A stretch of 64,000 nt of DNA. Source: Acidimicrobiia bacterium (GTDB lineage: Bacteria; Actinomycetota; Acidimicrobiia; IMCC26256; PALSA-555). The stretch's first letter is position 1. Each line of letters starts with the position of its first letter. The notes beneath the pieces were generated by a model. The model worked only from the letters and a program-made list of their open reading frames with translations, was not told the origin of the DNA and made no database searches. The position numbers were made by a program, and so were the translations under genes. Of the stretch, positions 1-64,000 are shown one piece after another. The stretch covers positions 966-64,965 of the forward strand of contig DATDGU010000111.1 in the NCBI GenBank assembly GCA_036521915.1. The letters run 5' to 3'.

Positions 1-1
1 C

Positions 2-190
2 CCGTACCATCCGCACCTCACCCTCGCCCGGACCCCCCGCCCGCGACCCCTCACCCACCTCGTCGAGGCCCTCGGCACCACCCCGATCGGGCCGCCCTGG
101 ACCGTCACCGACGTCGCCGTCATCGAGAGCGACACCCGCCCGACCGGGGCGGTCCACACCGTCTGGGACCAGCACCCGCTGGGTCCTTGA
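2..190 (+). CDS. C-terminal fragment of a 2H-phosphoesterase (ThpR/LigT-like); 5' end lies outside the window
   Basis: The frame is open from the window edge to TGA at 188-190. The translation PYHPHLTLARTP... contains an H-x-T-x motif (HLTL) typical of the second 2H-phosphoesterase motif. Confidence 0.45.
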   Translation, partial: PYHPHLTLARTPRPRPLTHLVEALGTTPIGPPWTVTDVAVIESDTRPTGAVHTVWDQHPLGP

Positions 191-193
191 AAC

Positions 194-207
194 CGAACGC
201 CTGTTCG
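194..207. promoter_or_regulatory. LexA (SOS/Cheo-type) box upstream of recA
   Basis: CGAAC-GCCT-GTTCG is a perfect GAAC-N4-GTTC inverted repeat about 125 nt upstream of the recA GTG start. Confidence 0.8.
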
Positions 208-329
208 CATACGCTGCCCAGGTAATTACACGTCTGTAAGCCAGCGGATACGCTCGGTTTCGCGTCACACCCCCGACGTAGAAGGTTCGAGCACCGAAGA
301 ACACGACGCCCGGGACGCAGGAGGACGAG

Positions 330-1367
330 GTGGAACGCAAGCAAGCGCTCGACATGGCCGTCGGCCAGATCGAAAAGCAGTACGGGAAGGGCGCCATTAT
401 GCGCCTCGGCGAGCGGGGCAACGTCGGCGTCGAGGCCATCTCTACCGGCGCGCTCGCCCTCGACCTCGCGCTCGGCATCGGCGGCCTCCCACGCGGCCGC
501 GTCGTCGAGATCTTCGGCCCCGAAGCCTCCGGCAAGTCGACGCTCGCCATGCACGTGGTCGCCGAAGCCCAGCGCAACGGCGGGGTCTGCGCCTACATCG
601 ACGCCGAGCACGCGATGGACCCCGTGTACGCCGCCGCGATCGGCGTGAACGTCGACGACCTGTACATCTCCCAGCCCGACACCGGTGAGCAAGGCCTCGA
701 GATCGCCGACATGCTCATCCGCTCCGGGGCCCTCGACGTGGTCGTCATCGACTCTGTCGCCGCGCTCGTCCCCCGCGCCGAGATCGAAGGCGAGATGGGC
801 GACCACCACGTCGGCCTCCAAGCCCGGCTCATGAGCCAGGCGCTCCGCAAGCTCACCGCCAACCTCAACCGGTCCCGCACGATCTGCGTGTTCATCAACC
901 AGCTGCGGGAGAAGATCGGCGTGATCTACGGCTCACCCGAGACGACCCCCGGCGGTCGGGCCCTGAAGTTCTACTCGTCGGTGCGTCTCGACATCCGCCG
1001 CGTCGAGTCGATCAAGGACGGCGCCGAGGTCGTCGGGAACCGCACCCGCGTCAAGGTCGTGAAGAACAAGGTCAGCGCACCGTTCAAGCAGGCCGAGTTC
1101 GACATCATGTACGGACACGGGATCAGCCGGGAAGGCTCCCTGCTCGACGTCGCCGTCGACCTCGGCATCGCCAAGAAGTCCGGCGCCTGGTACACGTACG
1201 AAGGCGAGCAGCTCGGCCAAGGCCGCGAGAACTCCAAGCAGTTCCTCACCGAGAACGTCGACGTGATGGTCCAGATCAGCGAGAAGATCCGGGCCGCGGT
1301 CGGCCTCGACGAGGACGCCGTCGACGTGACCGAGGACGCCACCGAACCCGTCGAGGTCGAGTCCTAG
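330..1367 (+). CDS. recA: Recombinase RecA
   Basis: 345-aa ORF with GTG start and GGAGGA RBS at 318-325. N-terminus [27 protein letters not shown], Walker [10 protein letters not shown] and a highly recognisable RecA core. Confidence 0.98.
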
Positions 1368-1394
1368 ATCTGCCCCCTGCCCAGCCCGGCACGA

Positions 1395-1425
1395 CCGGTG
1401 GCGGGAGCGCTGCTCCCGCCACCGG
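1395..1425. terminator. Bidirectional stem-loop between convergent recA and the TauE-like gene
   Basis: CCGGTGGCGGGAGC-GCT-GCTCCCGCCACCGG is a perfect 14-bp stem with a 3-nt loop. It lies between the recA stop (1365-1367) and the frame-corrected TauE stop (1435-1437). Confidence 0.7.
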
Positions 1426-1434
1426 CGTGCTGCT

Positions 1435-2156
1435 CTACAGCACCGCTCGCAGGATGGCCACCGCCCCGGCCGTCGCCGACAGGGCGAGCACCGTGGGAGC
1501 AGCCAGCCCTGGTCGACACGGCCGTGGAGGTGCCGGCTGATCCAGAACCCGCCGACCATGAAGGGCAGCAGCTCGGCAGCGAAGCGCAGCTGGTCGACGG
1601 TGATGTTCCCGGTCAGCACGTACCCGAGCAGCGACAGCAGCGCGCTCGTGGCGAAGAACCCGCTCAGCGTCGAGCGGGCCTCCGGGCCGGGATGATGCTG
1701 GAACAGCAGCCCGACCGGCGGACCCCCGACCGACGACGCCGTCCCGAACACGTTCGACACGAACCCGGCGGTGAACGCCGTCGCCGCGGTCACCGTGACG
1801 GGTGGCGACACGACACTGAGCGCCACCCCGAGCAGCGTGATCGAGCCGACGACGATCGCCAGCTCGGTGCTGCTCACGTGCCCGACGATCAGCAGGCCGA
1901 GGGTCGTCCCCGGCACCGCACCGAGCACCAGCCAGGGCAGCGCCCGCCGATGCACGTGCGCGTGCTCGCGGGCCAGCAGCGTGACGGCCAACGGGAACGC
2001 CACGAGCACCAGCGTCGCGGGCAGCGCCCGCGGCACCACGATCGCGACGAACGGCGCCGACAGCAGGTTCAACCCGAACCCGATCGACCCCTGGACGATC
2101 GCACCCACCGACACCGCGGTGGCCGCCACCACGAACGCTCCCACCCCGACGTGCAC
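1435..2156 (-). pseudogene. TauE/SafE (DUF81) family anion exporter with an apparent 1-nt frameshift near 1493-1500
   Basis: The polytopic membrane protein VHVGVGAFVVAATAV...GGFWISRHLHGRVDQGWLLP is read in the frame of ORF 933..2369. The expected last helix TVLALSATAGAVAILRAVL* is in the frame of ORF 1435..4032. The uncorrected frame runs on as Arg/Cys-rich junk into recA. Confidence 0.6.
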
Positions 2157-2199
2157 GGCGGGTGATCCTGACAGACCCGCCCCGTAGACTCGAACGCCG

Positions 2200-3549
2200 A
2201 TGGCGAAGCGGTTCCACATCCGCACCTTCGGGTGCCAGATGAACGAGCACGACTCGGAGCGGCTCGCAGGGATGCTGCGCGCCGACGGGCTCGAGGCCAC
2301 CGACGACCCCGACGCCGCCGACGTGATCGTCCTCAACACCTGCTGCATCCGCGAGAACGCCGACAACAAGCTCTACGGCCACCTGGGGCACCTCAAGGCG
2401 CTCAAGGACCGCCGGCCCGACGTCCAGATCGCCGTGGGGGGCTGCCTCGCCCAGAAGGACCGCGGCGACATCCTGCGCCGGGCCGGGCACGTCGACGTCG
2501 TCTTCGGCACCCACAACCTCGCCCACGCACCCGCGCTCCTCGACCGGGCCCGCCACGACGGCCCGATCGTCGAGATCCTCGAGGAGCACGCCGCGAGCCC
2601 CGCCGCGCCACCCCCGGCCCGGGCCAGCACGCACCGCGCCTGGGTCACGATCCAGATCGGCTGCGACAACAGCTGCACGTTCTGCATCGTCCCGATCGTG
2701 CGGGGACCCGAGATCAGCCGACGGCTCGGCGACGTGATCCACGAGATCGAGGCACTCGCCAACGACGGCGTCCGCGAGGTCACGCTCCTCGGCCAGAACG
2801 TCAACTCCTACGGTCGTGACCTCGGCGCGGGCCAGTACCGGCCGCGCTTCGCGGACCTGCTGCGCGCCGTGGACGCCGTGCCCGGCATCCGCCGCATCCG
2901 TTTCACGTCCCCACACCCGAAGGACCTGCGACCCGAGACGATCGCGGCGATGGCCGAGTGCGACGCCGTCTGCGAGCAGCTGCACCTGCCCCTCCAGGCG
3001 GGGAGCGACCGCACCTTGGCCCGCATGCACCGCGGCTACACCGCCGAGCGCTACCTCGCCAAGCTCGACGCGGCCCGTCGGGCGATCCCGGACCTCGCCG
3101 TCACCACCGACATCATCGTCGGCTTCCCCGGTGAGACCGACGCCGACTTCGAGGCGACGCTCGCCGTCGTCGACACCGCCGCCTTCGACGCGGCGTACAC
3201 CTTCATCTACTCGCCCCGCCCCGGCACGCCGGCGGCCGAGCTCGGTGACGACTTCGTCGCGCCCGAGGTCACGCAGGACCGACTGCGCCGCCTCACCGCC
3301 GTCGTCGAGCGTCACGCGCTCGCCCACCACGAGGCCCGCATCGGCCGCGTCGAGGAGATCCTCGTCGAAGGGCCCTCGAAGCGCGCGCCCCACCGCATCA
3401 CCGGCCGCACCCGGCAAGGCAAGCTCGTCCACGTGGCCGCCGGCCCCGGCCTCGCCGTCGGCCAGCTCGCTCGGGTGCGGATCACCGACGCCGCCCCGCA
3501 CTGGCTCGCCGGCGAGCGGGTCCACACCATCCCCGTGGCCGCGGCCTGA
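2200..3549 (+). CDS. miaB: tRNA-2-methylthio-N6-dimethylallyladenosine synthase MiaB (radical SAM)
   Basis: 449 aa. Has the N-terminal FGCQMNEHDSE motif, the radical-SAM CDNSCTFC cluster motif and a C-terminal TRAM-like region. Confidence 0.95.
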   Translation: MAKRFHIRTFGCQMNEHDSERLAGMLRADGLEATDDPDAADVIVLNTCCIRENADNKLYGHLGHLKALKDRRPDVQIAVGGCLAQKDRGDILRRAGHVDVVFGTHNLAHAPALLDRARHDGPIVEILEEHAASPAAPPPARASTHRAWVTIQIGCDNSCTFCIVPIVRGPEISRRLGDVIHEIEALANDGVREVTLLGQNVNSYGRDLGAGQYRPRFADLLRAVDAVPGIRRIRFTSPHPKDLRPETIAAMAECDAVCEQLHLPLQAGSDRTLARMHRGYTAERYLAKLDAARRAIPDLAVTTDIIVGFPGETDADFEATLAVVDTAAFDAAYTFIYSPRPGTPAAELGDDFVAPEVTQDRLRRLTAVVERHALAHHEARIGRVEEILVEGPSKRAPHRITGRTRQGKLVHVAAGPGLAVGQLARVRITDAAPHWLAGERVHTIPVAAA

Positions 3550-3578
3550 CCCCGACGCCGCCCACGTCCGCGCTCCAC

Positions 3579-4490
3579 CTGGCCCTCGTCGGGCCGACCG
3601 CGTCGGGGAAGTCGATGCTCGCCGCCGCCGCCGCCCGGGCACTCGGTGACGTCGAGATCGTCTCGCTCGACTCGATGCAGGTCTATCGGACCCTCGACAT
3701 CGGGACGGCCAAGCCCGACGCGGCGACCCGCGCGGCCGTCCCGCACCACCTGCTCGACGTCGCCGATCCCGACGAGGAATGGTCGGTCGCGCGCACCCAG
3801 GCGATGGCGCGCGCGGCCGTGCACGACATCGAGTCGCGTGGACACCGTGCGCTACTCGTCGGCGGCACCGGCCTCTACGTCCAGGCCGTGCTCGACGACC
3901 TCCGGCTGCCCGTCGAGGACCTCGACCTGCGCGTCGCGCTCGAGGCGGAGACCGCCGAGCCGGGCGGCGTCGCCCGGGCCTACGAGCGGCTCCAGGCGGC
4001 CGATCCGACGGCGGCCGCGCGGGTCGACCCACACAACGCCCGCCGCATCGTGCGCGCGCTCGAGGTGATCGCCATCACCGGACGGCCCTTCTCGTCGTTC
4101 GGCCCCGGCGTCGCCGCGTTCGGCCCGACGGCGTTCCCGGTGCGGGTCGCCGGTGTGTGGCTGCCCCGCGACGTGCTCTCGACGAGAATCGCCGCCCGGG
4201 TCGACGCCATGCGCGACGCTGGGCTCGTCGATGAGGTGCAGACGGCGCTGGACGGTCCCGGGCTGAGCCGGACCGCGCGCCAGGCCATCGGCTACCGCGA
4301 GCTCGCCGACGCGCTCGACGCCGGCCGCCCACCCGCGGGCCCGGAGCTCGACGCCGTGGTCCGCCGCACCCGGTCGTTCGCGCGTCGCCAGCGCATGTGG
4401 TTCCGCCGCGACCCCCGGATCACCTGGCACGCCAGCCCCGAGAACCCCTGCCGGGTGCTGCCCTCGCTGCTGGCAGCCTGGAGCACGTGA
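3579..4490 (+). CDS. miaA: tRNA dimethylallyltransferase MiaA (start uncertain, probably non-canonical)
   Basis: LDSMQVYRTLDIGTAKP and the rest of the sequence are MiaA-like. The P-loop GPTASGKS (3591-3614) lies upstream of the first ATG/GTG/TTG (3615), so the start must be further 5'. CTG at 3579 is the best in-frame candidate. Confidence 0.85.
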   Translation: MALVGPTASGKSMLAAAAARALGDVEIVSLDSMQVYRTLDIGTAKPDAATRAAVPHHLLDVADPDEEWSVARTQAMARAAVHDIESRGHRALLVGGTGLYVQAVLDDLRLPVEDLDLRVALEAETAEPGGVARAYERLQAADPTAAARVDPHNARRIVRALEVIAITGRPFSSFGPGVAAFGPTAFPVRVAGVWLPRDVLSTRIAARVDAMRDAGLVDEVQTALDGPGLSRTARQAIGYRELADALDAGRPPAGPELDAVVRRTRSFARRQRMWFRRDPRITWHASPENPCRVLPSLLAAWST

Positions 4491-5311
4491 CGACGCGCCT
4501 GGCGAAGCTCCACGCCACCGGGAACGACTTCCTCGTCGCCGACGCGCCGGGACCCTCGCCCGCCGCGGCCCGCGCCCTGTGTGACCGTCACCGCGGGATC
4601 GGCGCCGACGGGCTCCTGATCCTCGGGCCCGGCGCCGACGGGGCCGACTGCACCATGACCCTCTACAACGCCGACGGCAGCCCGGCCGAGATGAGCGGCA
4701 ACGGGATCCGCTGCCTCGCCTGGGTCGCTGTCACCCGCGGGCTCGGCACCGACCGCCGCCTCGTCGTCGACACCGCCGCCGGGCGCCGCACCGTCGACCT
4801 CGACCGCGACGCCGCCGGGCAGCTCCGGGGGGCCACGGTCGACATGGGCGCCGTCACCTTCGACCCGGCCGCGATCCCGTTCTCGGGCCCGACCGCGCTC
4901 GACCTCGACGTCACGTACCACGGCGTCACCTACCACGGCGTCGCCGCCGGGATCGGCAACCCGCACCTCGTCCTCCTCGTCGACGACGTGGACACCACCC
5001 GCGTGACCCAGCACGGCCCCCACCTCGAGCACGACGCCCGATTCCCGTCGGGGACGAACGTCGAGTTCGTCACGCCCGCCGGACGGGATGCGCTCCGCAT
5101 GCGCGTCTGGGAGCGCGGCGTGGGTGAGACCCTCTCGTGCGGCACCGGCGCGTGCGTCGCGGCCGCCGTCGCGCATCGGCGCGGGCTCGTCGACGAGCAG
5201 GTCACGGTCCACGTCCCCGGGGGTGATCTCGACGTGACGCTCGGGGCCACCGTCCGACTCGGCGGGCCCGTCACCCACGTCTTCGACGTCGACGTCCCGC
5301 CATCCTCATGA
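4487..5311 (+). CDS. dapF: Diaminopimelate epimerase DapF
   Basis: Has HATGNDFLV, MSGNGIRC and SCGTGA active-site Cys motifs. GTG at 4487 overlaps the miaA stop (GTGA). The longer ORF start at 4397 is less likely. Confidence 0.9.
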   Translation: MTTRLAKLHATGNDFLVADAPGPSPAAARALCDRHRGIGADGLLILGPGADGADCTMTLYNADGSPAEMSGNGIRCLAWVAVTRGLGTDRRLVVDTAAGRRTVDLDRDAAGQLRGATVDMGAVTFDPAAIPFSGPTALDLDVTYHGVTYHGVAAGIGNPHLVLLVDDVDTTRVTQHGPHLEHDARFPSGTNVEFVTPAGRDALRMRVWERGVGETLSCGTGACVAAAVAHRRGLVDEQVTVHVPGGDLDVTLGATVRLGGPVTHVFDVDVPPSS

Positions 5312-6609
5312 GCAGTCGACCCGGCCGCGCCCGGCGGCGACTCACCGCCACCGAGATCGACCTCGAGGTCGTCCGCCAACGCGCCCTGCTCGTCGGCACC
5401 GGTGCCGGCACCCGCACCGCGGCCGCGGCCGAGGCCTCCCTCGACGAGCTCGCCCGCCTCACCGACACCGCGGGCGCCGAGCCCGTCGAGACCGTGCTGC
5501 AGCGCCGCGACCGGCCCGACCCCGCGACCTACGTCGGACCCGGCAAGGCCGAGGAGCTGCGGAGCACGGCCGACGCCTACGACGTCGACCTCGTCGTCTT
5601 CGACGACGAGCTCACGCCCGCCCAACAGCGCAACCTCGAGCAGCGCCTCGGCCGTGACGTCGTCGACCGGGTCGCGCTGATCATGGACATCTTCGCCCAG
5701 CACGCGACCAGTCAGGCCGGGATGCTCCAGGTCGAGCTCGCCCAGCTCCGCTACCGGCTGCCCCGCCTGCGCGGCCGTGGCACCGCCCTCAGCCAGCAGG
5801 GCGGCGGCATCGGCACCCGGGGTCCCGGTGAGACCCAGCTCGAGGTCGACCGCCGGCGCATCCAGCGCCGCATCACGAAGCTCGAGAAGGACCTCGAGCG
5901 CGTCGCCCAGACCCGCGCGACGCAGGCCAAGGCCCGGCACCGCCGAGCGATCCCCACGGTCTGCCTCGTCGGCTACACGAACGCCGGGAAGTCCACGCTC
6001 CTGAACGCGCTCACCGACGCGCACGTCCCCGTCGAGGACCGGCTCTTCTCCACGCTCGACCCGACGACCCGGCGGCTGCGTCTGCTGAGCGGCGAGACCG
6101 TGCTCTGCTCCGATACGGTCGGCTTCGTGCAGCGGCTGCCGCACGAGCTCCTGGAGGCGTTCCGGTCGACGCTCGAGGTCGTGACCGACGCCGACCTCGT
6201 CCTCCACGTCGTTGACGGCGCGTCCCCGGACGCGGCGGCGCAGGTGGCCGCGGTGCGGTCGGTGCTCGACGAGATCGGGGCCGGGGACCATCCCGAGCTC
6301 CTCGTCGTCAACAAGCTGGACGCGGCGCCAGACGGCGCGCGGGACCTCGGCGTGGGTGAGGCGGCGGTCGCCGTGTCGGCGCGCACCGGTGAGGGCCTCG
6401 ACAAGCTCGCCGACGCGCTCGCGGAGCGGCTCCGGTCGCTCGGTTCGGTCGTGGAGCTCCTCGTCCCGTACGACCGCGGCGACGTGCTCGCCGCGCTGCA
6501 CCGGGACGGCGAGGTGCTCATCGAGGTACACGCCGAGGCCGGGACGCGCGTGCGGGCGCGGGTCGACGACCTCGACCTGGGCCGATTTCAGGGGTTCGTC
6601 ACCGGCTGA
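5308..6609 (+). CDS. hflX: GTPase HflX
   Basis: 433 aa. ATGA overlap with dapF, HflX N-domain, G1 motif GYTNAGKST, then DTVGF and NKLD motifs. Confidence 0.93.
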   Translation: MSSRPGRARRRLTATEIDLEVVRQRALLVGTGAGTRTAAAAEASLDELARLTDTAGAEPVETVLQRRDRPDPATYVGPGKAEELRSTADAYDVDLVVFDDELTPAQQRNLEQRLGRDVVDRVALIMDIFAQHATSQAGMLQVELAQLRYRLPRLRGRGTALSQQGGGIGTRGPGETQLEVDRRRIQRRITKLEKDLERVAQTRATQAKARHRRAIPTVCLVGYTNAGKSTLLNALTDAHVPVEDRLFSTLDPTTRRLRLLSGETVLCSDTVGFVQRLPHELLEAFRSTLEVVTDADLVLHVVDGASPDAAAQVAAVRSVLDEIGAGDHPELLVVNKLDAAPDGARDLGVGEAAVAVSARTGEGLDKLADALAERLRSLGSVVELLVPYDRGDVLAALHRDGEVLIEVHAEAGTRVRARVDDLDLGRFQGFVTG

Positions 6610-6638
6610 CGCACGAGTCCCGGCGGTAGCCTCCGACG

Positions 6639-7790
6639 ATGCCGCGCGACACGGAAGCCGGCTTCGTCCCCCCGCCCTATCCCCACGATCGGCTCGGCGG
6701 CCTCCTCGCGCTCGCGGACGAGGTCCCCGGCGGCGTGATCGACGCATCGGTGGGCACGCCGGTCGACCCTCTGCCCGAGGTCGCTCGCCGAGCGCTCGAC
6801 GACGCGATGGGTAGCGCGCGCGGCTACCCGCCGACGATCGGCACGTCCGCGTACCGGGACGCCGCCGCCAACTGGCTCGCCCGACGCTTCGGCGTCACCG
6901 TCGACCCGACGGCGGTGTGCGCCTGCGTGGGCACGAAGGAGTTCGTCGCCTCGCTCCCACGCTGGCTGTCGCTGCGCGAGCCCGGACGCGACACCGTCCT
7001 CTACCCCGCAGTGGCGTATCCGACCTACGCCCTCGGTGCGACGTTGGCGGGCCTCCGGGCGGTGCCCGTCCCGGTCGATTCCGAGTGGCACCTCGACGTC
7101 GACGCCGTCGAGCGCGAGGACCGGGACCGAGCCCTCGTGCTCTGGCTCAACGACCCCGCCAACCCGACCGGCGCCTCGGCCACGGCCGGGGCGCTCGACC
7201 GCACCGTCGAGTGGGGGCGCCGCGGCGGCATCGTCGTCGCGAGCGACGAGTGCTACGCCGAGTTCACCTACGACGGCCAGGGGCAGCCGGCGAAGCCCGT
7301 GACCGCGTTGGCCTCGGGCGACGACGGGGTCCTGGCCGTCCACTCGCTCTCCAAGCGCTCGAACATGGCGGGCCTGCGCGTCGGCTTCGTCGCCGGCGAC
7401 GCCGACCTCGTCACGTACCTGGGCGAGGTCCGCAAGCACGCCGGCCTCATGGTGCCCGGGCCCGTCCAGGCCGCCGCGACCGCCGCCCTCGGCGACGACG
7501 CGCACGTCGACGAGCAGCGGGCCCGCTACGCGCGGCGCCGGACGGCCGTGGTGGACGCGCTCGCGGGCCACGACGTCCGTCACGTCGGCGGCCCGTCGAC
7601 CTTCTACCTGTGGCTCGCGCGCACCGACACGCCGGATGGCTGGGCCCTCGCCGAGTGGTTCGCGCGCGTCGGCATGCTCGTCGCCCCGGGTGATCTCTAC
7701 GGTGCCGCGGGCACCGCCGAGGTGCGTCTCGCCCTGACGCTGACCGACGACCAGGTCGCGCAGGTCGTGGATCGCCTGTACGCCGCGTGA
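6639..7790 (+). CDS. dapC: PLP-dependent aminotransferase, likely succinyldiaminopimelate transaminase DapC
   Basis: 383 aa class I/II aminotransferase with the SLSKRSNMAGLRVG Lys motif. It sits adjacent to dapD and near dapF. Confidence 0.7.
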   Translation: MPRDTEAGFVPPPYPHDRLGGLLALADEVPGGVIDASVGTPVDPLPEVARRALDDAMGSARGYPPTIGTSAYRDAAANWLARRFGVTVDPTAVCACVGTKEFVASLPRWLSLREPGRDTVLYPAVAYPTYALGATLAGLRAVPVPVDSEWHLDVDAVEREDRDRALVLWLNDPANPTGASATAGALDRTVEWGRRGGIVVASDECYAEFTYDGQGQPAKPVTALASGDDGVLAVHSLSKRSNMAGLRVGFVAGDADLVTYLGEVRKHAGLMVPGPVQAAATAALGDDAHVDEQRARYARRRTAVVDALAGHDVRHVGGPSTFYLWLARTDTPDGWALAEWFARVGMLVAPGDLYGAAGTAEVRLALTLTDDQVAQVVDRLYAA

Positions 7791-7864
7791 TCGGCGCCGT
7801 GAGGACCGCGACGCCCGGCGTTCTCACCGAGAGGCGGTACGGGCAGCCGTTAGGGTGAGCGCCC

Positions 7865-8695
7865 GTGGAGGACCTCGCCACACGCGTCACCGAGCTCTGG
7901 GACTCGCGCGAGGACCTCATGACCTCGAGGCAGCGCGAGGCCGACGCCCGCGACGTCGTCCATGCGGCGATCGACCTGCTCGACGCGGGCGAGGCGCGCG
8001 TCGCCGAGGTCGTCGACGGCGAGGTGGTCGTCCACGAGTGGCTGAAGCAGGCCATCCTGCTGCTCTTTCGGCTGTCCCGCATGGAGACGACCGAGCTCGG
8101 GCCCTTCGAGTACGCCGACAAGATCCCGCTCAAGCACCACTACGAGGCTGCCGGCGTCCGGGTCGTTCCCGGCGGTTCGGCTCGCTGGGGCTCCTACGTG
8201 GGGCGGGGGTCGATCCTCATGCCGAGCTACGTGAACATCGGCGCCTACGTCGGTCCCGAGACGATGGTCGACACCTGGGCGACGGTCGGTTCGTGCGCCC
8301 AGATCGGTGCGCGGGTGCATCTCTCGGGCGGCGTCGGGATCGGCGGCGTGCTCGAGCCGCCGCAGGCCAAGCCGGTCTTCGTCGGCGACGACTCGACGAT
8401 CGGCAGCCGCAGCATGATCACCCAGGGCGCCCGCGTCGGGAAGGGGTGTGTGCTCGGTGAGGGCGTGCTGCTCAACCCCGGCATCCCCGTCATCGACGCC
8501 GAGACCGGGGACGAGCTGAGTCGCGGCGTGGTCCCCGATTGGTGCGTCGGCATGCAGGCCACACGGCCGCGCCGCTACCCCGGAGGCGAGTTCGGGCTGC
8601 CGTGCCTGCTCGTGGTCCGACACCTCACCGAGGGCGAGCGCCACGAGAAGTCGAAGCTCAACGACATCCTTCGGGAGCACGGCATCGCCGTCTGA
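7865..8695 (+). CDS. dapD: 2,3,4,5-tetrahydropyridine-2,6-dicarboxylate N-succinyltransferase DapD
   Basis: 276 aa. The strongly DapD-like block LMPSYVNIGAYVGPETMVDTWATVGSCAQIGARVHLSGGVGIGGVLEP carries hexapeptide repeats. Confidence 0.93.
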   Translation: MEDLATRVTELWDSREDLMTSRQREADARDVVHAAIDLLDAGEARVAEVVDGEVVVHEWLKQAILLLFRLSRMETTELGPFEYADKIPLKHHYEAAGVRVVPGGSARWGSYVGRGSILMPSYVNIGAYVGPETMVDTWATVGSCAQIGARVHLSGGVGIGGVLEPPQAKPVFVGDDSTIGSRSMITQGARVGKGCVLGEGVLLNPGIPVIDAETGDELSRGVVPDWCVGMQATRPRRYPGGEFGLPCLLVVRHLTEGERHEKSKLNDILREHGIAV

Positions 8696-8716
8696 GACGA
8701 CGCCGCGTCGGGCAGC

Positions 8717-9343
8717 TCAGAAGCGGCGGAGGAGCGAGACGACCTTGCCGTAGATGGTCACGTCATTGGGGTCGTAGACCATCTCGTCGAGGGCGGGGTT
8801 CTCGGGACGCAGCACGATCTTGCCGCGGCGGCGCGTGAACGTCTTCACCGTCCCCTCCTCGCCGGGGATGCCGGCCACGACGATCTCGCCGGGCTCCGCC
8901 GTCGGCTGCTGGCGCACCACGACGTAGTCGCCGTCGAGGATGCCGGCGTCGATCATCGACTCGCCGCGGACGCGCAGCATGAAGAGCTGCCCTGCGCCGG
9001 TGAAGTCCTCCGGCATCGGGACGGTCTCCTCGATGTTCTCGGCGGCCAGCACGCCGGTGCCGGCCGCGACGTCGCCGACGAGGGGCACGTGGCGGACCGG
9101 GCGTCGCTCGGTGGCGGCGCCGGACGCCGCCTCGAAGTGCAGCTCGATCGCCCGGGGCTTCGTGGGGTCACGCCGGATGTAGCCCTTGTCCTGCAGCGCG
9201 GCGAGGTGGGCGTGGACGGTCGAGCTCGACGACAGGCCGACGGCCTCGCCGATCTCCCGCACGCTCGGCGGGTACCCCCGCTGCCGGACCTCCTCGTCGA
9301 TGAACTCGAGGACTTGGCGCTGGCGGGGGGTCAGATCCGTCAT
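8717..9343 (-). CDS. lexA: SOS repressor LexA
   Basis: Starts MTDLTPRQRQVLEFI with a winged HTH (GYPPSVREIG). Has an Ala-Gly cleavage region (VAAGTG), an S24 peptidase Ser (GESM) and a Lys. The ATG at 9343 is preferred over the longer ORF start at 9475. Confidence 0.95.
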   Translation of the reverse strand: MTDLTPRQRQVLEFIDEEVRQRGYPPSVREIGEAVGLSSSSTVHAHLAALQDKGYIRRDPTKPRAIELHFEAASGAATERRPVRHVPLVGDVAAGTGVLAAENIEETVPMPEDFTGAGQLFMLRVRGESMIDAGILDGDYVVVRQQPTAEPGEIVVAGIPGEEGTVKTFTRRRGKIVLRPENPALDEMVYDPNDVTIYGKVVSLLRRF

Positions 9344-9376
9344 GGCGCGCACGGTAACACGAGCACGCGTTCGATA

Positions 9377-9437
9377 CAAACACCTGTTCGACCTTGACAT
9401 CGAACAGGCGTTCGACTTGACTACGAACACAGGTTCG
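9377..9437. promoter_or_regulatory. Cluster of three LexA boxes in the lexA/LysM divergent region
   Basis: Box at 9400-9415 is TCGAAC-AGGC-GTTCGA (perfect). Box at 9424-9437 is CGAAC-ACAG-GTTCG (perfect core). Box at 9377-9390 is CAAAC-ACCT-GTTCG (one mismatch). Confidence 0.8.
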
Positions 9438-9525
9438 GTCGGGTCCATCCCCGCCGGATCGGCGTCGGGTGTCACACCACCGTGGTGTGCTCCCGGCAGT
9501 GACCCATCCCACGACTCGAGCAGAT

Positions 9526-9918
9526 ATGGCCACCGTCACGACTATCCCCGGCTCCCCGCTCCCGGTGATCGCACCCACGCACCGGCACGGGACGCGTGCT
9601 GCCACCCCACGCGGTCGCCGGACATCCCCCACGGCTCACCGACGCCGGCGCATCGTCCTCGCCGCGCTGGCATTGGGGGCCGTGGTCGTGGCGGGGCAGG
9701 CGGGCGCCGCGCTCGGGGGCTCTCCCCTCGGAGCTCCCGGGCGCAGCCCGACCCTCGTCTCGTCCCGCACCATCGTCGTCCGTCCGGGCGACACGCTGTG
9801 GGCCATCGCCGAGCGGATCGATCCCGGCGCCGACCCGCGCCCGGTCGTCGACGAGCTCGTCACGCTGAACGGCTCCGCCCAGCTGCAGCCCGGCGAGACC
9901 CTGCGCGCGCCGGCCTGA
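9526..9918 (+). CDS. LysM-domain membrane-anchored protein, divergent from lexA
   Basis: Has a TM segment IVLAALALGAVVVAG and a C-terminal LysM-like VRPGDTLWAIAERI...LNG...LQPGETL. The start at ATG 9526 is chosen; the ORF opens at 9469. Confidence 0.7.
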   Translation: MATVTTIPGSPLPVIAPTHRHGTRAATPRGRRTSPTAHRRRRIVLAALALGAVVVAGQAGAALGGSPLGAPGRSPTLVSSRTIVVRPGDTLWAIAERIDPGADPRPVVDELVTLNGSAQLQPGETLRAPA

Positions 9919-9967
9919 TCCGAGTCTCGCCCATCCCCCTCGGGAGGTGGCCGGTTACCGTGACGGC

Positions 9968-10453
9968 ATGCGCTGCCCGTTCTGCCAGGCCGACGACGAC
10001 AAGGTCGTCGACTCCCGCCCGGGTGATGACGGCGCGGCGGTCCGGCGGCGGCGCGAGTGCCTCGCCTGCGGCCGACGGTTTACGACGCAGGAGCGGATCG
10101 TCGAGCTGCCGCTCATGGTCGTCAAGCGTTCGGGGCAGCGCGAGCCGTTCGAGCGCCGCAAGCTCGAGGGCGGGATCGAGCGAGCGGTCGCCGGGAGTCC
10201 CGTCGACCGCGGCGCCGTCGAGGCCCTCGCCGCGGATATCGAGGAGGAGGCACGAGCCGCCGGCGCCGAGGTGGCCAGCGACCGCCTCGGCCTCGCGGTC
10301 CTCGAGCGCCTGCGGGCGCTGGACCCTGTCTCGTACCTCCGATTCGCCTCGGTGTACCAAGGCTTCGAGTCACCGGCCGACTTCGAGCGGGCCGCCGTCG
10401 AACTCCGCAAGACCACGGAGCCCAAGCGGGTCCGGAGCCGCGCCGCCCGCTGA
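9968..10453 (+). CDS. nrdR: Transcriptional repressor NrdR
   Basis: Starts MRCPFC...ECLACGRRFTT (zinc ribbon) followed by an ATP-cone. It lies immediately upstream of nrdJ. Confidence 0.93.
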   Translation: MRCPFCQADDDKVVDSRPGDDGAAVRRRRECLACGRRFTTQERIVELPLMVVKRSGQREPFERRKLEGGIERAVAGSPVDRGAVEALAADIEEEARAAGAEVASDRLGLAVLERLRALDPVSYLRFASVYQGFESPADFERAAVELRKTTEPKRVRSRAAR

Positions 10454-10471
10454 TCGGGCCTCGATCGGCGG

Positions 10472-10500
10472 TTGACGCCGACGAGTTGCAGTGCTGTAAT
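10472..10500 (+). promoter_or_regulatory. Candidate sigma-A type promoter of nrdJ
   Basis: TTGACG-N17-TGTAAT, about 100 nt upstream of the nrdJ start. Confidence 0.45.
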
Positions 10501-10533
10501 TCACCCTGCATCTCGCGCCCAGAGCCACCCAGA

Positions 10534-10549
10534 CCACAACATATGGTGG
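10534..10549. promoter_or_regulatory. Candidate NrdR box
   Basis: CCACAACATATGGTGG is a near-palindrome. By my count about 12 of 16 positions match the published NrdR-box consensus acaCwAtATaTwGtgt. A convincing second box was not found. Confidence 0.4.
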
Positions 10550-10598
10550 TGTAGACGCTCTGGAGCGCCACGAATACATGGAGGGGGAGGTCAGCGGT

Positions 10599-13500
10599 AT
10601 GGCCATCGCGCCGGAGCAGATCGGGATCGGGATCCGCCGGTACTTCACCCGGCCCGGGGAGCACCCCTACGACACCGTGGAGTGGGAGCACCGCGACGCC
10701 CGGATCCCGAACTACAAGGACGGCACCGACGCCTTCTTCCAGGCGGACGTCGAGTTCCCCGTCACGTGGTCGCAGAACGCGACGAACATCGTCGCCCAGA
10801 AGTACTTCCGGGGGACGCTCGGCACGCCAGACCGTGAGCACTCGCTCCGGCAGGTGTTCGACCGCATCGTCGACACGATCACGGCGTGGGGCGTCCGCGA
10901 CGGCTACTTCGTTGACGACGAGGAAGGCGCCGCATTCCGCAACGAGTTGAAGTACATCCTCACGCACCAGCGCGCGGCGTTCAACAGTCCGGTGTGGTTC
11001 AACATCGGCGTCGACGGCGTCCCGAACCAGGCGTCGGCATGTTTCATCCTGTCGGTCAAGGACACGATGGACGGGATCCTGAACTGGTACCGCGAAGAAG
11101 GCACCATCTTCAAGGGCGGCTCCGGGTCGGGGATCAACCTCTCGACCATCCGGTCGTCCCGCGAGCACCTCGCCGGCGGCGGGACAGCAAGCGGACCAGT
11201 GAGCTTCATGCGCGGCGCCGACGCGTCCGCGGGAACCATCAAGTCGGGCGGCAAGACACGCCGCGCCGCCAAGATGGTCGTGCTCAACGCAGGCCACCCC
11301 GACATCGAGGAGTTCATCTGGTGCAAAGCGCGGGAGGAGCGCAAGGCCCGCGCCCTGCGCGATGCAGGGTTTGACATGGACCTCGATGGCATTGACTCGC
11401 ATTCGATCCAGTACCAAAACGCCAACAACTCGGTGCGGGTCACCGACGAGTTCATGCGCGCCGTCGAGGAGGACCGCGACTGGGACCTCGTCGCCGTCAC
11501 AACCGGCGAAGCTCTTAAGACCGTCCGGGCGCGCGACCTGATGCGTCAGATCGCCGAGGCCGCGTGGGAGTGCGCGGACCCGGGCATGCAGTACGACACG
11601 ACGATCAACCGGTGGCACACCGTCCCGAACACGGGGCCGATCACGGCGAGCAACCCATGCTTTCCGGCCAGCGAGTTCGTGCACACCGATCGCGGGCTGC
11701 TGCGCTTCGGTGACCTGGTCCAGCTGACCGAGGCCGGCGAGTCGTTCGGGGTCTACACGCACGACGTCACGAACCCGGAGGCGTCGGCTCACCGCCTTGA
11801 GGTCACGCGCCCCGACGCCGTCATGCTCACGGGCTTGAACGAGATCGTGAAGCTCAGGTTCTCGAACGGCGCGCAGCTGCGCTGCACCCCCAATCACGCC
11901 CTCTTCACGACGAATCGGGGATACGTCGCCGCGTCCGAGCTCACGTCCGACGATCGCGTCAAGGTCCTTGATCTCCCTGCTCCCGCAACGAGGGCGGACT
12001 GGCGGCTTCCGTCCGCTGCGCTCCAGGCCGAGGTCGGACGGAGCACGTGCGAGCGCCGCGCCGTTCGCCTCCCGGAGAAGTGGAGCCCCGAGCTCGGCCA
12101 TTACCTCGGCTGGCTGGTCGGCGACGGATGCTTGACCGATTCCGCTGCGGTCACCGTGTACGGCGGCGACGAAGAGCAGCAGGAGGTGCTGCCCCGACAC
12201 CGTTCCTTCGTGGCCTCCATGCAGGACGGGTGGATGGCCAAGCCGTCGCAGCAAACGAACGGGACCGTCCAGCTGCGCGTTGGTCGGCGTACCATCCGGG
12301 ACTTCCTCGAGGCCTTGGGGGTCAGTCGACACCGCGCCGCCGGGAAGGTCGTGCCCGAGGCGATCAATCAGGCACCGACGCAGGTCGCCGCCGCGTTCCT
12401 GCAAGGCCTCTTCGACGCGGACGGCTGCGTCCACGACAGCGCGCACTACCGGTATGTCGGGCTCGGATCGGCGTCGGAGGAGCTCCTCCGGGGCGTCCAG
12501 CGCCTCCTGACGACCTTCGGCGTCTCGTCCCGGATCTACCGCGGCCGGGCCAGCTCACCGTCAGGGTTCACCTACGTGCGCAAGGGCGGCACCCGGGTCG
12601 AGTACGCCAGCGCGGCGATGTACGACCTGCGCATCTCGAGCGGCTCGATCGAGCGATTCGCCGACGCGATCGGCTTCAGCATCCCGCCGAAGGCCGGAAA
12701 GCTCGCGCGGTGTGTCGGTGAGCATCGCCGGTACGTCGTAGACCAGGACATCCGCCTCGTCGAGCGCAGTGACGACGGCGTCGAGCTCACCTACAACTTG
12801 TCCGAGCCACGCAACCACAGCTACGTCGTGAACGGCGTGGTGGTGCGCAACTGCAGTGAGTACATGTCGCTGGATGACTCGGCCTGCAACCTGGCGAGCA
12901 TCAACCTCTTGAAGTTCCTGAACGACGATGGGACCTTCGACGTCGAGGCGTTTCAGCAGACGGTGGAGGTCGTCTTCACGGCGCAGGAGATCATCGTCGG
13001 GAACGCCGACTACCCGACCGACAAGATCGCCGAGACGACGCGACGTTTCCGCCAGCTCGGTCTCGGCTACGCCAATCTCGGCGCGCTCCTGATGGCGCAG
13101 GGGCTCCCCTACGACTCGTCCGACGGGCGTGCGTGGGCGGCGACGCTCACCGCGCTCATGACGGGGCACGCGTACGCGACGAGCGCGCGCACCGCTCGCC
13201 GCATGGGTCCCTTTGCGGGGTTCGCCGAGAACGCCGAGCCGATGGTGGACGTGCTGCGGATGCACCGGGGAGAGGTCGCCAAGATCGATGAGGACCGCGT
13301 CCCGCCGGATCTGCTGAGCGCGGCGCAGCGGGCGTGGGACGACGCCGTCGAGATCGCCGAGGAGCACGGCGTGCGGAACTCGCAGGCCGTGGTCATCGCC
13401 CCGACAGGGACGATCGGCCTGGCGATGGACTGCGACACGACCGGTATCGAGCCGGATCTTGCGCTCACGAAGGCGAAGAAGCTCGTGGGCGGCGGCACCA

Positions 13501-14594
13501 TGTTCATCGTCAACCAGACGGTCCCGCGCGCCCTCGCTCACCTCGGCTACTCGGACGAGCAGGCCGCGGGGATCATCGGTCACATCGACGAGCACAAGTC
13601 GATCGTCGGTGCGCCCGGGTTCAAGGACGAGCATCTGCCCGTCTTCGCGTGCTCGATGGGCGACAACACGATCCATTACATGGGTCACGTGAAGATGATG
13701 GGGGCGGTGCAGCCATTCATCAGCGGCGCCATCTCGAAGACAGCGAACATGCCCGAGTCGGCCACGGTCGAAGAGGTAGAGCAGCTCTACCTCGACTCCT
13801 GGAAGCTCGGCATCAAGGCCATCGCCCTCTACCGAGACAACTGCAAGGTCGGCCAGCCGCTCGCGACACAGAAGAAAGGGTCGGCGACCGAGGACAGCGA
13901 GGAGTCAAACGCGCTGACCCAGCAGGTCGAGCGCGTCGTCGAGCACGTCATCGTCCAGAGCCCCGTCCGCCAGAAGCTCCCGCGGACGCGCGCCTCGAAG
14001 ACCTTCTCGTTCCGGGTCGCGGACTGCCACGGCTACGCGACGGTCGGTGAGTTCGAGGACGGCCGGCCGGGTGAGGTGTTCCTGAAGGTCGCGAAGCAGG
14101 GCTCCACGCTCGCCGGGATCATGGACGCCTTCGCGATCTCGGTGAGCCACGGACTCCAGTACGGCGTGCCCCTGCGTGCGTTCGTCGAGATGTTCACCAA
14201 CATGCGCTTCGAGCCCGCCGGCATCACCGACGACCCGGAGATCCGGATTGCGACGAGCCTGGTCGACTACATCTTCCGACGCCTCGCCGTCGAGTACCTG
14301 ACGGTGGAGGAGCGCTCCGACCTCGGGATCTTCACCGTCGCCGAACGCTTGCAGCCGACCCTCCCTGGGGTGGAGGAGGCGGTGACGCCGAACCAAGCGG
14401 CGTTCGACGTGCTGCCTCCCGAGGACCGGGCGCCTTCGGCAGCGCTTGAGGCCGCGCCGACCGAGACGAGCACCCTTGCACCGTCCCGACGCAGTGCTGA
14501 CGTCATCCTCTGCTACGTGTGCGGCGACATCATGCAGCGCGCCGGCTCGTGCCACGCCTGTCCCAGCTGCGGCGCCACCAGCGGCTGCTCGTAG
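10599..14594 (+). CDS. nrdJ: Adenosylcobalamin-dependent (class II) ribonucleotide reductase NrdJ, interrupted by an intein
   Basis: The N-extein has RYFTRPGEHPYDTVEWEH and VAQKYFRG. The catalytic loop ASNP|CSEYMSLDDSACNLAS is split by the intein. The C-terminal tail is Cys-rich (CYVCG...CHACPSCG). ATG 10599 has the GGAGGGGGAGG RBS; an alternative ATG is at 10578. Confidence 0.93.
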   Translation: MAIAPEQIGIGIRRYFTRPGEHPYDTVEWEHRDARIPNYKDGTDAFFQADVEFPVTWSQNATNIVAQKYFRGTLGTPDREHSLRQVFDRIVDTITAWGVRDGYFVDDEEGAAFRNELKYILTHQRAAFNSPVWFNIGVDGVPNQASACFILSVKDTMDGILNWYREEGTIFKGGSGSGINLSTIRSSREHLAGGGTASGPVSFMRGADASAGTIKSGGKTRRAAKMVVLNAGHPDIEEFIWCKAREERKARALRDAGFDMDLDGIDSHSIQYQNANNSVRVTDEFMRAVEEDRDWDLVAVTTGEALKTVRARDLMRQIAEAAWECADPGMQYDTTINRWHTVPNTGPITASNPCFPASEFVHTDRGLLRFGDLVQLTEAGESFGVYTHDVTNPEASAHRLEVTRPDAVMLTGLNEIVKLRFSNGAQLRCTPNHALFTTNRGYVAASELTSDDRVKVLDLPAPATRADWRLPSAALQAEVGRSTCERRAVRLPEKWSPELGHYLGWLVGDGCLTDSAAVTVYGGDEEQQEVLPRHRSFVASMQDGWMAKPSQQTNGTVQLRVGRRTIRDFLEALGVSRHRAAGKVVPEAINQAPTQVAAAFLQGLFDADGCVHDSAHYRYVGLGSASEELLRGVQRLLTTFGVSSRIYRGRASSPSGFTYVRKGGTRVEYASAAMYDLRISSGSIERFADAIGFSIPPKAGKLARCVGEHRRYVVDQDIRLVERSDDGVELTYNLSEPRNHSYVVNGVVVRNCSEYMSLDDSACNLASINLLKFLNDDGTFDVEAFQQTVEVVFTAQEIIVGNADYPTDKIAETTRRFRQLGLGYANLGALLMAQGLPYDSSDGRAWAATLTALMTGHAYATSARTARRMGPFAGFAENAEPMVDVLRMHRGEVAKIDEDRVPPDLLSAAQRAWDDAVEIAEEHGVRNSQAVVIAPTGTIGLAMDCDTTGIEPDLALTKAKKLVGGGTMFIVNQTVPRALAHLGYSDEQAAGIIGHIDEHKSIVGAPGFKDEHLPVFACSMGDNTIHYMGHVKMMGAVQPFISGAISKTANMPESATVEEVEQLYLDSWKLGIKAIALYRDNCKVGQPLATQKKGSATEDSEESNALTQQVERVVEHVIVQSPVRQKLPRTRASKTFSFRVADCHGYATVGEFEDGRPGEVFLKVAKQGSTLAGIMDAFAISVSHGLQYGVPLRAFVEMFTNMRFEPAGITDDPEIRIATSLVDYIFRRLAVEYLTVEERSDLGIFTVAERLQPTLPGVEEAVTPNQAAFDVLPPEDRAPSAALEAAPTETSTLAPSRRSADVILCYVCGDIMQRAGSCHACPSCGATSGCS
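11658..12851 (+). mobile_element. Intein (398 aa) with LAGLIDADG homing-endonuclease domain inside nrdJ
   Basis: Begins at Cys (CFPASEFVHT) immediately after ASNP. Block B is TPNH. There are two dodecapeptide motifs, LGWLVGDGC and LQGLFDADGC. It ends ...VVNGVVVRN followed by the extein +1 Cys (CSEY). Confidence 0.9.
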
Positions 14595-14869
14595 GACTCA
14601 ACACAGTTCAACGCGCGGACGCGGAGGTCAGCGTCGTCACGATGCGTTCGCGACGGCCGTCCAGAACTCGTCGTGACCGTCGTCGGGTCCGGCCAGGGTG
14701 CGTTGCGTGGTGGTCGACGGGGAGCACTCAGCGTGGACGACCTCGTGGCCCGCGTCGCCCGCAGCGTGGAGTTGGCCCCGCCACGCGTCCGGCTGACACC
14801 GAACCGCTGCCGATTCGTGCAAAGGTGCCACGCCGCGGTGTCGACGGGCGCAGAAGGAGTCAGACCGCC

Positions 14870-15871
14870 ATGGTGGCGAGCGCCGAGCTGGGTCGGCGGT
14901 GGGGCGGTGCCGTTCGTCGGGGAGCGACGTGTGTCGCGATTGGCGCACTCGCCGCGGTGGGTCTCGTGGCGGGCGCGACCGGCGCGGGCGCGTCGGGCGC
15001 GAGCTCGCAGGCGTGCGCCGGTGGTTCTGCGGGCACCCGGACCGTCACCGTGAAGGCGTCCGGGCGGAATCGGACGGTCATCGTGCACGCGCCCTCGGGC
15101 TACACGGGGAAGACTCCCGTGTCGCTGGTGCTGAACCTTCACGGGACCGGCTCCACTGCCGCACAGCAGGAGGCGTTCAGCGGCATGGACGAGACGGCGA
15201 ACACCGGAGGCTTCATCGTGGCGTACCCGCAGGGCGCGATTCGCTCAGGCTCCGGCTACGACTGGAACATCCCGGGCGTCCCCTTGTTCGGTGGCAAGCC
15301 CGTTCCCGCTGGATCGGCGAACGACATCTCGTTCATCTCGCAGACGATCACCTACCTGCAGCAGCACTACTGCGTGGACGCCTCGCGTGTCGACGTAACC
15401 GGGTTCTCCGGTGGTGCGAGGCTGACGAGCCAGCTCGGCTGTGACCTGTCGGCCCGAGTCGCGGCCATCGCGCCGGTCAGCGGCCTGCGACTGCCGTCGC
15501 CCTGCCCGACGACACGTCCGGTGCCGGTCATCTCGTTCCACGGGACCGCCGACCCAGTCGACCCGTACAACGGCAACGGCCAGGCGTACTGGACCTACAG
15601 CGTGCCGACCGCAGCCCAGCGGTGGGGTGCGCAGGACGCCTGCGGCGCCACGCCAACGACGACGATGACCAACCCCCAGCTGACCCTTACCCAGTACAAC
15701 GGGTGCGCGGGTGGCGCGGTGGTGTCGCTCTACACGATCGCCGGCGCGGGGCACACCTGGCCCGGCGGGCCGCCGCTCTCGCGGAGCATCACGCGCGTCC
15801 TCGGACCGCAGTCACAGATTCAGGCGTCGTCCATGATCGCCGCGTTCTTCAAGCAGCACCCGCTGAGCTGA
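14870..15871 (+). CDS. Secreted PHB-depolymerase-family esterase (LpqC-like)
   Basis: Signal-like N-terminus MVASAELGRRWGG...AIGALAAVGLVAGATGAGA. Has LNLHGTGST and the nucleophile elbow GFSGGA. The ATG at 14870 is preferred over the ORF start at 14519. Confidence 0.75.
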   Translation: MVASAELGRRWGGAVRRGATCVAIGALAAVGLVAGATGAGASGASSQACAGGSAGTRTVTVKASGRNRTVIVHAPSGYTGKTPVSLVLNLHGTGSTAAQQEAFSGMDETANTGGFIVAYPQGAIRSGSGYDWNIPGVPLFGGKPVPAGSANDISFISQTITYLQQHYCVDASRVDVTGFSGGARLTSQLGCDLSARVAAIAPVSGLRLPSPCPTTRPVPVISFHGTADPVDPYNGNGQAYWTYSVPTAAQRWGAQDACGATPTTTMTNPQLTLTQYNGCAGGAVVSLYTIAGAGHTWPGGPPLSRSITRVLGPQSQIQASSMIAAFFKQHPLS

Positions 15872-15891
15872 GGGCCGCGGCACCGCCGCGG

Positions 15892-16371
15892 TCAGATGCG
15901 CAGCGGCTTGACGGGCGCGAGCACGGCGGCGGGGTCGTCCCAGTTCTGCCCGGGGACGTCGATGTAGAGCTCGACCTCGTTGCCGTCGGGGTCGAGCACA
16001 TAGAGGCTGTGCGTGACGGTGTGGTCGCTGGTGCCGACGATCTGGACGCCGGCCTCCTGGACCCGAGCGAGCGCGTCGCGCAGCTCGCCGTCGGTGTCAC
16101 CGACCTTGAGGCCGAAGTGGTAGAGCCCGACCCGGCGCCCCGCGGGGATGGGCTGCGCGTCGGGTCCCACCTCGATCAGGAGCAGCTCGTGGTGGGTGCG
16201 GCCGGACGAGAACGCGGCCGCCGGCATCCCGGCGGGCCGTGCGATCTCGTGCCAGCCCAGCACGTCGCGGTAGAAGGCCTCGGAGCGCGGGAGATCGCGG
16301 ACGTAAAGGACGAGATGGCCGAGCTCTTTCACGGTCACGACAACGTCACCTCCGCTGGGGGCTTGCTCCAT
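15892..16371 (-). CDS. VOC (glyoxalase/bleomycin-resistance/dioxygenase) family protein
   Basis: 159 aa. Has LGHLVLYVRDLPRSEAFYRDVLGW and a second beta-alpha-beta-beta-beta module ending DPDGNEVEL. Confidence 0.8.
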   Translation of the reverse strand: MEQAPSGGDVVVTVKELGHLVLYVRDLPRSEAFYRDVLGWHEIARPAGMPAAAFSSGRTHHELLLIEVGPDAQPIPAGRRVGLYHFGLKVGDTDGELRDALARVQEAGVQIVGTSDHTVTHSLYVLDPDGNEVELYIDVPGQNWDDPAAVLAPVKPLRI

Positions 16372-16432
16372 GATGCAGCGCCGTCACCTCGCCGGCTATT
16401 CCTGCTCGCGGCCCTCGGCGTGCGGCGGGCCG

Positions 16433-17494
16433 TCATGCGGGCGCGATCGCCGACCAGTAGCCGCCGCCGAGCATCGCCTCGAGCGTCGCCCGGTGGGTTA
16501 TGAGGTCGTCGGGATCCTCCGGTGGCTCGGCCTCGCCGAAGTGGATGGCCCGCTGCTGGATGCGGCTCATGATGATCCCGTGTCGCAACGCGGCGTAGAG
16601 CGTGTAGAAGTCGAGGTCCCGGGGTTCGTGACCGGTGAGGGCCTCGTATCGGGCCGCGATGTCGTCCCGGCGGAGGAAGTCGGGGAGCCCGGGCAGCGTG
16701 AACTGGCCGGCCACGTCCTGGAAGAACCGGTGCAGGAAGATGAGCCAGCCGAGGTCGAGCTCCGGGGGGCCGAGGGTGGCCATCTCCCAGTCGAGGACGG
16801 CGACGGGCTCGAAGTCCCGGTAGATGACGTTGCCGATCCGAGAGTCGCCCCAGCTCAGGACGGCGTCGCTCTCCTCGGCCGGCCAGTGGTCGCGGAGCCA
16901 TTGGAAGCAGCGCTCGAGGAGCGGCTGGCGCGTGCCGGCGCTGACCCACTCGTAGTACATCCACTGCTCGGCGACGTGGCGCGCGAGCAGGGAACCCGTG
17001 CCGGCGGGCGCGAGGAAGCCGAAGCGATCCGTCGGGTCGGGGATGGCGTGCAGGTCGGCGAGGATCTGGACGGTCGCGTCCTGGAGATGGTCGCGCTGGG
17101 CGGACGTCGCCTCGGTGAGCCAGCTGGCGATGTTGTATGGCATCAGGTCGGGCGGGACCTGGCCGTCGACGCGGTCCATCACGAAGAACGGCGAGCCGAG
17201 CGCGTCGGCGTCGAGCTCGAGCCAGCGCACGTGGGGGACCGGGACCGCGCTGAGCTCGGCGACACGCTTGAGCACCCGGTACTGCTTCTCGAGGTCATAG
17301 GACGGGAACACCGGCACGGCTGCCGTCATCGGGGTGAGGCGGGCCACGAGTCGATCGGCCTGGGTGCGCTCGCCGTCACGCCACGTCAGATCGAAGAGCA
17401 CCGTCTCGCTCGACAGCCCGTTCGAATCGGGCACGTCGAACTCGGACACGTGGGGGTCGGCGTCCGGCGGGAGTCGCTCGACGAGCCACGCCAC
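16433..17494 (-). CDS. Phosphotransferase (APH/ChoK-like kinase) family protein
   Basis: 353 aa. Has a Brenner-type motif LSWGDSRIGNVIY and VLDWE. Confidence 0.75.
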   Translation of the reverse strand: MAWLVERLPPDADPHVSEFDVPDSNGLSSETVLFDLTWRDGERTQADRLVARLTPMTAAVPVFPSYDLEKQYRVLKRVAELSAVPVPHVRWLELDADALGSPFFVMDRVDGQVPPDLMPYNIASWLTEATSAQRDHLQDATVQILADLHAIPDPTDRFGFLAPAGTGSLLARHVAEQWMYYEWVSAGTRQPLLERCFQWLRDHWPAEESDAVLSWGDSRIGNVIYRDFEPVAVLDWEMATLGPPELDLGWLIFLHRFFQDVAGQFTLPGLPDFLRRDDIAARYEALTGHEPRDLDFYTLYAALRHGIIMSRIQQRAIHFGEAEPPEDPDDLITHRATLEAMLGGGYWSAIAPA

Positions 17495-17624
17495 GAGCCG
17501 ATCGTGCAGCTCGCCGAGGTCGCGGGTCGAGGTCTGGGGTCGGGGCGTCTCGTCCGTCCGGCGGGTTTAGCACCTCACCGGCCGTCGCGAGGTCGGTCGG
17601 GGACGCTGCTCTACGCTGGGCGTC

Positions 17625-18803
17625 GTGGATCTCGACTATCTGGCCTTCGACGCCGACAACCACTATTACGAGGCGCTCGACGCGTTCACCCGGCACCTCG
17701 ACCCGCGACTCGGGCCGCGCTGCGTGCAGTGGGCGGAGATCAACGGCCGCCGCTATCACGTGGTGGGCGGGCGGGTCAGCCACGCCGTGGTGAACCCGAC
17801 GTTCGACCCGGTCGCGAAGGCCGGCGCGCTGCACGACTACTTCCGTGGGAACCCCGACGAGAAGTCGCCGCTCGAGTTCCTGCGGGCGCGCGAGCCCATC
17901 CGGGCCGAGTACCGGGATCGCGAGGCGCGCCTGGCGACGCTCGACGAGTTCGGCCTCGAGTCGGTGTGGCTGTTCCCGACGCTCGGCATCCTCTACGAGG
18001 AGCTGCTGAAGGACGACCCGGAGGCGGTGACGCTCACGTTCACCGCCTTCAACCGCTGGCTCGACGAGGACTGGGGCTGCAACTACCAGGACCGGATCTA
18101 CGCCGCGCCGTACGTGTCGCTGTGCGACGTCGACTGGGCGGTCCGCGAGCTGGAATGGGCGCTGGACCACGACGCCCGGACGGTGGTGATGCGACCCGCG
18201 GCGCCGACCACGGCGACGGGTCAGCTCCCGCCGACCGACCCGGCGTTCGACCCGTTCTGGGCCCGGGCCAACGAGGCGGGGATCACCGTCGTCGTGCACG
18301 CCGGGGACAGCGGGTACTCGTCGCAGGGCTACGCGAAGGATGGCTTCGCAGCGACGTTCGAGGGCGCGGGCCGGCCGTCGATCAAGACGCTGGCGATCGA
18401 GCGGGCCGCGTACGACTTCCTGCTCACGCTGGTGTTCGACCGGCTCTTCGACCGGTTCCCGAACCTGCGGGTCGCGTCCGTGGAGAACGGGTCGGAGTTC
18501 CTGCCCGACCTCTTCCACAAGCTCGCGTCGACGCGGCGCAAGATGCCGGGCTACTTCCATGAGGACCCGGCCGAGACGTTCCGCCGTCACGTGTCGATCA
18601 ACCCGTTCTGGGAGGACGACCCGTACCAGGTGGTCGAGCTGATGGGCGCCGACCGGGTGATCTTCGGGTCGGACTGGCCTCACATCGAGGGCATGCCGCG
18701 CCCCCTCGACTACGTCGCCGAGCTCAAGGAGCTCGATGACGACCCGCGACGGCTCGTCATGCGCGACAACGCCCGCGCGCTGACGGTCCGCCGGCCGGCA
18801 TGA
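17625..18803 (+). CDS. Amidohydrolase-2 family metal-dependent hydrolase
   Basis: 392 aa. The AFDADNHYYE N-terminal metal motif, VVVHAGD and FGSDWPH are typical of the PF04909-type fold. Confidence 0.75.
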   Translation: MDLDYLAFDADNHYYEALDAFTRHLDPRLGPRCVQWAEINGRRYHVVGGRVSHAVVNPTFDPVAKAGALHDYFRGNPDEKSPLEFLRAREPIRAEYRDREARLATLDEFGLESVWLFPTLGILYEELLKDDPEAVTLTFTAFNRWLDEDWGCNYQDRIYAAPYVSLCDVDWAVRELEWALDHDARTVVMRPAAPTTATGQLPPTDPAFDPFWARANEAGITVVVHAGDSGYSSQGYAKDGFAATFEGAGRPSIKTLAIERAAYDFLLTLVFDRLFDRFPNLRVASVENGSEFLPDLFHKLASTRRKMPGYFHEDPAETFRRHVSINPFWEDDPYQVVELMGADRVIFGSDWPHIEGMPRPLDYVAELKELDDDPRRLVMRDNARALTVRRPA

Positions 18804-19300
18804 GCCAGGCGGACGTCGACCGGGGCTCCCGGGAGGAGGAGTGGGCGGACCTGCGCGCCCGGTACCTGCGCCCCCGGGCCGACCGCCCGCCGACCAGCGC
18901 GCGGGGCGTCCACCACGTCGCCCTGCTCAGCCAGGACGTCGAGCGCACGATCCGCTTCTACCAGGAGGTGCTCGGCTTCCCGCTCACCGAGCTGTTCGAG
19001 AACCGTGACTACAACGGCTCGACGCACTTCTTCTTCGACATCGGGAATGGGAACGCGCTCGCCTTCTTCGACTTCCCGCGCCTCGATCTCGGCCCCTACG
19101 CCGAGGTGCTGGGTGGCCTGCACCACCTCGCGATCTCCGTGCCGCCCGCGCGGTGGCAAGAGCAGCGCCGCCGGCTGGAGGAGGCGGGCGTGTCGATCGA
19201 GAACATCGATTCGTCGCTGTACTTCCGTGACCCCGACGGCGCTCGCATCGAGCTGATCAGCGACCCGCTCGGGGAGATGTACGGCAACCCCGTCTTCTGA
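18800..19300 (+). CDS. VOC family protein
   Basis: 166 aa. ATGA overlap with the amidohydrolase gene. Has HHVALLSQDVERTIRFYQEVLGF and FRDPDGARIEL. Confidence 0.8.
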   Translation: MSQADVDRGSREEEWADLRARYLRPRADRPPTSARGVHHVALLSQDVERTIRFYQEVLGFPLTELFENRDYNGSTHFFFDIGNGNALAFFDFPRLDLGPYAEVLGGLHHLAISVPPARWQEQRRRLEEAGVSIENIDSSLYFRDPDGARIELISDPLGEMYGNPVF

Positions 19301-19305
19301 TCCGG

Positions 19306-19707
19306 TCAGCCCGTGAGCAGGATCCCGAGGAACAGCGCGGCGAAGGCGCTGAGCCCGCTCAAGGCGCCGAAGACGGCGAGGCCGGTGCGCGACTTGGCGC
19401 GGCTGTGCAGCAGCGCGGTGAGCCCAGACACGCCGACGACGGCCAGCTTCACGATGAGCGTCGTGCCGTACGGGCTGGACCAGTCGACGTGCAGCGCGAG
19501 GATGTTCCAGATCCCGGTGGCGACGAGCAGCGCGTACGCCGGCCAGGCGATAGCTGAGAACAGCCGCGCGACGGTGCGTGGCGCGGTCGGCGAGATCCGG
19601 CGGAGGCTGGGCACGATCCCGGCCAGCGTGATCTGGCCGCCGACCCAGACGGTCGCGCCGGTCACGTGGAGGAACAGGCGAATCGTCGTCCACGAGACGG
19701 GCAGCAC
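19306..19707 (-). CDS. Small integral membrane protein (4 predicted TM, CopD-like)
   Basis: 133 aa, hydrophobic throughout (RLFLHVTGATVWVGGQITLAG...). No specific family can be asserted. Confidence 0.55.
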   Translation of the reverse strand: MLPVSWTTIRLFLHVTGATVWVGGQITLAGIVPSLRRISPTAPRTVARLFSAIAWPAYALLVATGIWNILALHVDWSSPYGTTLIVKLAVVGVSGLTALLHSRAKSRTGLAVFGALSGLSAFAALFLGILLTG

Positions 19708-19729
19708 GGCGCGACGCTAATGGGGACGC

Positions 19730-20500
19730 ATGCGGGCGCGCGGCCGGCCGCGCCGCGGTCGGGACGGTAGGGTCCTGCGGGTGAGCGACGAGGACGCGGT
19801 CGAGCGCATCCTGGTGGTGTCGGCGCACCCCGACGACGTGGACTTCGGCGCGGCGGGCAGCGCGGCCGCCTGGTCCGACGCCGGGAAGCACGTCACCTAC
19901 TGCATCGTCACCGACGGCGCCGCGGGCGGTTTCGACCCGACGGTGTCACGGGCCGAGATGGCCGAGCTCCGCCAGGCCGAGCAGACGGCCGCCGCGAAGA
20001 CCGTCGGGGTCGAGGACGTGATCTTCCTCGGGTACCCGGACGGACGCCTCGAGGTGACGATCGGTCTGCGCCGCGACCTGTCGCGGGTGATCCGCCAGAC
20101 GCGACCCGAGCGGGTCGTCGCCCAGTCACCCGACCGGAACTACGAGCGCATCTTCGCCAGCCACCCGGATCACCTGGCGGCCGGCGAGGCGGTGCTCTGC
20201 GCGGTCTACCCGGACGCCCGGAACCCGTTCGCGCATCCCGAGCTGCTCGACGACGAGCACCTCGAGCCGTGGTCGGTGCACGAGGTGTGGCTGATGGCGG
20301 CGACGACGGCGGCGAACCGATTCGTCGACGTCACGGACAGCTTCGACCGCAAGATCGAGGCGCTGCGCTGTCACGTCTCACAGCACCCCAACCCGGACGC
20401 CCTCGAGCCGATGATCCGCGGCTGGCTCGGCGGCAACGCCAAGAACGCCGGCTGGCCCGAGGGCCGCCTCGCCGAAGGGTTCTACGCGATCGCGACCTGA
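19730..20500 (+). CDS. PIG-L/LmbE family deacetylase
   Basis: Has the VVSAHPDDVDFG motif and a later HPDH. The start is ambiguous (ATG 19730 or GTG 19781). Confidence 0.8.
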   Translation: MRARGRPRRGRDGRVLRVSDEDAVERILVVSAHPDDVDFGAAGSAAAWSDAGKHVTYCIVTDGAAGGFDPTVSRAEMAELRQAEQTAAAKTVGVEDVIFLGYPDGRLEVTIGLRRDLSRVIRQTRPERVVAQSPDRNYERIFASHPDHLAAGEAVLCAVYPDARNPFAHPELLDDEHLEPWSVHEVWLMAATTAANRFVDVTDSFDRKIEALRCHVSQHPNPDALEPMIRGWLGGNAKNAGWPEGRLAEGFYAIAT

Positions 20501-20507
20501 CGCGGCG

Positions 20508-21584
20508 TCACTGGATGACGCTGCGGATGACCTCGCCGGCTTGCATCGCCTTGAACGCGTCGTTGATGTCGTTGAGGCCCATCTTGCGGGACACCATGTC
20601 GCCGAGGTCGAGCCGGCCCTGCTCGACGAGCCCGATGAGGCGCGGGAAGTCGCGGTTCACCTGCGCGGACCCGTAGACGGTGCCGAGCAGGCGCTTCTCC
20701 TGGAGGATGAGCGGCATGGACGGCAGCTCGATGGACTGGTCGAAGCGGGGGACGCCCACCGCGACGCACGTGCCGCCGGCGCGGGTCATGTCGAAGGCCT
20801 GGCGGATGGTCGCCGGGTTTCCGATCACTTCGAACGCGTAGTCGGCGCCGCGGCCGCTGGTCAGCGCCTGGACCTGCGCGACCGGGTCGCCGGCGGAGGG
20901 GTCGATCGCGTCGGTGGCGCCGAGCTCCAGCGCGGTCGTGCGCTTCAGCTCCACGGGGTCCACGGCGATGATGCGCGCCGCGCCGGCGATCTGGGCGCCC
21001 TGGATGACGGCCTGGCCGACGCCGCCGCAGCCGACGACGGCGACGGACGAGCCGGGGACGACCTGCGCGGTGTTCAGCGCGGCGCCGACGCCGGTCGTGA
21101 CGCCGCACCCGATGAGCGCGAGCTGGTCGTCGGGAAGGTCGGTCTCGACCTTCACGAGGGAGATCTCGTCGCAGGTCATCGCCTCGGCGAACGTGCCGAG
21201 CCCGGTCATGGTGGGGAGCGGTGTGTCGTCGCTGCGGGTGGCCCGCATGGTGCCCATCACCGTGTAGGTCTGCTCGCACAGGTTGGACTGGTTGTTGCGG
21301 CAGAACCAGCAGACGCCGCACGCCGGGATGAACGAGCCGATGACCCGGTCGCCCGCCTTGACCCGGGAGACCTCCTTGCCGACGGACTCGACGATTCCGG
21401 TGCCCTCGTGGCCGAGGATGCACGGCGGGGGCATGGGCAGCGTGCCGTTGATGACCGACAGGTCGGAGTGGCACACGCCGCTCGCCGTGACCCGCACGAC
21501 GACGTCACGGGGTCCCGGGTCGGTGGGCTTGACGTCCTCGACGACGAGGTCGCCGTCGGGCTCCACGAAGATCGCTGCGCGCAT
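20508..21584 (-). CDS. Zinc-dependent alcohol dehydrogenase (MDR family)
   Basis: 358 aa. Has GVCHSDL, GHEGTG, structural-zinc Cys residues CGVCWFC and the NAD fold GCGGVG. An RBS GAGAGAAGG precedes the start. Confidence 0.9.
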   Translation of the reverse strand: MRAAIFVEPDGDLVVEDVKPTDPGPRDVVVRVTASGVCHSDLSVINGTLPMPPPCILGHEGTGIVESVGKEVSRVKAGDRVIGSFIPACGVCWFCRNNQSNLCEQTYTVMGTMRATRSDDTPLPTMTGLGTFAEAMTCDEISLVKVETDLPDDQLALIGCGVTTGVGAALNTAQVVPGSSVAVVGCGGVGQAVIQGAQIAGAARIIAVDPVELKRTTALELGATDAIDPSAGDPVAQVQALTSGRGADYAFEVIGNPATIRQAFDMTRAGGTCVAVGVPRFDQSIELPSMPLILQEKRLLGTVYGSAQVNRDFPRLIGLVEQGRLDLGDMVSRKMGLNDINDAFKAMQAGEVIRSVIQ

Positions 21585-21623
21585 GGGCGTGCCTTCTCTC
21601 GGTTGGGCTTCGGTTCGAACGTA

Positions 21624-22496
21624 TCAGGGGGCCGGCCAGGGGTGGAGCGGCAGGCCCGAGGCGGGCATCCCCTCCCAGGCGACGACGTGGCCGGGGAGCC
21701 CGTCGGTGGCGAAGAGCGTGCGGCCGTCGGCGCCGCCGAAGCAGCAGTTCGTGGTGACGCCGGGCCCGTCGAGGGCAAGGAACTCGACCTCCTGGCCGTC
21801 GGGCTCGAGGACGCGCACGCCGTGCGCCGCGGTGTTCGCCACGTAGAGGCGGCCGTCGACGTCGACGCAAAGCCCGTCGCCGCTGCCGCCGGGCAGCTGC
21901 TCGACGATCCAGGGCCGCTCGCCGTCGACGAGGCGCAGCAGTCCCTGCCCCTCGACGACGACGGGGGTGCCCTCGGGCTCGAGCGCGATCCCGTTGCAGT
22001 AGAGGAAGCCCGACGCGACGGTCGTGACCGTCCCGACGGGGGTCATCGTGTGCACCCGGCCGCGCGGCTCGGCGGGGGGTGGGAACGGTGGCGGGTCCGT
22101 GAACCAGAGCGTGCCGTCGGCCGCGACGACGAGGTCGTTCGGCGCGAGGAACCCGTCGTCGACCACGTACTCGACGGCGCCGTCCGGGTGGACGCGCTGC
22201 AGGCCCGGCGTCACCGGCTCGAAGGGTGGCGGGTCGGGGAACAGGTTCGTGCTGGCGAAGTCGATCCCGCCGTTCTGCGTGACGAGGAAGCCACCGTCGC
22301 GGGCGAGCGCCGCCGCGTTGGCGCCGCCCCCGACGACGGCGACGCGCTCGACGCGGCCGTCGGCGAGGTGGATGCGCTCGAGCGCACCGTCGGCCACGCT
22401 CGTGCACACCAGCGTGCCCGGCCCGCCGTCGGCCGCCGGGCAGTACACCGGCCCCTCGGGGAACCGGATGCCGGTGGCGACGACCTCGGCCCTCAC
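21624..22496 (-). CDS. SMP-30/gluconolactonase/LRE-like beta-propeller protein
   Basis: Has FPEGPVY, PNDLVVAADGTLWFTDP and CFGGADGRTLF. The GTG start overlaps the stop of the upstream gene (GTGA). Confidence 0.8.
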   Translation of the reverse strand: MRAEVVATGIRFPEGPVYCPAADGGPGTLVCTSVADGALERIHLADGRVERVAVVGGGANAAALARDGGFLVTQNGGIDFASTNLFPDPPPFEPVTPGLQRVHPDGAVEYVVDDGFLAPNDLVVAADGTLWFTDPPPFPPPAEPRGRVHTMTPVGTVTTVASGFLYCNGIALEPEGTPVVVEGQGLLRLVDGERPWIVEQLPGGSGDGLCVDVDGRLYVANTAAHGVRVLEPDGQEVEFLALDGPGVTTNCCFGGADGRTLFATDGLPGHVVAWEGMPASGLPLHPWPAP

Positions 22497-23533
22497 GACC
22501 CGTAGCCGGGTCGGCCCGCGGCGTCCCACTCCTGGTAGTAGTCGAAGAACGCCTGGCCGAAGGGGTCGTCGCCGCTCCACGGCATCGAGCCGCGATGGAT
22601 CGTCCAGTCGGCGAGCGCGAGGTTCTTCGCCGCGGCGAGGTGACGGGCGGCGGCGTCGGGGTTCCCGGCGCGCAGCAGGTGCGCCGCGAGGCGCCGCTCG
22701 GCGCGGGCGCGCTGCTCGGCCTCGTCGGCCGGGACCTGGCGGTCGTGGATCTCGGCGGTGGACAGCGGCGCCACCCCGTCGTGCACCCAGCGGCGCAGCG
22801 CATCGTGGTGCAACGAGGAGTCGATCTGGGTGAAGTCCTTGAAGCGGTCGTCGGCCGGGGTGATCGCCGGCGGCCGGACGATTCGGTTGGCCTCGTCGAT
22901 CCAGACGGTTGTCGGGATGTTCAAGATCCCGTAGCGCTCGGCGACGAGGTGGTCGCGGTCGAGGAGCACCGGGTAGGTGAGCGGGACGGGCGATTCGTCG
23001 ACCGCCCACTGGCGGACGGCCTCAGGGTCCTCGTCGAGCGCGACGGCGAGCATGACGAGGCCGGTCGACGCGAGCTCGTCGTGCAGCTCCTGCCACACGG
23101 GCAGGTCCCAGCGGCACCCTCACCATGACGCCCAGGCGATGAGCAGCCGCTTGCGGCCCGCGTAGTCGTCGAGCGACACGGGGTGGCCGTCGAGGTCCGG
23201 GAGCGTGAACGGCGGCGCGTCGAGCGCGTCGAGGCGGGCCTGCACGTCGGTGGGCGCGGCGCCGAACACGGCGACGCCCGCGTCGGGCTCGACGGCGACG
23301 GGACGGCCGAGCGCGGCGCCGAAGGCGCGGACGTCGATCGCGCCGTCGGTCAGGAGCGCGGCGCGGTCGCGTACGGGGACGCACACGTTGTCGCGGCAGA
23401 GGCCCTCGGGTCGCAGCGTCCAGCCCGTCGCGTGGTCGAGGTCGTCGGCCGCGACGAGCAGCGTGTCACCGTGCCGGGTGGCGGGCACGCGGATCTCGCG
23501 GTCGTCGTCGAGGAGCGTCGCGTCGGTGGGCAC
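22493..23533 (-). CDS. TlpA/ResA-like thioredoxin-fold protein with an in-frame UGA at the redox motif (candidate selenoprotein, W-A-S-W-U-G-C)
   Basis: ORFs 23120..23533 and 22493..23098 are in the same frame, separated only by TGA at 23120-23122. The joined sequence reads [29 protein letters not shown][TGA][15 protein letters not shown]...GILNIPTTVWID, a contiguous TlpA-type fold. A hairpin follows the TGA. Confidence 0.65.
23089..23105 (-). promoter_or_regulatory. Candidate bacterial SECIS hairpin downstream of UGA 23120-23122
   Basis: The mRNA reads UGA-N14-CCUGCC-CGUGU-GGCAGG, a 6-bp GC-rich stem with a 5-nt loop containing G/GU. The loop begins 21 nt after the UGA. Confidence 0.5.
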
Positions 23534-23568
23534 GCCGTCAACCTACCCGGGACCGTAGGCTCGGGGCA

Positions 23569-24384
23569 GTGGGGCTGCTCGACGGGAAGGCGGCGATCGT
23601 CACCGGGGGCGGCGGTGGGATCGGTCGGGGGATCGCGGAGCGCTTCGCCGCGGAGGGCGCGGCGGTCACCCTCGCGGAGATCGACGAGGGACGCGCCGCC
23701 GAGACGGCCGCGGCGATCGAGGCGGCCGGCGGGACCGTGCAGCCCGTCGTCGCTGATGTCCGCGAGGCCGCGGACGTCCAGCGGGTCGTGGCCGCCGCGC
23801 TCGACCTGACCGGGCGCGTCGACGTCCTCGTGAACAACGTCGGGCACTACGGCGGGAAGCGCAAGGCCTTCCATGAGCAGACCCAGGAGGAGTGGCTCGA
23901 CCTCTACCGGGTGAACCTCGAGCACGTGCTGCTCACGACGCGCGCCGTGCTCGGCCCGATGGTCGAGCGCGGGGCCGGTGCGATCGTGAGCGTCTCGACG
24001 ATCGAGGCGTTCCGGGGGATCCCGACGCGCGCGGTCTACGCCGCGTTCAAGGCCGGGATCACCGGGCTCACGAAGAGCCTGGCGCTCGAGTACGCGCCGC
24101 ACGGGATCCGGGTGAACGCGATCGCGCCGGACGTGACCGAGACGCTGCAGGTCCCGTACTCGAGCTGGCTGCAGCCGGGCGACGAGGCGCTCATCCCCTT
24201 GTGGGTGCCCGTCGGCCGGTTCGGCACACCCGAGGACCTCGCCGGCGTCGCGCTGTTCCTCGCGTCGGACCTGGCGGCGTTCGTCACCGGGACGACCGTC
24301 CACGCCGACGGCGGCACGTTCGCGGCCGGCGGCTGGTTCCGGACGATCGAAGGGACCTGGACGAACCGGCCGCGGCACGCCTAG
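23569..24384 (+). CDS. SDR family oxidoreductase (FabG-like)
   Basis: 271 aa. Has TGGGGGIGRG, NNVG and the catalytic YAAFKAG. Confidence 0.88.
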   Translation: MGLLDGKAAIVTGGGGGIGRGIAERFAAEGAAVTLAEIDEGRAAETAAAIEAAGGTVQPVVADVREAADVQRVVAAALDLTGRVDVLVNNVGHYGGKRKAFHEQTQEEWLDLYRVNLEHVLLTTRAVLGPMVERGAGAIVSVSTIEAFRGIPTRAVYAAFKAGITGLTKSLALEYAPHGIRVNAIAPDVTETLQVPYSSWLQPGDEALIPLWVPVGRFGTPEDLAGVALFLASDLAAFVTGTTVHADGGTFAAGGWFRTIEGTWTNRPRHA

Positions 24385-25922
24385 CGGGACGGCGCGACCG
24401 GCGCGTCGGCGCGAAAGCGCGGGGTGCCGAGCTCGGCGGCCTCGAGGGTGCGCAGCTGCTCGAAGCGGTCGCGCACCTCACCCCGGTGGGCGCGGTCCAT
24501 CGCGAGGTTGCGCAGCTCGTGGGGGTCCTCGGCGAGGTCGTACAGCTCGTGGTCCTGGTCCTCGAACGGTGCGTCGACGTCGACGCGCTTCGGGTGGCGC
24601 GGCGGTCGGCCGGTGTTGCCCCAGCCGCCGCCGCAGCCGTAGTAGCGGGCGTACTTGTAGCGGCCGTCGAAGACGCCGCGGATCGCGTACCGCAGCTCGA
24701 CGCACGAGTCGTACCAGGCCATGTCCTGGGCGAATAGAACCGCGTCACGCGCCGGCCGGCTCGGGTCGGCGAGCACGCCGGTGAGGTCCTGGCCGGGGAG
24801 GTCGGCGGCGTCGGCGCCGCCGAGCGCGCACACGGTGCGGGCGAGGTCGAGGTGGCTGGCCAGCGCGTCGGTGCATGTGGCGGCGGCGGTGACGCCGGGC
24901 ACCTTGACGTAGAGCGGGACGCGCATGATCTCGTCGTAGACGAACGGGCCCTTGCTGCGCAGGCCGTGGGAGCCGCACATGTCGCCGTGGTCGGCGGTGA
25001 AGATCACGGCGGTCTCGGCGGCGGCACCCGACGCGTCGAGCGCGTCGAGCACGAGCCCGAGGTTGCGGTCGCCTTCCTGGTGGAGCCGCCAGTAGTAGTC
25101 GAGGTGGCGACACCAGGCGCGCGTGTCGGTCGGGTCGAGGTACCCGTAGAGGGTGTGCTGCTGCTGGTAGAGCCACTCGCGCTGCACGGCCGGCTTCGTG
25201 AACAGGTCGTCGTCGAAGTTGGGTGGGAGGGTGTCGAACACCTCGTCGTACGGCGCGGCATATGCGGGGAGCGGGTCGGTCTCCTTCCATGCCGCGGCCT
25301 CGAGGAAGCGCTTCACCGCGTCGACCTCGTCGGCGCGGTCGCGCTGGTAGTCGGGCTGGTCGATCGGGAACCACATCACGTCGTGGGGGTTGACCAGCCC
25401 GACGACGAGGAGCCAGGGCCTGGGGCTGGCGGCGTTCGCCGCGAGCCAGGTGGCGGCCCGCTCGGCGATCCACGGGTCGAACTCGACGCCCGTGCCGGCC
25501 CAGCCCATGAAGTGACGGTCGTTGCCGGACCAGTCCGAGAAGCCGTACGGCTCGAGGTCGGGCGACACCGCGTGGGAGAGGTGCCACTTGCCGATGTAGG
25601 AGGTGCGGTAGCCGGCGTCGCGCAGGCGCCGCCCGATCGTCGGGATCGCCGGGTCGAGTTCACGCTGGCCGGAGAACACGACGTTGTCGACGACGCCGTG
25701 CTCGGGCACGGTGCGGCCGGTGAGGATCGTCGCCCGCGAGGGCGAGCACGGCGACGAGTGTGTGTAGAAGCGCGTGAACTCGAGACCCTCGTCGAGCAGC
25801 CGCTGGCGGTGGGGCAGCGTGAGGTCGGGTGGGATCCAGCCCCGCTGGCGCTCCTGGTCGGCGACCACGAGGAGGATGTTGGGCCGGCGGACATCCGTCG
25901 GAGCCGGTGCCGGGGTGACCAT
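24381..25922 (-). CDS. Cys-type sulfatase
   Basis: 513 aa. Has NILLVVADQ and the formylglycine motif CSPSR followed by ATILTGR, then ADHGD later. Confidence 0.88.
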   Translation of the reverse strand: MVTPAPAPTDVRRPNILLVVADQERQRGWIPPDLTLPHRQRLLDEGLEFTRFYTHSSPCSPSRATILTGRTVPEHGVVDNVVFSGQRELDPAIPTIGRRLRDAGYRTSYIGKWHLSHAVSPDLEPYGFSDWSGNDRHFMGWAGTGVEFDPWIAERAATWLAANAASPRPWLLVVGLVNPHDVMWFPIDQPDYQRDRADEVDAVKRFLEAAAWKETDPLPAYAAPYDEVFDTLPPNFDDDLFTKPAVQREWLYQQQHTLYGYLDPTDTRAWCRHLDYYWRLHQEGDRNLGLVLDALDASGAAAETAVIFTADHGDMCGSHGLRSKGPFVYDEIMRVPLYVKVPGVTAAATCTDALASHLDLARTVCALGGADAADLPGQDLTGVLADPSRPARDAVLFAQDMAWYDSCVELRYAIRGVFDGRYKYARYYGCGGGWGNTGRPPRHPKRVDVDAPFEDQDHELYDLAEDPHELRNLAMDRAHRGEVRDRFEQLRTLEAAELGTPRFRADAPVAPSR

Positions 25923-25948
25923 CGACGCGGACGCTACCGTCCGACGCC

Positions 25949-26560
25949 ATGTCGGGGATGGGGACGGTCGTCGCGCGCGTGCTGCTGGTGCGCCACGGCG
26001 AGTCGACGTGGAACGTCGAGGGTCGATGGCAGGGGCGCGCCGACCCGCCGCTCAGCCCCGACGGGGAGCGCCAAGCGCGCGAGGCCGCCGATGCCCTGCC
26101 GGCGGTCGCCGTCGTGTGGGCCTCCGACCTTGCCCGTGCCCGCCAGACCGCCGAGCTCGTGGCGCCGGCGGGTGCCGCCGTGCGCCTCGACGCGCGGCTC
26201 CGCGAGCGCGACGTCGGCGCCTGGGCCGGCCTGACCCGCGCCGAGATCGACGCGCGCGACCCGGGCGCGCTGGAGGGGGGCCGCCGCCCCCCGGACTGGG
26301 AGAGCGACGAGGCGCTGGGCGCACGGTGCTGGCCCGCGCTGTGCGCCGTGTCGGCGAGCCTCGCGCCGGGTGGGGAGGGCCTGGTCGTGACGCACGGCGG
26401 GCTCATCCGCGTCGTCGCCGAGGGGCTCGGCGTGGCGGCGTGGCCGGTGCCCAACCTGGCTGGCGTGTGGCTCGAGCGCCGCGGTGACGCGTTCTCGCTG
26501 GGCCCACGCGTCTCGCTGCTCGACGCCGAATCTCGACGCGGCGCCCGTCACGCCAGCTGA
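25949..26560 (+). CDS. Histidine phosphatase (phosphoglycerate-mutase-like) family protein
   Basis: Has the LLVRHGESTWN catalytic RHG motif and a later VTHGG. Confidence 0.85.
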   Translation: MSGMGTVVARVLLVRHGESTWNVEGRWQGRADPPLSPDGERQAREAADALPAVAVVWASDLARARQTAELVAPAGAAVRLDARLRERDVGAWAGLTRAEIDARDPGALEGGRRPPDWESDEALGARCWPALCAVSASLAPGGEGLVVTHGGLIRVVAEGLGVAAWPVPNLAGVWLERRGDAFSLGPRVSLLDAESRRGARHAS

Positions 26561-26649
26561 GCGGCGCGAATCGGGCCGATGGCGCCGGGCGTGTCGGCCG
26601 CTAGAATGGTCGTTCCCCCGTACGCAACTGAAGCGAGAGCCCCGCCGCG

Positions 26650-28935
26650 TTGACTGCCGTCGACCCCGAGCTCCTGGCTGAACAGCGGTACGTCGACCGG
26701 GCGTACGGCCGTCTGGAGGCCATGCGGGCCGCCGCCCGTCGGGTGGCCGACGGCTACGCCGAGGTCGGCGCGGGAGGCACGCATCAGGCTCGCCTCGAGC
26801 GAGACGTCGCCGCGGAGGTCACGCGTCGCCGCCTCGCGGCGCTCGACATCGGCGCGGCGCCGCTGTGCTTCGGTCGGCTCGACCTCGCCGAGGACGGCGA
26901 CGGCGACGGCGACGGCGACGCCGAGCAGCTCTACTACATCGGGCGGGTGGCGGTCACCGACGACGACCAGGTGCCCCTCATCGTCGACTGGCGTGCGCCC
27001 GTCTCCGAGCCCTTCTACCGGGCGACGGCCACCGACTCGATGGGCGTCGTACGCCGCCGCCACTTCCTCACCCGCGTCGGCGACGGCCGCGAGCTGGTCG
27101 GCATCGACGACGAGGTGTTCGACCGGGACGCCGCCGAGTCGTCGGGGTTCACCGTGTTCGGGGAGGGGGCGCTGCTCGCCGCGCTCGACCGGGCCCGCAC
27201 GGGTCGCATGAGCGACATCGTGGCCACGATCCAGGCCGAACAGGACGAGGCGATCCGCTCGCCGCTGCCCGGCGTGCTCGTCGTCGCCGGCGGGCCAGGG
27301 ACGGGCAAGACCGCCGTCGCGCTCCACCGCGCCGCCTACCTCCTGTACACGCATCGCCGCCGCCTCGCCGGGCAGGGCGTGCTCTTCGTCGGCCCGAACT
27401 CGATCTTCGTGCGCTACATCGACCAGGTGCTGCCCTCGTTGGGGGAGAGCGACGTGCAGCTCTCGACCCTCGCGGGCCTGAAGCCGGCGTACTCGGTCGG
27501 CGGCGAGGACTCGACGGCCGCGGCCCACCTGAAGGGCGACGCCCGCATGGCGCGCGTCATCGAGCGGGCGATGCGGGACCGGGAGCACCCGCTCGCGCGC
27601 GACATGGTGGTGATGGTTGACGGCACGCTGCTGCGGCTGTCGCGTGGCGCGTCGCAGCGGATCGTCGAGCGGGCGCGCGGGCGACGCGGCACGCACAACG
27701 CCAAGCGACCCGGGGTAGTGCGCGCCGTCGTGGAGCAGCTCCGCCACCGGTACCGCCGGGCGCTCGGCGCGGTCGCGCCCGACGACGCAGACTGGGACCG
27801 CGAGCTCGACGGACGACTGCGGCGCCTGCCCGAGGTGCGCGCCGCGCTCCAGCGCATGTGGCCCGTCCTAACCGGCGGGGAGCTCCTCCACGACCTGTTC
27901 TCGTTCCCCGGGCTCGTCCGCTCCGCGTCGACGGGAATCCTGTCCGACGACGAGCAGGCGCTGCTCGTGCGGGCGCGGTCACCGCGCGTGCGCGACGTCG
28001 CCTGGACCGAGGCCGATCTCGCGCTCATCGACGAGGCGGACGCCCGCCTCGGCCCGCCCGAGGCCGCGCGGCCACGACGTCGGCGGGCTCGCGCCCGCGA
28101 CGACGACGCGGCGTCGCGTGTCGTCGCCGGCCTGGGGCTGGGGGGATTCCTCACCCCGGGTGAGGTGGCGCGCCGCTATACCGGCGACGGCCAGTCGGGC
28201 GATGACGCGCCTGACGAGCCGCGCACGTTCGGGCACGTCCTCGTCGACGAGGCCCAGGACGTGTCGGCGATGCAGTGGCGCCTGCTCGCCCGCCGCTGCC
28301 CGTCCGGCTCGATGACCATCGTGGGCGACTTCGGCCAGGCCAGCCGGGCGGGGGCGCTCCACGACTGGCCGGAGGTGCTGGACATCGTGTCGGGGCGCGC
28401 CGGCGCGGAGATCGTGACCCTCACAGTGAACTACCGCACGCCGAGCGAGATCATGCGCGTCGCGCACCGCGTGCTCAGCGCGGCGTCGCCGGGCGCGCCG
28501 CCGACCCGGTCGGTCCGCGACTCGGGGCACGAGCCGCGGTTCGTGCGCGTCAGCCAGGACGGCCTCGTCGACGGCCTGGCGGACGCGGCGCGCCGGTCGG
28601 TCGGGGCAGGCGGGACGGTCGCGGTCGTCGCGCGCGCCGAGCTGCACGACGACCTCGTCGCCCGGCTCGCCGACGTCGGCGCGCGGGCCGGCACAACCGA
28701 GGCGCTCGACGCGCCGGTCGCCGTGCTCACGGCGCAGGCGATCAAGGGCCTCGAGTTCGACCACGTCGTCGTCAGCGACCCGTCGACGCTCGTGCCCGGC
28801 GACGACGCCGGGTTGCGGCTCCTCTACGTCGCGCTGACCCGCGCGACACGCACGCTGACCGTGGTCTACGCCGAGGCGCTCCCGGAGGCGCTCAGCGCCG
28901 CCGCCCTGCCCGGCGCGGCGATCGCGGCGTCGTAG
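26650..28935 (+). CDS. helD: HelD/helicase IV-like UvrD-family ATPase
   Basis: 761 aa with TTG start. Has an N-terminal coiled region, YYIGRVAVTDDD...IVDWRAPVSEPFY, Walker A GGPGTGKT, VDEAQD and a C-terminal KGLEFDHV. Confidence 0.85.
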   Translation: MTAVDPELLAEQRYVDRAYGRLEAMRAAARRVADGYAEVGAGGTHQARLERDVAAEVTRRRLAALDIGAAPLCFGRLDLAEDGDGDGDGDAEQLYYIGRVAVTDDDQVPLIVDWRAPVSEPFYRATATDSMGVVRRRHFLTRVGDGRELVGIDDEVFDRDAAESSGFTVFGEGALLAALDRARTGRMSDIVATIQAEQDEAIRSPLPGVLVVAGGPGTGKTAVALHRAAYLLYTHRRRLAGQGVLFVGPNSIFVRYIDQVLPSLGESDVQLSTLAGLKPAYSVGGEDSTAAAHLKGDARMARVIERAMRDREHPLARDMVVMVDGTLLRLSRGASQRIVERARGRRGTHNAKRPGVVRAVVEQLRHRYRRALGAVAPDDADWDRELDGRLRRLPEVRAALQRMWPVLTGGELLHDLFSFPGLVRSASTGILSDDEQALLVRARSPRVRDVAWTEADLALIDEADARLGPPEAARPRRRRARARDDDAASRVVAGLGLGGFLTPGEVARRYTGDGQSGDDAPDEPRTFGHVLVDEAQDVSAMQWRLLARRCPSGSMTIVGDFGQASRAGALHDWPEVLDIVSGRAGAEIVTLTVNYRTPSEIMRVAHRVLSAASPGAPPTRSVRDSGHEPRFVRVSQDGLVDGLADAARRSVGAGGTVAVVARAELHDDLVARLADVGARAGTTEALDAPVAVLTAQAIKGLEFDHVVVSDPSTLVPGDDAGLRLLYVALTRATRTLTVVYAEALPEALSAAALPGAAIAAS
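26893..26922 (+). repeat. In-frame hexanucleotide microsatellite (GACGGC)x4 plus GACGCC within helD
   Basis: Read directly from the sequence. It encodes DGDGDGDGDA. Confidence 0.9.
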
Positions 28936-28944
28936 GATCCGCGC

Positions 28945-30750
28945 GTGACCGCCACCGACGTCGACCGCTCCGCGAGCGACGTTGCCTGGGATCTCGAGCC
29001 GCTCGTCGACGGGCGGGGCGAAGCCGGGGTCGACGAGCTCCTCGAGGACGCCGGGCGGCGCGCCGACGCGCTCGCCGACTACCGGGGCCGGCTCGGCGAC
29101 CTCGACGTGGCCGGCACGGCGACGCTGCTCCACGAGCTGGCCGCCATCACCGAGAGGATCGGGCGGGCTGGGTCCTACGCCGGGCTGCGCTTCGCGGTCG
29201 ACACGAGCGACCCGGCCCGCGGCGCGCTGCTCGCCAAGGTGGAGGAGCGCGCGACCGCGATCTCCAACGAGCTGATCTTCGTCGAGCTGGAGTGGGCTGC
29301 GGCGTCCGACGAGCACGTGGCGGCGATCCTCGGCGACCCCGCGCTCGACTTCTGTCGCCACCATCTCCGGTCGGTGCGCCGCTATCGCCCGCATCTGCGC
29401 TCCGAGCCCGAGGAGCGGATCCTCGCCGACAAGGCGGTGACCGGCGCGAGCGCCTGGTCGCGGCTGTTCAGCGAGCAGACGGCGGAGCTGACCGTCGAGC
29501 TCGACGACGGACCGGCGAGCCTCGAGGAGGGGCTCTCGCGCCTGCAGGCGCCCGACCGCGACATGCGCCGCGCCGCCGCCGAGGCAGTCACGGTCTCGCT
29601 CGGTCCCGGTCTGCGCACCCGCGCGTTCATCTTCAACACGCTGCTCGCCGACAAGGCGAGCGACGACCGGATCCGCGACTACCCCGACTGGCTGGCGAGC
29701 CGCAACCTCGACAACGAGGCGAGCGACGGGTCGGTGCAGGCGCTCGTCGACGCGGTGGTGCACCGCTACGACATCCCGCAGCGCTGGTACGCGCTGAAGG
29801 CGCGGCTAATCGGGGTGGACCGGATCGCGGACTACGACCGGATGGCGTCGATCGCCGCGGAGGACGAGACGATCGGCTGGTCCGGCGCGCAGGCCCTCGT
29901 CCTCGACGCGTACGGCTCGTTCTCCTCGGAGCTCGCCGACGTGGTGCGCCAGTTCTTCGCGGAGCCGTGGATCGACGCGCCCCTGCGCCCCGGGAAGCGG
30001 CCCGGCGCCTTCTGCGCGTACACCGTCCCGTCGCTGCACCCCTACGTGCTCCTGAACTGGACGGGACGCCGGCGCGACGCGCTCACCCTCGCCCACGAGC
30101 TCGGGCACGCCCTCCACGCCTACCTGGCACGCGGGCAGGGCATCTTCCACCAGTCGACCCCGCTGACCCTCGCCGAGACGGCGTCGGTGTTCGGCGAGAC
30201 GGTCACGTTCGGCCGCCTGCTCGCCGACACGACCGATCCCGATGCCCGGCTCGCGCTGCTCGCCGAGAGCCTCGAGGGCCAGATCGCGACCGTGTTCCGC
30301 CAGATCGCCATGAACCGCTTCGAGGACCGCGTCCACACCGCGCGCCGCCTGGAGGGCGAGCTCTCCGTCGACCGCTTCGGCGAGTGCTGGATCGACACCC
30401 AGGCCGCGATGCTCGGCGACGCGGTCGAGCTCACCGACGGCTACCGGACGTGGTGGTCGTACATCCCGCACTTCATCGGGACGCCCGGCTACGTGTACGC
30501 CTACGCGTACGGGCAGCTCCTCGCGCTCTCCGTCTACCGGGAGTACGAGCGCCAGGGCGCCGCGTTCGTGCCCGCGTACCTCGAGCTGCTCAGCCGCGGC
30601 GGGTCCGACACCCCCGAGGCGCTCGGGCGCATCGTCGGCGTCGATCTTGCCGACCCCGGCTTCTGGGACGGCGGGCTCGCGATCATCGACGAGCAGCTCG
30701 CCGCGGCGGAGGCGGCCGCCGAGGCCGCGGGACGGCTCCCGACGCGCTAG
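28945..30750 (+). CDS. pepF: M3-family oligoendopeptidase (PepF-like)
   Basis: 601 aa. Has the zinc motif HELGHALH and a downstream glutamate region ETASVFGE. Confidence 0.85.
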   Translation: MTATDVDRSASDVAWDLEPLVDGRGEAGVDELLEDAGRRADALADYRGRLGDLDVAGTATLLHELAAITERIGRAGSYAGLRFAVDTSDPARGALLAKVEERATAISNELIFVELEWAAASDEHVAAILGDPALDFCRHHLRSVRRYRPHLRSEPEERILADKAVTGASAWSRLFSEQTAELTVELDDGPASLEEGLSRLQAPDRDMRRAAAEAVTVSLGPGLRTRAFIFNTLLADKASDDRIRDYPDWLASRNLDNEASDGSVQALVDAVVHRYDIPQRWYALKARLIGVDRIADYDRMASIAAEDETIGWSGAQALVLDAYGSFSSELADVVRQFFAEPWIDAPLRPGKRPGAFCAYTVPSLHPYVLLNWTGRRRDALTLAHELGHALHAYLARGQGIFHQSTPLTLAETASVFGETVTFGRLLADTTDPDARLALLAESLEGQIATVFRQIAMNRFEDRVHTARRLEGELSVDRFGECWIDTQAAMLGDAVELTDGYRTWWSYIPHFIGTPGYVYAYAYGQLLALSVYREYERQGAAFVPAYLELLSRGGSDTPEALGRIVGVDLADPGFWDGGLAIIDEQLAAAEAAAEAAGRLPTR

Positions 30751-30979
30751 CCGTTGCCGCGCGACGCCCGCCCACGCGGCGCGGCGACTCGCGGTATCCA
30801 CTGACGGTGGCCGCGATCAGCGCGAGCGCCGAACTTCTCGAACTTCTCGACTGACCCGACGCGCGCGGGCGACGACACGATCACGTCGCGCGTGCGTCGA
30901 CGGTCACCCACCCACCATGGCGGACGGGCCGTCGTCGCGAGGCAGAGCCGCGAACGCGCCGAACGTATAGTCGGAGGCG

Positions 30980-31231
30980 ATGCCCGGGCTTGTCCCAGTA
31001 CCCGCGCGACGGCTGGACGACCGCCCGAAAGTTCGGGCCTGGGTGAAGTCTGTCTCCTGGCGCATCTGGGCGATCGTCGTCCTGGGGGTCCTTGGCTGGA
31101 TCATCACGGGATCGGCGGTGCAGACAACGGCGATCACCCTGATCTACAACGCTGTGCAGATCCCCGCCTTCTACGTCCATGAGCGATGGTGGGAACGTCA
31201 CCGGGACGTCGCCGTGGTTCGAAGGAAGTAG
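30980..31231 (+). CDS. DUF2061-type small membrane protein
   Basis: 83 aa. Has KSVSWRIWAIVVLGVLGWIITG and a second helix TAITLIYNAVQIPAFYVHERWW. Confidence 0.65.
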   Translation: MPGLVPVPARRLDDRPKVRAWVKSVSWRIWAIVVLGVLGWIITGSAVQTTAITLIYNAVQIPAFYVHERWWERHRDVAVVRRK

Positions 31232-31413
31232 CGCGGGCCGGCGTGCCGAACCGCTCCGGCCCCGTCCTGCGTGCACGAGCGGCAGGAAGGTGTCGAGCAG
31301 CGCACGCGTGCGGTCGGGGAGGTGAGCAGCGGGTCCTCGTGCGAATGCTCGTGATGGCCCCGTCTCGCATGGAGCCACGCTGGGGTCCCGGCAGGTTGGT
31401 GCCTGCGTGGCGC

Positions 31414-32343
31414 TCACGCCGGAGCGGCGCGGTGGTCGTCGAGCACGAGGTCGATGAGCTCGCGGGCCCCGAGGCGCCATCCGAACCGGCGCCTGGTGGC
31501 ATCGAGGTCGAGGTGCCCCTGCTGGGCTTGGGCGAGGGTGATGACCGCCTTCCAGAGCGCCCACCCGCGGGCGCGAGCCCACGTCGCGTCGTCGAGGGCC
31601 AGGGTGTCGCGAAACGTCGTTCGGGCTTCGTTGGTGCAGCCCGTCCACGCGAACACGAGATCGCACGCCGGGTCACCCACGGCGGCACATCCGAAGTCGA
31701 TCACCGCCTGCAAGCGCCCGCCGGCGACGATGAGGTTCGAGGCGGCCACGTCGCCGTGGACCCACACCGGTGACCGGCCCCAGGTGCTGGCGACGGCCGT
31801 GTCCCAGACCGCTGTGGCGGTGTCGGCGTCGATGTCGTCGGTGAGGCGGCGGATCGAGCCACGTGCCTGCGCGTCGTAGGTGTCGAGCGGGCCGCCGCGC
31901 CAGAAGTTGTGGGCACCGGCTGGTGGTCCGCCGCTCGGGTCGATGGCGTAGAGCGCGCGCAGGAACCCGGCCAGCTGCGAAGCGAGGGCCGGGAGGCCCG
32001 CGACGGGCGCGTGGCTCGCGGGCTCGCCCTCGATCCAGCGGTAGATCGACCAGGCCCGTGGGAAGTCGACGTCGGGCTGACCGATCGCGACCGGCTCGGG
32101 GATCGGGAGCGGAAGCTGGCGAGCGAGCACGGGGAGCCAGTGCTGCTCCTTCGCGACTTGGGCTTCGTACGCGTCGGCGCTGGGCAGCCGGATGGACAGG
32201 TCGTCGCCGAGGCGGAAGGTGGTGTTGTCCCACCCGTCGAGGGCGACCGGCCGGATCGGCAGGTCGGACCAGTGGGGAAACTGCGTCGCGACGAGGTGCG
32301 CCGCGAGCGCTGGGGTGAGGTGCGCCTTGCTGATGGCGGCGAT
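31414..32343 (-). CDS. Aminoglycoside/APH-family phosphotransferase (5' end unresolved)
   Basis: Has VWVHGDVAASNLIV and VIDFG kinase motifs. The N-lobe LVATQFPHWSDLPIRPVALDGWDNTTFRLGDDLSIRLP is in-frame upstream of the first GTG (32130). No ATG, GTG or TTG is available there; ATC at 32343 or 32334 are possible starts. Confidence 0.7.
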   Translation of the reverse strand: MAAISKAHLTPALAAHLVATQFPHWSDLPIRPVALDGWDNTTFRLGDDLSIRLPSADAYEAQVAKEQHWLPVLARQLPLPIPEPVAIGQPDVDFPRAWSIYRWIEGEPASHAPVAGLPALASQLAGFLRALYAIDPSGGPPAGAHNFWRGGPLDTYDAQARGSIRRLTDDIDADTATAVWDTAVASTWGRSPVWVHGDVAASNLIVAGGRLQAVIDFGCAAVGDPACDLVFAWTGCTNEARTTFRDTLALDDATWARARGWALWKAVITLAQAQQGHLDLDATRRRFGWRLGARELIDLVLDDHRAAPA

Positions 32344-32404
32344 CTTGGCTCGATCGCGGTGGGTCTCGTCCTGATTTTGCGGACGCGACGGGGGCGAGAC
32401 CCGA

Positions 32405-34087
32405 TCAGAACCGCGCGAGCTCGCCTTCGAGCTGGTCGAGGCCCATGGGACCGAGGTCGAGCGCGTAGGCGTGGAACGCCTTGAGGTCGAAGTCCGCGCC
32501 GTGGCGGCGGCGGGCGTCGTCGCGGGCGCGTAGCCACACGCGCTCGCCGACCTTGTAGCAGATGGCCTGTCCGGGCAGGCCGAGGTAGCGGTCGACCTCG
32601 CTTGCCATGAAGTCGGCGGGGAAGCGGCTGCGCTCGATCACGAACGGCAGCGCGAGCTCCGGCGTCCAGCGCTCACCGGGGTGGTACTTCTCGTGGCTCG
32701 GGATGGTGAGCTCGAGGTGCAGCCCGATGTCGACGACGACGCGCACGGCGCGCATCGCCTGGGCGCGCAGCATCCCGAGCTCGAACGCCGGGTCGTCGAG
32801 GTAGCCGAGCTCGCCCATGAGCCGTTCCGCATACAGGGCCCAGCCCTCGGCGTGGCCCGCGTTGCCGGCGAGGGTGCGCTGGAAGCGGGTGAGCTTCTCG
32901 GCGAGGTAGCGCACGGTGCCGATCTGGAGGTGATGGCCGGGGACGCCCTCGTGGTAGCAGATGCTGACCTCGCCCCAGAGGGGGAAGGACGTGCGGCCGA
33001 GCGTGGGGTACCAGGTGCGGCCGGGGCGGCTGAAGTCCTCCGACGGGCCCGTGTAGTACATCGCCGCGGCGCCGCCCGGCGGGGCGATCATCGCTTCGAC
33101 GCGACGGACCGGCTCGGGGATGTCGAAGTGGGTGCCGTCGAGCTCCGCGACGGTCCGGTCGAGCAGGTCCTGGAGCCAGGCCTGGAACGCGTCGACCCCC
33201 TCGATCGTGCGGCTCGGGTCGTGCTCGAGGAACTCGATCACCGCGGGGATCGACTCGCCGGCGAGGATGCGGTCGCCGACGCTCGACATGGCCGCCTCGA
33301 TGCGCGCCAGCTCGCTCCAGCCCCAGTCGTAGGTCTCCCGGTAGTCGAGCGTGGTGCCGGTGAACGCCCGCGCCATGCGCGCGTACCGCTCGGCGCCGAC
33401 CGCGTCCTGGTCGGTCGCGGCGGGCCCGTACTCCTCGACGAGGTACCGGCCGAGCGACGCGTAGGCGGTGGTGGCGCGGTGCGCCACGTCCTCGAGCCGG
33501 GCCCGCAGCGCGGGCACGTCGAGGCCGCTCGCGTCGAACTGCTCGACGAGCCCGAGGAAGAAGGGGGTCGCCCCGCGCTTGAGGCCGCCCCACGTGTCGG
33601 CCTGCTCGGCGCAGGCCACGACCTGGCGGCGCGCCGCCGGGAGGCCCTCGCGTGCGCCTTCGGTCAGCGCGTCCTGAAACGACGACAGCGCCTGGGGGAC
33701 GGCGGCGGCCCGGGCCGCAACGGCGTCCCAGTCCTCCTCGGTGTCGCGAGGCATGAGGTCGAACACCATGCGGATCGACGACACCGGGCTGTCGATCACC
33801 CGGAGCGCCCGGAGGGGCTCGCCGGCCTCGACGAGCTCCACGTCGAGCTCGAGGGAGCGGCGCATCACCTCGGCGGCGACCCGGTCACCGTCCGTGGTCG
33901 CCTCGAGCCGGGAGAGCTCGTGGAGGGTGGCGCGGTCGTGGGCGAGGCGCTCGGCGATGCCGTCGGGCGAATAGTCGGTGAGGCGGTCGTCGTGGCCGGG
34001 CAGGCCCTCGAACGTGGCGGCGACCGGGTCGAGGGCGGCGGCCCGCTCGACGTACGTGTCGGCCAGCTCGGCGATGGCGCTGCTCAT
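32405..34087 (-). CDS. DUF885 family protein
   Basis: 560 aa from ATG 34087 with a GGGAGG RBS. Has the hallmark YHEGVPGHHLQ motif. Confidence 0.8.
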   Translation of the reverse strand: MSSAIAELADTYVERAAALDPVAATFEGLPGHDDRLTDYSPDGIAERLAHDRATLHELSRLEATTDGDRVAAEVMRRSLELDVELVEAGEPLRALRVIDSPVSSIRMVFDLMPRDTEEDWDAVAARAAAVPQALSSFQDALTEGAREGLPAARRQVVACAEQADTWGGLKRGATPFFLGLVEQFDASGLDVPALRARLEDVAHRATTAYASLGRYLVEEYGPAATDQDAVGAERYARMARAFTGTTLDYRETYDWGWSELARIEAAMSSVGDRILAGESIPAVIEFLEHDPSRTIEGVDAFQAWLQDLLDRTVAELDGTHFDIPEPVRRVEAMIAPPGGAAAMYYTGPSEDFSRPGRTWYPTLGRTSFPLWGEVSICYHEGVPGHHLQIGTVRYLAEKLTRFQRTLAGNAGHAEGWALYAERLMGELGYLDDPAFELGMLRAQAMRAVRVVVDIGLHLELTIPSHEKYHPGERWTPELALPFVIERSRFPADFMASEVDRYLGLPGQAICYKVGERVWLRARDDARRRHGADFDLKAFHAYALDLGPMGLDQLEGELARF

Positions 34088-34187
34088 GGTGCCTCCCGAG
34101 GGTGGTGGAGCGCGCGCCGGGCCGGGTGGTCTGCGACGCGAAGCGCAACGTATCGGAGCACGCCGGGCGGTATGGCACGATCCGGGC

Positions 34188-35018
34188 GTGACCCGCCTGG
34201 CCGACGCGCACGTGCTCGTGACGGGCGGCTCGAGCGGCATCGGCCTCGAGACGGCGCGCCGGGCGCTGGCCCGCGGCGCCCGCGTCTCGATCGTCGCCCG
34301 GGACGTCGGGCGGCTCACCCGGGCCCGCGACGACCTGGAGCGGGCGGGCGGTGACGGCACCCGCGTGGCCGCCGAGCCGGCCGACGTCACCGACCCGGCG
34401 CGCCTCGCCGACGCGTTGGGGCTGCTCACGACCCAGCTCGGCCCGGTTGACGTGCTCGTCACGAGCGCGGGCTCCGCCTCCCCGGGCCACTTCGAGGCCC
34501 TGGCGACCGAGGTGTTCGACGAGCAGATGGCGCTCGACTACTTCGGGACGCTGCACACCATCCGGGCGGTCGTGCCGTCGATGATCGAGCGGCGCCGGGG
34601 CCACCTGCTGCTCGTGTCGTCGACCATCGGGCTCGTCGGCGTGTACGGCTACTCGGCGTACGCGCCGGCGAAGTTCGCGGTGCGGGGGCTCGCCGAGACG
34701 CTGCGCGCCGAGCTGAAGCCGCACGGGATCGTCGTCGCGTGCGCCTACCCGCCCGACACGGACACGCCCGGCCTCGCCCGCGAGAACGAGCAGAAGCCGG
34801 AGGCCACGGCGCGGATCTCGGCGACGGTGAAGGTGCGCTCGCCCGCCGCGGTGGCGGCGTCGATCGTGCGGGGGATCGAGAAGGACCGGCTGATCGTCAC
34901 CGCCGACCCGGGGACGGCGATCCTGGCGCGCGCCGCGGGGCTGCTCGGCCCGTACCTGCGAGCGTCGTTCGACCGCCACGTCCGCAAGGCCGACGGATCG
35001 AGCAGCGGGACGGCGTAG
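34188..35018 (+). CDS. SDR family oxidoreductase
   Basis: Has VTGGSSGIG, the catalytic YAPAKFA, and a GTG start at 34188. Confidence 0.8.
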
Positions 35019-35031
35019 CGATAGCGTCGAC

Positions 35032-36426
35032 GTGATGGCCGAGACGCGCACCGAGACGGACAGCATGGGCCCGATGGAGGTGCCCGCCGACCGCTACTGG
35101 GGGGCGCAGACCGAGCGGTCGCTGCACCACTTCTCGATCGGCGACGAGCGCATGCCGCGCCCGGTGATTCGCGGGATGGCGATCCTGAAGAAGGCGGCGG
35201 CGCTCACGAACCGCGAGCTGGGGACCCTCGCGAACGACAAGGCGGACCTCATCGTCGCCGCGGCCGACGAGATCCTCGACGGGGGTCTCGCCGACGAGTT
35301 CCCGCTGTTCGTGTGGCAGACGGGCAGCGGCACCCAGACGAACATGAACGTGAACGAGGTGATCGCCAACCGGGCGATCGAGCTCGCCGGCGGGAAGCGG
35401 GGGAGCAAGGACCCAGTCCACCCCAACGACGACGTGAACCGCTCCCAGTCGTCGAACGACACGTTCCCGACGGCGATGCACATCGCCGCCGCCGAGGAGC
35501 TCGTCCACCGGCTGATCCCGGCGGTGCGGGCGCTGCGCGACGCGCTGGACGCCAAGGCGACGGAGTTCGCCGAGATCGTCAAGATCGGCCGGACCCACCT
35601 CCAAGACGCCGTCCCGCTCACGCTCGGCCAAGAGTTCTCCGGGTACGTGGCGCAGCTCGACGCCGACCTCGGGCGGCTCGACGCCGCGCTGCCCGGTCTC
35701 TACGAGCTCGCGATCGGCGGCACCGCGGTCGGCACCGGCCTCAACACGCCCCCCGAGTTCGCCGAGCGAGTCGCCGCATCGATCGCGAAGCTCACCGGGC
35801 TGCCGTTCGTGTCGGCACCGAACAAGTTCGCAGCGCTGGCGGCCCATGACGCGCTCGTGCACGCCAGCGGGGCGCTGCGCACCCTCGCCGTGTCGTGCAT
35901 GAAGATCGCGAACGACATCCGCTGGCTCGCGTCCGGCCCGCGGGCCGGCCTCGGCGAGCTCATCCTGCCCGAGAACGAGCCGGGCTCCTCGATCATGCCG
36001 GGCAAGGTGAACCCGACCCAGAGCGAGGCGCTCACGATGGTCTGCACGCAGGTCATCGGCAACGACGTGACCGTCGGGCTCGCCGGGTCGCAGGGCAACT
36101 TCGAGCTCAACGTCTTCAAGCCGGTGATGATCCTCAACGTGCTGCAGTCGAGCGCGCTGCTCACCGACGCGCTGACGAACTTCCGGCGCTTCGCCGTCGA
36201 GGGCGTGCAACCCAACACCGAGCGAATCGCGGAGCATGTCGCGAACTCGCTCATGGTCGTCACCGCGCTGAACCCGCACCTCGGCTACGACAAGTCGGCC
36301 GAGATCGCCAAGCACGCCCACCACCACCGGACCACGCTCCGGGAGGCGGCGGTCGCGCTCGGCCACCTCACCGCCGAGGAGTTCGACCGTCTGGTCCGCC
36401 CGGAGCGCATGACCCGGCCCTCCTGA
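35032..36426 (+). CDS. fumC: Class II fumarate hydratase
   Basis: 464 aa. Has the signature [16 protein letters not shown] and [10 protein letters not shown]. Confidence 0.96.
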
Positions 36427-36550
36427 CCGGCCGGGCCGGCGGGGCCGGCCCGACGGGCCGCCAATCGTGAGGCGGATGGTCGGGAATGCGCCGCCCACTC
36501 CGGTGGTTGGTTCGCGTAATCAAGTAATCGGATCGGTTGAGAGGTGTCCC

Positions 36551-38896
36551 ATGGCAGATGTGAGCCCCTCCGTGGAGCAGCGAGTGGTCCTGCCCCTGCT
36601 GCCCTTGAGCACCGGGGTGGTCCTGCCCCAGATGGTCGTGACGCTGGCCCTCGAGAGTGACGAGGCCCGCCAGGCGTCGGACGCGGCCGCCGAGGGCGAG
36701 GGGCTCGTGCTCCTCGTGCCGCGGGTCGAGGGCCGCTACGCCCGGGTCGGGACGATCGCCCGGGTCGAGAGCGCCGGCGACCTGCCGACCGGGGTCCGGG
36801 CCCTGGTCCTGCGTGGCCTGGCCCGCGCCGTGGTCGGCGTGGGCGTGCCGGGCCGCGGGCCGGCCCTGTGGGTCGAGGCGGAGCCCGTCGCCGAGGCGGG
36901 AAATCCCACCCCGCGGACGCGCGAGCTCGCCACCGAGTACCGGGCGCTGGTCAGCGAGATCGCGACGCGGCTGCGCGCCGGGCGTCTCTCGGAGGCGCTG
37001 CAGGGCGTGAGCGAGCCGGGTGCGCTGGCCGACACGGCCGGCTGGTGGCCGGACCTGTCGATCGAGCGCAAGGTCGAGCTGCTCGAGACCCTCGACGTCG
37101 AGGCGCGCCTCGCGGCGGTCGTCGGCTGGGCGCGTGAGGCGCTCGCCGAGCTCGAGGTGGCCGACAAGATCCGCTCCGAGGTGACCGACGGGATGGAGGC
37201 CCAGCAGCGCGAGTTCTTGCTGCGCCGCCAGCTCGACGCGATCAAGAAGGAGCTGGGCGACGGCGACGGGGACCTCGTCGCGGAGTACCGCGCCAAGCTC
37301 GACGAGCGCGACCTGCCGGACGCGGTCCGGGAGGCGGCGACTCGCGAGCTGGACCGGCTCGAGCGCACGAGCGACCAGAGCCCCGAGCACGGCTGGATCC
37401 GCAGCTGGCTCGACACGCTGCTCGAGGTGCCGTGGGGCGAACGCTCCACCGACAACCTCGACGTGGCCGAGGCGCGCCGCATCCTCGACGCGGACCACAC
37501 CGGGCTGAGCGACGTGAAGGACCGCATCGTCGAGTTCCTCGCGGTGCGTGCCCTGCGCGCCCAGCGCGGGCTGACCGAGACGAGCGGACGGGGCGCGGGC
37601 GCGATCCTGGCGCTCGTCGGCCCGCCCGGCGTCGGCAAGACCTCGCTTGGCGAGTCGGTGGCGCGTGCCCTGGGACGCCCGTTCACGCGGGTGGCGCTCG
37701 GCGGCGTCCACGACGAGGCCGAGATCCGCGGTCACCGGCGCACCTACGTCGGCGCGCGGCCGGGCCGGATCGTGCGGGCGCTGACCGAGGCCGGGACCAT
37801 GAACCCGGTCATCGTGCTCGACGAGGTCGACAAGCTCGGGGCCGACTGGCGGGGCGACCCGTCCTCGGCGCTGCTCGAGGTGCTCGACCCGGCGCAGAAC
37901 CACACGTTCCGGGACAACTACCTCGAGGTCGACCTCGACCTCTCCCAGGTGCTGTTCCTCGCGACCGCGAACCTGGCCGAGACGATCCCGGGTCCGCTGC
38001 TGGACCGCCTCGAGGTCATCCACTTGGACGGCTACACCGAGGACGAGAAGGTGGCGATCGCCCGCGATCACCTGCTGGCCCGCCAGCTCGAGCGCAACGG
38101 GTTGCGCGCCGACGACGTGGTGGTCGACGACGACGCCTTGCGGCGCATCGTCGTCGACTACACCCGGGAGGCGGGTGTGCGGAGCCTCGAGCGCGAGCTC
38201 GGCAAGCTGCTGCGCAAGGTCGCGGCGCGCGTCGTGAGCGGCGAGGCGACACCGCCCGTCACGATCGACGACGCCGCGGTGACCGAGGCGCTCGGCCGGA
38301 CGCGCTTCTTCCCGGAGCTGGCCGGACGGGCCGTCGCGCCCGGTGTGGCGACCGGCCTCGCGGTGACCGGCGCGGGTGGCGACGTGCTCTTCATCGAGGC
38401 CACGGGCATGGAGGGCGACGCCGGCCTGACCCTGACGGGCCAGCTCGGTGACGTCATGAAGGAGTCGGCCCAGATCGCCCTCTCCTACGTGCAGGGACAC
38501 GCCGACGAGCTCGGTGTCGACACGTCGACGCTGCCGCGGCGCTTCCACGTGCACGTGCCCGCGGGCGCGATCCCGAAGGACGGGCCGTCCGCCGGCGTCA
38601 CGATGACGACCGCGCTCGCCAGCCTGGTGACCGGCCGCCCGGTGCGCCCCGAGGTCGGCATGACCGGCGAGGTCACGCTGCAGGGACGCGTGCTGCCGAT
38701 CGGCGGCGTGAAGCAGAAGGTCCTCGCGGCGAAGCGGGCCGGCCTGACGACGGTCATCCTCCCGTCCCGCAACGGGCCGGACCTCGAGGATGTGCCCGCC
38801 GCAGTGCGCGACGAGCTCGACTTCGTCCTGGTGGACGACGTCGCCGAGGTGCTCGACCGGGCGCTGCTCCCGGTCGAGCAGGCGCAGGCCGCCTGA
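36551..38896 (+). CDS. lon: ATP-dependent Lon protease
   Basis: Has a LON N-domain, Walker [10 protein letters not shown] and the proteolytic PKDGPSAG serine. The ATG at 36551 is preferred over the ORF start at 36467. Confidence 0.93.
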
Positions 38897-38897
38897 C

Positions 38898-39971
38898 CTA
38901 CGAGCTCGAGCCGTGCCCGTCCGGGGACGGCACGACGGACGCGCCGAGCCCGACGCGGGTGAAGTCGATGAGCTCGCCCGGCTCCAGCGGGAAGTGGCAC
39001 GCCACGTAGTGGTTGGGCGCGACCTCGCGCAGCGTCGGCTCCTCGTTCGCGCAGCGCTCCTGCGCCTTCGGGCAGCGGGTCCGGAAGCGGCAGCCGCTCG
39101 GCGGGTGGATCGGGGAGGGGACCTCGCCGCCGAGGACGTGCTCCTCGTCGGGGCGCACGCTCGGGTCCGGCACCGGGATCGCGGCCAGCAGCGCCCCGGT
39201 GTAGGGGTGCGACGGGCTGGCGAAGAGATCCTCGGGCGCGCCGACCTCGCACATCTTCCCGAGGTACATGACGAGCACCCGGTCGCTCACGTTCTTCACG
39301 ACGGCGAGGTCGTGGGCGATGAACACGAGCGTGAGCCCGTAGCGGTGCTTCATGTCCTCGAGCAGGTTGAGGATCTGCGCCTGCACCGACACGTCGAGCG
39401 CGGACACGGGCTCGTCGCAGATGATGAGCTTCGGGTCGGTCACGACCGCCCGGGCGATCGAGATGCGCTGGCACTGGCCGCCGGAGAACTCGTGGGGGCG
39501 ACGCCCGCCGCCCGCCGGGTCGATCCCGACCGCCTCGAGCACCTCGTCCACCTTGGCGTCGCGGTCGTTCTTCGCGCCGATCTCCCAGATGTCGAGGCCC
39601 TCGCTGACGATCTCGCGGATGCGTCGGCGCGGGTTCAGCGACGAGATCGGGTCCTGGAAGATCATCTGGAGCCGGGGCCGCATGCGTCGCAGCGCCTCGC
39701 CGTGCAGCGTCGTGAGGTCGACGCCGTCGAAGCGGACGGTCCCCGCGACCGGCGGCGGGAGCTGCATCACGGCCCGACCGGTCGTCGACTTGCCGCACCC
39801 GGACTCGCCGACGAGCCCGAGCGTCTCGCGGGGCGCGATGTCGAGGCTGACGCCCGAGACGGCGTGCACACGCTCGCCGCTGTGTCCGACCGGGAACTCG
39901 ACGACGAGGTCCTCGACGCGCAGCAGCGTCGCATCCGGGTCGCGGAGGTGGACGGTGCCCGTGCCGGCCAT
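38898..39971 (-). CDS. Peptide ABC transporter ATP-binding protein (OppF/DppF-like)
   Basis: Has Walker [10 protein letters not shown], signature FSGGQCQR, and C-terminal oligopeptide-type Cys motifs. Confidence 0.9.
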
Positions 39972-41053
39972 CAGTGCCCGCCGGCGACGGCGGCCGCGGG
40001 CACCCGGCCCTCCCGCTCGTTCTTGGCGCGCGCCTCCTGGCCCTCCGGTGTTCCGACGGGGAACCAGCAGCGGAACTGGTGCCCGGCCGTCGGCCCGGCC
40101 CGCAGCGGTGGCTCCTCCTCGAGGCAGCGGTCCTGCACGTAGGGGCAGCGCGGTGCGAACTTGCAGCCGGCGGGCGGGTGCACGAGGTCAGGCGGGCGGC
40201 CCGGGATCGTGTTGAGGCGGACGTGACTGTGCGCGTCGAGCTTGGGGATCGAGGCGAGCAGCGCCTCCGAGTACGGCATCTTCATATCGGCGAACAGCAC
40301 GCCGGTCGGCGCCTCCTCGACGACGCGTCCGGCGTACATGACGGCGACGCGCTCGGCCCGCCCGGCGACGACGCCGAGGTCATGGGTGACGAGGACCATC
40401 GCCATGAAGCGCTCGGCCTGCTGGCCGGCGATGAGGTCGAGGACCTGGGCCTGGACGGTCACGTCGAGGGCGGTCGTGGGCTCGTCGGCGAAGAGCAGCT
40501 TCGGGCCGCAGGCGAGCGCGACGGCGATGCAGACCCGCTGGCGCATGCCGCCCGACAGCTGGTGCGGGTACTCGTTCAGCCGGACGTGCGGCTCCGGGAT
40601 CCGCACCGACGCGAGGAGCGACTCGGCGAGGTCGCCGGCGTAGTCGGGCGTGACGTCGAGGTGCTCGCGGATCGCCTCGGTGATCTGGTTGCCGATCTTC
40701 ATGACCGGGTTCAAGGAGGTCATCGGGTCCTGGAAGATCATCGCCATCTGCGCGCCCCAGTAGTGGCGCATGGCATCGGCGGGAAGCTCGGAGATCTCCT
40801 TGCCCTCGAAGCGCACCGAGCCCTCCCGCTGGAGGCCCCGCTTGGGGAGCAGGTTCATGATCGACCGCGACAGCACCGTCTTGCCCGAGCCGGACTCGCC
40901 GACGATCCCGAGCGTCTTGCCTCGCTCGAGCGTGAGCGACACGCCATCGACGGCGCGCACGACGCCGCGGTCGGTCGAGAAGGAGGTCGTGAGGTCGGTG
41001 ACCTCGAGGAGCGGCCCGCCGTACCCGGACTCCTCGAAGCGGGCGTCGCTCAT
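39971..41053 (-). CDS. Peptide ABC transporter ATP-binding protein (OppD/DppD-like)
   Basis: Starts MSDARFEE. Has Walker [10 protein letters not shown] and signature LSGGMRQR. Confidence 0.9.
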
Positions 41054-42105
41054 ATGGCCGACTCGCGGACGTCGAACTTCGCCCGGATCACGTCGCCCAG
41101 GTAGTTGAGCGCGAGCACCGTGAGGAAGATCAGGAGCGCGGGCTCGAAGACGATGTGGGGTGAGGTGAAGAGCTCGCCGCGGTCGATGGCGATCATGTTG
41201 CCCCACGACGGCGTCGGCGGCCGGACCCCGACCCCGAGAATCGCCAGGGCGCCTTCGGCGACGATGGCGATCGCGACGCTGAGCAGCGCGATCGACACCA
41301 TGGCCGGCAGCACGTTCGGGAGCACCTCCCGCCACATGACGCGACCGTTCTTGGCGCCCTGCGCGCGGGCCGCGAGCACGAACTCGCGCCGGCTCCACGT
41401 GAGGGCGCTCGCCCGCGAGATCCGCCCGATGAGCGGGATGGCCACGACCCCGATGGCGATGATGAGGATCACGACGTCCGGCAGGGCGGTGGCCGTGCCG
41501 GCCTGCGCACTGCCCTGCAGGAACGCGACGAGCGCGAGGGCGAGCACGACGCCGGGGACGGAGAGCAGCACGTTGAACGTGGAGACCAGGAACGAGTCGA
41601 GGCGGCCACCGAAGTAGCCGGCGATGAGCCCGAGGGTGCCGCCGATCAGGAAGCCCAGCGCGACCGAGCCGGTGCCGACCAGCAGGGACGTCCAGGCCCC
41701 GAGCGCGAGCCGGGCGATCATGTCCCGCCCGTCGCTGTCGCAGCCGAGCAGGTGGCCCGGCGCGGTGCCCTCGTTCGCGAAGGGTCCCTTGCGGGCGCAC
41801 GACGCGATGACGTTCTGCGGGTCGCCCCACGTGACGAGGCCGATCTTGGCGAGCACGGCGATGATCACGATGAAGACCATCCAGCCGATCGCGAGCCACG
41901 CGAAGAAGCTGAGGCCCCACTTCAGCGGCCCCCGGCCCCGCCCCTCGTCGCCGACGAGGACGGCCTCCTCGGCGACGAGCGCGCCGCCGCCGGAGAACCC
42001 GGACTCGAACTCCTCGTGGACGGTCTCGCCGACCTCGTCGCGGATCGTCGGGCCGCCACTCCCCGGGCCGGGGGTGGCTCGGGGGCTACGCCGCAACCCG
42101 GGCAC
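41050..42105 (-). CDS. Peptide ABC transporter permease (OppC/DppC-like)
   Basis: Polytopic protein with a BPD-transporter core (AARAQGAKNGRVMWREVLPN). The exact start is uncertain. Confidence 0.85.
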   Translation of the reverse strand: MPGLRRSPRATPGPGSGGPTIRDEVGETVHEEFESGFSGGGALVAEEAVLVGDEGRGRGPLKWGLSFFAWLAIGWMVFIVIIAVLAKIGLVTWGDPQNVIASCARKGPFANEGTAPGHLLGCDSDGRDMIARLALGAWTSLLVGTGSVALGFLIGGTLGLIAGYFGGRLDSFLVSTFNVLLSVPGVVLALALVAFLQGSAQAGTATALPDVVILIIAIGVVAIPLIGRISRASALTWSRREFVLAARAQGAKNGRVMWREVLPNVLPAMVSIALLSVAIAIVAEGALAILGVGVRPPTPSWGNMIAIDRGELFTSPHIVFEPALLIFLTVLALNYLGDVIRAKFDVRESAI

Positions 42106-43270
42106 GACGGATCCTCGGGTCGAGCACCGCGTAGAGGAAGTCCACGACGAAGTTCAACAGCACGAACCCCACGGCGATGATCACGATGTAGCTCTGCAGT
42201 GCCACGTATTCGCGGGCGTTGATCGCCTCGAAGATCTGCTGCCCCATCCCCGGGATCGAGAAGATGACTTCGATGACGACCGCCCCGCCGATCAGGGTCC
42301 CGGCGGTGAGGCCGGCCACGGTGAGCAGCGTCAGGCTCGAGGGCCGCAGCGCGTGGCGCCACAGGATGCGCGTGTTCGAGATGCCCTTCGCCTTCGCGAG
42401 GGTGATGAAGTTCTCCTGGAGCGTCTGGATCATGTCGCTGCGCAGGAGCCGTTGGAACACGGCGATCTCGCCGGCGGCGAGCGTGATCGACGGCAGCAGC
42501 ATGTCCTGCATGTGGGGCCACAGGTCGTAGTAGCCGTGGAAGAGCACGATCCCGAGCACCATGAAGAGGATGACCCCGACGACGCCGCCGAGCACGCCGC
42601 CCGCGCCCGGGAGCCCGCGGGTGCGGCCGATCACCGCACCGACCGTGACGCCGACCGCGATGAACAGCAGGATCACGAGCAGCGGGCCCCAGTCGCCGAC
42701 GAACGCGCGGTCGAGCCAGCCTGCGGTGTACCCGCCGGTGGGGAGCCACTTCAGCTTGGCGCCGACGAAGAACGAGAGCACCAGCGCGAGCACGAAGTTG
42801 GGGAGCGCGAGCAGCCCGAACGCCGTGGTGTTCACGGCGCCGTCGGCGCGGGTGCCGGCCCGGTAGGCGCCGAAGACGCCGAGCGGGATGGCGACGACGA
42901 GCGCCAGGATCATCGAGTAGATCATCAGCTCGAGGCTGACGGGCAGGGATTCCTTCACGAGGGTCGACACGGGCGTGCCCGACGAGTACTGGTGCCCGAG
43001 GTGCCCTTGGACGAGCCCGGTCAGGTAGTCCCAGTACTGGGCGAAGAAGCCCTTGTTGAGCCCGAGGTCGGAGCGCAGCAGCGCCCGCTCGTGCGCGAAC
43101 GCCGGACCCTGCCCGAAGGGGATGATCGTTTGCACCGGGTCGCCGGGCAGCAGCCGGATGAGCAGGAACGTGAAGAAGCTGACGACGATGAGGACGACGA
43201 GCAGCTGCAGGAGCCGGCGCCCGAGGAGACGCAGCAGCTCGTAGTCACGCCGGCCGGTCGTGGCCTCCAC
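42086..43270 (-). CDS. Peptide ABC transporter permease (OppB/DppB-like) with an inserted hydrophobic segment
   Basis: 394 aa. Has LLPGDPV, KAKGISNTRILWRHALRPS and a C-terminal DPRIR. There is an extra insert of about 65 aa between KLKWLPTGGY and LLPSITLA. Confidence 0.85.
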   Translation of the reverse strand: MEATTGRRDYELLRLLGRRLLQLLVVLIVVSFFTFLLIRLLPGDPVQTIIPFGQGPAFAHERALLRSDLGLNKGFFAQYWDYLTGLVQGHLGHQYSSGTPVSTLVKESLPVSLELMIYSMILALVVAIPLGVFGAYRAGTRADGAVNTTAFGLLALPNFVLALVLSFFVGAKLKWLPTGGYTAGWLDRAFVGDWGPLLVILLFIAVGVTVGAVIGRTRGLPGAGGVLGGVVGVILFMVLGIVLFHGYYDLWPHMQDMLLPSITLAAGEIAVFQRLLRSDMIQTLQENFITLAKAKGISNTRILWRHALRPSSLTLLTVAGLTAGTLIGGAVVIEVIFSIPGMGQQIFEAINAREYVALQSYIVIIAVGFVLLNFVVDFLYAVLDPRIRRARVAA

Positions 43271-43359
43271 GCGCTCCCCTCCTGTCCTTCGTCACGCCTC
43301 GAGGGTGGGAGGCGGGCCGGTCGGGTGCCGACCGGCCCGCTCCCGGTGCGTCCTCCGGG

Positions 43360-45000
43360 CTAGCTCTTGCTGACGTCGAGCAGCGGGATGCGCCCGTAGG
43401 AGAACAGCGGCCTGCCCCCACCGTTCGGGAGTGGTGGGAAGCCGATGGTCACACTGGACGCGTACCCGATCGTCCAGTTCACGTAGTACTCGGGGATCAT
43501 GTAGTCCCGCTGCGCCATCACCTTGTTCAGCTGCTGGTAGATCGGGGTGGCCTGGGCGGTCGTCGTCGCGGCGCGCCCCTGGTCGAGCAGCGACTGGACC
43601 TGCGGGTCGTCGAACTCACCGAAGTTCGTGAGGTAGCCGAGCTTCGGGCTGGCGAACCACACGTAGGTGTCCGCGTCGCTCAGGTTCGTGAACTCCCCGT
43701 AGAGGTTCCGCCAGGCGAGGATGTCGATCTGGCCGGCGAGCGCCTTGTTGATCAGGGTGGCCTGGTCGAACTGGGCGATCGTGACGTTGATGCCGGCCTT
43801 CGCGGCCTCCTCCTTGATGAGCTGCGCCTCGGCGCTGGCGTCCGGGTCCGTGGTCGTGCCGAGCACGACGTTGAACTGGCCGCCGAGCGCGGCCTTCGCC
43901 TGGGCGACGAGCTTCTGGGCCTTCGCCAGGTTGTAGGCCGGATAGCCCGCGTTGGCGAGATAGCCCGGGATGGCGCTGTCGAAGATGCCGTTCGCCACCT
44001 GGAAGAGGCCCTTGTTGCGGATCTGGTTGATCTCCACCTTGTTGACGGCGGCGTTCATCGCGGTGCGGGCGATCTGCTGGTTGAACGGCGACTTGTTCGA
44101 GAGCAGCCACAGATGGACGATCTCGCGCGAGCCCGGGCCCTGAACGATCGTGTGGATCCCGCTCAGGCTCCGCAGGGCGTCGGACTCGAGCCCGCTGGAC
44201 TGGTGGGTGATGTCGATCGAGCCGCCCTGCAGCTGGGTGTTGCGGGCCGGACCGTCCGGGATCGGGACGAAGGTGATCGAGTTCGCCTTCGGGTACCCGG
44301 GCTGCCAGTAGTCCGGGTTCTTCGTCACGACGGTCGACACGTTCTGGTTGTACGACTGGAGCTTGAACGGCCCGGTGCCGATCATGTCGGTCGAGCAGTT
44401 CCCGTTGATCTGCGCCGGCGCCATGATCCCAAAACGGCCGGTCGAGTACAGGTACGCGGCGAACGCCGGGACCGGCGTCTTGAGGTTGACCTGCACGGTG
44501 AGCGGGTCGACGACGTTCACGCTCTGGATGAACCCGAGATAGATCGTGAACAGCGGCCCTTCCGCGGCGGCGACGCCGCCGGGCAGGGACGCGTAGGTGT
44601 CGAGGTTCAGCTTCACCGCGTTCGCGTCGAGCGCCTCGCCGTCCTGGAACTTGATGTTGGGCCGCAGCGCGATGGTCCACTGGGTGGAGTTCGCGTTCGG
44701 CGTGACCGACTTGGCGAGGTACGGCACGGCGACGCCCTTGCTGTTGGGCACGGTGAGCGTGTCGTAGATCGCCGCGACGACCTGGATGCCCGAGATGGCC
44801 AGCTGGGCCCGGCTCAGGCAGTAGTCGGTGGTCTCGGCCTCGAGCCCGAACTTGATGTCGCCGCCACTCTTCTGGCCGCCGCGCGCCGCGCCCGCCGCGC
44901 CGCCGAGGGCGCTGACGGCGGTCCCCACCATCGCCGCGATGGCCACGATGGCGAGGACGCGGACGAGGCCGCGAGGTGCATGCCGGTGCCGATCGGCCAC
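43360..45000 (-). CDS. ABC transporter substrate-binding protein, family 5 (peptide/nickel)
   Basis: GTG start at 45000 with a GGGGGGAA RBS and a signal/anchor LAIVAIAAMVGTAVSALGG. Has the SBP_bac_5-like body. Confidence 0.85.
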   Translation of the reverse strand: MADRHRHAPRGLVRVLAIVAIAAMVGTAVSALGGAAGAARGGQKSGGDIKFGLEAETTDYCLSRAQLAISGIQVVAAIYDTLTVPNSKGVAVPYLAKSVTPNANSTQWTIALRPNIKFQDGEALDANAVKLNLDTYASLPGGVAAAEGPLFTIYLGFIQSVNVVDPLTVQVNLKTPVPAFAAYLYSTGRFGIMAPAQINGNCSTDMIGTGPFKLQSYNQNVSTVVTKNPDYWQPGYPKANSITFVPIPDGPARNTQLQGGSIDITHQSSGLESDALRSLSGIHTIVQGPGSREIVHLWLLSNKSPFNQQIARTAMNAAVNKVEINQIRNKGLFQVANGIFDSAIPGYLANAGYPAYNLAKAQKLVAQAKAALGGQFNVVLGTTTDPDASAEAQLIKEEAAKAGINVTIAQFDQATLINKALAGQIDILAWRNLYGEFTNLSDADTYVWFASPKLGYLTNFGEFDDPQVQSLLDQGRAATTTAQATPIYQQLNKVMAQRDYMIPEYYVNWTIGYASSVTIGFPPLPNGGGRPLFSYGRIPLLDVSKS

Positions 45001-45065
45001 GTTGTTCCCCCCAGAACTGATGGGGCCTGCTTGCCCCTGGGCCGTGATGTGCGCCGTGGTGGGCC

Positions 45066-45082
45066 TGTGACGGCCGTCACGG
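45066..45082. promoter_or_regulatory. Palindromic candidate operator between the peptide-ABC operon and arfB
   Basis: TGTGACGG-C-CGTCACGG has a perfect 14-bp core GTGACGGCCGTCAC at 45067-45080. It lies in the divergent intergenic region. Confidence 0.35.
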
Positions 45083-45188
45083 TGTCGCCACTCTAGAAGC
45101 CCGCTCCGGGCTGTCAATGGCGGCGCGGCGCACTCTACCGGGGGGTAACCCCCACCTGTCGACGCCGTCCCAGGTACCGTCGGCCCCG

Positions 45189-45608
45189 ATGGGGCCGCGC
45201 TGGCTGCGGGTCAGCCCCTCGTGCCGGATCGATCGCGACGAGGTCGTGGTGCGGGTCACCCGCTCGGGGGGACCGGGCGGCCAGCACGCCAACACCTCCG
45301 ACACCGCGGTCGAGGTCGCCTTCGACGTGGGCGCCTCCCGCTCCCTCGACGCCCGGCAGCGGGCTCGGCTGCTCGACCGGCTCGGCCCGGTCGTGCGGGC
45401 CCGCGCCGCGGACACCCGCTCGCAGGCCCGCAACCGCGACTTGGCGCTCGAGCGCCTCGCGGCGCGGCTCGCCGCCGGGCTGCGCTACCCGCGTCCGCGC
45501 CGCGCCACGGCGCCGTCCCGCGCCGCCCGCCAAGCCCGCGTCGACGCGAAGCGCCGCCGGGGCGACGTGAAGCGGGGCCGGGCCCGTCCGTCCCGCGACG
45601 AGACCTGA
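45189..45608 (+). CDS. arfB: Alternative ribosome-rescue factor ArfB (peptidyl-tRNA hydrolase, RF-1 domain)
   Basis: About 139 aa. Has the SGGPGGQHANT GGQ motif and a basic C-terminal tail. Confidence 0.85.
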   Translation: MGPRWLRVSPSCRIDRDEVVVRVTRSGGPGGQHANTSDTAVEVAFDVGASRSLDARQRARLLDRLGPVVRARAADTRSQARNRDLALERLAARLAAGLRYPRPRRATAPSRAARQARVDAKRRRGDVKRGRARPSRDET

Positions 45609-45620
45609 GAGGCTGCGACC

Positions 45621-46718
45621 GTGCACGTCGTCGTCGCCGTCCTCCTCTCGATCCTCGGGGTCCTGCTCATCCTCGTCGTCTTCGACTCGGCGCTGCGGAC
45701 CTTCGTCCTGCCTCGCGGGGTCGTGACGCTCCTGACCCGGACGTTCTTCACCAGCCTGCGGAAGGTGTTCGACGTCTTCGCGCGCGAGAGCCGGACCTAC
45801 GAGGCGCGCGACAGCGTGATGGCCCTCTACGGGCCGCTCGGGCTCTTCGGGCTCGTGTTCACGTGGATGACGATCGTCATCCTGGGCTTCGCGCTCATCT
45901 ACAAGGGTGCGCTCCAGGTCGGGACATGGCACCGGGCGTTCGAGCTGTCAGGGTCCTCGTTCTTCACGCTCGGCTTCGTCGGCGTCCCGCCGGGCATCCC
46001 GAGCTACTGCCTCGTGTTCATCGAGGCCGGGTCGGGCCTCGGGCTCCTCGCGCTCCTCATCGCCTACCTGCCGACGATCTACGGCGCGTTCTCGCGCCGG
46101 GAGCTCGCCGTGGCGAAGCTGGCCACCCGCGCGGGCACCCCGCCGAGCGCCATCGACCTGCTCACCCGGTACCACGCCATCGGCTGGACCGACCAGCTCC
46201 CCGCGCTCTGGGAGCAGTGGGAGGAGTGGTTCGCCGACATTGCCGAGACGCACACGTCGCTCGGCGTGCTCACGTTCTTCCGCTCGCCCAACCCCGACCG
46301 GTCCTGGGTCACCGCGGCCGGCGCCCTCCTGGACGCGGCGTCGCTGGCCCAGTCGACGCTCGCCATCCCCTGGTCGCCGCAGGCCGGGCTGTGCATCCGC
46401 GCCGGGACGATTGCGCTGCGCGAGATCGCCTCCTTCTTCGGTGTCCCGTTCGACCCCGACCCCCGCCCCGACGACGCGATCAGCATCGCCCGCTCGGAGT
46501 GGGACGACGCCTACGTGCGCCTCGGCGGCGCCGGCGTGCCGGTCCGGCCCGACCGCAACCGGGCCTGGCGCGACTTCGCCGGCTGGCGGGTCAACTACGA
46601 CGCCGTGCTGCTCGGCATGGCCGGCATCACGATGGCGCCGTACGCGCCGTGGTCCTCGGACCGCTCCCTGCGGTACCGGGCGCGCCTCGTCCGGCGCCGC
46701 ACCCCGACGACCGGCTGA
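45621..46718 (+). CDS. Membrane protein with a two-TM/pore-loop (ion-channel-like) module and an uncharacterised cytoplasmic domain
   Basis: 365 aa. Layout is TM, then a pore-helix-like SGSSFFTLGFVGVPPG, then a TM (LGLLALLIAYLP). The remaining roughly 200 aa is unrecognised. Confidence 0.4.
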   Translation: MHVVVAVLLSILGVLLILVVFDSALRTFVLPRGVVTLLTRTFFTSLRKVFDVFARESRTYEARDSVMALYGPLGLFGLVFTWMTIVILGFALIYKGALQVGTWHRAFELSGSSFFTLGFVGVPPGIPSYCLVFIEAGSGLGLLALLIAYLPTIYGAFSRRELAVAKLATRAGTPPSAIDLLTRYHAIGWTDQLPALWEQWEEWFADIAETHTSLGVLTFFRSPNPDRSWVTAAGALLDAASLAQSTLAIPWSPQAGLCIRAGTIALREIASFFGVPFDPDPRPDDAISIARSEWDDAYVRLGGAGVPVRPDRNRAWRDFAGWRVNYDAVLLGMAGITMAPYAPWSSDRSLRYRARLVRRRTPTTG

Positions 46719-46831
46719 CCCGCGGCCGCGGCGCGCGGCCGAGTGCCCGCGAGCCACCCGGACCTGACATCTGCGTCAGGGGACATGTGGCTAGAGTGCC
46801 GGGAATCGTCGGTCGACTGGGGGGAGTACCG

Positions 46832-48217
46832 ATGCGCTGGAACAGGTCCGTGCGGGCGATGACCGTCGCGGTGGTCGCCGCCGCACTGAGCCTGGCGGTG
46901 GCCGCGAGCCCCGTGGGCGCGCAGAGCAGCAGCGCCAACGGACGACCCGGCGTCACGGCCACGACGATCAAGGTGGGCGGCGTGGCCGGGGTGACGAACC
47001 CCGTCGGCCAGCCGTACGCCTCCGGCTTCGACGGCCTCCAGGCGTACTTCAACTACATCAACGGCAAGGGCGGGGTCTTCGGCCGCAAGTTCCAGCTCGT
47101 CGCCAAGCTCGACGACCAGTCGCGCGCGTCCCAGAACGTCGAGGAGTCGCGCTCGCTCGTCGAGGAGGACCACGTCTTCGCGGTCGCGCCGGTGGTCACC
47201 CAGATCTTCGCCGGAGCGAGCTACCTGGCGGGCAAGGGCGTCCCGACGTTCGGCTGGAACATCGACACCGGCTGGCAGACCGGCTACCCGACCCCGGGCG
47301 CGATCAGCCCGACGGGCGGGATGGGTGCGGCGAACCTCTTCGGTGAGAAGGGCTCCTACCTCTGCTTAGTGTGCGCGTCGGAGGCGTCCCCCTACATCGC
47401 CCAGCAGGTCGGCGCGAAGAACGTCGCCATCCTCGCCTACACGGCGTCGCAGTCGGCGCAGTGCGCGCAGGGCACGGAGGCCGGCCTCAAGAAGTACGGG
47501 TTCAACGTGGCCCTGGTCGACACGAGCCTGGCGTTCGGGTTCACCGACCTCGGCTCGGACATCGACCAGATGAAGGCGAAGAATGTGCAGTTCGTCAGCA
47601 CGTGCATGGACGTCGGGGGTGAGGTGGCCGTCGCCCAGGACCTCCAACGGGCCGGGCTGACGAGCGTGAAGTTCTACGCGCCCCAGGGCTACGACCCCGG
47701 CACGCTGTCCAAGTACGGCCAGGAGCTCGACGGCATCTACTTCGGGATCGACTTCGTGCCCTTCGAGGACGCGAGCCAGTTCCCGGAGATGCAGCTCTTC
47801 ATGAAGTACATGAACGCCGAGCACAAGCCGATCAACGAGCAGGCCCTCTCGGGGTGGATCAACGGCGACCTGCTCTACAAGGGCATCAAGAAGGCCGGGA
47901 AGGACTTCACCCAGGCCTCGGTCGTCTCCGCGATCAACGGCTTCAACGGCTACACGGCGAACGGCCTGCGGCCACCGATCAACTGGTCCTTCGACGGCCA
48001 CGGGCCGGGGACGGAGGCCTGCACCGCCTACGTGGAGGTCGTGAACGGCAAGTTCGTGCCGCAGTTCGGGAAGCCCGGGCAGCCGTTCGTGTGCACGCGC
48101 GACAACCCGCTCCCGGACACGCTGGACTCGTCGACCGTCTACTACCGGCCGCCGCTGGCCGGCGAGACGCTGCCGCCCACCGCGACGGTCCCGTCGACGT
48201 CGCCGCCACAGCCATAG
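46832..48217 (+). CDS. Branched-chain amino-acid ABC transporter substrate-binding protein (LivK-like)
   Basis: ATG 46832 with a GGGGAG RBS and signal peptide MRWNRSVRAMTVAVVAAALSLAVAASPVGA. Has a periplasmic-binding type-I body. Confidence 0.8.
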   Translation: MRWNRSVRAMTVAVVAAALSLAVAASPVGAQSSSANGRPGVTATTIKVGGVAGVTNPVGQPYASGFDGLQAYFNYINGKGGVFGRKFQLVAKLDDQSRASQNVEESRSLVEEDHVFAVAPVVTQIFAGASYLAGKGVPTFGWNIDTGWQTGYPTPGAISPTGGMGAANLFGEKGSYLCLVCASEASPYIAQQVGAKNVAILAYTASQSAQCAQGTEAGLKKYGFNVALVDTSLAFGFTDLGSDIDQMKAKNVQFVSTCMDVGGEVAVAQDLQRAGLTSVKFYAPQGYDPGTLSKYGQELDGIYFGIDFVPFEDASQFPEMQLFMKYMNAEHKPINEQALSGWINGDLLYKGIKKAGKDFTQASVVSAINGFNGYTANGLRPPINWSFDGHGPGTEACTAYVEVVNGKFVPQFGKPGQPFVCTRDNPLPDTLDSSTVYYRPPLAGETLPPTATVPSTSPPQP

Positions 48218-48270
48218 CGGGGCGGGGCACCCTGTAAGGAGAACAACCGAGACCGGAGTCCGACGAGCTC

Positions 48271-51087
48271 GTGGGTCAAGTCCCGGCGTGGCTGATCGAA
48301 GGGATCCCCTTCGGTTGCGTCTACGCGCTCATCGCCATCGGGATCGTCCTCACCTATAAGACGACCGGGGTCTTCAACTTCGCGTTCGCCGCCCAGGCTT
48401 TCGTGGCCGCGGCGGTGTACGTGGAGATGGTCGAGGTCCACGGCGACCCGCGCTGGCTGGGCCTCGTAGTCGCGATCCTCATCGTGTCGCCGCTCTTGGG
48501 GCTGGCGTTCGACCGGTTCCTGTTCCGCGCCATGCGCACGAGCGGGTGGCAGGTGAAGCTCGTCGTGGTGCTCGGCATGTTCATCGCCTTGCCCCAGATC
48601 GTCCTCGACTTCATCAGCGGCCAGCAGCCGGTGCCGGTGACGGTGCGGTCGAGCATCCCACCAATGCTCGGGATCAACGCCCCGGGCTTCAACATCGGGA
48701 CCCACTTCGTGTCGTGGGACTTCGCGTTGGCGGCGATCGTCACCGTGGTCACCGTGCTGATCCTCGGGTTCATCTTCCGGTACACCGCGATCGGGCTGCA
48801 GATGCGAGCGGTCGTCGAGAGCCCCCGCATGGTCGAGCTGGCGGGGGTGAACTCGGAGCGGGTGAGCGCGGTGGCCTGGATGCTCTCGAGCGTCATGGCG
48901 GGCATCGCCGGCGTGATCCTCGCCACGCTGGCCCAGACGCTGAACGCGAACGTCTTCACGCTGCTGCTCGTCATCACGATCGCTGCGGCGGCGTGCGGGC
49001 GCCTCACGAGCATCCCGGTGACGTTCTTCGCCGGCATCGCGCTCGGCGTCGCGGACCGGGCGCTGCCCGACATCCTCCAGAGCTGGTTCGGGGTGAGCTC
49101 GGCGAGCGAGCTGGCGAAGGACCTGCGGCCGTCGCTGCCGTTCCTGCTGCTGTTCCTCATCCTCGTGCTCGTCAAGTCGATCCGGTCGCGGCGCGAAGCG
49201 GCGGACCCGCTCGCGGGCGTCGACCCGCCGCCGCCGGCGATGGCGCACACCTACAAGACGCCCGAGCTCGAGCGGCTCACGAAGATCATCTTCCCGATCT
49301 TCATCGGCGGGTTCGTCCTGGTGATGCTGACGATCGTCAGCGGCCTGTGGGTGTTCCGCATCACCGACGGGCTGACGCTCGCCGTCACGTTCCTCTCGAT
49401 CACGATCATCACCGGGTTCGCCGGACAGATCTCGCTCGCCCAGGCGACGTTCGCCGGGATCGGAGGGTTCACCGCGGCCGACCTCGCCGTCGATCACGGG
49501 ATCCCGATCCTGGTCGGGGTGCTCATCGGCGCGGTCGTCGCCGCCGCGGTCGGCGCCCTCTTCTCGCTGCCCGCCCTGCGCCTCGGCGGCATCTACCTGA
49601 CGCTCGCGACCTTGGCCTTCGGGCTCATGGTCGAGAACGTCGTCTTCAACCGACCAGAGATCTCCAACGGCACGGCCGGGATCCATGTGCCGCGCCCCGA
49701 CTTCGCGACGACGGACCGCTCCTTCTTCCTGCTCATCTTCGCGATCTTCGCCGTCGTCGGCTTCGGCGTGATCTTGATACGCAAGGGGACGACCGGACGA
49801 TTCTTCCTGGCGATCCGCGGCAGCGAGACCGCCGCGGCGTCGATCGGCATCAACGCGACCGCGCTGCGCGTCACGCTCTTCGCCACGTCGGCCGCGGTGG
49901 CGGGCATCGGCGGTGGGCTCATCGCGATGTCGGGACAGGACGTGCGCGTCGGGGACGCCCCGACGTTCCCCACGATCCTCGGCATCGCGTGGGTGGTGCT
50001 CGTCGTCACCCTCGGCTCGCGCACGGTGGACGGCGCGGTGAACGCGGGGATCAGCTTCGTCGTGTTCCAGTGGCTGCTCGAGGACGGCCTGCACCTGACG
50101 CCGGGGATCTTCCTGATCCTCTTCGGCCTCGGGGCGATCACCTACGCCCGTCACCCCGAGGGGATCGTCGAGTACCAGACCCGCAAGAGCCTCGTCGAGA
50201 TGGCCCGGGCCCGGGCGCTCGCCGTGCGCGCGAAGGGCCTTGCCGCCCGACACGAGCTCCCCGAGACCTACACGCGGGTCGCGCGCGTCGTCGTGCCGAT
50301 CGCGGCCGGCCCCGCCCTGTACCTCGTGTACCTGCTCGTCCGCACCGGGACGCAGCTCGACGCCACGATCGTCGGCTCGCCGCCGTTCGTCCGGACGATC
50401 GGGCACTGGGCCGACGTGCACAGCCGCACGCTGCTGCCGTTCGTGCTGCCGAGCGTCGCGTTCCTGCTCGTGTGGATGCTGTGGGCCGACCGGGGCCTCG
50501 CCCGTCAGCGGGCCGACCGCCGTGGGCCGTACGTGTTCGTCGGCGGGGCCGCGCTCGGCGCGCTGCTCGGCTGGATGATGCACAGCAACGGCCACGTGTC
50601 GGTCTTCGGGGCGCACTGGAACCTCTCCGGCACGTTCCTGCTCACCCAGGTGTGGGGTGACCTGCCGGGCAGCACCACCGACTGCGTCCTCCTCGGCACG
50701 ATCGTCGGCGCGGCCGCGGTCATGTTCCTGTGGCTGCCGTCGCAGGTCCAGCGGGTCGCGAAGGCGAAGGGATGGCTCGAGGCGCCGCTCACCTGGAAGG
50801 ACGGCCGGGTCCCGGCCGGCATGGTGATCATCGGCGTCTACCTCTTCACCCGGCTGAAGACGGCGACGCCGCCGAGCGGCTGGCCGGTCGCGATCGTCGC
50901 CATCGCGCTGACGATCGTGTGGCTCCAGTTCGTGGCGAGCCTCCAGGGCGCGATCAACGAGCTGGCGATCGGCAACGAGGGGGAGACCCGCCGCATCGCC
51001 GAGGGCCTCGGCCGGCCCGAGACCGGCCTGACCGCGCCCGCCGCGCTCCCCGAGCCGGTCCCGGCGCCCGCGGGGGGCAGCGAGTGA
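48271..51087 (+). CDS. Fused LivH-LivM branched-chain amino-acid ABC permease with a C-terminal polytopic extension of about 300 aa
   Basis: 938 aa. The N-terminal part is LivH-like (GIPFGCVYALIAIGIVLTYKTTGVFNFA). The middle part is LivM-like (GFAGQISLAQATFAGIGGF). Residues from about 640 to 938 contain additional hydrophobic helices. Confidence 0.8.
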   Translation: MGQVPAWLIEGIPFGCVYALIAIGIVLTYKTTGVFNFAFAAQAFVAAAVYVEMVEVHGDPRWLGLVVAILIVSPLLGLAFDRFLFRAMRTSGWQVKLVVVLGMFIALPQIVLDFISGQQPVPVTVRSSIPPMLGINAPGFNIGTHFVSWDFALAAIVTVVTVLILGFIFRYTAIGLQMRAVVESPRMVELAGVNSERVSAVAWMLSSVMAGIAGVILATLAQTLNANVFTLLLVITIAAAACGRLTSIPVTFFAGIALGVADRALPDILQSWFGVSSASELAKDLRPSLPFLLLFLILVLVKSIRSRREAADPLAGVDPPPPAMAHTYKTPELERLTKIIFPIFIGGFVLVMLTIVSGLWVFRITDGLTLAVTFLSITIITGFAGQISLAQATFAGIGGFTAADLAVDHGIPILVGVLIGAVVAAAVGALFSLPALRLGGIYLTLATLAFGLMVENVVFNRPEISNGTAGIHVPRPDFATTDRSFFLLIFAIFAVVGFGVILIRKGTTGRFFLAIRGSETAAASIGINATALRVTLFATSAAVAGIGGGLIAMSGQDVRVGDAPTFPTILGIAWVVLVVTLGSRTVDGAVNAGISFVVFQWLLEDGLHLTPGIFLILFGLGAITYARHPEGIVEYQTRKSLVEMARARALAVRAKGLAARHELPETYTRVARVVVPIAAGPALYLVYLLVRTGTQLDATIVGSPPFVRTIGHWADVHSRTLLPFVLPSVAFLLVWMLWADRGLARQRADRRGPYVFVGGAALGALLGWMMHSNGHVSVFGAHWNLSGTFLLTQVWGDLPGSTTDCVLLGTIVGAAAVMFLWLPSQVQRVAKAKGWLEAPLTWKDGRVPAGMVIIGVYLFTRLKTATPPSGWPVAIVAIALTIVWLQFVASLQGAINELAIGNEGETRRIAEGLGRPETGLTAPAALPEPVPAPAGGSE

Positions 51088-51890
51088 GCACCACGACGAC
51101 GCCCGTGGACGCCACGTCGGGCACGACCCGCGCCCCGCTGCTGTCCGCCCGCGGGATCACGAAGCGGTTCTCAGGGATCAGCGCGCTGAGCGAGGTCGAC
51201 TGCGACGTCCACCCCGGCGAGATGGTCGGGCTGATCGGCCCGAACGGCGCCGGGAAGACGACGTTCTTCAACTGCCTGCTCGGCATGCTGCGCCCCGAGG
51301 GCGGGAGCGTCCACTTCGACGGCCGCGACATCACCCGCATGCCGATCCACCGGCGGGCCCGGCTCGGGATCGGCCGCACGTTCCAGCGCCTCGAGCTGTT
51401 CTCGGGGATGACGGTCCGCGAGCACTTCCTCGTGACCGAGCGGGCCCGGAACCGCAGCGGCAGCCTCTGGAAGGACCTCCTCAACCTCTCGAAGCCGACG
51501 GCCCAGGAGCAGGCCCTCGCGCAGCGGATGCTCGAGATCCTCAACCTCGAGGCCGAGGCCGACAAGCCTGTCGAGTCGCTGAGCCTCGGACGCGGCCGCC
51601 TCGTCGAGCTCGGCCGGGCGCTGATGACCCAGCCGAAGATGCTGCTCCTCGACGAGCCGTCCTCGGGCCTCGACGTGCGCGAGACGGCGAGCCTCGCCGA
51701 GCGTCTCGCCACCGTGCAGGCCGAGCACGACTTCGCCGTGCTGCTGGTCGAGCACGACGTCGAGATGGTGTCGAGCCTCGTCACCCGCCTCTACGTGCTC
51801 GACTTCGGGGAGCTCATCGCCAGCGGCGCGACGAAGGACGTCCTCGGCGACGCCGAGGTCCGCAAGGCCTACCTCGGAGACTTCGAATGA
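51084..51890 (+). CDS. Branched-chain amino-acid ABC transporter ATP-binding protein (LivG-like)
   Basis: The GTG start overlaps the permease stop (GTGA). Has Walker A GPNGAGKTT and LSLGRGRLVELGRAL. Confidence 0.88.
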   Translation: MSTTTTPVDATSGTTRAPLLSARGITKRFSGISALSEVDCDVHPGEMVGLIGPNGAGKTTFFNCLLGMLRPEGGSVHFDGRDITRMPIHRRARLGIGRTFQRLELFSGMTVREHFLVTERARNRSGSLWKDLLNLSKPTAQEQALAQRMLEILNLEAEADKPVESLSLGRGRLVELGRALMTQPKMLLLDEPSSGLDVRETASLAERLATVQAEHDFAVLLVEHDVEMVSSLVTRLYVLDFGELIASGATKDVLGDAEVRKAYLGDFE

Positions 51891-52651
51891 CGAGCGCCGC
51901 CGCGCCGCCGATCCTGGAGCTGCGCAACGTCGAGGCGAGCTACGGGCCGTTCCGGTCCCTTTTTGGGGTGTCGTTCTCGATCGCCGAGGGCGGGGTCACC
52001 GCGCTCCTCGGCGGCAACGGGTCGGGCAAGACCACCGTCGTGCGGGTCTGCTCCGGGCTGCTGCACCCGATCGGCGGCCAGGTGTACTACCAGGGCGAGG
52101 ACGTCACCCAGCTGCGCGCCTACCGGCTGTCTCGCCTCGGCGTCGTGCACGCCCCGGAGGGCCGCTCGGTGTTCGCGACGCTCTCCGTCGAGGACAACTT
52201 GAACCTCACGTTCCGCCAGGCGTTCGGGCGCAAGGGCTGCCACGGCGCGCTCGACCAGGCGTACAGCCTCTTCCCGCGCCTCGGCGAGCGGCGCCGCCAG
52301 CAGGCCGGGACGCTCTCCGGCGGGGAGCAGCGGATGCTGTCCCTCGCCCGGGTGCTCGTCCGGTCCCCGAAGCTGCTCATCACCGACGAGCTGTCGCTCG
52401 GCCTGGCGCCGCTCATCATCGACGAGGTCTACGAGACGCTCGCCACGATCCACGAGCACGGCACGGCGCTGCTCATCGTCGAGCAGCACATCCGCCAGGC
52501 GCTCATCCTCGCCGACCACGTCGTCGTCATGGGCAAGGGGAAGGTGAGCCTCTCCGGGCGCACCGAGGAGCTCGGCGACGTCGGGGAGCGGATCCTGCCC
52601 GCCATCCAGGGCGAGCGCCTCTCCGGCAACGGGGCCCAGCCCGGGTCCTGA
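51887..52651 (+). CDS. Branched-chain amino-acid ABC transporter ATP-binding protein (LivF-like)
   Basis: ATGA overlap with the upstream gene. Has Walker A GGNGSGKTT and signature LSGGEQRM. Confidence 0.88.
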   Translation: MTSAAAPPILELRNVEASYGPFRSLFGVSFSIAEGGVTALLGGNGSGKTTVVRVCSGLLHPIGGQVYYQGEDVTQLRAYRLSRLGVVHAPEGRSVFATLSVEDNLNLTFRQAFGRKGCHGALDQAYSLFPRLGERRRQQAGTLSGGEQRMLSLARVLVRSPKLLITDELSLGLAPLIIDEVYETLATIHEHGTALLIVEQHIRQALILADHVVVMGKGKVSLSGRTEELGDVGERILPAIQGERLSGNGAQPGS

Positions 52652-52657
52652 CGCGAC

Positions 52658-52692
52658 GACGCCGCCCCGGCCCGAAGGCGCGGGGCGGCGTC
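52658..52692. terminator. Bidirectional GC-rich hairpin between the liv operon and the convergent gene
   Basis: GACGCCGCCCCG pairs with CGGGGCGGCGTC (12 bp). Three further inner pairs (GCC with GGC, across a one-base bulge) close a CGAA loop. Confidence 0.65.
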
Positions 52693-52709
52693 CGCCGGTC
52701 GAACGTCTG

Positions 52710-53285
52710 CTACGAGGAGGGCGGGATGGGCAGCCCGGCCGCCGTGTAGCACTCGTTGCTGGCCTGTGCGGCCACGGCACCGGCACCCGACTCGAGGTCA
52801 CAGACCGTCGAGGCCGAGATGAACCAGTGGCCGTGCTCGATGAGCGCGTCGCCGGCCTCGGTGATGCCGAGCGGTGCCCCCGTCGTGCTGGTCGTCTTGT
52901 CCTTCAGGTACAGGCCATAGGTGAAGGTCAGCGTGTGCTTCCCGTTGCACTTCACCGTGATCATGGTCGGCAGGGTTATAGACGTCGGGCTGGTCAGCCC
53001 GGCGGCCGTGTCGAGCTGCTCGCTCAGCGCGTACGACGGGGCGATCTTCGACCCCATGTCCACGTACGTGAACGCGAGGTTCGAGTTCCCGGAAAGGAAG
53101 TCGTCCATCGCGACCGTGATGCCCGTCTTCGCCGTGCTCGTCGAGCAGCTCGTGACCTTCGGCGACTTCGGTTGCGTCGTCGTGGTCGTTCCGCCGCCCT
53201 TCGCGCCCGCTGGTACCGCCGCGGCGAGGGCCATCACCGTCCCGAGCGCCGCCGCCCCGAGGGCGGCTGTCCAGTGCTTCCTCAT
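52710..53285 (-). CDS. Secreted protein of unknown function
   Basis: 191 aa. Has signal peptide MRKHWTAALGAAALGTVMALAAAVPAGA, a Thr/Gly-rich linker and 4 Cys in the mature part. The region is visibly less GC-rich than its neighbours. Confidence 0.6.
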   Translation of the reverse strand: MRKHWTAALGAAALGTVMALAAAVPAGAKGGGTTTTTQPKSPKVTSCSTSTAKTGITVAMDDFLSGNSNLAFTYVDMGSKIAPSYALSEQLDTAAGLTSPTSITLPTMITVKCNGKHTLTFTYGLYLKDKTTSTTGAPLGITEAGDALIEHGHWFISASTVCDLESGAGAVAAQASNECYTAAGLPIPPSS

Positions 53286-53315
53286 GCTCCCCCCTGTCCG
53301 TGTCTGACGAGTGCG

Positions 53316-54050
53316 TCAGGAAGGTAGCACCGGGGTCGCCGCAGGAGACGTCGCGGCCACGCCCGGTGGTTGGTCCCGGGCGTCGGCGCCGAAGAGCGCG
53401 GCGTGGGTGACGCCGGCGAGGGTGGTGACGAGCTCGGCCCGCCCGACCCGGATCTGGCGGGTCTCCAGGTAGTAGGTGGCGCGCTCGATCATCGCCACCA
53501 GCGCGAGCGCCGCGACGCGGGCGTCGAGGTCGGGCACGGCGGCCCGGACGCGGGTGGTGAGCTCGCGGGCGAACTGGGCGACGAGGTCACCGCCGACCTG
53601 GCCGAGCTCGCTGTCGACGATCTCGGCCTCGGTCCAGGTGCGCAGCAGCGCGCTCTGCTGGTCGTAGAGGTCGGTGAACCGGGCCAGCCAGTCGACGAGC
53701 GCGGCGTAGCCGTCGCGGTCGGGGGTGAGGGGCGGGAGCGCCCGGGCGAGCTCGACCATCGATTCGGTCGTACCGGCGACGAGGGCCCGGAACAGCTCCT
53801 CCTTGCTCGAGAAGTACAGATAGAAGGTGCCGTGCGAGGTGCGGGCGGCCTTCACGATGTCGTCGACGCGGGCGGCGTGGAAGCCCCGGTCGGCGAAGAC
53901 GGCTGCACCGGCGTCGAGGAGCCGGGCGAGGGTGCGCTGCCCGCGGGCGCGCAGCGCCCGGTCCGGGCCCGGGCCGCCCTGGCGGCCCACCGGCCGCGCC
54001 GCGGCGCGCTCGGGATCCATGGTGAACGTCGAGCGTAGCCTGACGCCCAT
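53316..54050 (-). CDS. TetR family transcriptional regulator
   Basis: Has the HTH region LLDAGAAVFADRGFHAARVDDIVKAARTSHGTFYLYF. An alternative ATG is at 54020. Confidence 0.85.
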   Translation of the reverse strand: MGVRLRSTFTMDPERAAARPVGRQGGPGPDRALRARGQRTLARLLDAGAAVFADRGFHAARVDDIVKAARTSHGTFYLYFSSKEELFRALVAGTTESMVELARALPPLTPDRDGYAALVDWLARFTDLYDQQSALLRTWTEAEIVDSELGQVGGDLVAQFARELTTRVRAAVPDLDARVAALALVAMIERATYYLETRQIRVGRAELVTTLAGVTHAALFGADARDQPPGVAATSPAATPVLPS

Positions 54051-54085
54051 GTCACCTTCTGGGTCGCGCGACTAGCCTGCGCGCC

Positions 54086-54511
54086 GTGCCCACCACCGCT
54101 CCCGCCTTCGACGCGCTGTCCGTCGGCGACGCGGCGCCGCCGCTCGTCGTCGAGCAGCTGACCCGCACGAACTTCGTGCGCTACGCCGGTGCGTCCGGTG
54201 ACTTCAACCCGATGCACCACGACGACACCATGGCCACGTCGGTCGGCAACCCGTCGGTGTTCGGCCACGGGATGCTCACCGCCGGGCTCATGGCGCGCGT
54301 TGTGAAGGACTGGTTCGGGCCCGAGGCGCTGCGCCGCTTCCAGGTCCGCTTCTCGAAGCAGGTGTGGCCGGGCGACACGCTCACCTGCACCGCGACGGTC
54401 ACGGGCAAGCGCGACGAGGGCGGCGAGCACCTCGTCGACCTGGCCTGCGCGGTGACGAACCAGGACGGCGTCGAGGTGCTGAGCGGCACGGCGACCGCCG
54501 CGGTGGCCTGA
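54086..54511 (+). CDS. MaoC-like (hotdog) dehydratase
   Basis: 141 aa. Has YAGASGDFNPMHHD, the hydratase-2 motif. Confidence 0.85.
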   Translation: MPTTAPAFDALSVGDAAPPLVVEQLTRTNFVRYAGASGDFNPMHHDDTMATSVGNPSVFGHGMLTAGLMARVVKDWFGPEALRRFQVRFSKQVWPGDTLTCTATVTGKRDEGGEHLVDLACAVTNQDGVEVLSGTATAAVA

Positions 54512-55417
54512 GTGGGGCTCCTCGACGGGCGGGTCGCCGTCGTGACCGGCTCGGGGCGCGGCATCGGCCGGGCCTTCGTGACGGCGATGGCCGACGCGGG
54601 CGCCCGGGTCGTCGTCAACGACGTCGGTGCGGCCCTCGACGGCGCGGGCATCGGCGAGGACCCAGCGACGCAGGTCTGCGAGGAGATCCGGGCGGCCGGC
54701 GGGGAGGCGGTCCCGAACCACGACTCGGTGACCGACTTCGAGGGGGCGGGCCGCATCGTGCAGCAGGCCCTCGACGCGTTCGGGCGCCTCGACATCCTCG
54801 TGAACAACGCCGGGATCGTCCGGGACCGCACCCTGGTGAAGATGACCGAGGCCGACTTCGACGCGGTCCTGGCCGTGCATCTCAAGGGCTCGTTCAACTG
54901 CGCGCACCACGCGGCGGGGGTGATGCGCGAGGCGGGCTACGGGCGCATCATCAACATCACGTCGTCCGCCGGCCTGCGCGGCAACTTCGGCCAGACCAAC
55001 TACGGCGCGGCGAAGGCCGCGCTGATGGGGCTCACGTTCATCTGGGCGCTCGAGCTCGGACGCAGCGGCATCACGGTGAACGCGGTGGCGCCGGCGGGTG
55101 CGACGCGGATGACCGCCGCGCTCTTCGAGCGCTCGGGCGCCGCGCCACCGCCCGAGCAGGACCCGGCCCTGAACGCGGCGCTCGTCGTCTTCCTCGCGTC
55201 GGAGCGAGCCGGCCACGTGAACGGGCAGATCCTCGGCCGCACCGACTACGCGTACACGATCTTCCAGCACCCCAAGCAGATCGCGTTCATGTGGCGTGAC
55301 GGCGGCTGGACGCCCGAGCTGGTCGCCGAGCACTTCGACCAGGTGCTCGGCCAGCACCTCCAGACGGTCGGCATGGTGATGCCGTCCGGGATGGAGTTCC
55401 AGGGCGGGACGCCCTAG
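54512..55417 (+). CDS. SDR family oxidoreductase
   Basis: 301 aa. Has VTGSGRGIG, NNAG and the catalytic YGAAKAA. Confidence 0.85.
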   Translation: MGLLDGRVAVVTGSGRGIGRAFVTAMADAGARVVVNDVGAALDGAGIGEDPATQVCEEIRAAGGEAVPNHDSVTDFEGAGRIVQQALDAFGRLDILVNNAGIVRDRTLVKMTEADFDAVLAVHLKGSFNCAHHAAGVMREAGYGRIINITSSAGLRGNFGQTNYGAAKAALMGLTFIWALELGRSGITVNAVAPAGATRMTAALFERSGAAPPPEQDPALNAALVVFLASERAGHVNGQILGRTDYAYTIFQHPKQIAFMWRDGGWTPELVAEHFDQVLGQHLQTVGMVMPSGMEFQGGTP

Positions 55418-55427
55418 CCCGCGCGCC

Positions 55428-56057
55428 GTGGCCTTCCCGCTCGGCGTCCTCGACCTGGCGTTCCGCCCCGCCCCGCCGCCCGAGGCGGCGCGCCGGGCGG
55501 CGGCGCTCGGCTTCGAGCACATCGACGTCGTCGTCGAGGTCGACCCGGCGACGCTCGCGCTCCCGGTCGGCTGCCCGACGGCGTTCCCGAAGCCCCAGCC
55601 CGGCTGGTGCTCGACGCCCGCGCCCCGCGACGGGCCGGACATGTGGGAGCGCACGGCGCGCTGGTTCCGGCGCGCGCCCGGCGCGCTCCTCGAGCCGTGG
55701 GCCGGCGCGACGGTCTGCTCGCTCGAGACGGTGCGCGCCATGCAGGCCGAGGTGCCAGGTCTGCGGCTGCTCGTCGACACGGGCCACGTCGCGGACTGGG
55801 GCGGCGACCCGCTCGAGCTGCTCGAGCACGCCGACCACCTCCAGCTCCGCCAGGGCGGCCCGGGGCACACCCAGCTGCACGTCGACGACCCGGCCGGCGT
55901 CGTCGACTTCGCCGCGGTGCTCGCCCGCCTCGAGGCGCTCGGCTATCGGGGCCGGCTCTCGGTCGAGTACTTCGACCTCCCCGAGTACGGGTGGGGCCTC
56001 GAGGACCCCCTCGCCTGGACGGTCGCGCTGGCCGAGCACGTCCGGGCGCTCATGTGA
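55428..56057 (+). CDS. Sugar-phosphate isomerase/epimerase-like (xylose-isomerase TIM-barrel) protein
   Basis: 209 aa. Has weak but typical AALGFEHIDV and DTGH motifs. It is shorter than typical family members. Confidence 0.45.
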   Translation: MAFPLGVLDLAFRPAPPPEAARRAAALGFEHIDVVVEVDPATLALPVGCPTAFPKPQPGWCSTPAPRDGPDMWERTARWFRRAPGALLEPWAGATVCSLETVRAMQAEVPGLRLLVDTGHVADWGGDPLELLEHADHLQLRQGGPGHTQLHVDDPAGVVDFAAVLARLEALGYRGRLSVEYFDLPEYGWGLEDPLAWTVALAEHVRALM

Positions 56058-57114
56058 GCCGCGCCTGCAGGAAGGCCACGACGTCGAGGTCCTCGACGGC
56101 CGCGGTGGCGCGCGCCATGCCGCCCTGGCCGACCTCGGCGCGCTGCCAGCGCTCCCCGACCCCGGCGGTCGACGTCGCCGACGCCCACGCGTAGGTCGCG
56201 AACAGCCGGTACTGGTCCCACTGGGTCGCGGCGTCGAGCGTCACGCCGTGCGTGGCGAGCTGCGCGCGGTACCGGTCGAGCCAGGCCCGCTCGTGGGCCC
56301 GCCGGGTCTCGGTCGGGACCGACTGGCACAGCACGTACGCCAGGTCCCACATGCCGGCGCGGTGCTGCACCATGCCCCAGTCGAAGAATCCGGGGCGGTC
56401 CCCGTCGGCGAAGAGGTTCCCGAGGTGCGGGTCCCCGTGGGCGAGCGTGCGCGGCTCGACGTCGAAGAGTGCGGCGACCTCGGGGGTGCGCGCCCCGTCG
56501 AGGTCGCCGACGGCGCGGAACGCCGCCGGGAGCTGGTCGGCGAACTGGTCGAGGGCCTGGGCGATGAAGGGGCCGCCGCCGCCGTAGGCGAGGCGCAGCC
56601 CCTCGCCGATGAACCCGAGCGGCCCGCCGTCGAACTCGGGCGAGGACCAGAACCGGGCGTGGAGCGCGGCGAGCTCGTCGACGAGGCGGGTGACGTAGTC
56701 GACCAGGTCCGGGTCGCGGGGGGTGGGGAAGCGGGCGCCGCTCGCCACGAGGTCCTCGAGCACCATGACGTAGCGGTCCTCGACGACGGCGGCGTGCCAG
56801 ACGTGCGGGATTCGCACCGGGGTGCGCGCCGCGACGTCGCGGTAGAAGCGGGCCTCGGCGACGCCGAGACCGACCGCGTCGACGAAGCGGCGCTGACGCT
56901 CGTCGAAGGGTGCGAGCTTCACGAACACCGACGCGGGCCGTCCGGGCGCATCGCCGTCGTAGGTGACGCCGAGGCGCACCCGGCCGGTCGTCCCCGAGTG
57001 CGCGTCGAGCACCTCGACGGCCCGCACCGGCGCGTCGAGCGCCCCACCCACCCACGCGGCGGTGAGCTCCTCGCGGCGGCCGGCCGGCATCCGCATGGCG
57101 TCGGCTGGCGCCAT
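56050..57114 (-). CDS. Phosphotransferase (APH-like kinase) family protein
   Basis: 354 aa. Has LAHGDPHLGNLF and FFDWG motifs. Confidence 0.75.
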   Translation of the reverse strand: MAPADAMRMPAGRREELTAAWVGGALDAPVRAVEVLDAHSGTTGRVRLGVTYDGDAPGRPASVFVKLAPFDERQRRFVDAVGLGVAEARFYRDVAARTPVRIPHVWHAAVVEDRYVMVLEDLVASGARFPTPRDPDLVDYVTRLVDELAALHARFWSSPEFDGGPLGFIGEGLRLAYGGGGPFIAQALDQFADQLPAAFRAVGDLDGARTPEVAALFDVEPRTLAHGDPHLGNLFADGDRPGFFDWGMVQHRAGMWDLAYVLCQSVPTETRRAHERAWLDRYRAQLATHGVTLDAATQWDQYRLFATYAWASATSTAGVGERWQRAEVGQGGMARATAAVEDLDVVAFLQARLT

Positions 57115-57212
57115 CGGCTCCTCCTCGGTTGGCCGGGCATCATGCCAGCCGCCTCGGGTGCCCCGCCCGGTCGGTACGATCGGAGGTCCTCACCCACGTA
57201 AAGGAAGGTGTG

Positions 57213-57752
57213 ATGGCCCGGATCACGATCCTGGACCCCACCGCGACGCCCCCCCAAGTCACCCCGGACCCCGGTCCCGACGCGGGCCGCCTCGCCGGCA
57301 GGCGGGTCGGGCTGCGCAGCGACGCGACGTGGCAGTCCTGGGAATGGGTGCTCGACGAGTGGCGTGCCGAGCTGAAGGCGGCCGGCGCCGACGTGACCGA
57401 GTGGCACGCCGGCAACCGCATCGGCGACGAGGGCGACCGCACGTTCGCGGAGCTGGCGAGTTTCGCGACCGACGTCGATATCGCCATCGTCGGCCTCGGC
57501 AACTGAGGCTCGTGCACTTCGTGGAGCGTCCACGACACCGTGGCCGCAGCCCACGAGGGCAAGACGGCGGTCGTCGTCGTGACAGCAGAGTTCGAATCCC
57601 TCGCCCACACCATGGCCGCGAACGCCGGCCGGGTGGGCCTGCGCGTGCACACGCTCCCGTATCCCCTCGAATCGCGCCCCGAGGCCGAGGTGCGGGCCAT
57701 CGCCAAGCAGCACTGGCCCGCCCTCCTCACCACGCTCGGCGCGTCGACCTGA
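57213..57752 (+). CDS. Small redox protein with an in-frame UGA in a U-G-S-C motif (candidate selenoprotein)
   Basis: ORFs 57129..57506 and 57540..57752 share a frame and are separated only by TGA 57504-57506. The joined sequence reads ...DVDIAIVGLGN-[TGA]-GSCTSWSVHDTVAAAHEGKTAVVVV... The ATG at 57213 has an AAGGAAGG RBS. A hairpin follows the TGA. Confidence 0.65.
57519..57535 (+). promoter_or_regulatory. Candidate bacterial SECIS hairpin downstream of UGA 57504-57506
   Basis: The mRNA reads UGA-N12-UCGUGGA-GCG-UCCACGA, a perfect 7-bp stem with loop GCG. The loop begins 20 nt after the UGA. Confidence 0.5.
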
Positions 57753-57753
57753 G

Positions 57754-58845
57754 ATGACCGACAGCCGGATCGCGTCCCGCGTCGACTGCGGCCCCGAGGG
57801 CTGCACGATCGAGTGGCTGGCCAGCAGCCGCCTCGAGGTCGAGGACGACGCCGCGGCGTTTCAGAAGCTCGCGACCGACGCCGGGTGGGGTGACGGGCTG
57901 CCCCTCATCCCGCCGACCGAGGACCGGGTGCGGGCCCATGTCGCCGCGTCGGGCCGCTTCCCCGACGAGCACCTCTGCGACCTGCCGCCGCGCAACGGCC
58001 GGGCCACGGTCGAGAAGCTGGCGATCAACGCGGTGATGGCGGGCGCACCCCTCGCGGCGATGCCGCTGCTGTGCTCGGCGATGGAGGCGATGGCCGACCC
58101 GCTCTTCAACCTCTTCGCGCTGAACACCACGACGTCGTGCGTCGCCCCCGGCCTGTTCGTGAACGGCCCGAGCCGCGAGCCGCTCGGCATCCCCTTCGGC
58201 GCCGGCTGCTTCGGCGGTCAGGCCGGTCCCGCCCCGGCGATCGGCCGCGCCACGCGCCTCATGATGCGCAACGTCGGCGGCCAGGTCGTCGGCGTGTCGT
58301 CCAAGAGCGTGTTCGGCCAGCCCGGTCGGGTCACCGGGATCGTCGTGGGGGAGTGGGAGGAGCGCTCGCCGTGGGCGCCGCTCGCCGAGCGGCGCGGCGT
58401 GTCGGGTGACGCGGTCACCGTCCACGGCTGCACGGGGACGATCGACGTCGCCGACATCGTCGCGACGAACGGCGTCGACCTGCTCGAGCTCATCGGGAAG
58501 TCGCTCGCCTTCCCGGGCACGAACGCGTTCATCGCCGGATGGCACGGCGCCGAGATCTTCACGTGCCTCGCGCCGCCCTGGGCCGACCTCATCGCCCGCG
58601 CCTACCCGGCGATCGAGGACGTGCAGGAGCGGCTCTGGGCGCACGCCGCGCTGCCCGTCTCGTGGTGGCCCGCGCCGCACCAGGTGCAGGCGCACGAGCA
58701 CGGCCGGGTGGACGACGCCGGGATGGTCCACCTCGTCGAGGACCCCGAGCACATGCTCGTGATGGTGTGCGGCGGGCTCGGCAACCTCCACGCGCTCGCG
58801 CTGCACAGCTTCGGGCCGACCCGCGCCGTCACGCGAGCCTTCTGA
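57754..58845 (+). CDS. Uncharacterised Cys-rich protein, translationally coupled to the UGSC gene
   Basis: 363 aa. The ATG lies 1 nt after the upstream stop. No family is recognised. Notable strings are GWGDGLPLIPPT, NTTTSCVAPG, GAGCFGG and VCGGLGN. Confidence 0.6.
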   Translation: MTDSRIASRVDCGPEGCTIEWLASSRLEVEDDAAAFQKLATDAGWGDGLPLIPPTEDRVRAHVAASGRFPDEHLCDLPPRNGRATVEKLAINAVMAGAPLAAMPLLCSAMEAMADPLFNLFALNTTTSCVAPGLFVNGPSREPLGIPFGAGCFGGQAGPAPAIGRATRLMMRNVGGQVVGVSSKSVFGQPGRVTGIVVGEWEERSPWAPLAERRGVSGDAVTVHGCTGTIDVADIVATNGVDLLELIGKSLAFPGTNAFIAGWHGAEIFTCLAPPWADLIARAYPAIEDVQERLWAHAALPVSWWPAPHQVQAHEHGRVDDAGMVHLVEDPEHMLVMVCGGLGNLHALALHSFGPTRAVTRAF

Positions 58846-58855
58846 CCCGCCGCCG

Positions 58856-59914
58856 GTGAGCCGACCCGGCGCGATCGTCATTGGCACCGGGTTCGGCGCG
58901 CGCGTCCACTTGCCGGCGATGCAGGCGGCGGGCTTCGACGTCGTCGCGCTCGTCGGGCGCGACCCGGACAAGACGGCCCGCCGCGCCGCGCGGCTGGGCG
59001 TCCCGGCGAGCGTCGATCTCGGGTCGCTGCTCGCCAGCGGCGAGGTCGCCGCGGTGACGATCGCGACGCCGCCGGCGACGCACGCCCGGCTCGCCGTCGC
59101 CGCCGCCGAGGCGGGCAAGCACGTGCTGTGCGAGAAGCCGTTCGCCCTCGACGTCGCCGAGGCCGAGACGATGCTCGCCGCCGCGGACGCGGCCGGCGTC
59201 ACCCACCTCATCGGCCACGAGTTCCGCCTCGCCCCGGAACGGGCCGTGCTCGGGCGGGCCGTCGCCGAGGGCCGGCTCGGCCGGGTGCGGCTGGCGACGC
59301 TCGTGCAGTTCGTCGCGCTCGTCGCCGACCCGGCGGCGCGTACGCCCGACTGGTGGTTCGACGCCGGCGCGGGCGGCGGCTGGCTCGGCGCGTCCGGCTC
59401 GCACGTCATCGACCAGGTGCGCGCCTGGCTCGGCGACTTCGAGGAGGTGAGCGCCCGCCTCCCGGTCGTGTCCGAGCGCACCGGTGCCGCCGAGGACACG
59501 TTCGTCGTGCGGTTCCGGCTGCGCAGCGGCGTCGACGGCGTGCTGGCCCAGACGGCGGCCGCGTGGGGGCCGATGACGGGCGTGACGCGCATCGTCGGCA
59601 CGCGCGCCAGCGCGTGGATCGACGGGAGCGACGCGTGGCTCGCCGACGCCGACGGCACCCGGCGCCTCGACGTGCCCGCCGATCTCGCCCTGCCGTCGCC
59701 ACCCGAGGAATCGACGGACCCGCGCCACCGCTTCACGCACCTCGAGCTCGGTCCGTTCACCCGGCTCGGCGAGGCGCTTCTCGCCGGCGTCGAGGGGCGC
59801 CCGGTGGTGTCGGCCGTCCCGCTCGCGACGTTCGCCGACGGGGTTGCCGCGATGCGCACCCTCGACGCGATCCGCGCCTCGGCGGCGGCCGGCGGCGCGC
59901 CCGTCGCCTGCTGA
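58856..59914 (+). CDS. Gfo/Idh/MocA family oxidoreductase
   Basis: 352 aa. Has the N-terminal Rossmann motif IGTGFGARVH and the EKP motif (VLCEKP). Confidence 0.85.
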   Translation: MSRPGAIVIGTGFGARVHLPAMQAAGFDVVALVGRDPDKTARRAARLGVPASVDLGSLLASGEVAAVTIATPPATHARLAVAAAEAGKHVLCEKPFALDVAEAETMLAAADAAGVTHLIGHEFRLAPERAVLGRAVAEGRLGRVRLATLVQFVALVADPAARTPDWWFDAGAGGGWLGASGSHVIDQVRAWLGDFEEVSARLPVVSERTGAAEDTFVVRFRLRSGVDGVLAQTAAAWGPMTGVTRIVGTRASAWIDGSDAWLADADGTRRLDVPADLALPSPPEESTDPRHRFTHLELGPFTRLGEALLAGVEGRPVVSAVPLATFADGVAAMRTLDAIRASAAAGGAPVAC

Positions 59915-59915
59915 C

Positions 59916-60515
59916 CTACCAGGCCGCCCCGTACCGGTCGCGGTAGGTGTGCTGCGCGAACGGCTCGCGGCGGGGCGGCCCGAGCGCGCGCGCCGGGTAG
60001 CCGAGCGGCACGATGGCCTGCGCCACGACCGTGTCGGGCAGCCCGACGATCTCGGCGAGCTCGCTCGACAGCGTCGTGGTCAGGGTCGTGAGCGCCGAGC
60101 CCAGGCCCAGCGCCTGCGCGGCGAGGCACAGGTTCTGCACCGCCGGGAAGATCGACGCCGGCACCGTCGCGGGGTGCGCACGCGTCCCGTCAGCGGCGAC
60201 GACGACGAGCACGGGCGCGCCGCGATAGCCGCCGCCGGCGATGCCGTGCTCGACGTCGGCCATCAGGCCAGGCTCGAGACGCCGCACGGCGAAGTCGCGG
60301 CCGCCGCCCTCCCACGCGCGCGCCGTGAGGTCGTGAATGCGGGCGCGGGCCGCGTCGTCGCGGACGACGACGAACACCCAGGGCTGACGGTTCTCGGCGC
60401 TCGGCGCGAACGTCGCCGCATCGAGAACCCGCGCGACGACCTCGTCGGGCAGCGGCGTCGACGCGAACGAGCGGCACGCCCGTTGGGCGTGCACCACGTC
60501 GAAGACGTCGCTCAC
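59916..60515 (-). CDS. Nitroreductase family protein
   Basis: 199 aa. Has RACRSF and APSAENRQPW motifs. Confidence 0.85.
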   Translation of the reverse strand: MSDVFDVVHAQRACRSFASTPLPDEVVARVLDAATFAPSAENRQPWVFVVVRDDAARARIHDLTARAWEGGGRDFAVRRLEPGLMADVEHGIAGGGYRGAPVLVVVAADGTRAHPATVPASIFPAVQNLCLAAQALGLGSALTTLTTTLSSELAEIVGLPDTVVAQAIVPLGYPARALGPPRREPFAQHTYRDRYGAAW

Positions 60516-61147
60516 GGGCGCTGCTCGCCGACCCGTCGGAAGCTGTTCACGTACCAGATGCGCAGCGCCGGGTGCCCCGTCCAGGCGCGGAACGCCTCGC
60601 GGTCGAGCCGCTCGCGCACGAGCGGCGTCATCGCCTGGAAGGAGGTCTCGGGGTCGTCGGTGTCCATCTCGTAGAAGTGCAGGAACCGCGGGTCGCCGCC
60701 GTCGGCGTGCTCGTAGGGCGTGACCATCGAGTAGCCCGGGACCGCCGCCTCGGCGATGTGGCGCAGATGGATGAAGTCGGCCCAGTCCCGCAGCGCCGGC
60801 GCGTCGGCGGGCTCCCGTGGGCTGATGAGCACGAGCGACAGCCCGACCGTCGGCCGGCCGGTCAGGCGCCCCTGCCCGGGCCGAGGCGTGGCCCGGAAGA
60901 GGTGACCGGCGACCCCCTCGACCGCCGCCGGCGGGGCGAAGCCGTCGTCGACCTCATACACGCCGAGCGTGTCGAACTCCGGCAAAACCCGCGGCAGATC
61001 GTCACGGTCGCGGTGCACGTTCGTCCACCACGTGGCGCGCGTCGCGCCCGGCCCGCCGAGCACCACCGGGACCCGCTCCGTCGCGTACCGGTCGGGTGCG
61101 ACGTCGGTCATCTCGAGATAGAGACCCGGCGTGTGGCGATCGTCCAC
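60512..61147 (-). CDS. Hypothetical protein
   Basis: 211-aa ORF. Its stop overlaps the nitroreductase start by 4 nt. The composition is coding-like and no family is recognised. Confidence 0.5.
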   Translation of the reverse strand: MDDRHTPGLYLEMTDVAPDRYATERVPVVLGGPGATRATWWTNVHRDRDDLPRVLPEFDTLGVYEVDDGFAPPAAVEGVAGHLFRATPRPGQGRLTGRPTVGLSLVLISPREPADAPALRDWADFIHLRHIAEAAVPGYSMVTPYEHADGGDPRFLHFYEMDTDDPETSFQAMTPLVRERLDREAFRAWTGHPALRIWYVNSFRRVGEQRP

Positions 61148-61200
61148 GGCGGGCGAGTCTATGGACGGTGGTGACAGGGGACCCGGGGCCTACGCTCCCG

Positions 61201-61809
61201 ATGAGCATGGCCACCGACGACGGGCCCGACGGCCCTTGGGTCATCCCGGAGGCGGGCTGGGTGTGCCCCGAGTGCGGCTTCGACTTCGACGCCTGCGATC
61301 CCCGTGAGACGCCCGCGCTCCTCCGCGCGTTCCCGGACCGCTACCGCGTCCCCCTCGAGCGCGGGCTGCCCGGTGAGGACCTCGACGCGATCCTGCGGGC
61401 CCGCCCCTCAGCGACGACGTGGTCGGCGCTCGAGTACGCGTGCCACGCCCGCGACTCGTTCGCGCTCTACGACGACCGCGTGACGACCACGATGAAGGAG
61501 GACCGTCCGTCGTTCCCGCGGATGCGCCGAGACGAGCTGGTCGTCGAGCGGGATTACAACCACCAGGACCCCGCCGAGGTGCTGACCGGCATCGTGGCGG
61601 CGATCCGTGCCCTCGCCGTCGAGCTCGAGTACGTGCGCGACGGCGCGTGGGACCGACGGGCCTACCGCGACGATCTCGAGATGAGCGTCGCGTGGATGGC
61701 CCGCAACGCGGTCCACGAGGGCCGCCATCATCTCCTCGACATCGGGCGCGCGCTGCGGGCGGCCCGCCAGGCCGGCCGAGCCGGGCCGCGCAACCGACCA
61801 GTAGCCTGA
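61201..61809 (+). CDS. DinB-like (DinB_2) metal-binding protein with an N-terminal Cys pair
   Basis: Has CPECGFDFDAC, then ALEYACHARD...VHEGRHHLLD, the His triad pattern of DinB-fold proteins. Confidence 0.6.
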   Translation: MSMATDDGPDGPWVIPEAGWVCPECGFDFDACDPRETPALLRAFPDRYRVPLERGLPGEDLDAILRARPSATTWSALEYACHARDSFALYDDRVTTTMKEDRPSFPRMRRDELVVERDYNHQDPAEVLTGIVAAIRALAVELEYVRDGAWDRRAYRDDLEMSVAWMARNAVHEGRHHLLDIGRALRAARQAGRAGPRNRPVA

Positions 61810-61814
61810 CCCGG

Positions 61815-63575
61815 ATGCCAGCCCGCGAATCGCTGCGGAGCCGCCACGTCCCGGCGCCGGGCCAGGCGGCGATGCCCGCCCCGAACGCGGCGGCGCTCAT
61901 CCGCTCGAACGGCGAGCATCCGACGCGCGCCGGGCGGCCCGCGATCAAGTTCGCCGACCGGGTGTGGACCCACGGCGAGTTCTACGCGGAGGCGCGACGC
62001 TTCGCCGGCCTCTTCCGTGAGCGCCTCCCCGTCGACGGCCCCGCCCACGTCGCCGTCCTGCTCGACAACACGCCCGACTACCTGTTCGCGCTCGGCGGCG
62101 CAGCCCTGACGGGCGCGGCAGTCGTCGGGCTGAACCACACCCGCCGCGACGAGCACCTCCTGCGCGACCTGACCCACACGCATTGCAGCCTCGTGATCAC
62201 CGAGCCGCGCCACGTCGCGCTGCTCGACCCGATCGCCGACCGGCTCCCGCCGGTGCTCACGAGCCGCCGCTTCGCCGACGGCGACGACCCCGACCGGGGG
62301 CTCGGCCACGACCTCGCCGACACGCTGGACGCCGTGGACGACACGGACCAGGGCCTTGAGCCCGACGCCGACACGCGCTGGGCGCTCATCTTCACGTCGG
62401 GCACGTCCGACGCGCCGAAGGCGGTGATCTGCACCCAGCGGCGGTTCCTCGTCACGGGCACGCGGATGGGCATCATCATGGACCTCGGGTCCGACGATGT
62501 CGGCTACATCTGTATGCCGCTGTTCCACTCGAACGCGCTGATGGTCGGGTGGGCGCCGTCGCTCGTGTACGGCGCGTCGGTGGGCCTCGCCCGGCGCTTC
62601 AGCGCGTCCCGGTGGCTCGGCGACATCCGCCGCTACGGCTCCACCTACTTCAACTACACCGGGAAGCCGCTGGCGTACCTCCTGGCGACGCCGGCGCGGC
62701 CCAACGACGCCGAGAACCCGCTGCGGGTCGCGTTCGGCAACGAGGGGAGCCCCGAGATCGTCGAGGCGTTCGCCACCCGCTTCGGCGTCGACGTCATCGA
62801 CGCGTACGGGGCCACCGAAGGCGGTGTGGCGGTGAACCGCGACGTCGAGGAGCGCGCCGGCGCGCTCGGCCAGGTCGGCGACAACGTGCAGGTGGTCGAC
62901 GAGGAGGGCCACGCGCTGCCGCGGGCCCGCTTCGGCCCCGACGGGCGGCTCCTGAACGCGGACGAGTGCGTCGGCGAGATCGTCAACACCGCGGGCGCCG
63001 GGCCCTTCGAGGGCTACTACAACAACGCCGAGGCCAACGAGCGGACGCTGCGCTTCGGCTGGTACTGGACGGGCGACCTCGGGTACCTCGACGACGACCA
63101 GTACCTCTACTTCGCGGGGCGCAACGCCGACTGGCTGCGCGTCGACGGCGAGAACTTCCCTGCCCAGCCCATCGAGACGACGATCGCCCGCTATCCCGGC
63201 GTCGTGCTCGCCGCGGTGTACGGGGTGCCCGACGACCAGGCGGGCGACCAGGTCATGGCCAGCCTCGTGCTGGGCCCCGACGCCTCGTTCGACCCCGACG
63301 GTTTCGCCGCGTGGCTCGACGCGCAGGCGACGATCGGCCCGAAGTGGCGGCCGCGCTACCTGCGCCTCCTCACCGACCCGCCCACGACCGGCACGAACAA
63401 GATCGTGAAGCGCACGCTGGTGCACCAGAAATGGCGCCGCGACCGGGTCGGCGGCGACCCCGTCTACACGCGCGGGCGCGGCGAGACGACGTACCGACGC
63501 TTTGGCACCGAGGACGAGGCCGCGCTGCACGACTCGTTCGAGCGCCACGGCCGGTCCCGCTTCGTCGACCTGTGA
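61815..63575 (+). CDS. Acyl-CoA synthetase (AMP-binding, FadD-like)
   Basis: About 586 aa. Has the AMP-binding motif IFTSGTSDAPKAV, YGATEGG and TGDLGYLDDD. Confidence 0.88.
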   Translation: MPARESLRSRHVPAPGQAAMPAPNAAALIRSNGEHPTRAGRPAIKFADRVWTHGEFYAEARRFAGLFRERLPVDGPAHVAVLLDNTPDYLFALGGAALTGAAVVGLNHTRRDEHLLRDLTHTHCSLVITEPRHVALLDPIADRLPPVLTSRRFADGDDPDRGLGHDLADTLDAVDDTDQGLEPDADTRWALIFTSGTSDAPKAVICTQRRFLVTGTRMGIIMDLGSDDVGYICMPLFHSNALMVGWAPSLVYGASVGLARRFSASRWLGDIRRYGSTYFNYTGKPLAYLLATPARPNDAENPLRVAFGNEGSPEIVEAFATRFGVDVIDAYGATEGGVAVNRDVEERAGALGQVGDNVQVVDEEGHALPRARFGPDGRLLNADECVGEIVNTAGAGPFEGYYNNAEANERTLRFGWYWTGDLGYLDDDQYLYFAGRNADWLRVDGENFPAQPIETTIARYPGVVLAAVYGVPDDQAGDQVMASLVLGPDASFDPDGFAAWLDAQATIGPKWRPRYLRLLTDPPTTGTNKIVKRTLVHQKWRRDRVGGDPVYTRGRGETTYRRFGTEDEAALHDSFERHGRSRFVDL

Positions 63576-64000
63576 ACCTCGCGTTCAGCGCCGACGAGCA
63601 GGCCTTCGCCGCGGAGATCCGCGCCTGGCTCGCCGAGCACCTCGAGGCGCCGCCCCGCTTCGCCACGCTCGACGGCGAGATCGCGTGGGGCCGCGCGTGG
63701 CAGGCCACGCTCGCCCGCGACCGCTGGGTCGGCATCCAGTGGCCCGCCGCCTACGGCGGGCGCGACGCGACGCCGGTCCAGGTCGCGCTGTTGAACATGG
63801 AGTACGCGCGGGCCCGCGCCCCCCAGCCGGTCAACCGGGTCGGCGTGAACAACGTCGGCCCGACGCTCCTCGCGTTCGGGACGGAGGAGCAGAAGGCCCG
63901 CTGGCTGCCGGCCATCCTCGACGCAAGCGAGCTGTGGTGCCAGCTGTTCTCCGAGCCGGGAGCCGGCTCGGACCTCGCGTCGCTGTCGACGCGGGCGACG
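63572..64000 (+). CDS. Acyl-CoA dehydrogenase, N-terminal part (3' end outside the window)
   Basis: The GTG start overlaps the fadD stop (GTGA). Has FSADEQAFAAEIRAWL, GPTLLAFGTEEQKARWLP and CQLFSEPGAGSDLAS. Confidence 0.85.
   Translation, partial: MNLAFSADEQAFAAEIRAWLAEHLEAPPRFATLDGEIAWGRAWQATLARDRWVGIQWPAAYGGRDATPVQVALLNMEYARARAPQPVNRVGVNNVGPTLLAFGTEEQKARWLPAILDASELWCQLFSEPGAGSDLASLSTRAT

Follow-up and report, generated by a model that had tools for sequence, protein, structure and literature searches.

According to two surveys (Zhang & Gladyshev; PMC1976440, PMC2398784), UGSC has been catalogued since 2007–2008 as a selenoprotein family of unknown function; the second of these reports 255 forms with selenocysteine (Sec) against 21 with cysteine (PMC2398784), as well as fusion to a conserved domain called Unknown_1 (PMC2398784). 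Reviews from 2022 and 2026 still give its function as unknown, and no biochemical data are on record for either UGSC or the family of its partner (PMC13188914, PMC9312934). The locus analysed here couples a UGSC gene to a gene for a 363-aa protein whose family, called FAM below, may be the same as Unknown_1. The original prediction presented the locus as the best candidate for an undescribed system in the window, by which we mean the whole 64,000-nt stretch of DNA that was analysed. That description holds for the partner, whose family has no Pfam or NCBIfam model, but not for UGSC, already on record, nor, should Unknown_1 be FAM, for the fusion. UGSC and FAM together are thus a real and poorly understood system rather than one wholly unseen.

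The unit occupies positions 57213–59914 of the + strand. Our reading of the sequence bore out the three packed genes first reported for it, including their coordinates and the spacers of 1 nt (57753) and 10 nt (58846–58855) between them. In order, they encode a 179-aa UGSC-family selenoprotein (57213–57752), the 363-aa FAM protein (57754–58845) and a 352-aa Gfo/Idh/MocA NAD(P)-dependent oxidoreductase (58856–59914). Because both flanking genes (56050–57114 and 59916–60515) lie on the − strand, the three + strand genes form one unit. A Shine-Dalgarno-like AAGGAAGG can be read at 57201–57208 on the + strand, 4 nt upstream of the UGSC ATG. Promoter and terminator scans, which do not cover organisms with other promoter types, found nothing, and the 64-kb window contains no tRNA and no Rfam family.

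The UGSC gene, its Sec codon and its remote similarity to PrdB

Three lines of evidence argue that the first gene encodes a genuine selenoprotein, as had been proposed for it: a family match that runs across the TGA, the alternation of Sec and Cys among relatives, and a covarying hairpin. The match to the Pfam UGSC model (PF24696) scores 117.4 bits against a cutoff of 25 and covers residues 5–176 of 179, extending over both sides of an in-frame TGA (57504–57506, + strand) that would be read as Sec at residue 98, within GLGN-U-GSC-TSW. Among 86 UGSC relatives, the corresponding column holds TGA in 77 and a Cys codon in eight. The candidate SECIS hairpin (57519–57535, + strand) begins 15 nt past the U of the UGA and has a 6-bp stem (UCGUGG/CCACGA) and the loop AGCGU. 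Its offset is the same in 81 distinct UGSC genes, and it covaries across them, with double changes at six of seven pairs and an observed value that none of 500 shuffles reached. Ten sequences from the window's own clade were checked for pairing, of which eight keep five or six of the six pairs and two (L004 and L012) keep four. An alternative hairpin at 57530–57543 is kept less well in the clade and was set aside. A DNA pattern combining UGA and SECIS found 120 matches, all 120 inside UGSC genes. These patterns establish, at the level of sequence, the Sec decoding signals of the gene.

The NCBIfam equivalog NF041046 scores the gene at 74.8 bits, under its cutoff of 125; of two fusions from the main family, P0208 passes with 133.1 bits and P0302 fails with 100.3 bits. 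The window's clade is best described as a divergent branch of the UGSC family. Public gene calls break UGSC at the TGA and shorten Sec-type fusions. Several full-length fusions have neither Cys nor Sec in the UGSC domain and keep all of the partner motifs, so not every lineage depends on the Sec centre.

In a model of a natural fusion, the UGSC domain takes a Rossmann/flavodoxin-like α/β/α form, with the Cys that stands in place of Sec lying between strand 98–104 and helix 107–122. This departs from the literature, which puts the family down as thioredoxin-fold-like (Zhang & Gladyshev; PMC1976440, PMC2398784); in our analysis, UGSC showed no thioredoxin fold. The Pfam UGSC model matches one genuine PrdB protein over the Sec region (E 0.0014), and hhalign comparison of the UGSC and PrdB profiles gave probabilities of 47–75%, with E values from 2e-4 to 2.7e-5 over 86–92 columns. 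The alignment score of 38.8 compares with a maximum of 20.9 over 40 column shuffles and with 20.7 for the reversed alignment. Three motifs are common to both families, namely (L/Y)DNxxxN(A/K)D, D-x-V-(I/V)-x-(G/T)-x-G-(x)-U-G-(S/T)-C and E-x-x-G-(x/I)-P-T. The U-x-x-C and its flanking motifs align between the two, and the UGSC model places that position at the end of a strand and the N-terminus of a helix (the PDB holds no PrdB or GrdB structure). The similarity to PrdB is clear in these alignments, and UGSC appears to be distantly related to the core of this D-proline reductase protein that carries Sec. The likeness is local (about 90 residues) and falls short of the cutoffs curated for the two Pfam models; Pfam GRDB (PF07355) was matched at E ≤ 5 by none of the 24 UGSC sequences compared with it.

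The partner protein and its pairing with UGSC

UGSC and FAM are paired near-obligately. UGSC lies adjacent and on the same strand at 76 of 80 partner loci in genomes, and the partner is adjacent at 52 of 54 informative UGSC loci in metagenomes. A single open reading frame encodes both in 58 of 144 pairs (about 40%), in either domain order (UGSC-FAM and FAM-UGSC), and the natural fusion is modelled as one compact two-domain body (pLDDT 90.7, pTM 0.89). The hosts are largely Acidimicrobiia, Chloroflexota, and Beta- and other Proteobacteria, along with one haloarchaeon. Pairs or fusions of the Cys type include those of Nocardia sp. CA-135953 (L008), Frankia canadensis (L010), Pseudonocardia sulfidoxydans (L011) and Natrialba asiatica (L018) and the fusion P0208, whereas the cultured Robertmurraya sp. 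2P01SA (L059) has the Sec type. Some genomes have several paralogous pairs: L042 has a tandem array of three, and a Chloroflexi MAG has at least six. The original prediction had linked the two proteins by gene order alone, proposed a survey of their co-occurrence, and named absent synteny or assignment to a housekeeping family as grounds for giving up the link. The synteny proved near-obligate and no family was matched, and the adjacency and fusion counts support the link more strongly than gene order did. Near-obligate pairing in both directions, together with fusion, argues that UGSC and the 363-aa protein work together as one unit.

The partner family is without any described relative in Pfam, NCBIfam, PDB sequences or PDB folds, although it comprises about 3,800 clusters at 50% identity. 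Gene 2 has no Pfam or NCBIfam match at E ≤ 0.1 and no match among PDB sequences, where a profile of 58 diverse members also found none; the 58 diverse relatives gave no Pfam match, and members of the family gave none in NCBIfam. Its AF2 model (pLDDT 79.6, pTM 0.84) had no match in a Foldseek search of the PDB, in which the best E value was 0.015 with a TM of 0.26 and an rmsd above 13 Å. The entries behind these weak best scores are [4Fe-4S] class I fumarate hydratases. The early impression of a protein that matches no nameable family has thus survived the profile-HMM and structure searches suggested along with it.

Family-wide conservation falls on D47-G-L-P50, P54-T55, A-V-M-A-G97, T126-T127, N-G-P139, G164-R165, R168, K/R192, E200, E202, P206-W207 and H346. 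The four Cys/Gly strings that had been singled out as conserved-looking (NTTTSCVAPG, GAGCFGG, HGCTG and VCGGLGN) are all present in the translation, and for two of them the description fits the close clade, in which gene 2 is 75–90% identical: C152 (GCFGG) is invariant there and C129 (NTTTSC) is kept in 95%. The Cys of HGCTG is less well kept (84%), as is that of VCGG (55%), and none of the four is family-wide. In the wider family, C152 is kept in 58% and the other three motif cysteines are absent, with Cys in at most 4% at each of the HGCTG and VCGG positions. A different Cys pair is conserved there, at positions 98 (90%) and 197 (92%) in the numbering of the window's protein, where that protein and its clade have no Cys. 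Being Cys-rich is therefore a trait of the clade and not, as first described, a feature of the protein as such.

Comparison of the FAM profile with PrdA, PrdD and PrdE by hhalign gave probabilities of at most 0.1%, and the idea of the partner as a PrdA/GrdE-like pyruvoyl proprotein was ruled out on sequence. No PF09338 (Gly_reductase) gene was found in any neighbourhood listed. Since FAM is without similarity to PrdA, PrdD and PrdE, the pyruvoyl chemistry of Stickland enzymes cannot simply carry over. The T-S-C-V-A-P string seen in the clade is reminiscent of T-C-I-G-P in PrdA, the site of the cleavage that forms the pyruvoyl group; the wider family lacks the Cys of the clade's string.

A proposed Sec-dependent reductase and its alternatives

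Our preferred reading is that genes 1 and 2 encode two subunits of a Sec-dependent thiol/selenol reductase, which about 40% of relatives would make as one polypeptide; we regard this proposal as evenly balanced between right and wrong. A redox role is plausible given the PrdB-like U-x-x-C module and the existence of a fusion between FAM and a low-Mr thioredoxin-reductase-like flavoprotein domain. This fusion is rare, being confined to one cluster with two members (P0268 and a second 695-aa cluster member). The added domain of the P0268 type combines the glycine motifs for FAD and NAD(P)H with a redox motif, CAVC, which suggests electron flow from NAD(P)H through FAD and a dithiol to the partner. 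Thioredoxin-reductase genes occur nearby at two of roughly 210 loci, and a nearby-encoded thioredoxin reductase was rejected as a general partner.

For the chemistry, electron path and substrate class, we infer a model in which the 363-aa protein binds the substrate and houses catalysis and UGSC is a small α/β (Rossmann/flavodoxin-like) redox subunit that presents U98-G-S-C101 at the end of a strand and the N-terminus of a helix. The U98 selenolate would attack either a substrate bound to the partner or an oxidised Cys pair of that protein, C101 would resolve the adduct to give a selenenylsulfide, and a thioredoxin-type system would re-reduce the selenenylsulfide. The genes around the pair suggest a part in breaking down small organic or carboxylic acids: the top neighbour clusters at 82 loci include CoA-transferase III, luciferase-like monooxygenase, SDR, MmgE/PrpD, enoyl-CoA hydratase, acyl-CoA dehydrogenase and Bug/TctC binding proteins, and the neighbours in the window's cluster include TetR, MaoC, SDR, an acyl-CoA synthetase and a TIM-barrel protein.

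The original prediction went further and took all three genes for a self-contained reductase, in which electrons would pass from NAD(P)H to the Gfo/Idh/MocA enzyme, from there to UGSC and finally to the 363-aa protein. Its UGSC/FAM part stands as a unit with a plausible reductase role, but the Gfo/Idh/MocA gene belongs to the pair only in the window's clade. The 10-nt spacing does suggest coupled expression, and a Gfo/Idh/MocA gene follows the pair in four other clade members (L085–L088), usually behind a 2-hydroxyacid-dehydrogenase gene. However, none follows it in L001 or L004, and Gfo/Idh/MocA is not in the top 10 of 25 neighbour clusters listed for the 82 loci. A conserved third gene was sought and rejected, with no neighbour cluster present at more than 18 of these loci. 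The third gene matches PF01408 (91 bits), PF22725 (63.9 bits) and PF02894 (46.4 bits), whereas its best specific NCBIfam matches, to levoglucosan and inositol dehydrogenases, fall far under their cutoffs, and no equivalog reaches its cutoff. Enzymes of the Gfo/Idh/MocA type catalyse hydride transfer on sugar-like and polyol substrates, and we know of none with disulfide or selenenylsulfide reductase activity. We consider the three-gene reductase distinctly unlikely. Gene 3 is better described as an operon member specific to the window's Acidimicrobiia clade and outside the conserved core; the NAD(P)-dependent dehydrogenases encoded downstream of the pair in that clade would probably act on the substrate or product, electron delivery being less likely.

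The remaining alternatives assign the pair a different kind of chemistry. The partner might be a cofactor-independent, non-redox enzyme, such as a two-base isomerase, a racemase or a hydro-lyase with a carboxylic acid as its substrate, with UGSC keeping its thiols reduced or regulating it. Such an enzyme would suit the fusions that have no Cys or Sec in the UGSC domain but all partner motifs intact, the neighbourhoods rich in CoA-transferases, hydratases and MmgE/PrpD, and the two conserved Cys of the wider family, which together with its Arg, Lys and Glu are typical of acid/base catalysis on carboxylates. Nonetheless, we find it unlikely: Sec is strongly preferred over Cys (77 versus 8 here, 255 versus 21 in PMC2398784), a costly choice of the sort expected for a catalytic redox residue, the thioredoxin-reductase-like fusion and the PrdB similarity indicate electron transfer, and the window's clade lacks both candidate acid/base Cys. 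A redox role need not be catabolic, and the pair could serve in defence or repair, for example by reducing peroxides, disulfides or sulfoxides or by acting as a sensor. One survey describes most U-x-x-C selenoproteins of prokaryotes as thiol oxidoreductases (PMC2398784), and a nitroreductase gene adjoins the operon both in this window and in a number of its relatives. Yet the several paralogous pairs per genome, as in L042 and the Chloroflexi MAG, look like substrate diversification, unlike a single housekeeping defence, the neighbourhoods are catabolic, and the partner is large, with the high identity across the clade noted above and enzyme-like invariant polar residues; this makes a defensive role very unlikely. 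Finally, it is highly improbable that the partner's cysteines bind a metal or Fe-S centre to which UGSC delivers electrons or which it assembles. The fumarate hydratases among the weak Foldseek scores and the three to four conserved Cys in the clade (C12, C17, C129 and C152) and in the wider family (98, 152 and 197) would be consistent with such a centre, but the structural superposition amounts to no match, C152 is the only Cys common to both sets and is itself kept in little more than half of the wider family, and no Fe-S or metal motif family was matched.

Comparison with known reductases

If the preferred two-subunit reductase is placed in a wider setting, UGSC and FAM may constitute an uncharacterised selenoenzyme class, a cousin of the Stickland reductases that joins a PrdB-like Sec subunit to a catalytic subunit of new fold. 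Through its many paralogues, bacteria of soil, groundwater and seawater, and some archaea, would reductively cleave or reduce small organic acids. We offer this proposal tentatively, with the balance leaning somewhat against it; if true, such a class would account for the rank of UGSC among the most abundant selenoproteins of ocean and freshwater metagenomes. UGSC occurs nearly always with one specific large partner family that has no Pfam or NCBIfam model, and this association, the frequent single-polypeptide form and the PrdB-like Sec module turn a catalogue entry into testable biochemistry. For annotation, FAM merits a model of its own.

Two known systems invite comparison. AhpF/AhpC is a reductase recycled by a fused or paired thioredoxin-reductase-type module, and one FAM variant likewise carries a thioredoxin-reductase-like domain with a CAVC motif; in contrast to AhpF/AhpC, this domain is rare in FAM, rarely encoded next to it and absent from the window. 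The PrdB/PrdA and GrdB/GrdE pairs differ from the pair described here in that UGSC has no GRDB match and its partner is unrelated to PrdA, PrdD and PrdE and bears no sign of a pyruvoyl group. The hosts differ as well, the PrdB examples that we retrieved coming from Clostridium and other Firmicutes, whereas UGSC and FAM are found largely in Acidimicrobiia, Chloroflexota, Proteobacteria and a haloarchaeon. What the pair shares with PrdB/PrdA and GrdB/GrdE is its architecture, a small U-G-(S/T)-C selenoprotein together with a larger protein that binds the substrate, a division of roles that is predicted for UGSC and FAM.

Operon layout and the selenoprotein gene

The region 57213-59914 holds three plus-strand open reading frames, and the compact three-gene unit of the original prediction, with its spacers of 1 nt and 10 nt, is correct. 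Gene 1, encoding the UGSC-family selenoprotein, runs from an ATG at 57213, 4 nt after a Shine-Dalgarno-like AAGGAAGG, to a TGA at 57750-57752, and its full length needs readthrough of an in-frame TGA at 57504-57506. Gene 2 (ATG 57754 to 58845) follows after 1 nt and encodes the 363-aa protein referred to here as the partner, and gene 3 (GTG 58856 to 59914), encoding a Gfo/Idh/MocA oxidoreductase, begins after a further 10 nt. By their layout the three genes make up a single transcription unit, since both flanking genes, for a phosphotransferase (56050-57114) and a nitroreductase (59916-60515), lie on the minus strand.

The gene 1 product, with C in place of U, matches Pfam UGSC (PF24696) at 117 bits, and the match (residues 5-176) extends to either side of the TGA. 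It scores 74.8 bits against the NCBIfam equivalog NF041046, under the cutoff of 125, and the window's clade is a divergent UGSC branch. Across 86 UGSC genes of other genomes, the Sec column is TGA in 77 and a Cys codon in 8. In 81 distinct UGSC genes the UGA is immediately followed, at a fixed offset, by a hairpin with the family consensus UCGUGG-AGUGU-CCACGA. In an alignment of 32 sequences, changes occur on both sides in 6 of the 7 hairpin pairs, 82% of hairpin cells are paired (24-47% when the pairing partner is slid), and none of 500 shuffles matched the observed covariation. The window's candidate SECIS hairpin (57519-57535, plus strand) consists of a stem of 6 bp and the loop AGCGU. Of the 10 clade sequences checked, 8 keep 5-6 of the 6 pairs, and L004 and L012 keep 4. 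These features support the assignment of gene 1, from its sequence, as a genuine UGSC selenoprotein.

A second possible hairpin, CCACG-ACAC-CGUGG (57530-57543, plus strand), shares bases with the 3' arm of the SECIS candidate. Folding the window sequence to minimum free energy favours a longer structure that uses this second hairpin. It keeps 3-5 of 5 pairs in the clade, where the hairpin at 57519-57535 is better conserved.

A large partner family paired with UGSC

The original prediction held that the 363-aa protein matches no nameable family, and profile and structure-model searches bore this out. The protein, identical to the Acidimicrobiia MAG entry "hypothetical protein VI462_04695" (P0001), had no match in Pfam or NCBIfam at E ≤ 0.1 and none among PDB sequences. 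A Pfam scan of 58 diverse members (31-50% identity) matched none of them, a profile built from these members found nothing among PDB sequences, and main-family members are without an NCBIfam model. The AF2 model of the window partner (pLDDT 79.6, pTM 0.84) had no credible structural neighbour in the PDB, the best match being a class I fumarate hydratase with E 0.015, TM 0.26 and rmsd >13 Å. Relatives are nonetheless abundant: 2,488 matches among the scored candidates of a 90%-clustered collection, of which the top 120 all lack a name or are called "hypothetical" and none has a Pfam domain, and 3,798 clusters at 50% identity (E ≤ 1e-3). They are encoded at at least 597 loci of species-representative genomes, in Actinomycetota, Chloroflexota, Alpha-, Beta-, Gamma- and Deltaproteobacteria, Methylomirabilota/Rokubacteria, Binatia, Bacillota, Bacteroidota, Poribacteria and a haloarchaeon. 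The partner thus represents a large family described by no library.

The link between the UGSC and 363-aa proteins, originally drawn from gene order, is strongly supported. Neighbourhood analysis across genomes, using a purpose-built UGSC HMM, placed a same-strand adjacent UGSC gene at 76 of 80 fetched partner loci, as a rule immediately upstream, in some cases immediately downstream. Of the remaining four loci, one is interrupted by a contig end; the other three (L016, L076 and L079) have sequence on both sides of the partner and no UGSC gene detected within 6 kb. The reverse test used a DNA pattern built from the UGA and SECIS region alone, and is therefore independent of the partner. This pattern matched 120 metagenome stretches, all 120 in UGSC genes. 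Where a stretch extended 700 nt or more in both directions (54 cases), a same-strand adjacent partner was present in 52.

Moreover, 58 of 144 UGSC-then-partner pairs are in one frame and stop-free, so that the fused pair makes one selenoprotein, about 530-560 aa long. All seven long partner representatives carry a complete N-terminal UGSC domain, and fusions in the opposite order occur in P0182 and P0200. The model of a natural Cys-type fusion, P0208, is compact and two-domained (pLDDT 90.7, pTM 0.89). A "UGSC/Unknown_1" fusion was described in ocean reads (Zhang and Gladyshev, 2008; PMC2398784), and it is probably the same fusion. Adjacency and fusion together strongly support UGSC and partner as a predicted single functional unit. 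In public gene calls the counterparts of gene 1 are systematically broken at the TGA, leaving one piece of ~97 aa and another of 57-70 aa (L001-L004, L085-L088), and Sec-type fusions are shortened to ~410-435 aa, ending at the Sec codon, in many database proteins (for example, P0273-P0388). As a result, both family and fusion are largely invisible in annotation.

In P0282 and P0205 one polypeptide carries two partner domains in tandem, which hints that the partner may work as a dimer. Complete UGSC-partner pairs also stand in arrays of two or three (L042:1650-7026, L021 and L039), and a groundwater Chloroflexi MAG has three pairs in a row, with more copies on its other contigs.

Conserved residues and gene neighbourhood

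Family-wide conserved positions of the partner, in window protein numbering, are W45, D47-G-L-P50, P54-T55, A90, N92, V94-M-A-G97, T126-T127, N137-G-P139, G154, G164-R-A166, R168, N173, G188, P190, K/R192, E200, E202, P206-W207, G215 and H346. This set is enzyme-like, with Arg and Lys that could serve a carboxylate and Asp, Glu and His that could serve acid/base chemistry. The four conserved-looking Cys strings of the original prediction held up in part: C152 is Cys in 99% of the clade and C129 in 95%, but the strings are mostly clade-specific, and C152 is Cys in only 58% of sequences outside. C12 and C17 are invariant in the close clade only, within which the HGCTG and VCGG cysteines reach 84% and 55%. 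The wider family has Cys at 98 (90%) and 197 (92%), where the window protein has Ala and Val. Some full-length fusions keep every partner motif and have neither Cys nor Sec in the UGSC domain, which argues for the partner as the catalytic body, with an evolutionarily plastic thiol/selenol inventory around it. Four such fusions (P0185, P0244, P0306 and P0314) have neither residue at U-x-x-C and retain all conserved partner residues.

The proposal of a self-contained three-gene module was unsupported beyond the clade, which we set at ≥77% identity. The clade operon consists of UGSC, partner, an optional 2-hydroxyacid dehydrogenase and then Gfo/Idh/MocA (window, L085-L088); the last gene is missing after the pair in L001 and L004, and lies outside the conserved core. 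The most frequent neighbour family of the partner is present in no more than 18 of 82 loci. Recurrent neighbours, named by eye from representative sequences without a Pfam scan, include Bug/TctC binding proteins, family III CoA-transferases, luciferase-like monooxygenases, SDRs, MmgE/PrpD, enoyl-CoA hydratases, acyl-CoA dehydrogenases, NHL/SGL beta-propellers and FMN 2-hydroxyacid oxidases. Given this distribution and the clade-limited Gfo/Idh/MocA gene, the NAD(P) enzymes are clade-level companions, and are more likely to work on the substrate or product than to supply a selenenylsulfide with electrons.

Upstream, the clade shares a block of MaoC dehydratase, SDR and short xylose-isomerase-like TIM-barrel genes (within 53316-57114); in the window and in L087 a TetR gene stands before it. 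This block recurs in L085, L087 and L088 (cut by the locus end in L088). What lies between the TIM-barrel gene and UGSC differs among loci: a P450 with ferredoxin, an amidohydrolase or an APH/EcKL kinase. The region resembles a catabolic island in which one module can be exchanged. Downstream, the nitroreductase recurs in most clade loci, and an acyl-CoA synthetase gene (61953-63575 in the window) in L087 and L088. Directly downstream of the nitroreductase, with a 4-nt overlap, lies a minus-strand gene for a 211-aa protein without a Pfam match (60512-61147). An unannotated gene of 212-220 aa holds the same place in L086, L087 and L088, and the two genes may be a second conserved pair. In two clade members a DUF6282 gene lies a few kilobases downstream of the UGSC-partner pair (L001:12401-13113 and L085:8615-9092).

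Possible electron supply and relation to the Stickland reductases

The likeliest mechanism, at about even odds, is that of a two-subunit Sec/Cys-dependent reductase, in which a selenolate/thiol pair like that of PrdB, the Sec-bearing D-proline reductase subunit, would act on a catalytic subunit from a family not yet described. UGSC is already known from the literature, as is its fusion to an unknown domain, so the system is not categorically new. It is a worthwhile target because an abundant orphan selenoprotein gains a defined partner and testable chemistry.

One rare fusion bears on electron supply. P0268 (695 aa) has a partner domain, without a UGSC domain, fused to a low-Mr thioredoxin-reductase-like domain (Pyr_redox_2, E 6e-41) with FAD and NAD(P)H glycine motifs and a CAVC redox motif; its cluster includes a second 695-aa member, P0509, from an independent assembly. 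Thioredoxin-reductase genes seldom adjoin the pair. Read as a Rosetta stone, P0268 suggests electron flow from NAD(P)H through FAD and a dithiol to the partner, in which UGSC would normally fill the place of the dithiol carrier.

A PrdB query sequence, 86% identical to database PrdB proteins, matched Pfam GRDB (E 3e-17) and, in the Sec region, the UGSC model (E 0.0014). With hhalign, a 24-sequence UGSC profile aligned to an 18-sequence profile of real PrdB proteins over 92 columns (probability 47%, E 2e-4). First-sequence match states gave probability 75%, E 2.7e-5 and a score of 38.8, against 20.9 for the highest of 40 column shuffles and 20.7 for the reversed alignment. Three motifs are superposed in the alignment: (L/Y)DNxxxN(A/K)D; U-G-(S/T)-C with its preceding strand, D-x-V-(I/V)-x-(G/T)-x-G; and, eleven residues past the Cys, E-x-x-G-(x/I)-P-T. 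By these comparisons the UGSC protein is similar to the Sec-bearing core of PrdB. In the P0208 model, the Cys at the Sec position sits between strand 98-104 and helix 107-122. The structure matches listed for this model include generic Rossmann/flavodoxin-like alpha/beta/alpha folds (about 150-185 aligned columns), which we take, from output without query ranges, to cover the UGSC domain, and no thioredoxin-fold proteins; the PDB copy searched held no PrdB or GrdB structure.

Unlike the Stickland reductases, the system has no PrdA-like sequence in its partner, which showed no similarity to PrdA, PrdD, PrdE, PrdB or UGSC, and its UGSC protein falls below the Pfam GRDB threshold; it thus counts as neither a proline nor a glycine reductase. 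By analogy, however, the UGSC Sec module plausibly works like that of the proline and glycine reductases.
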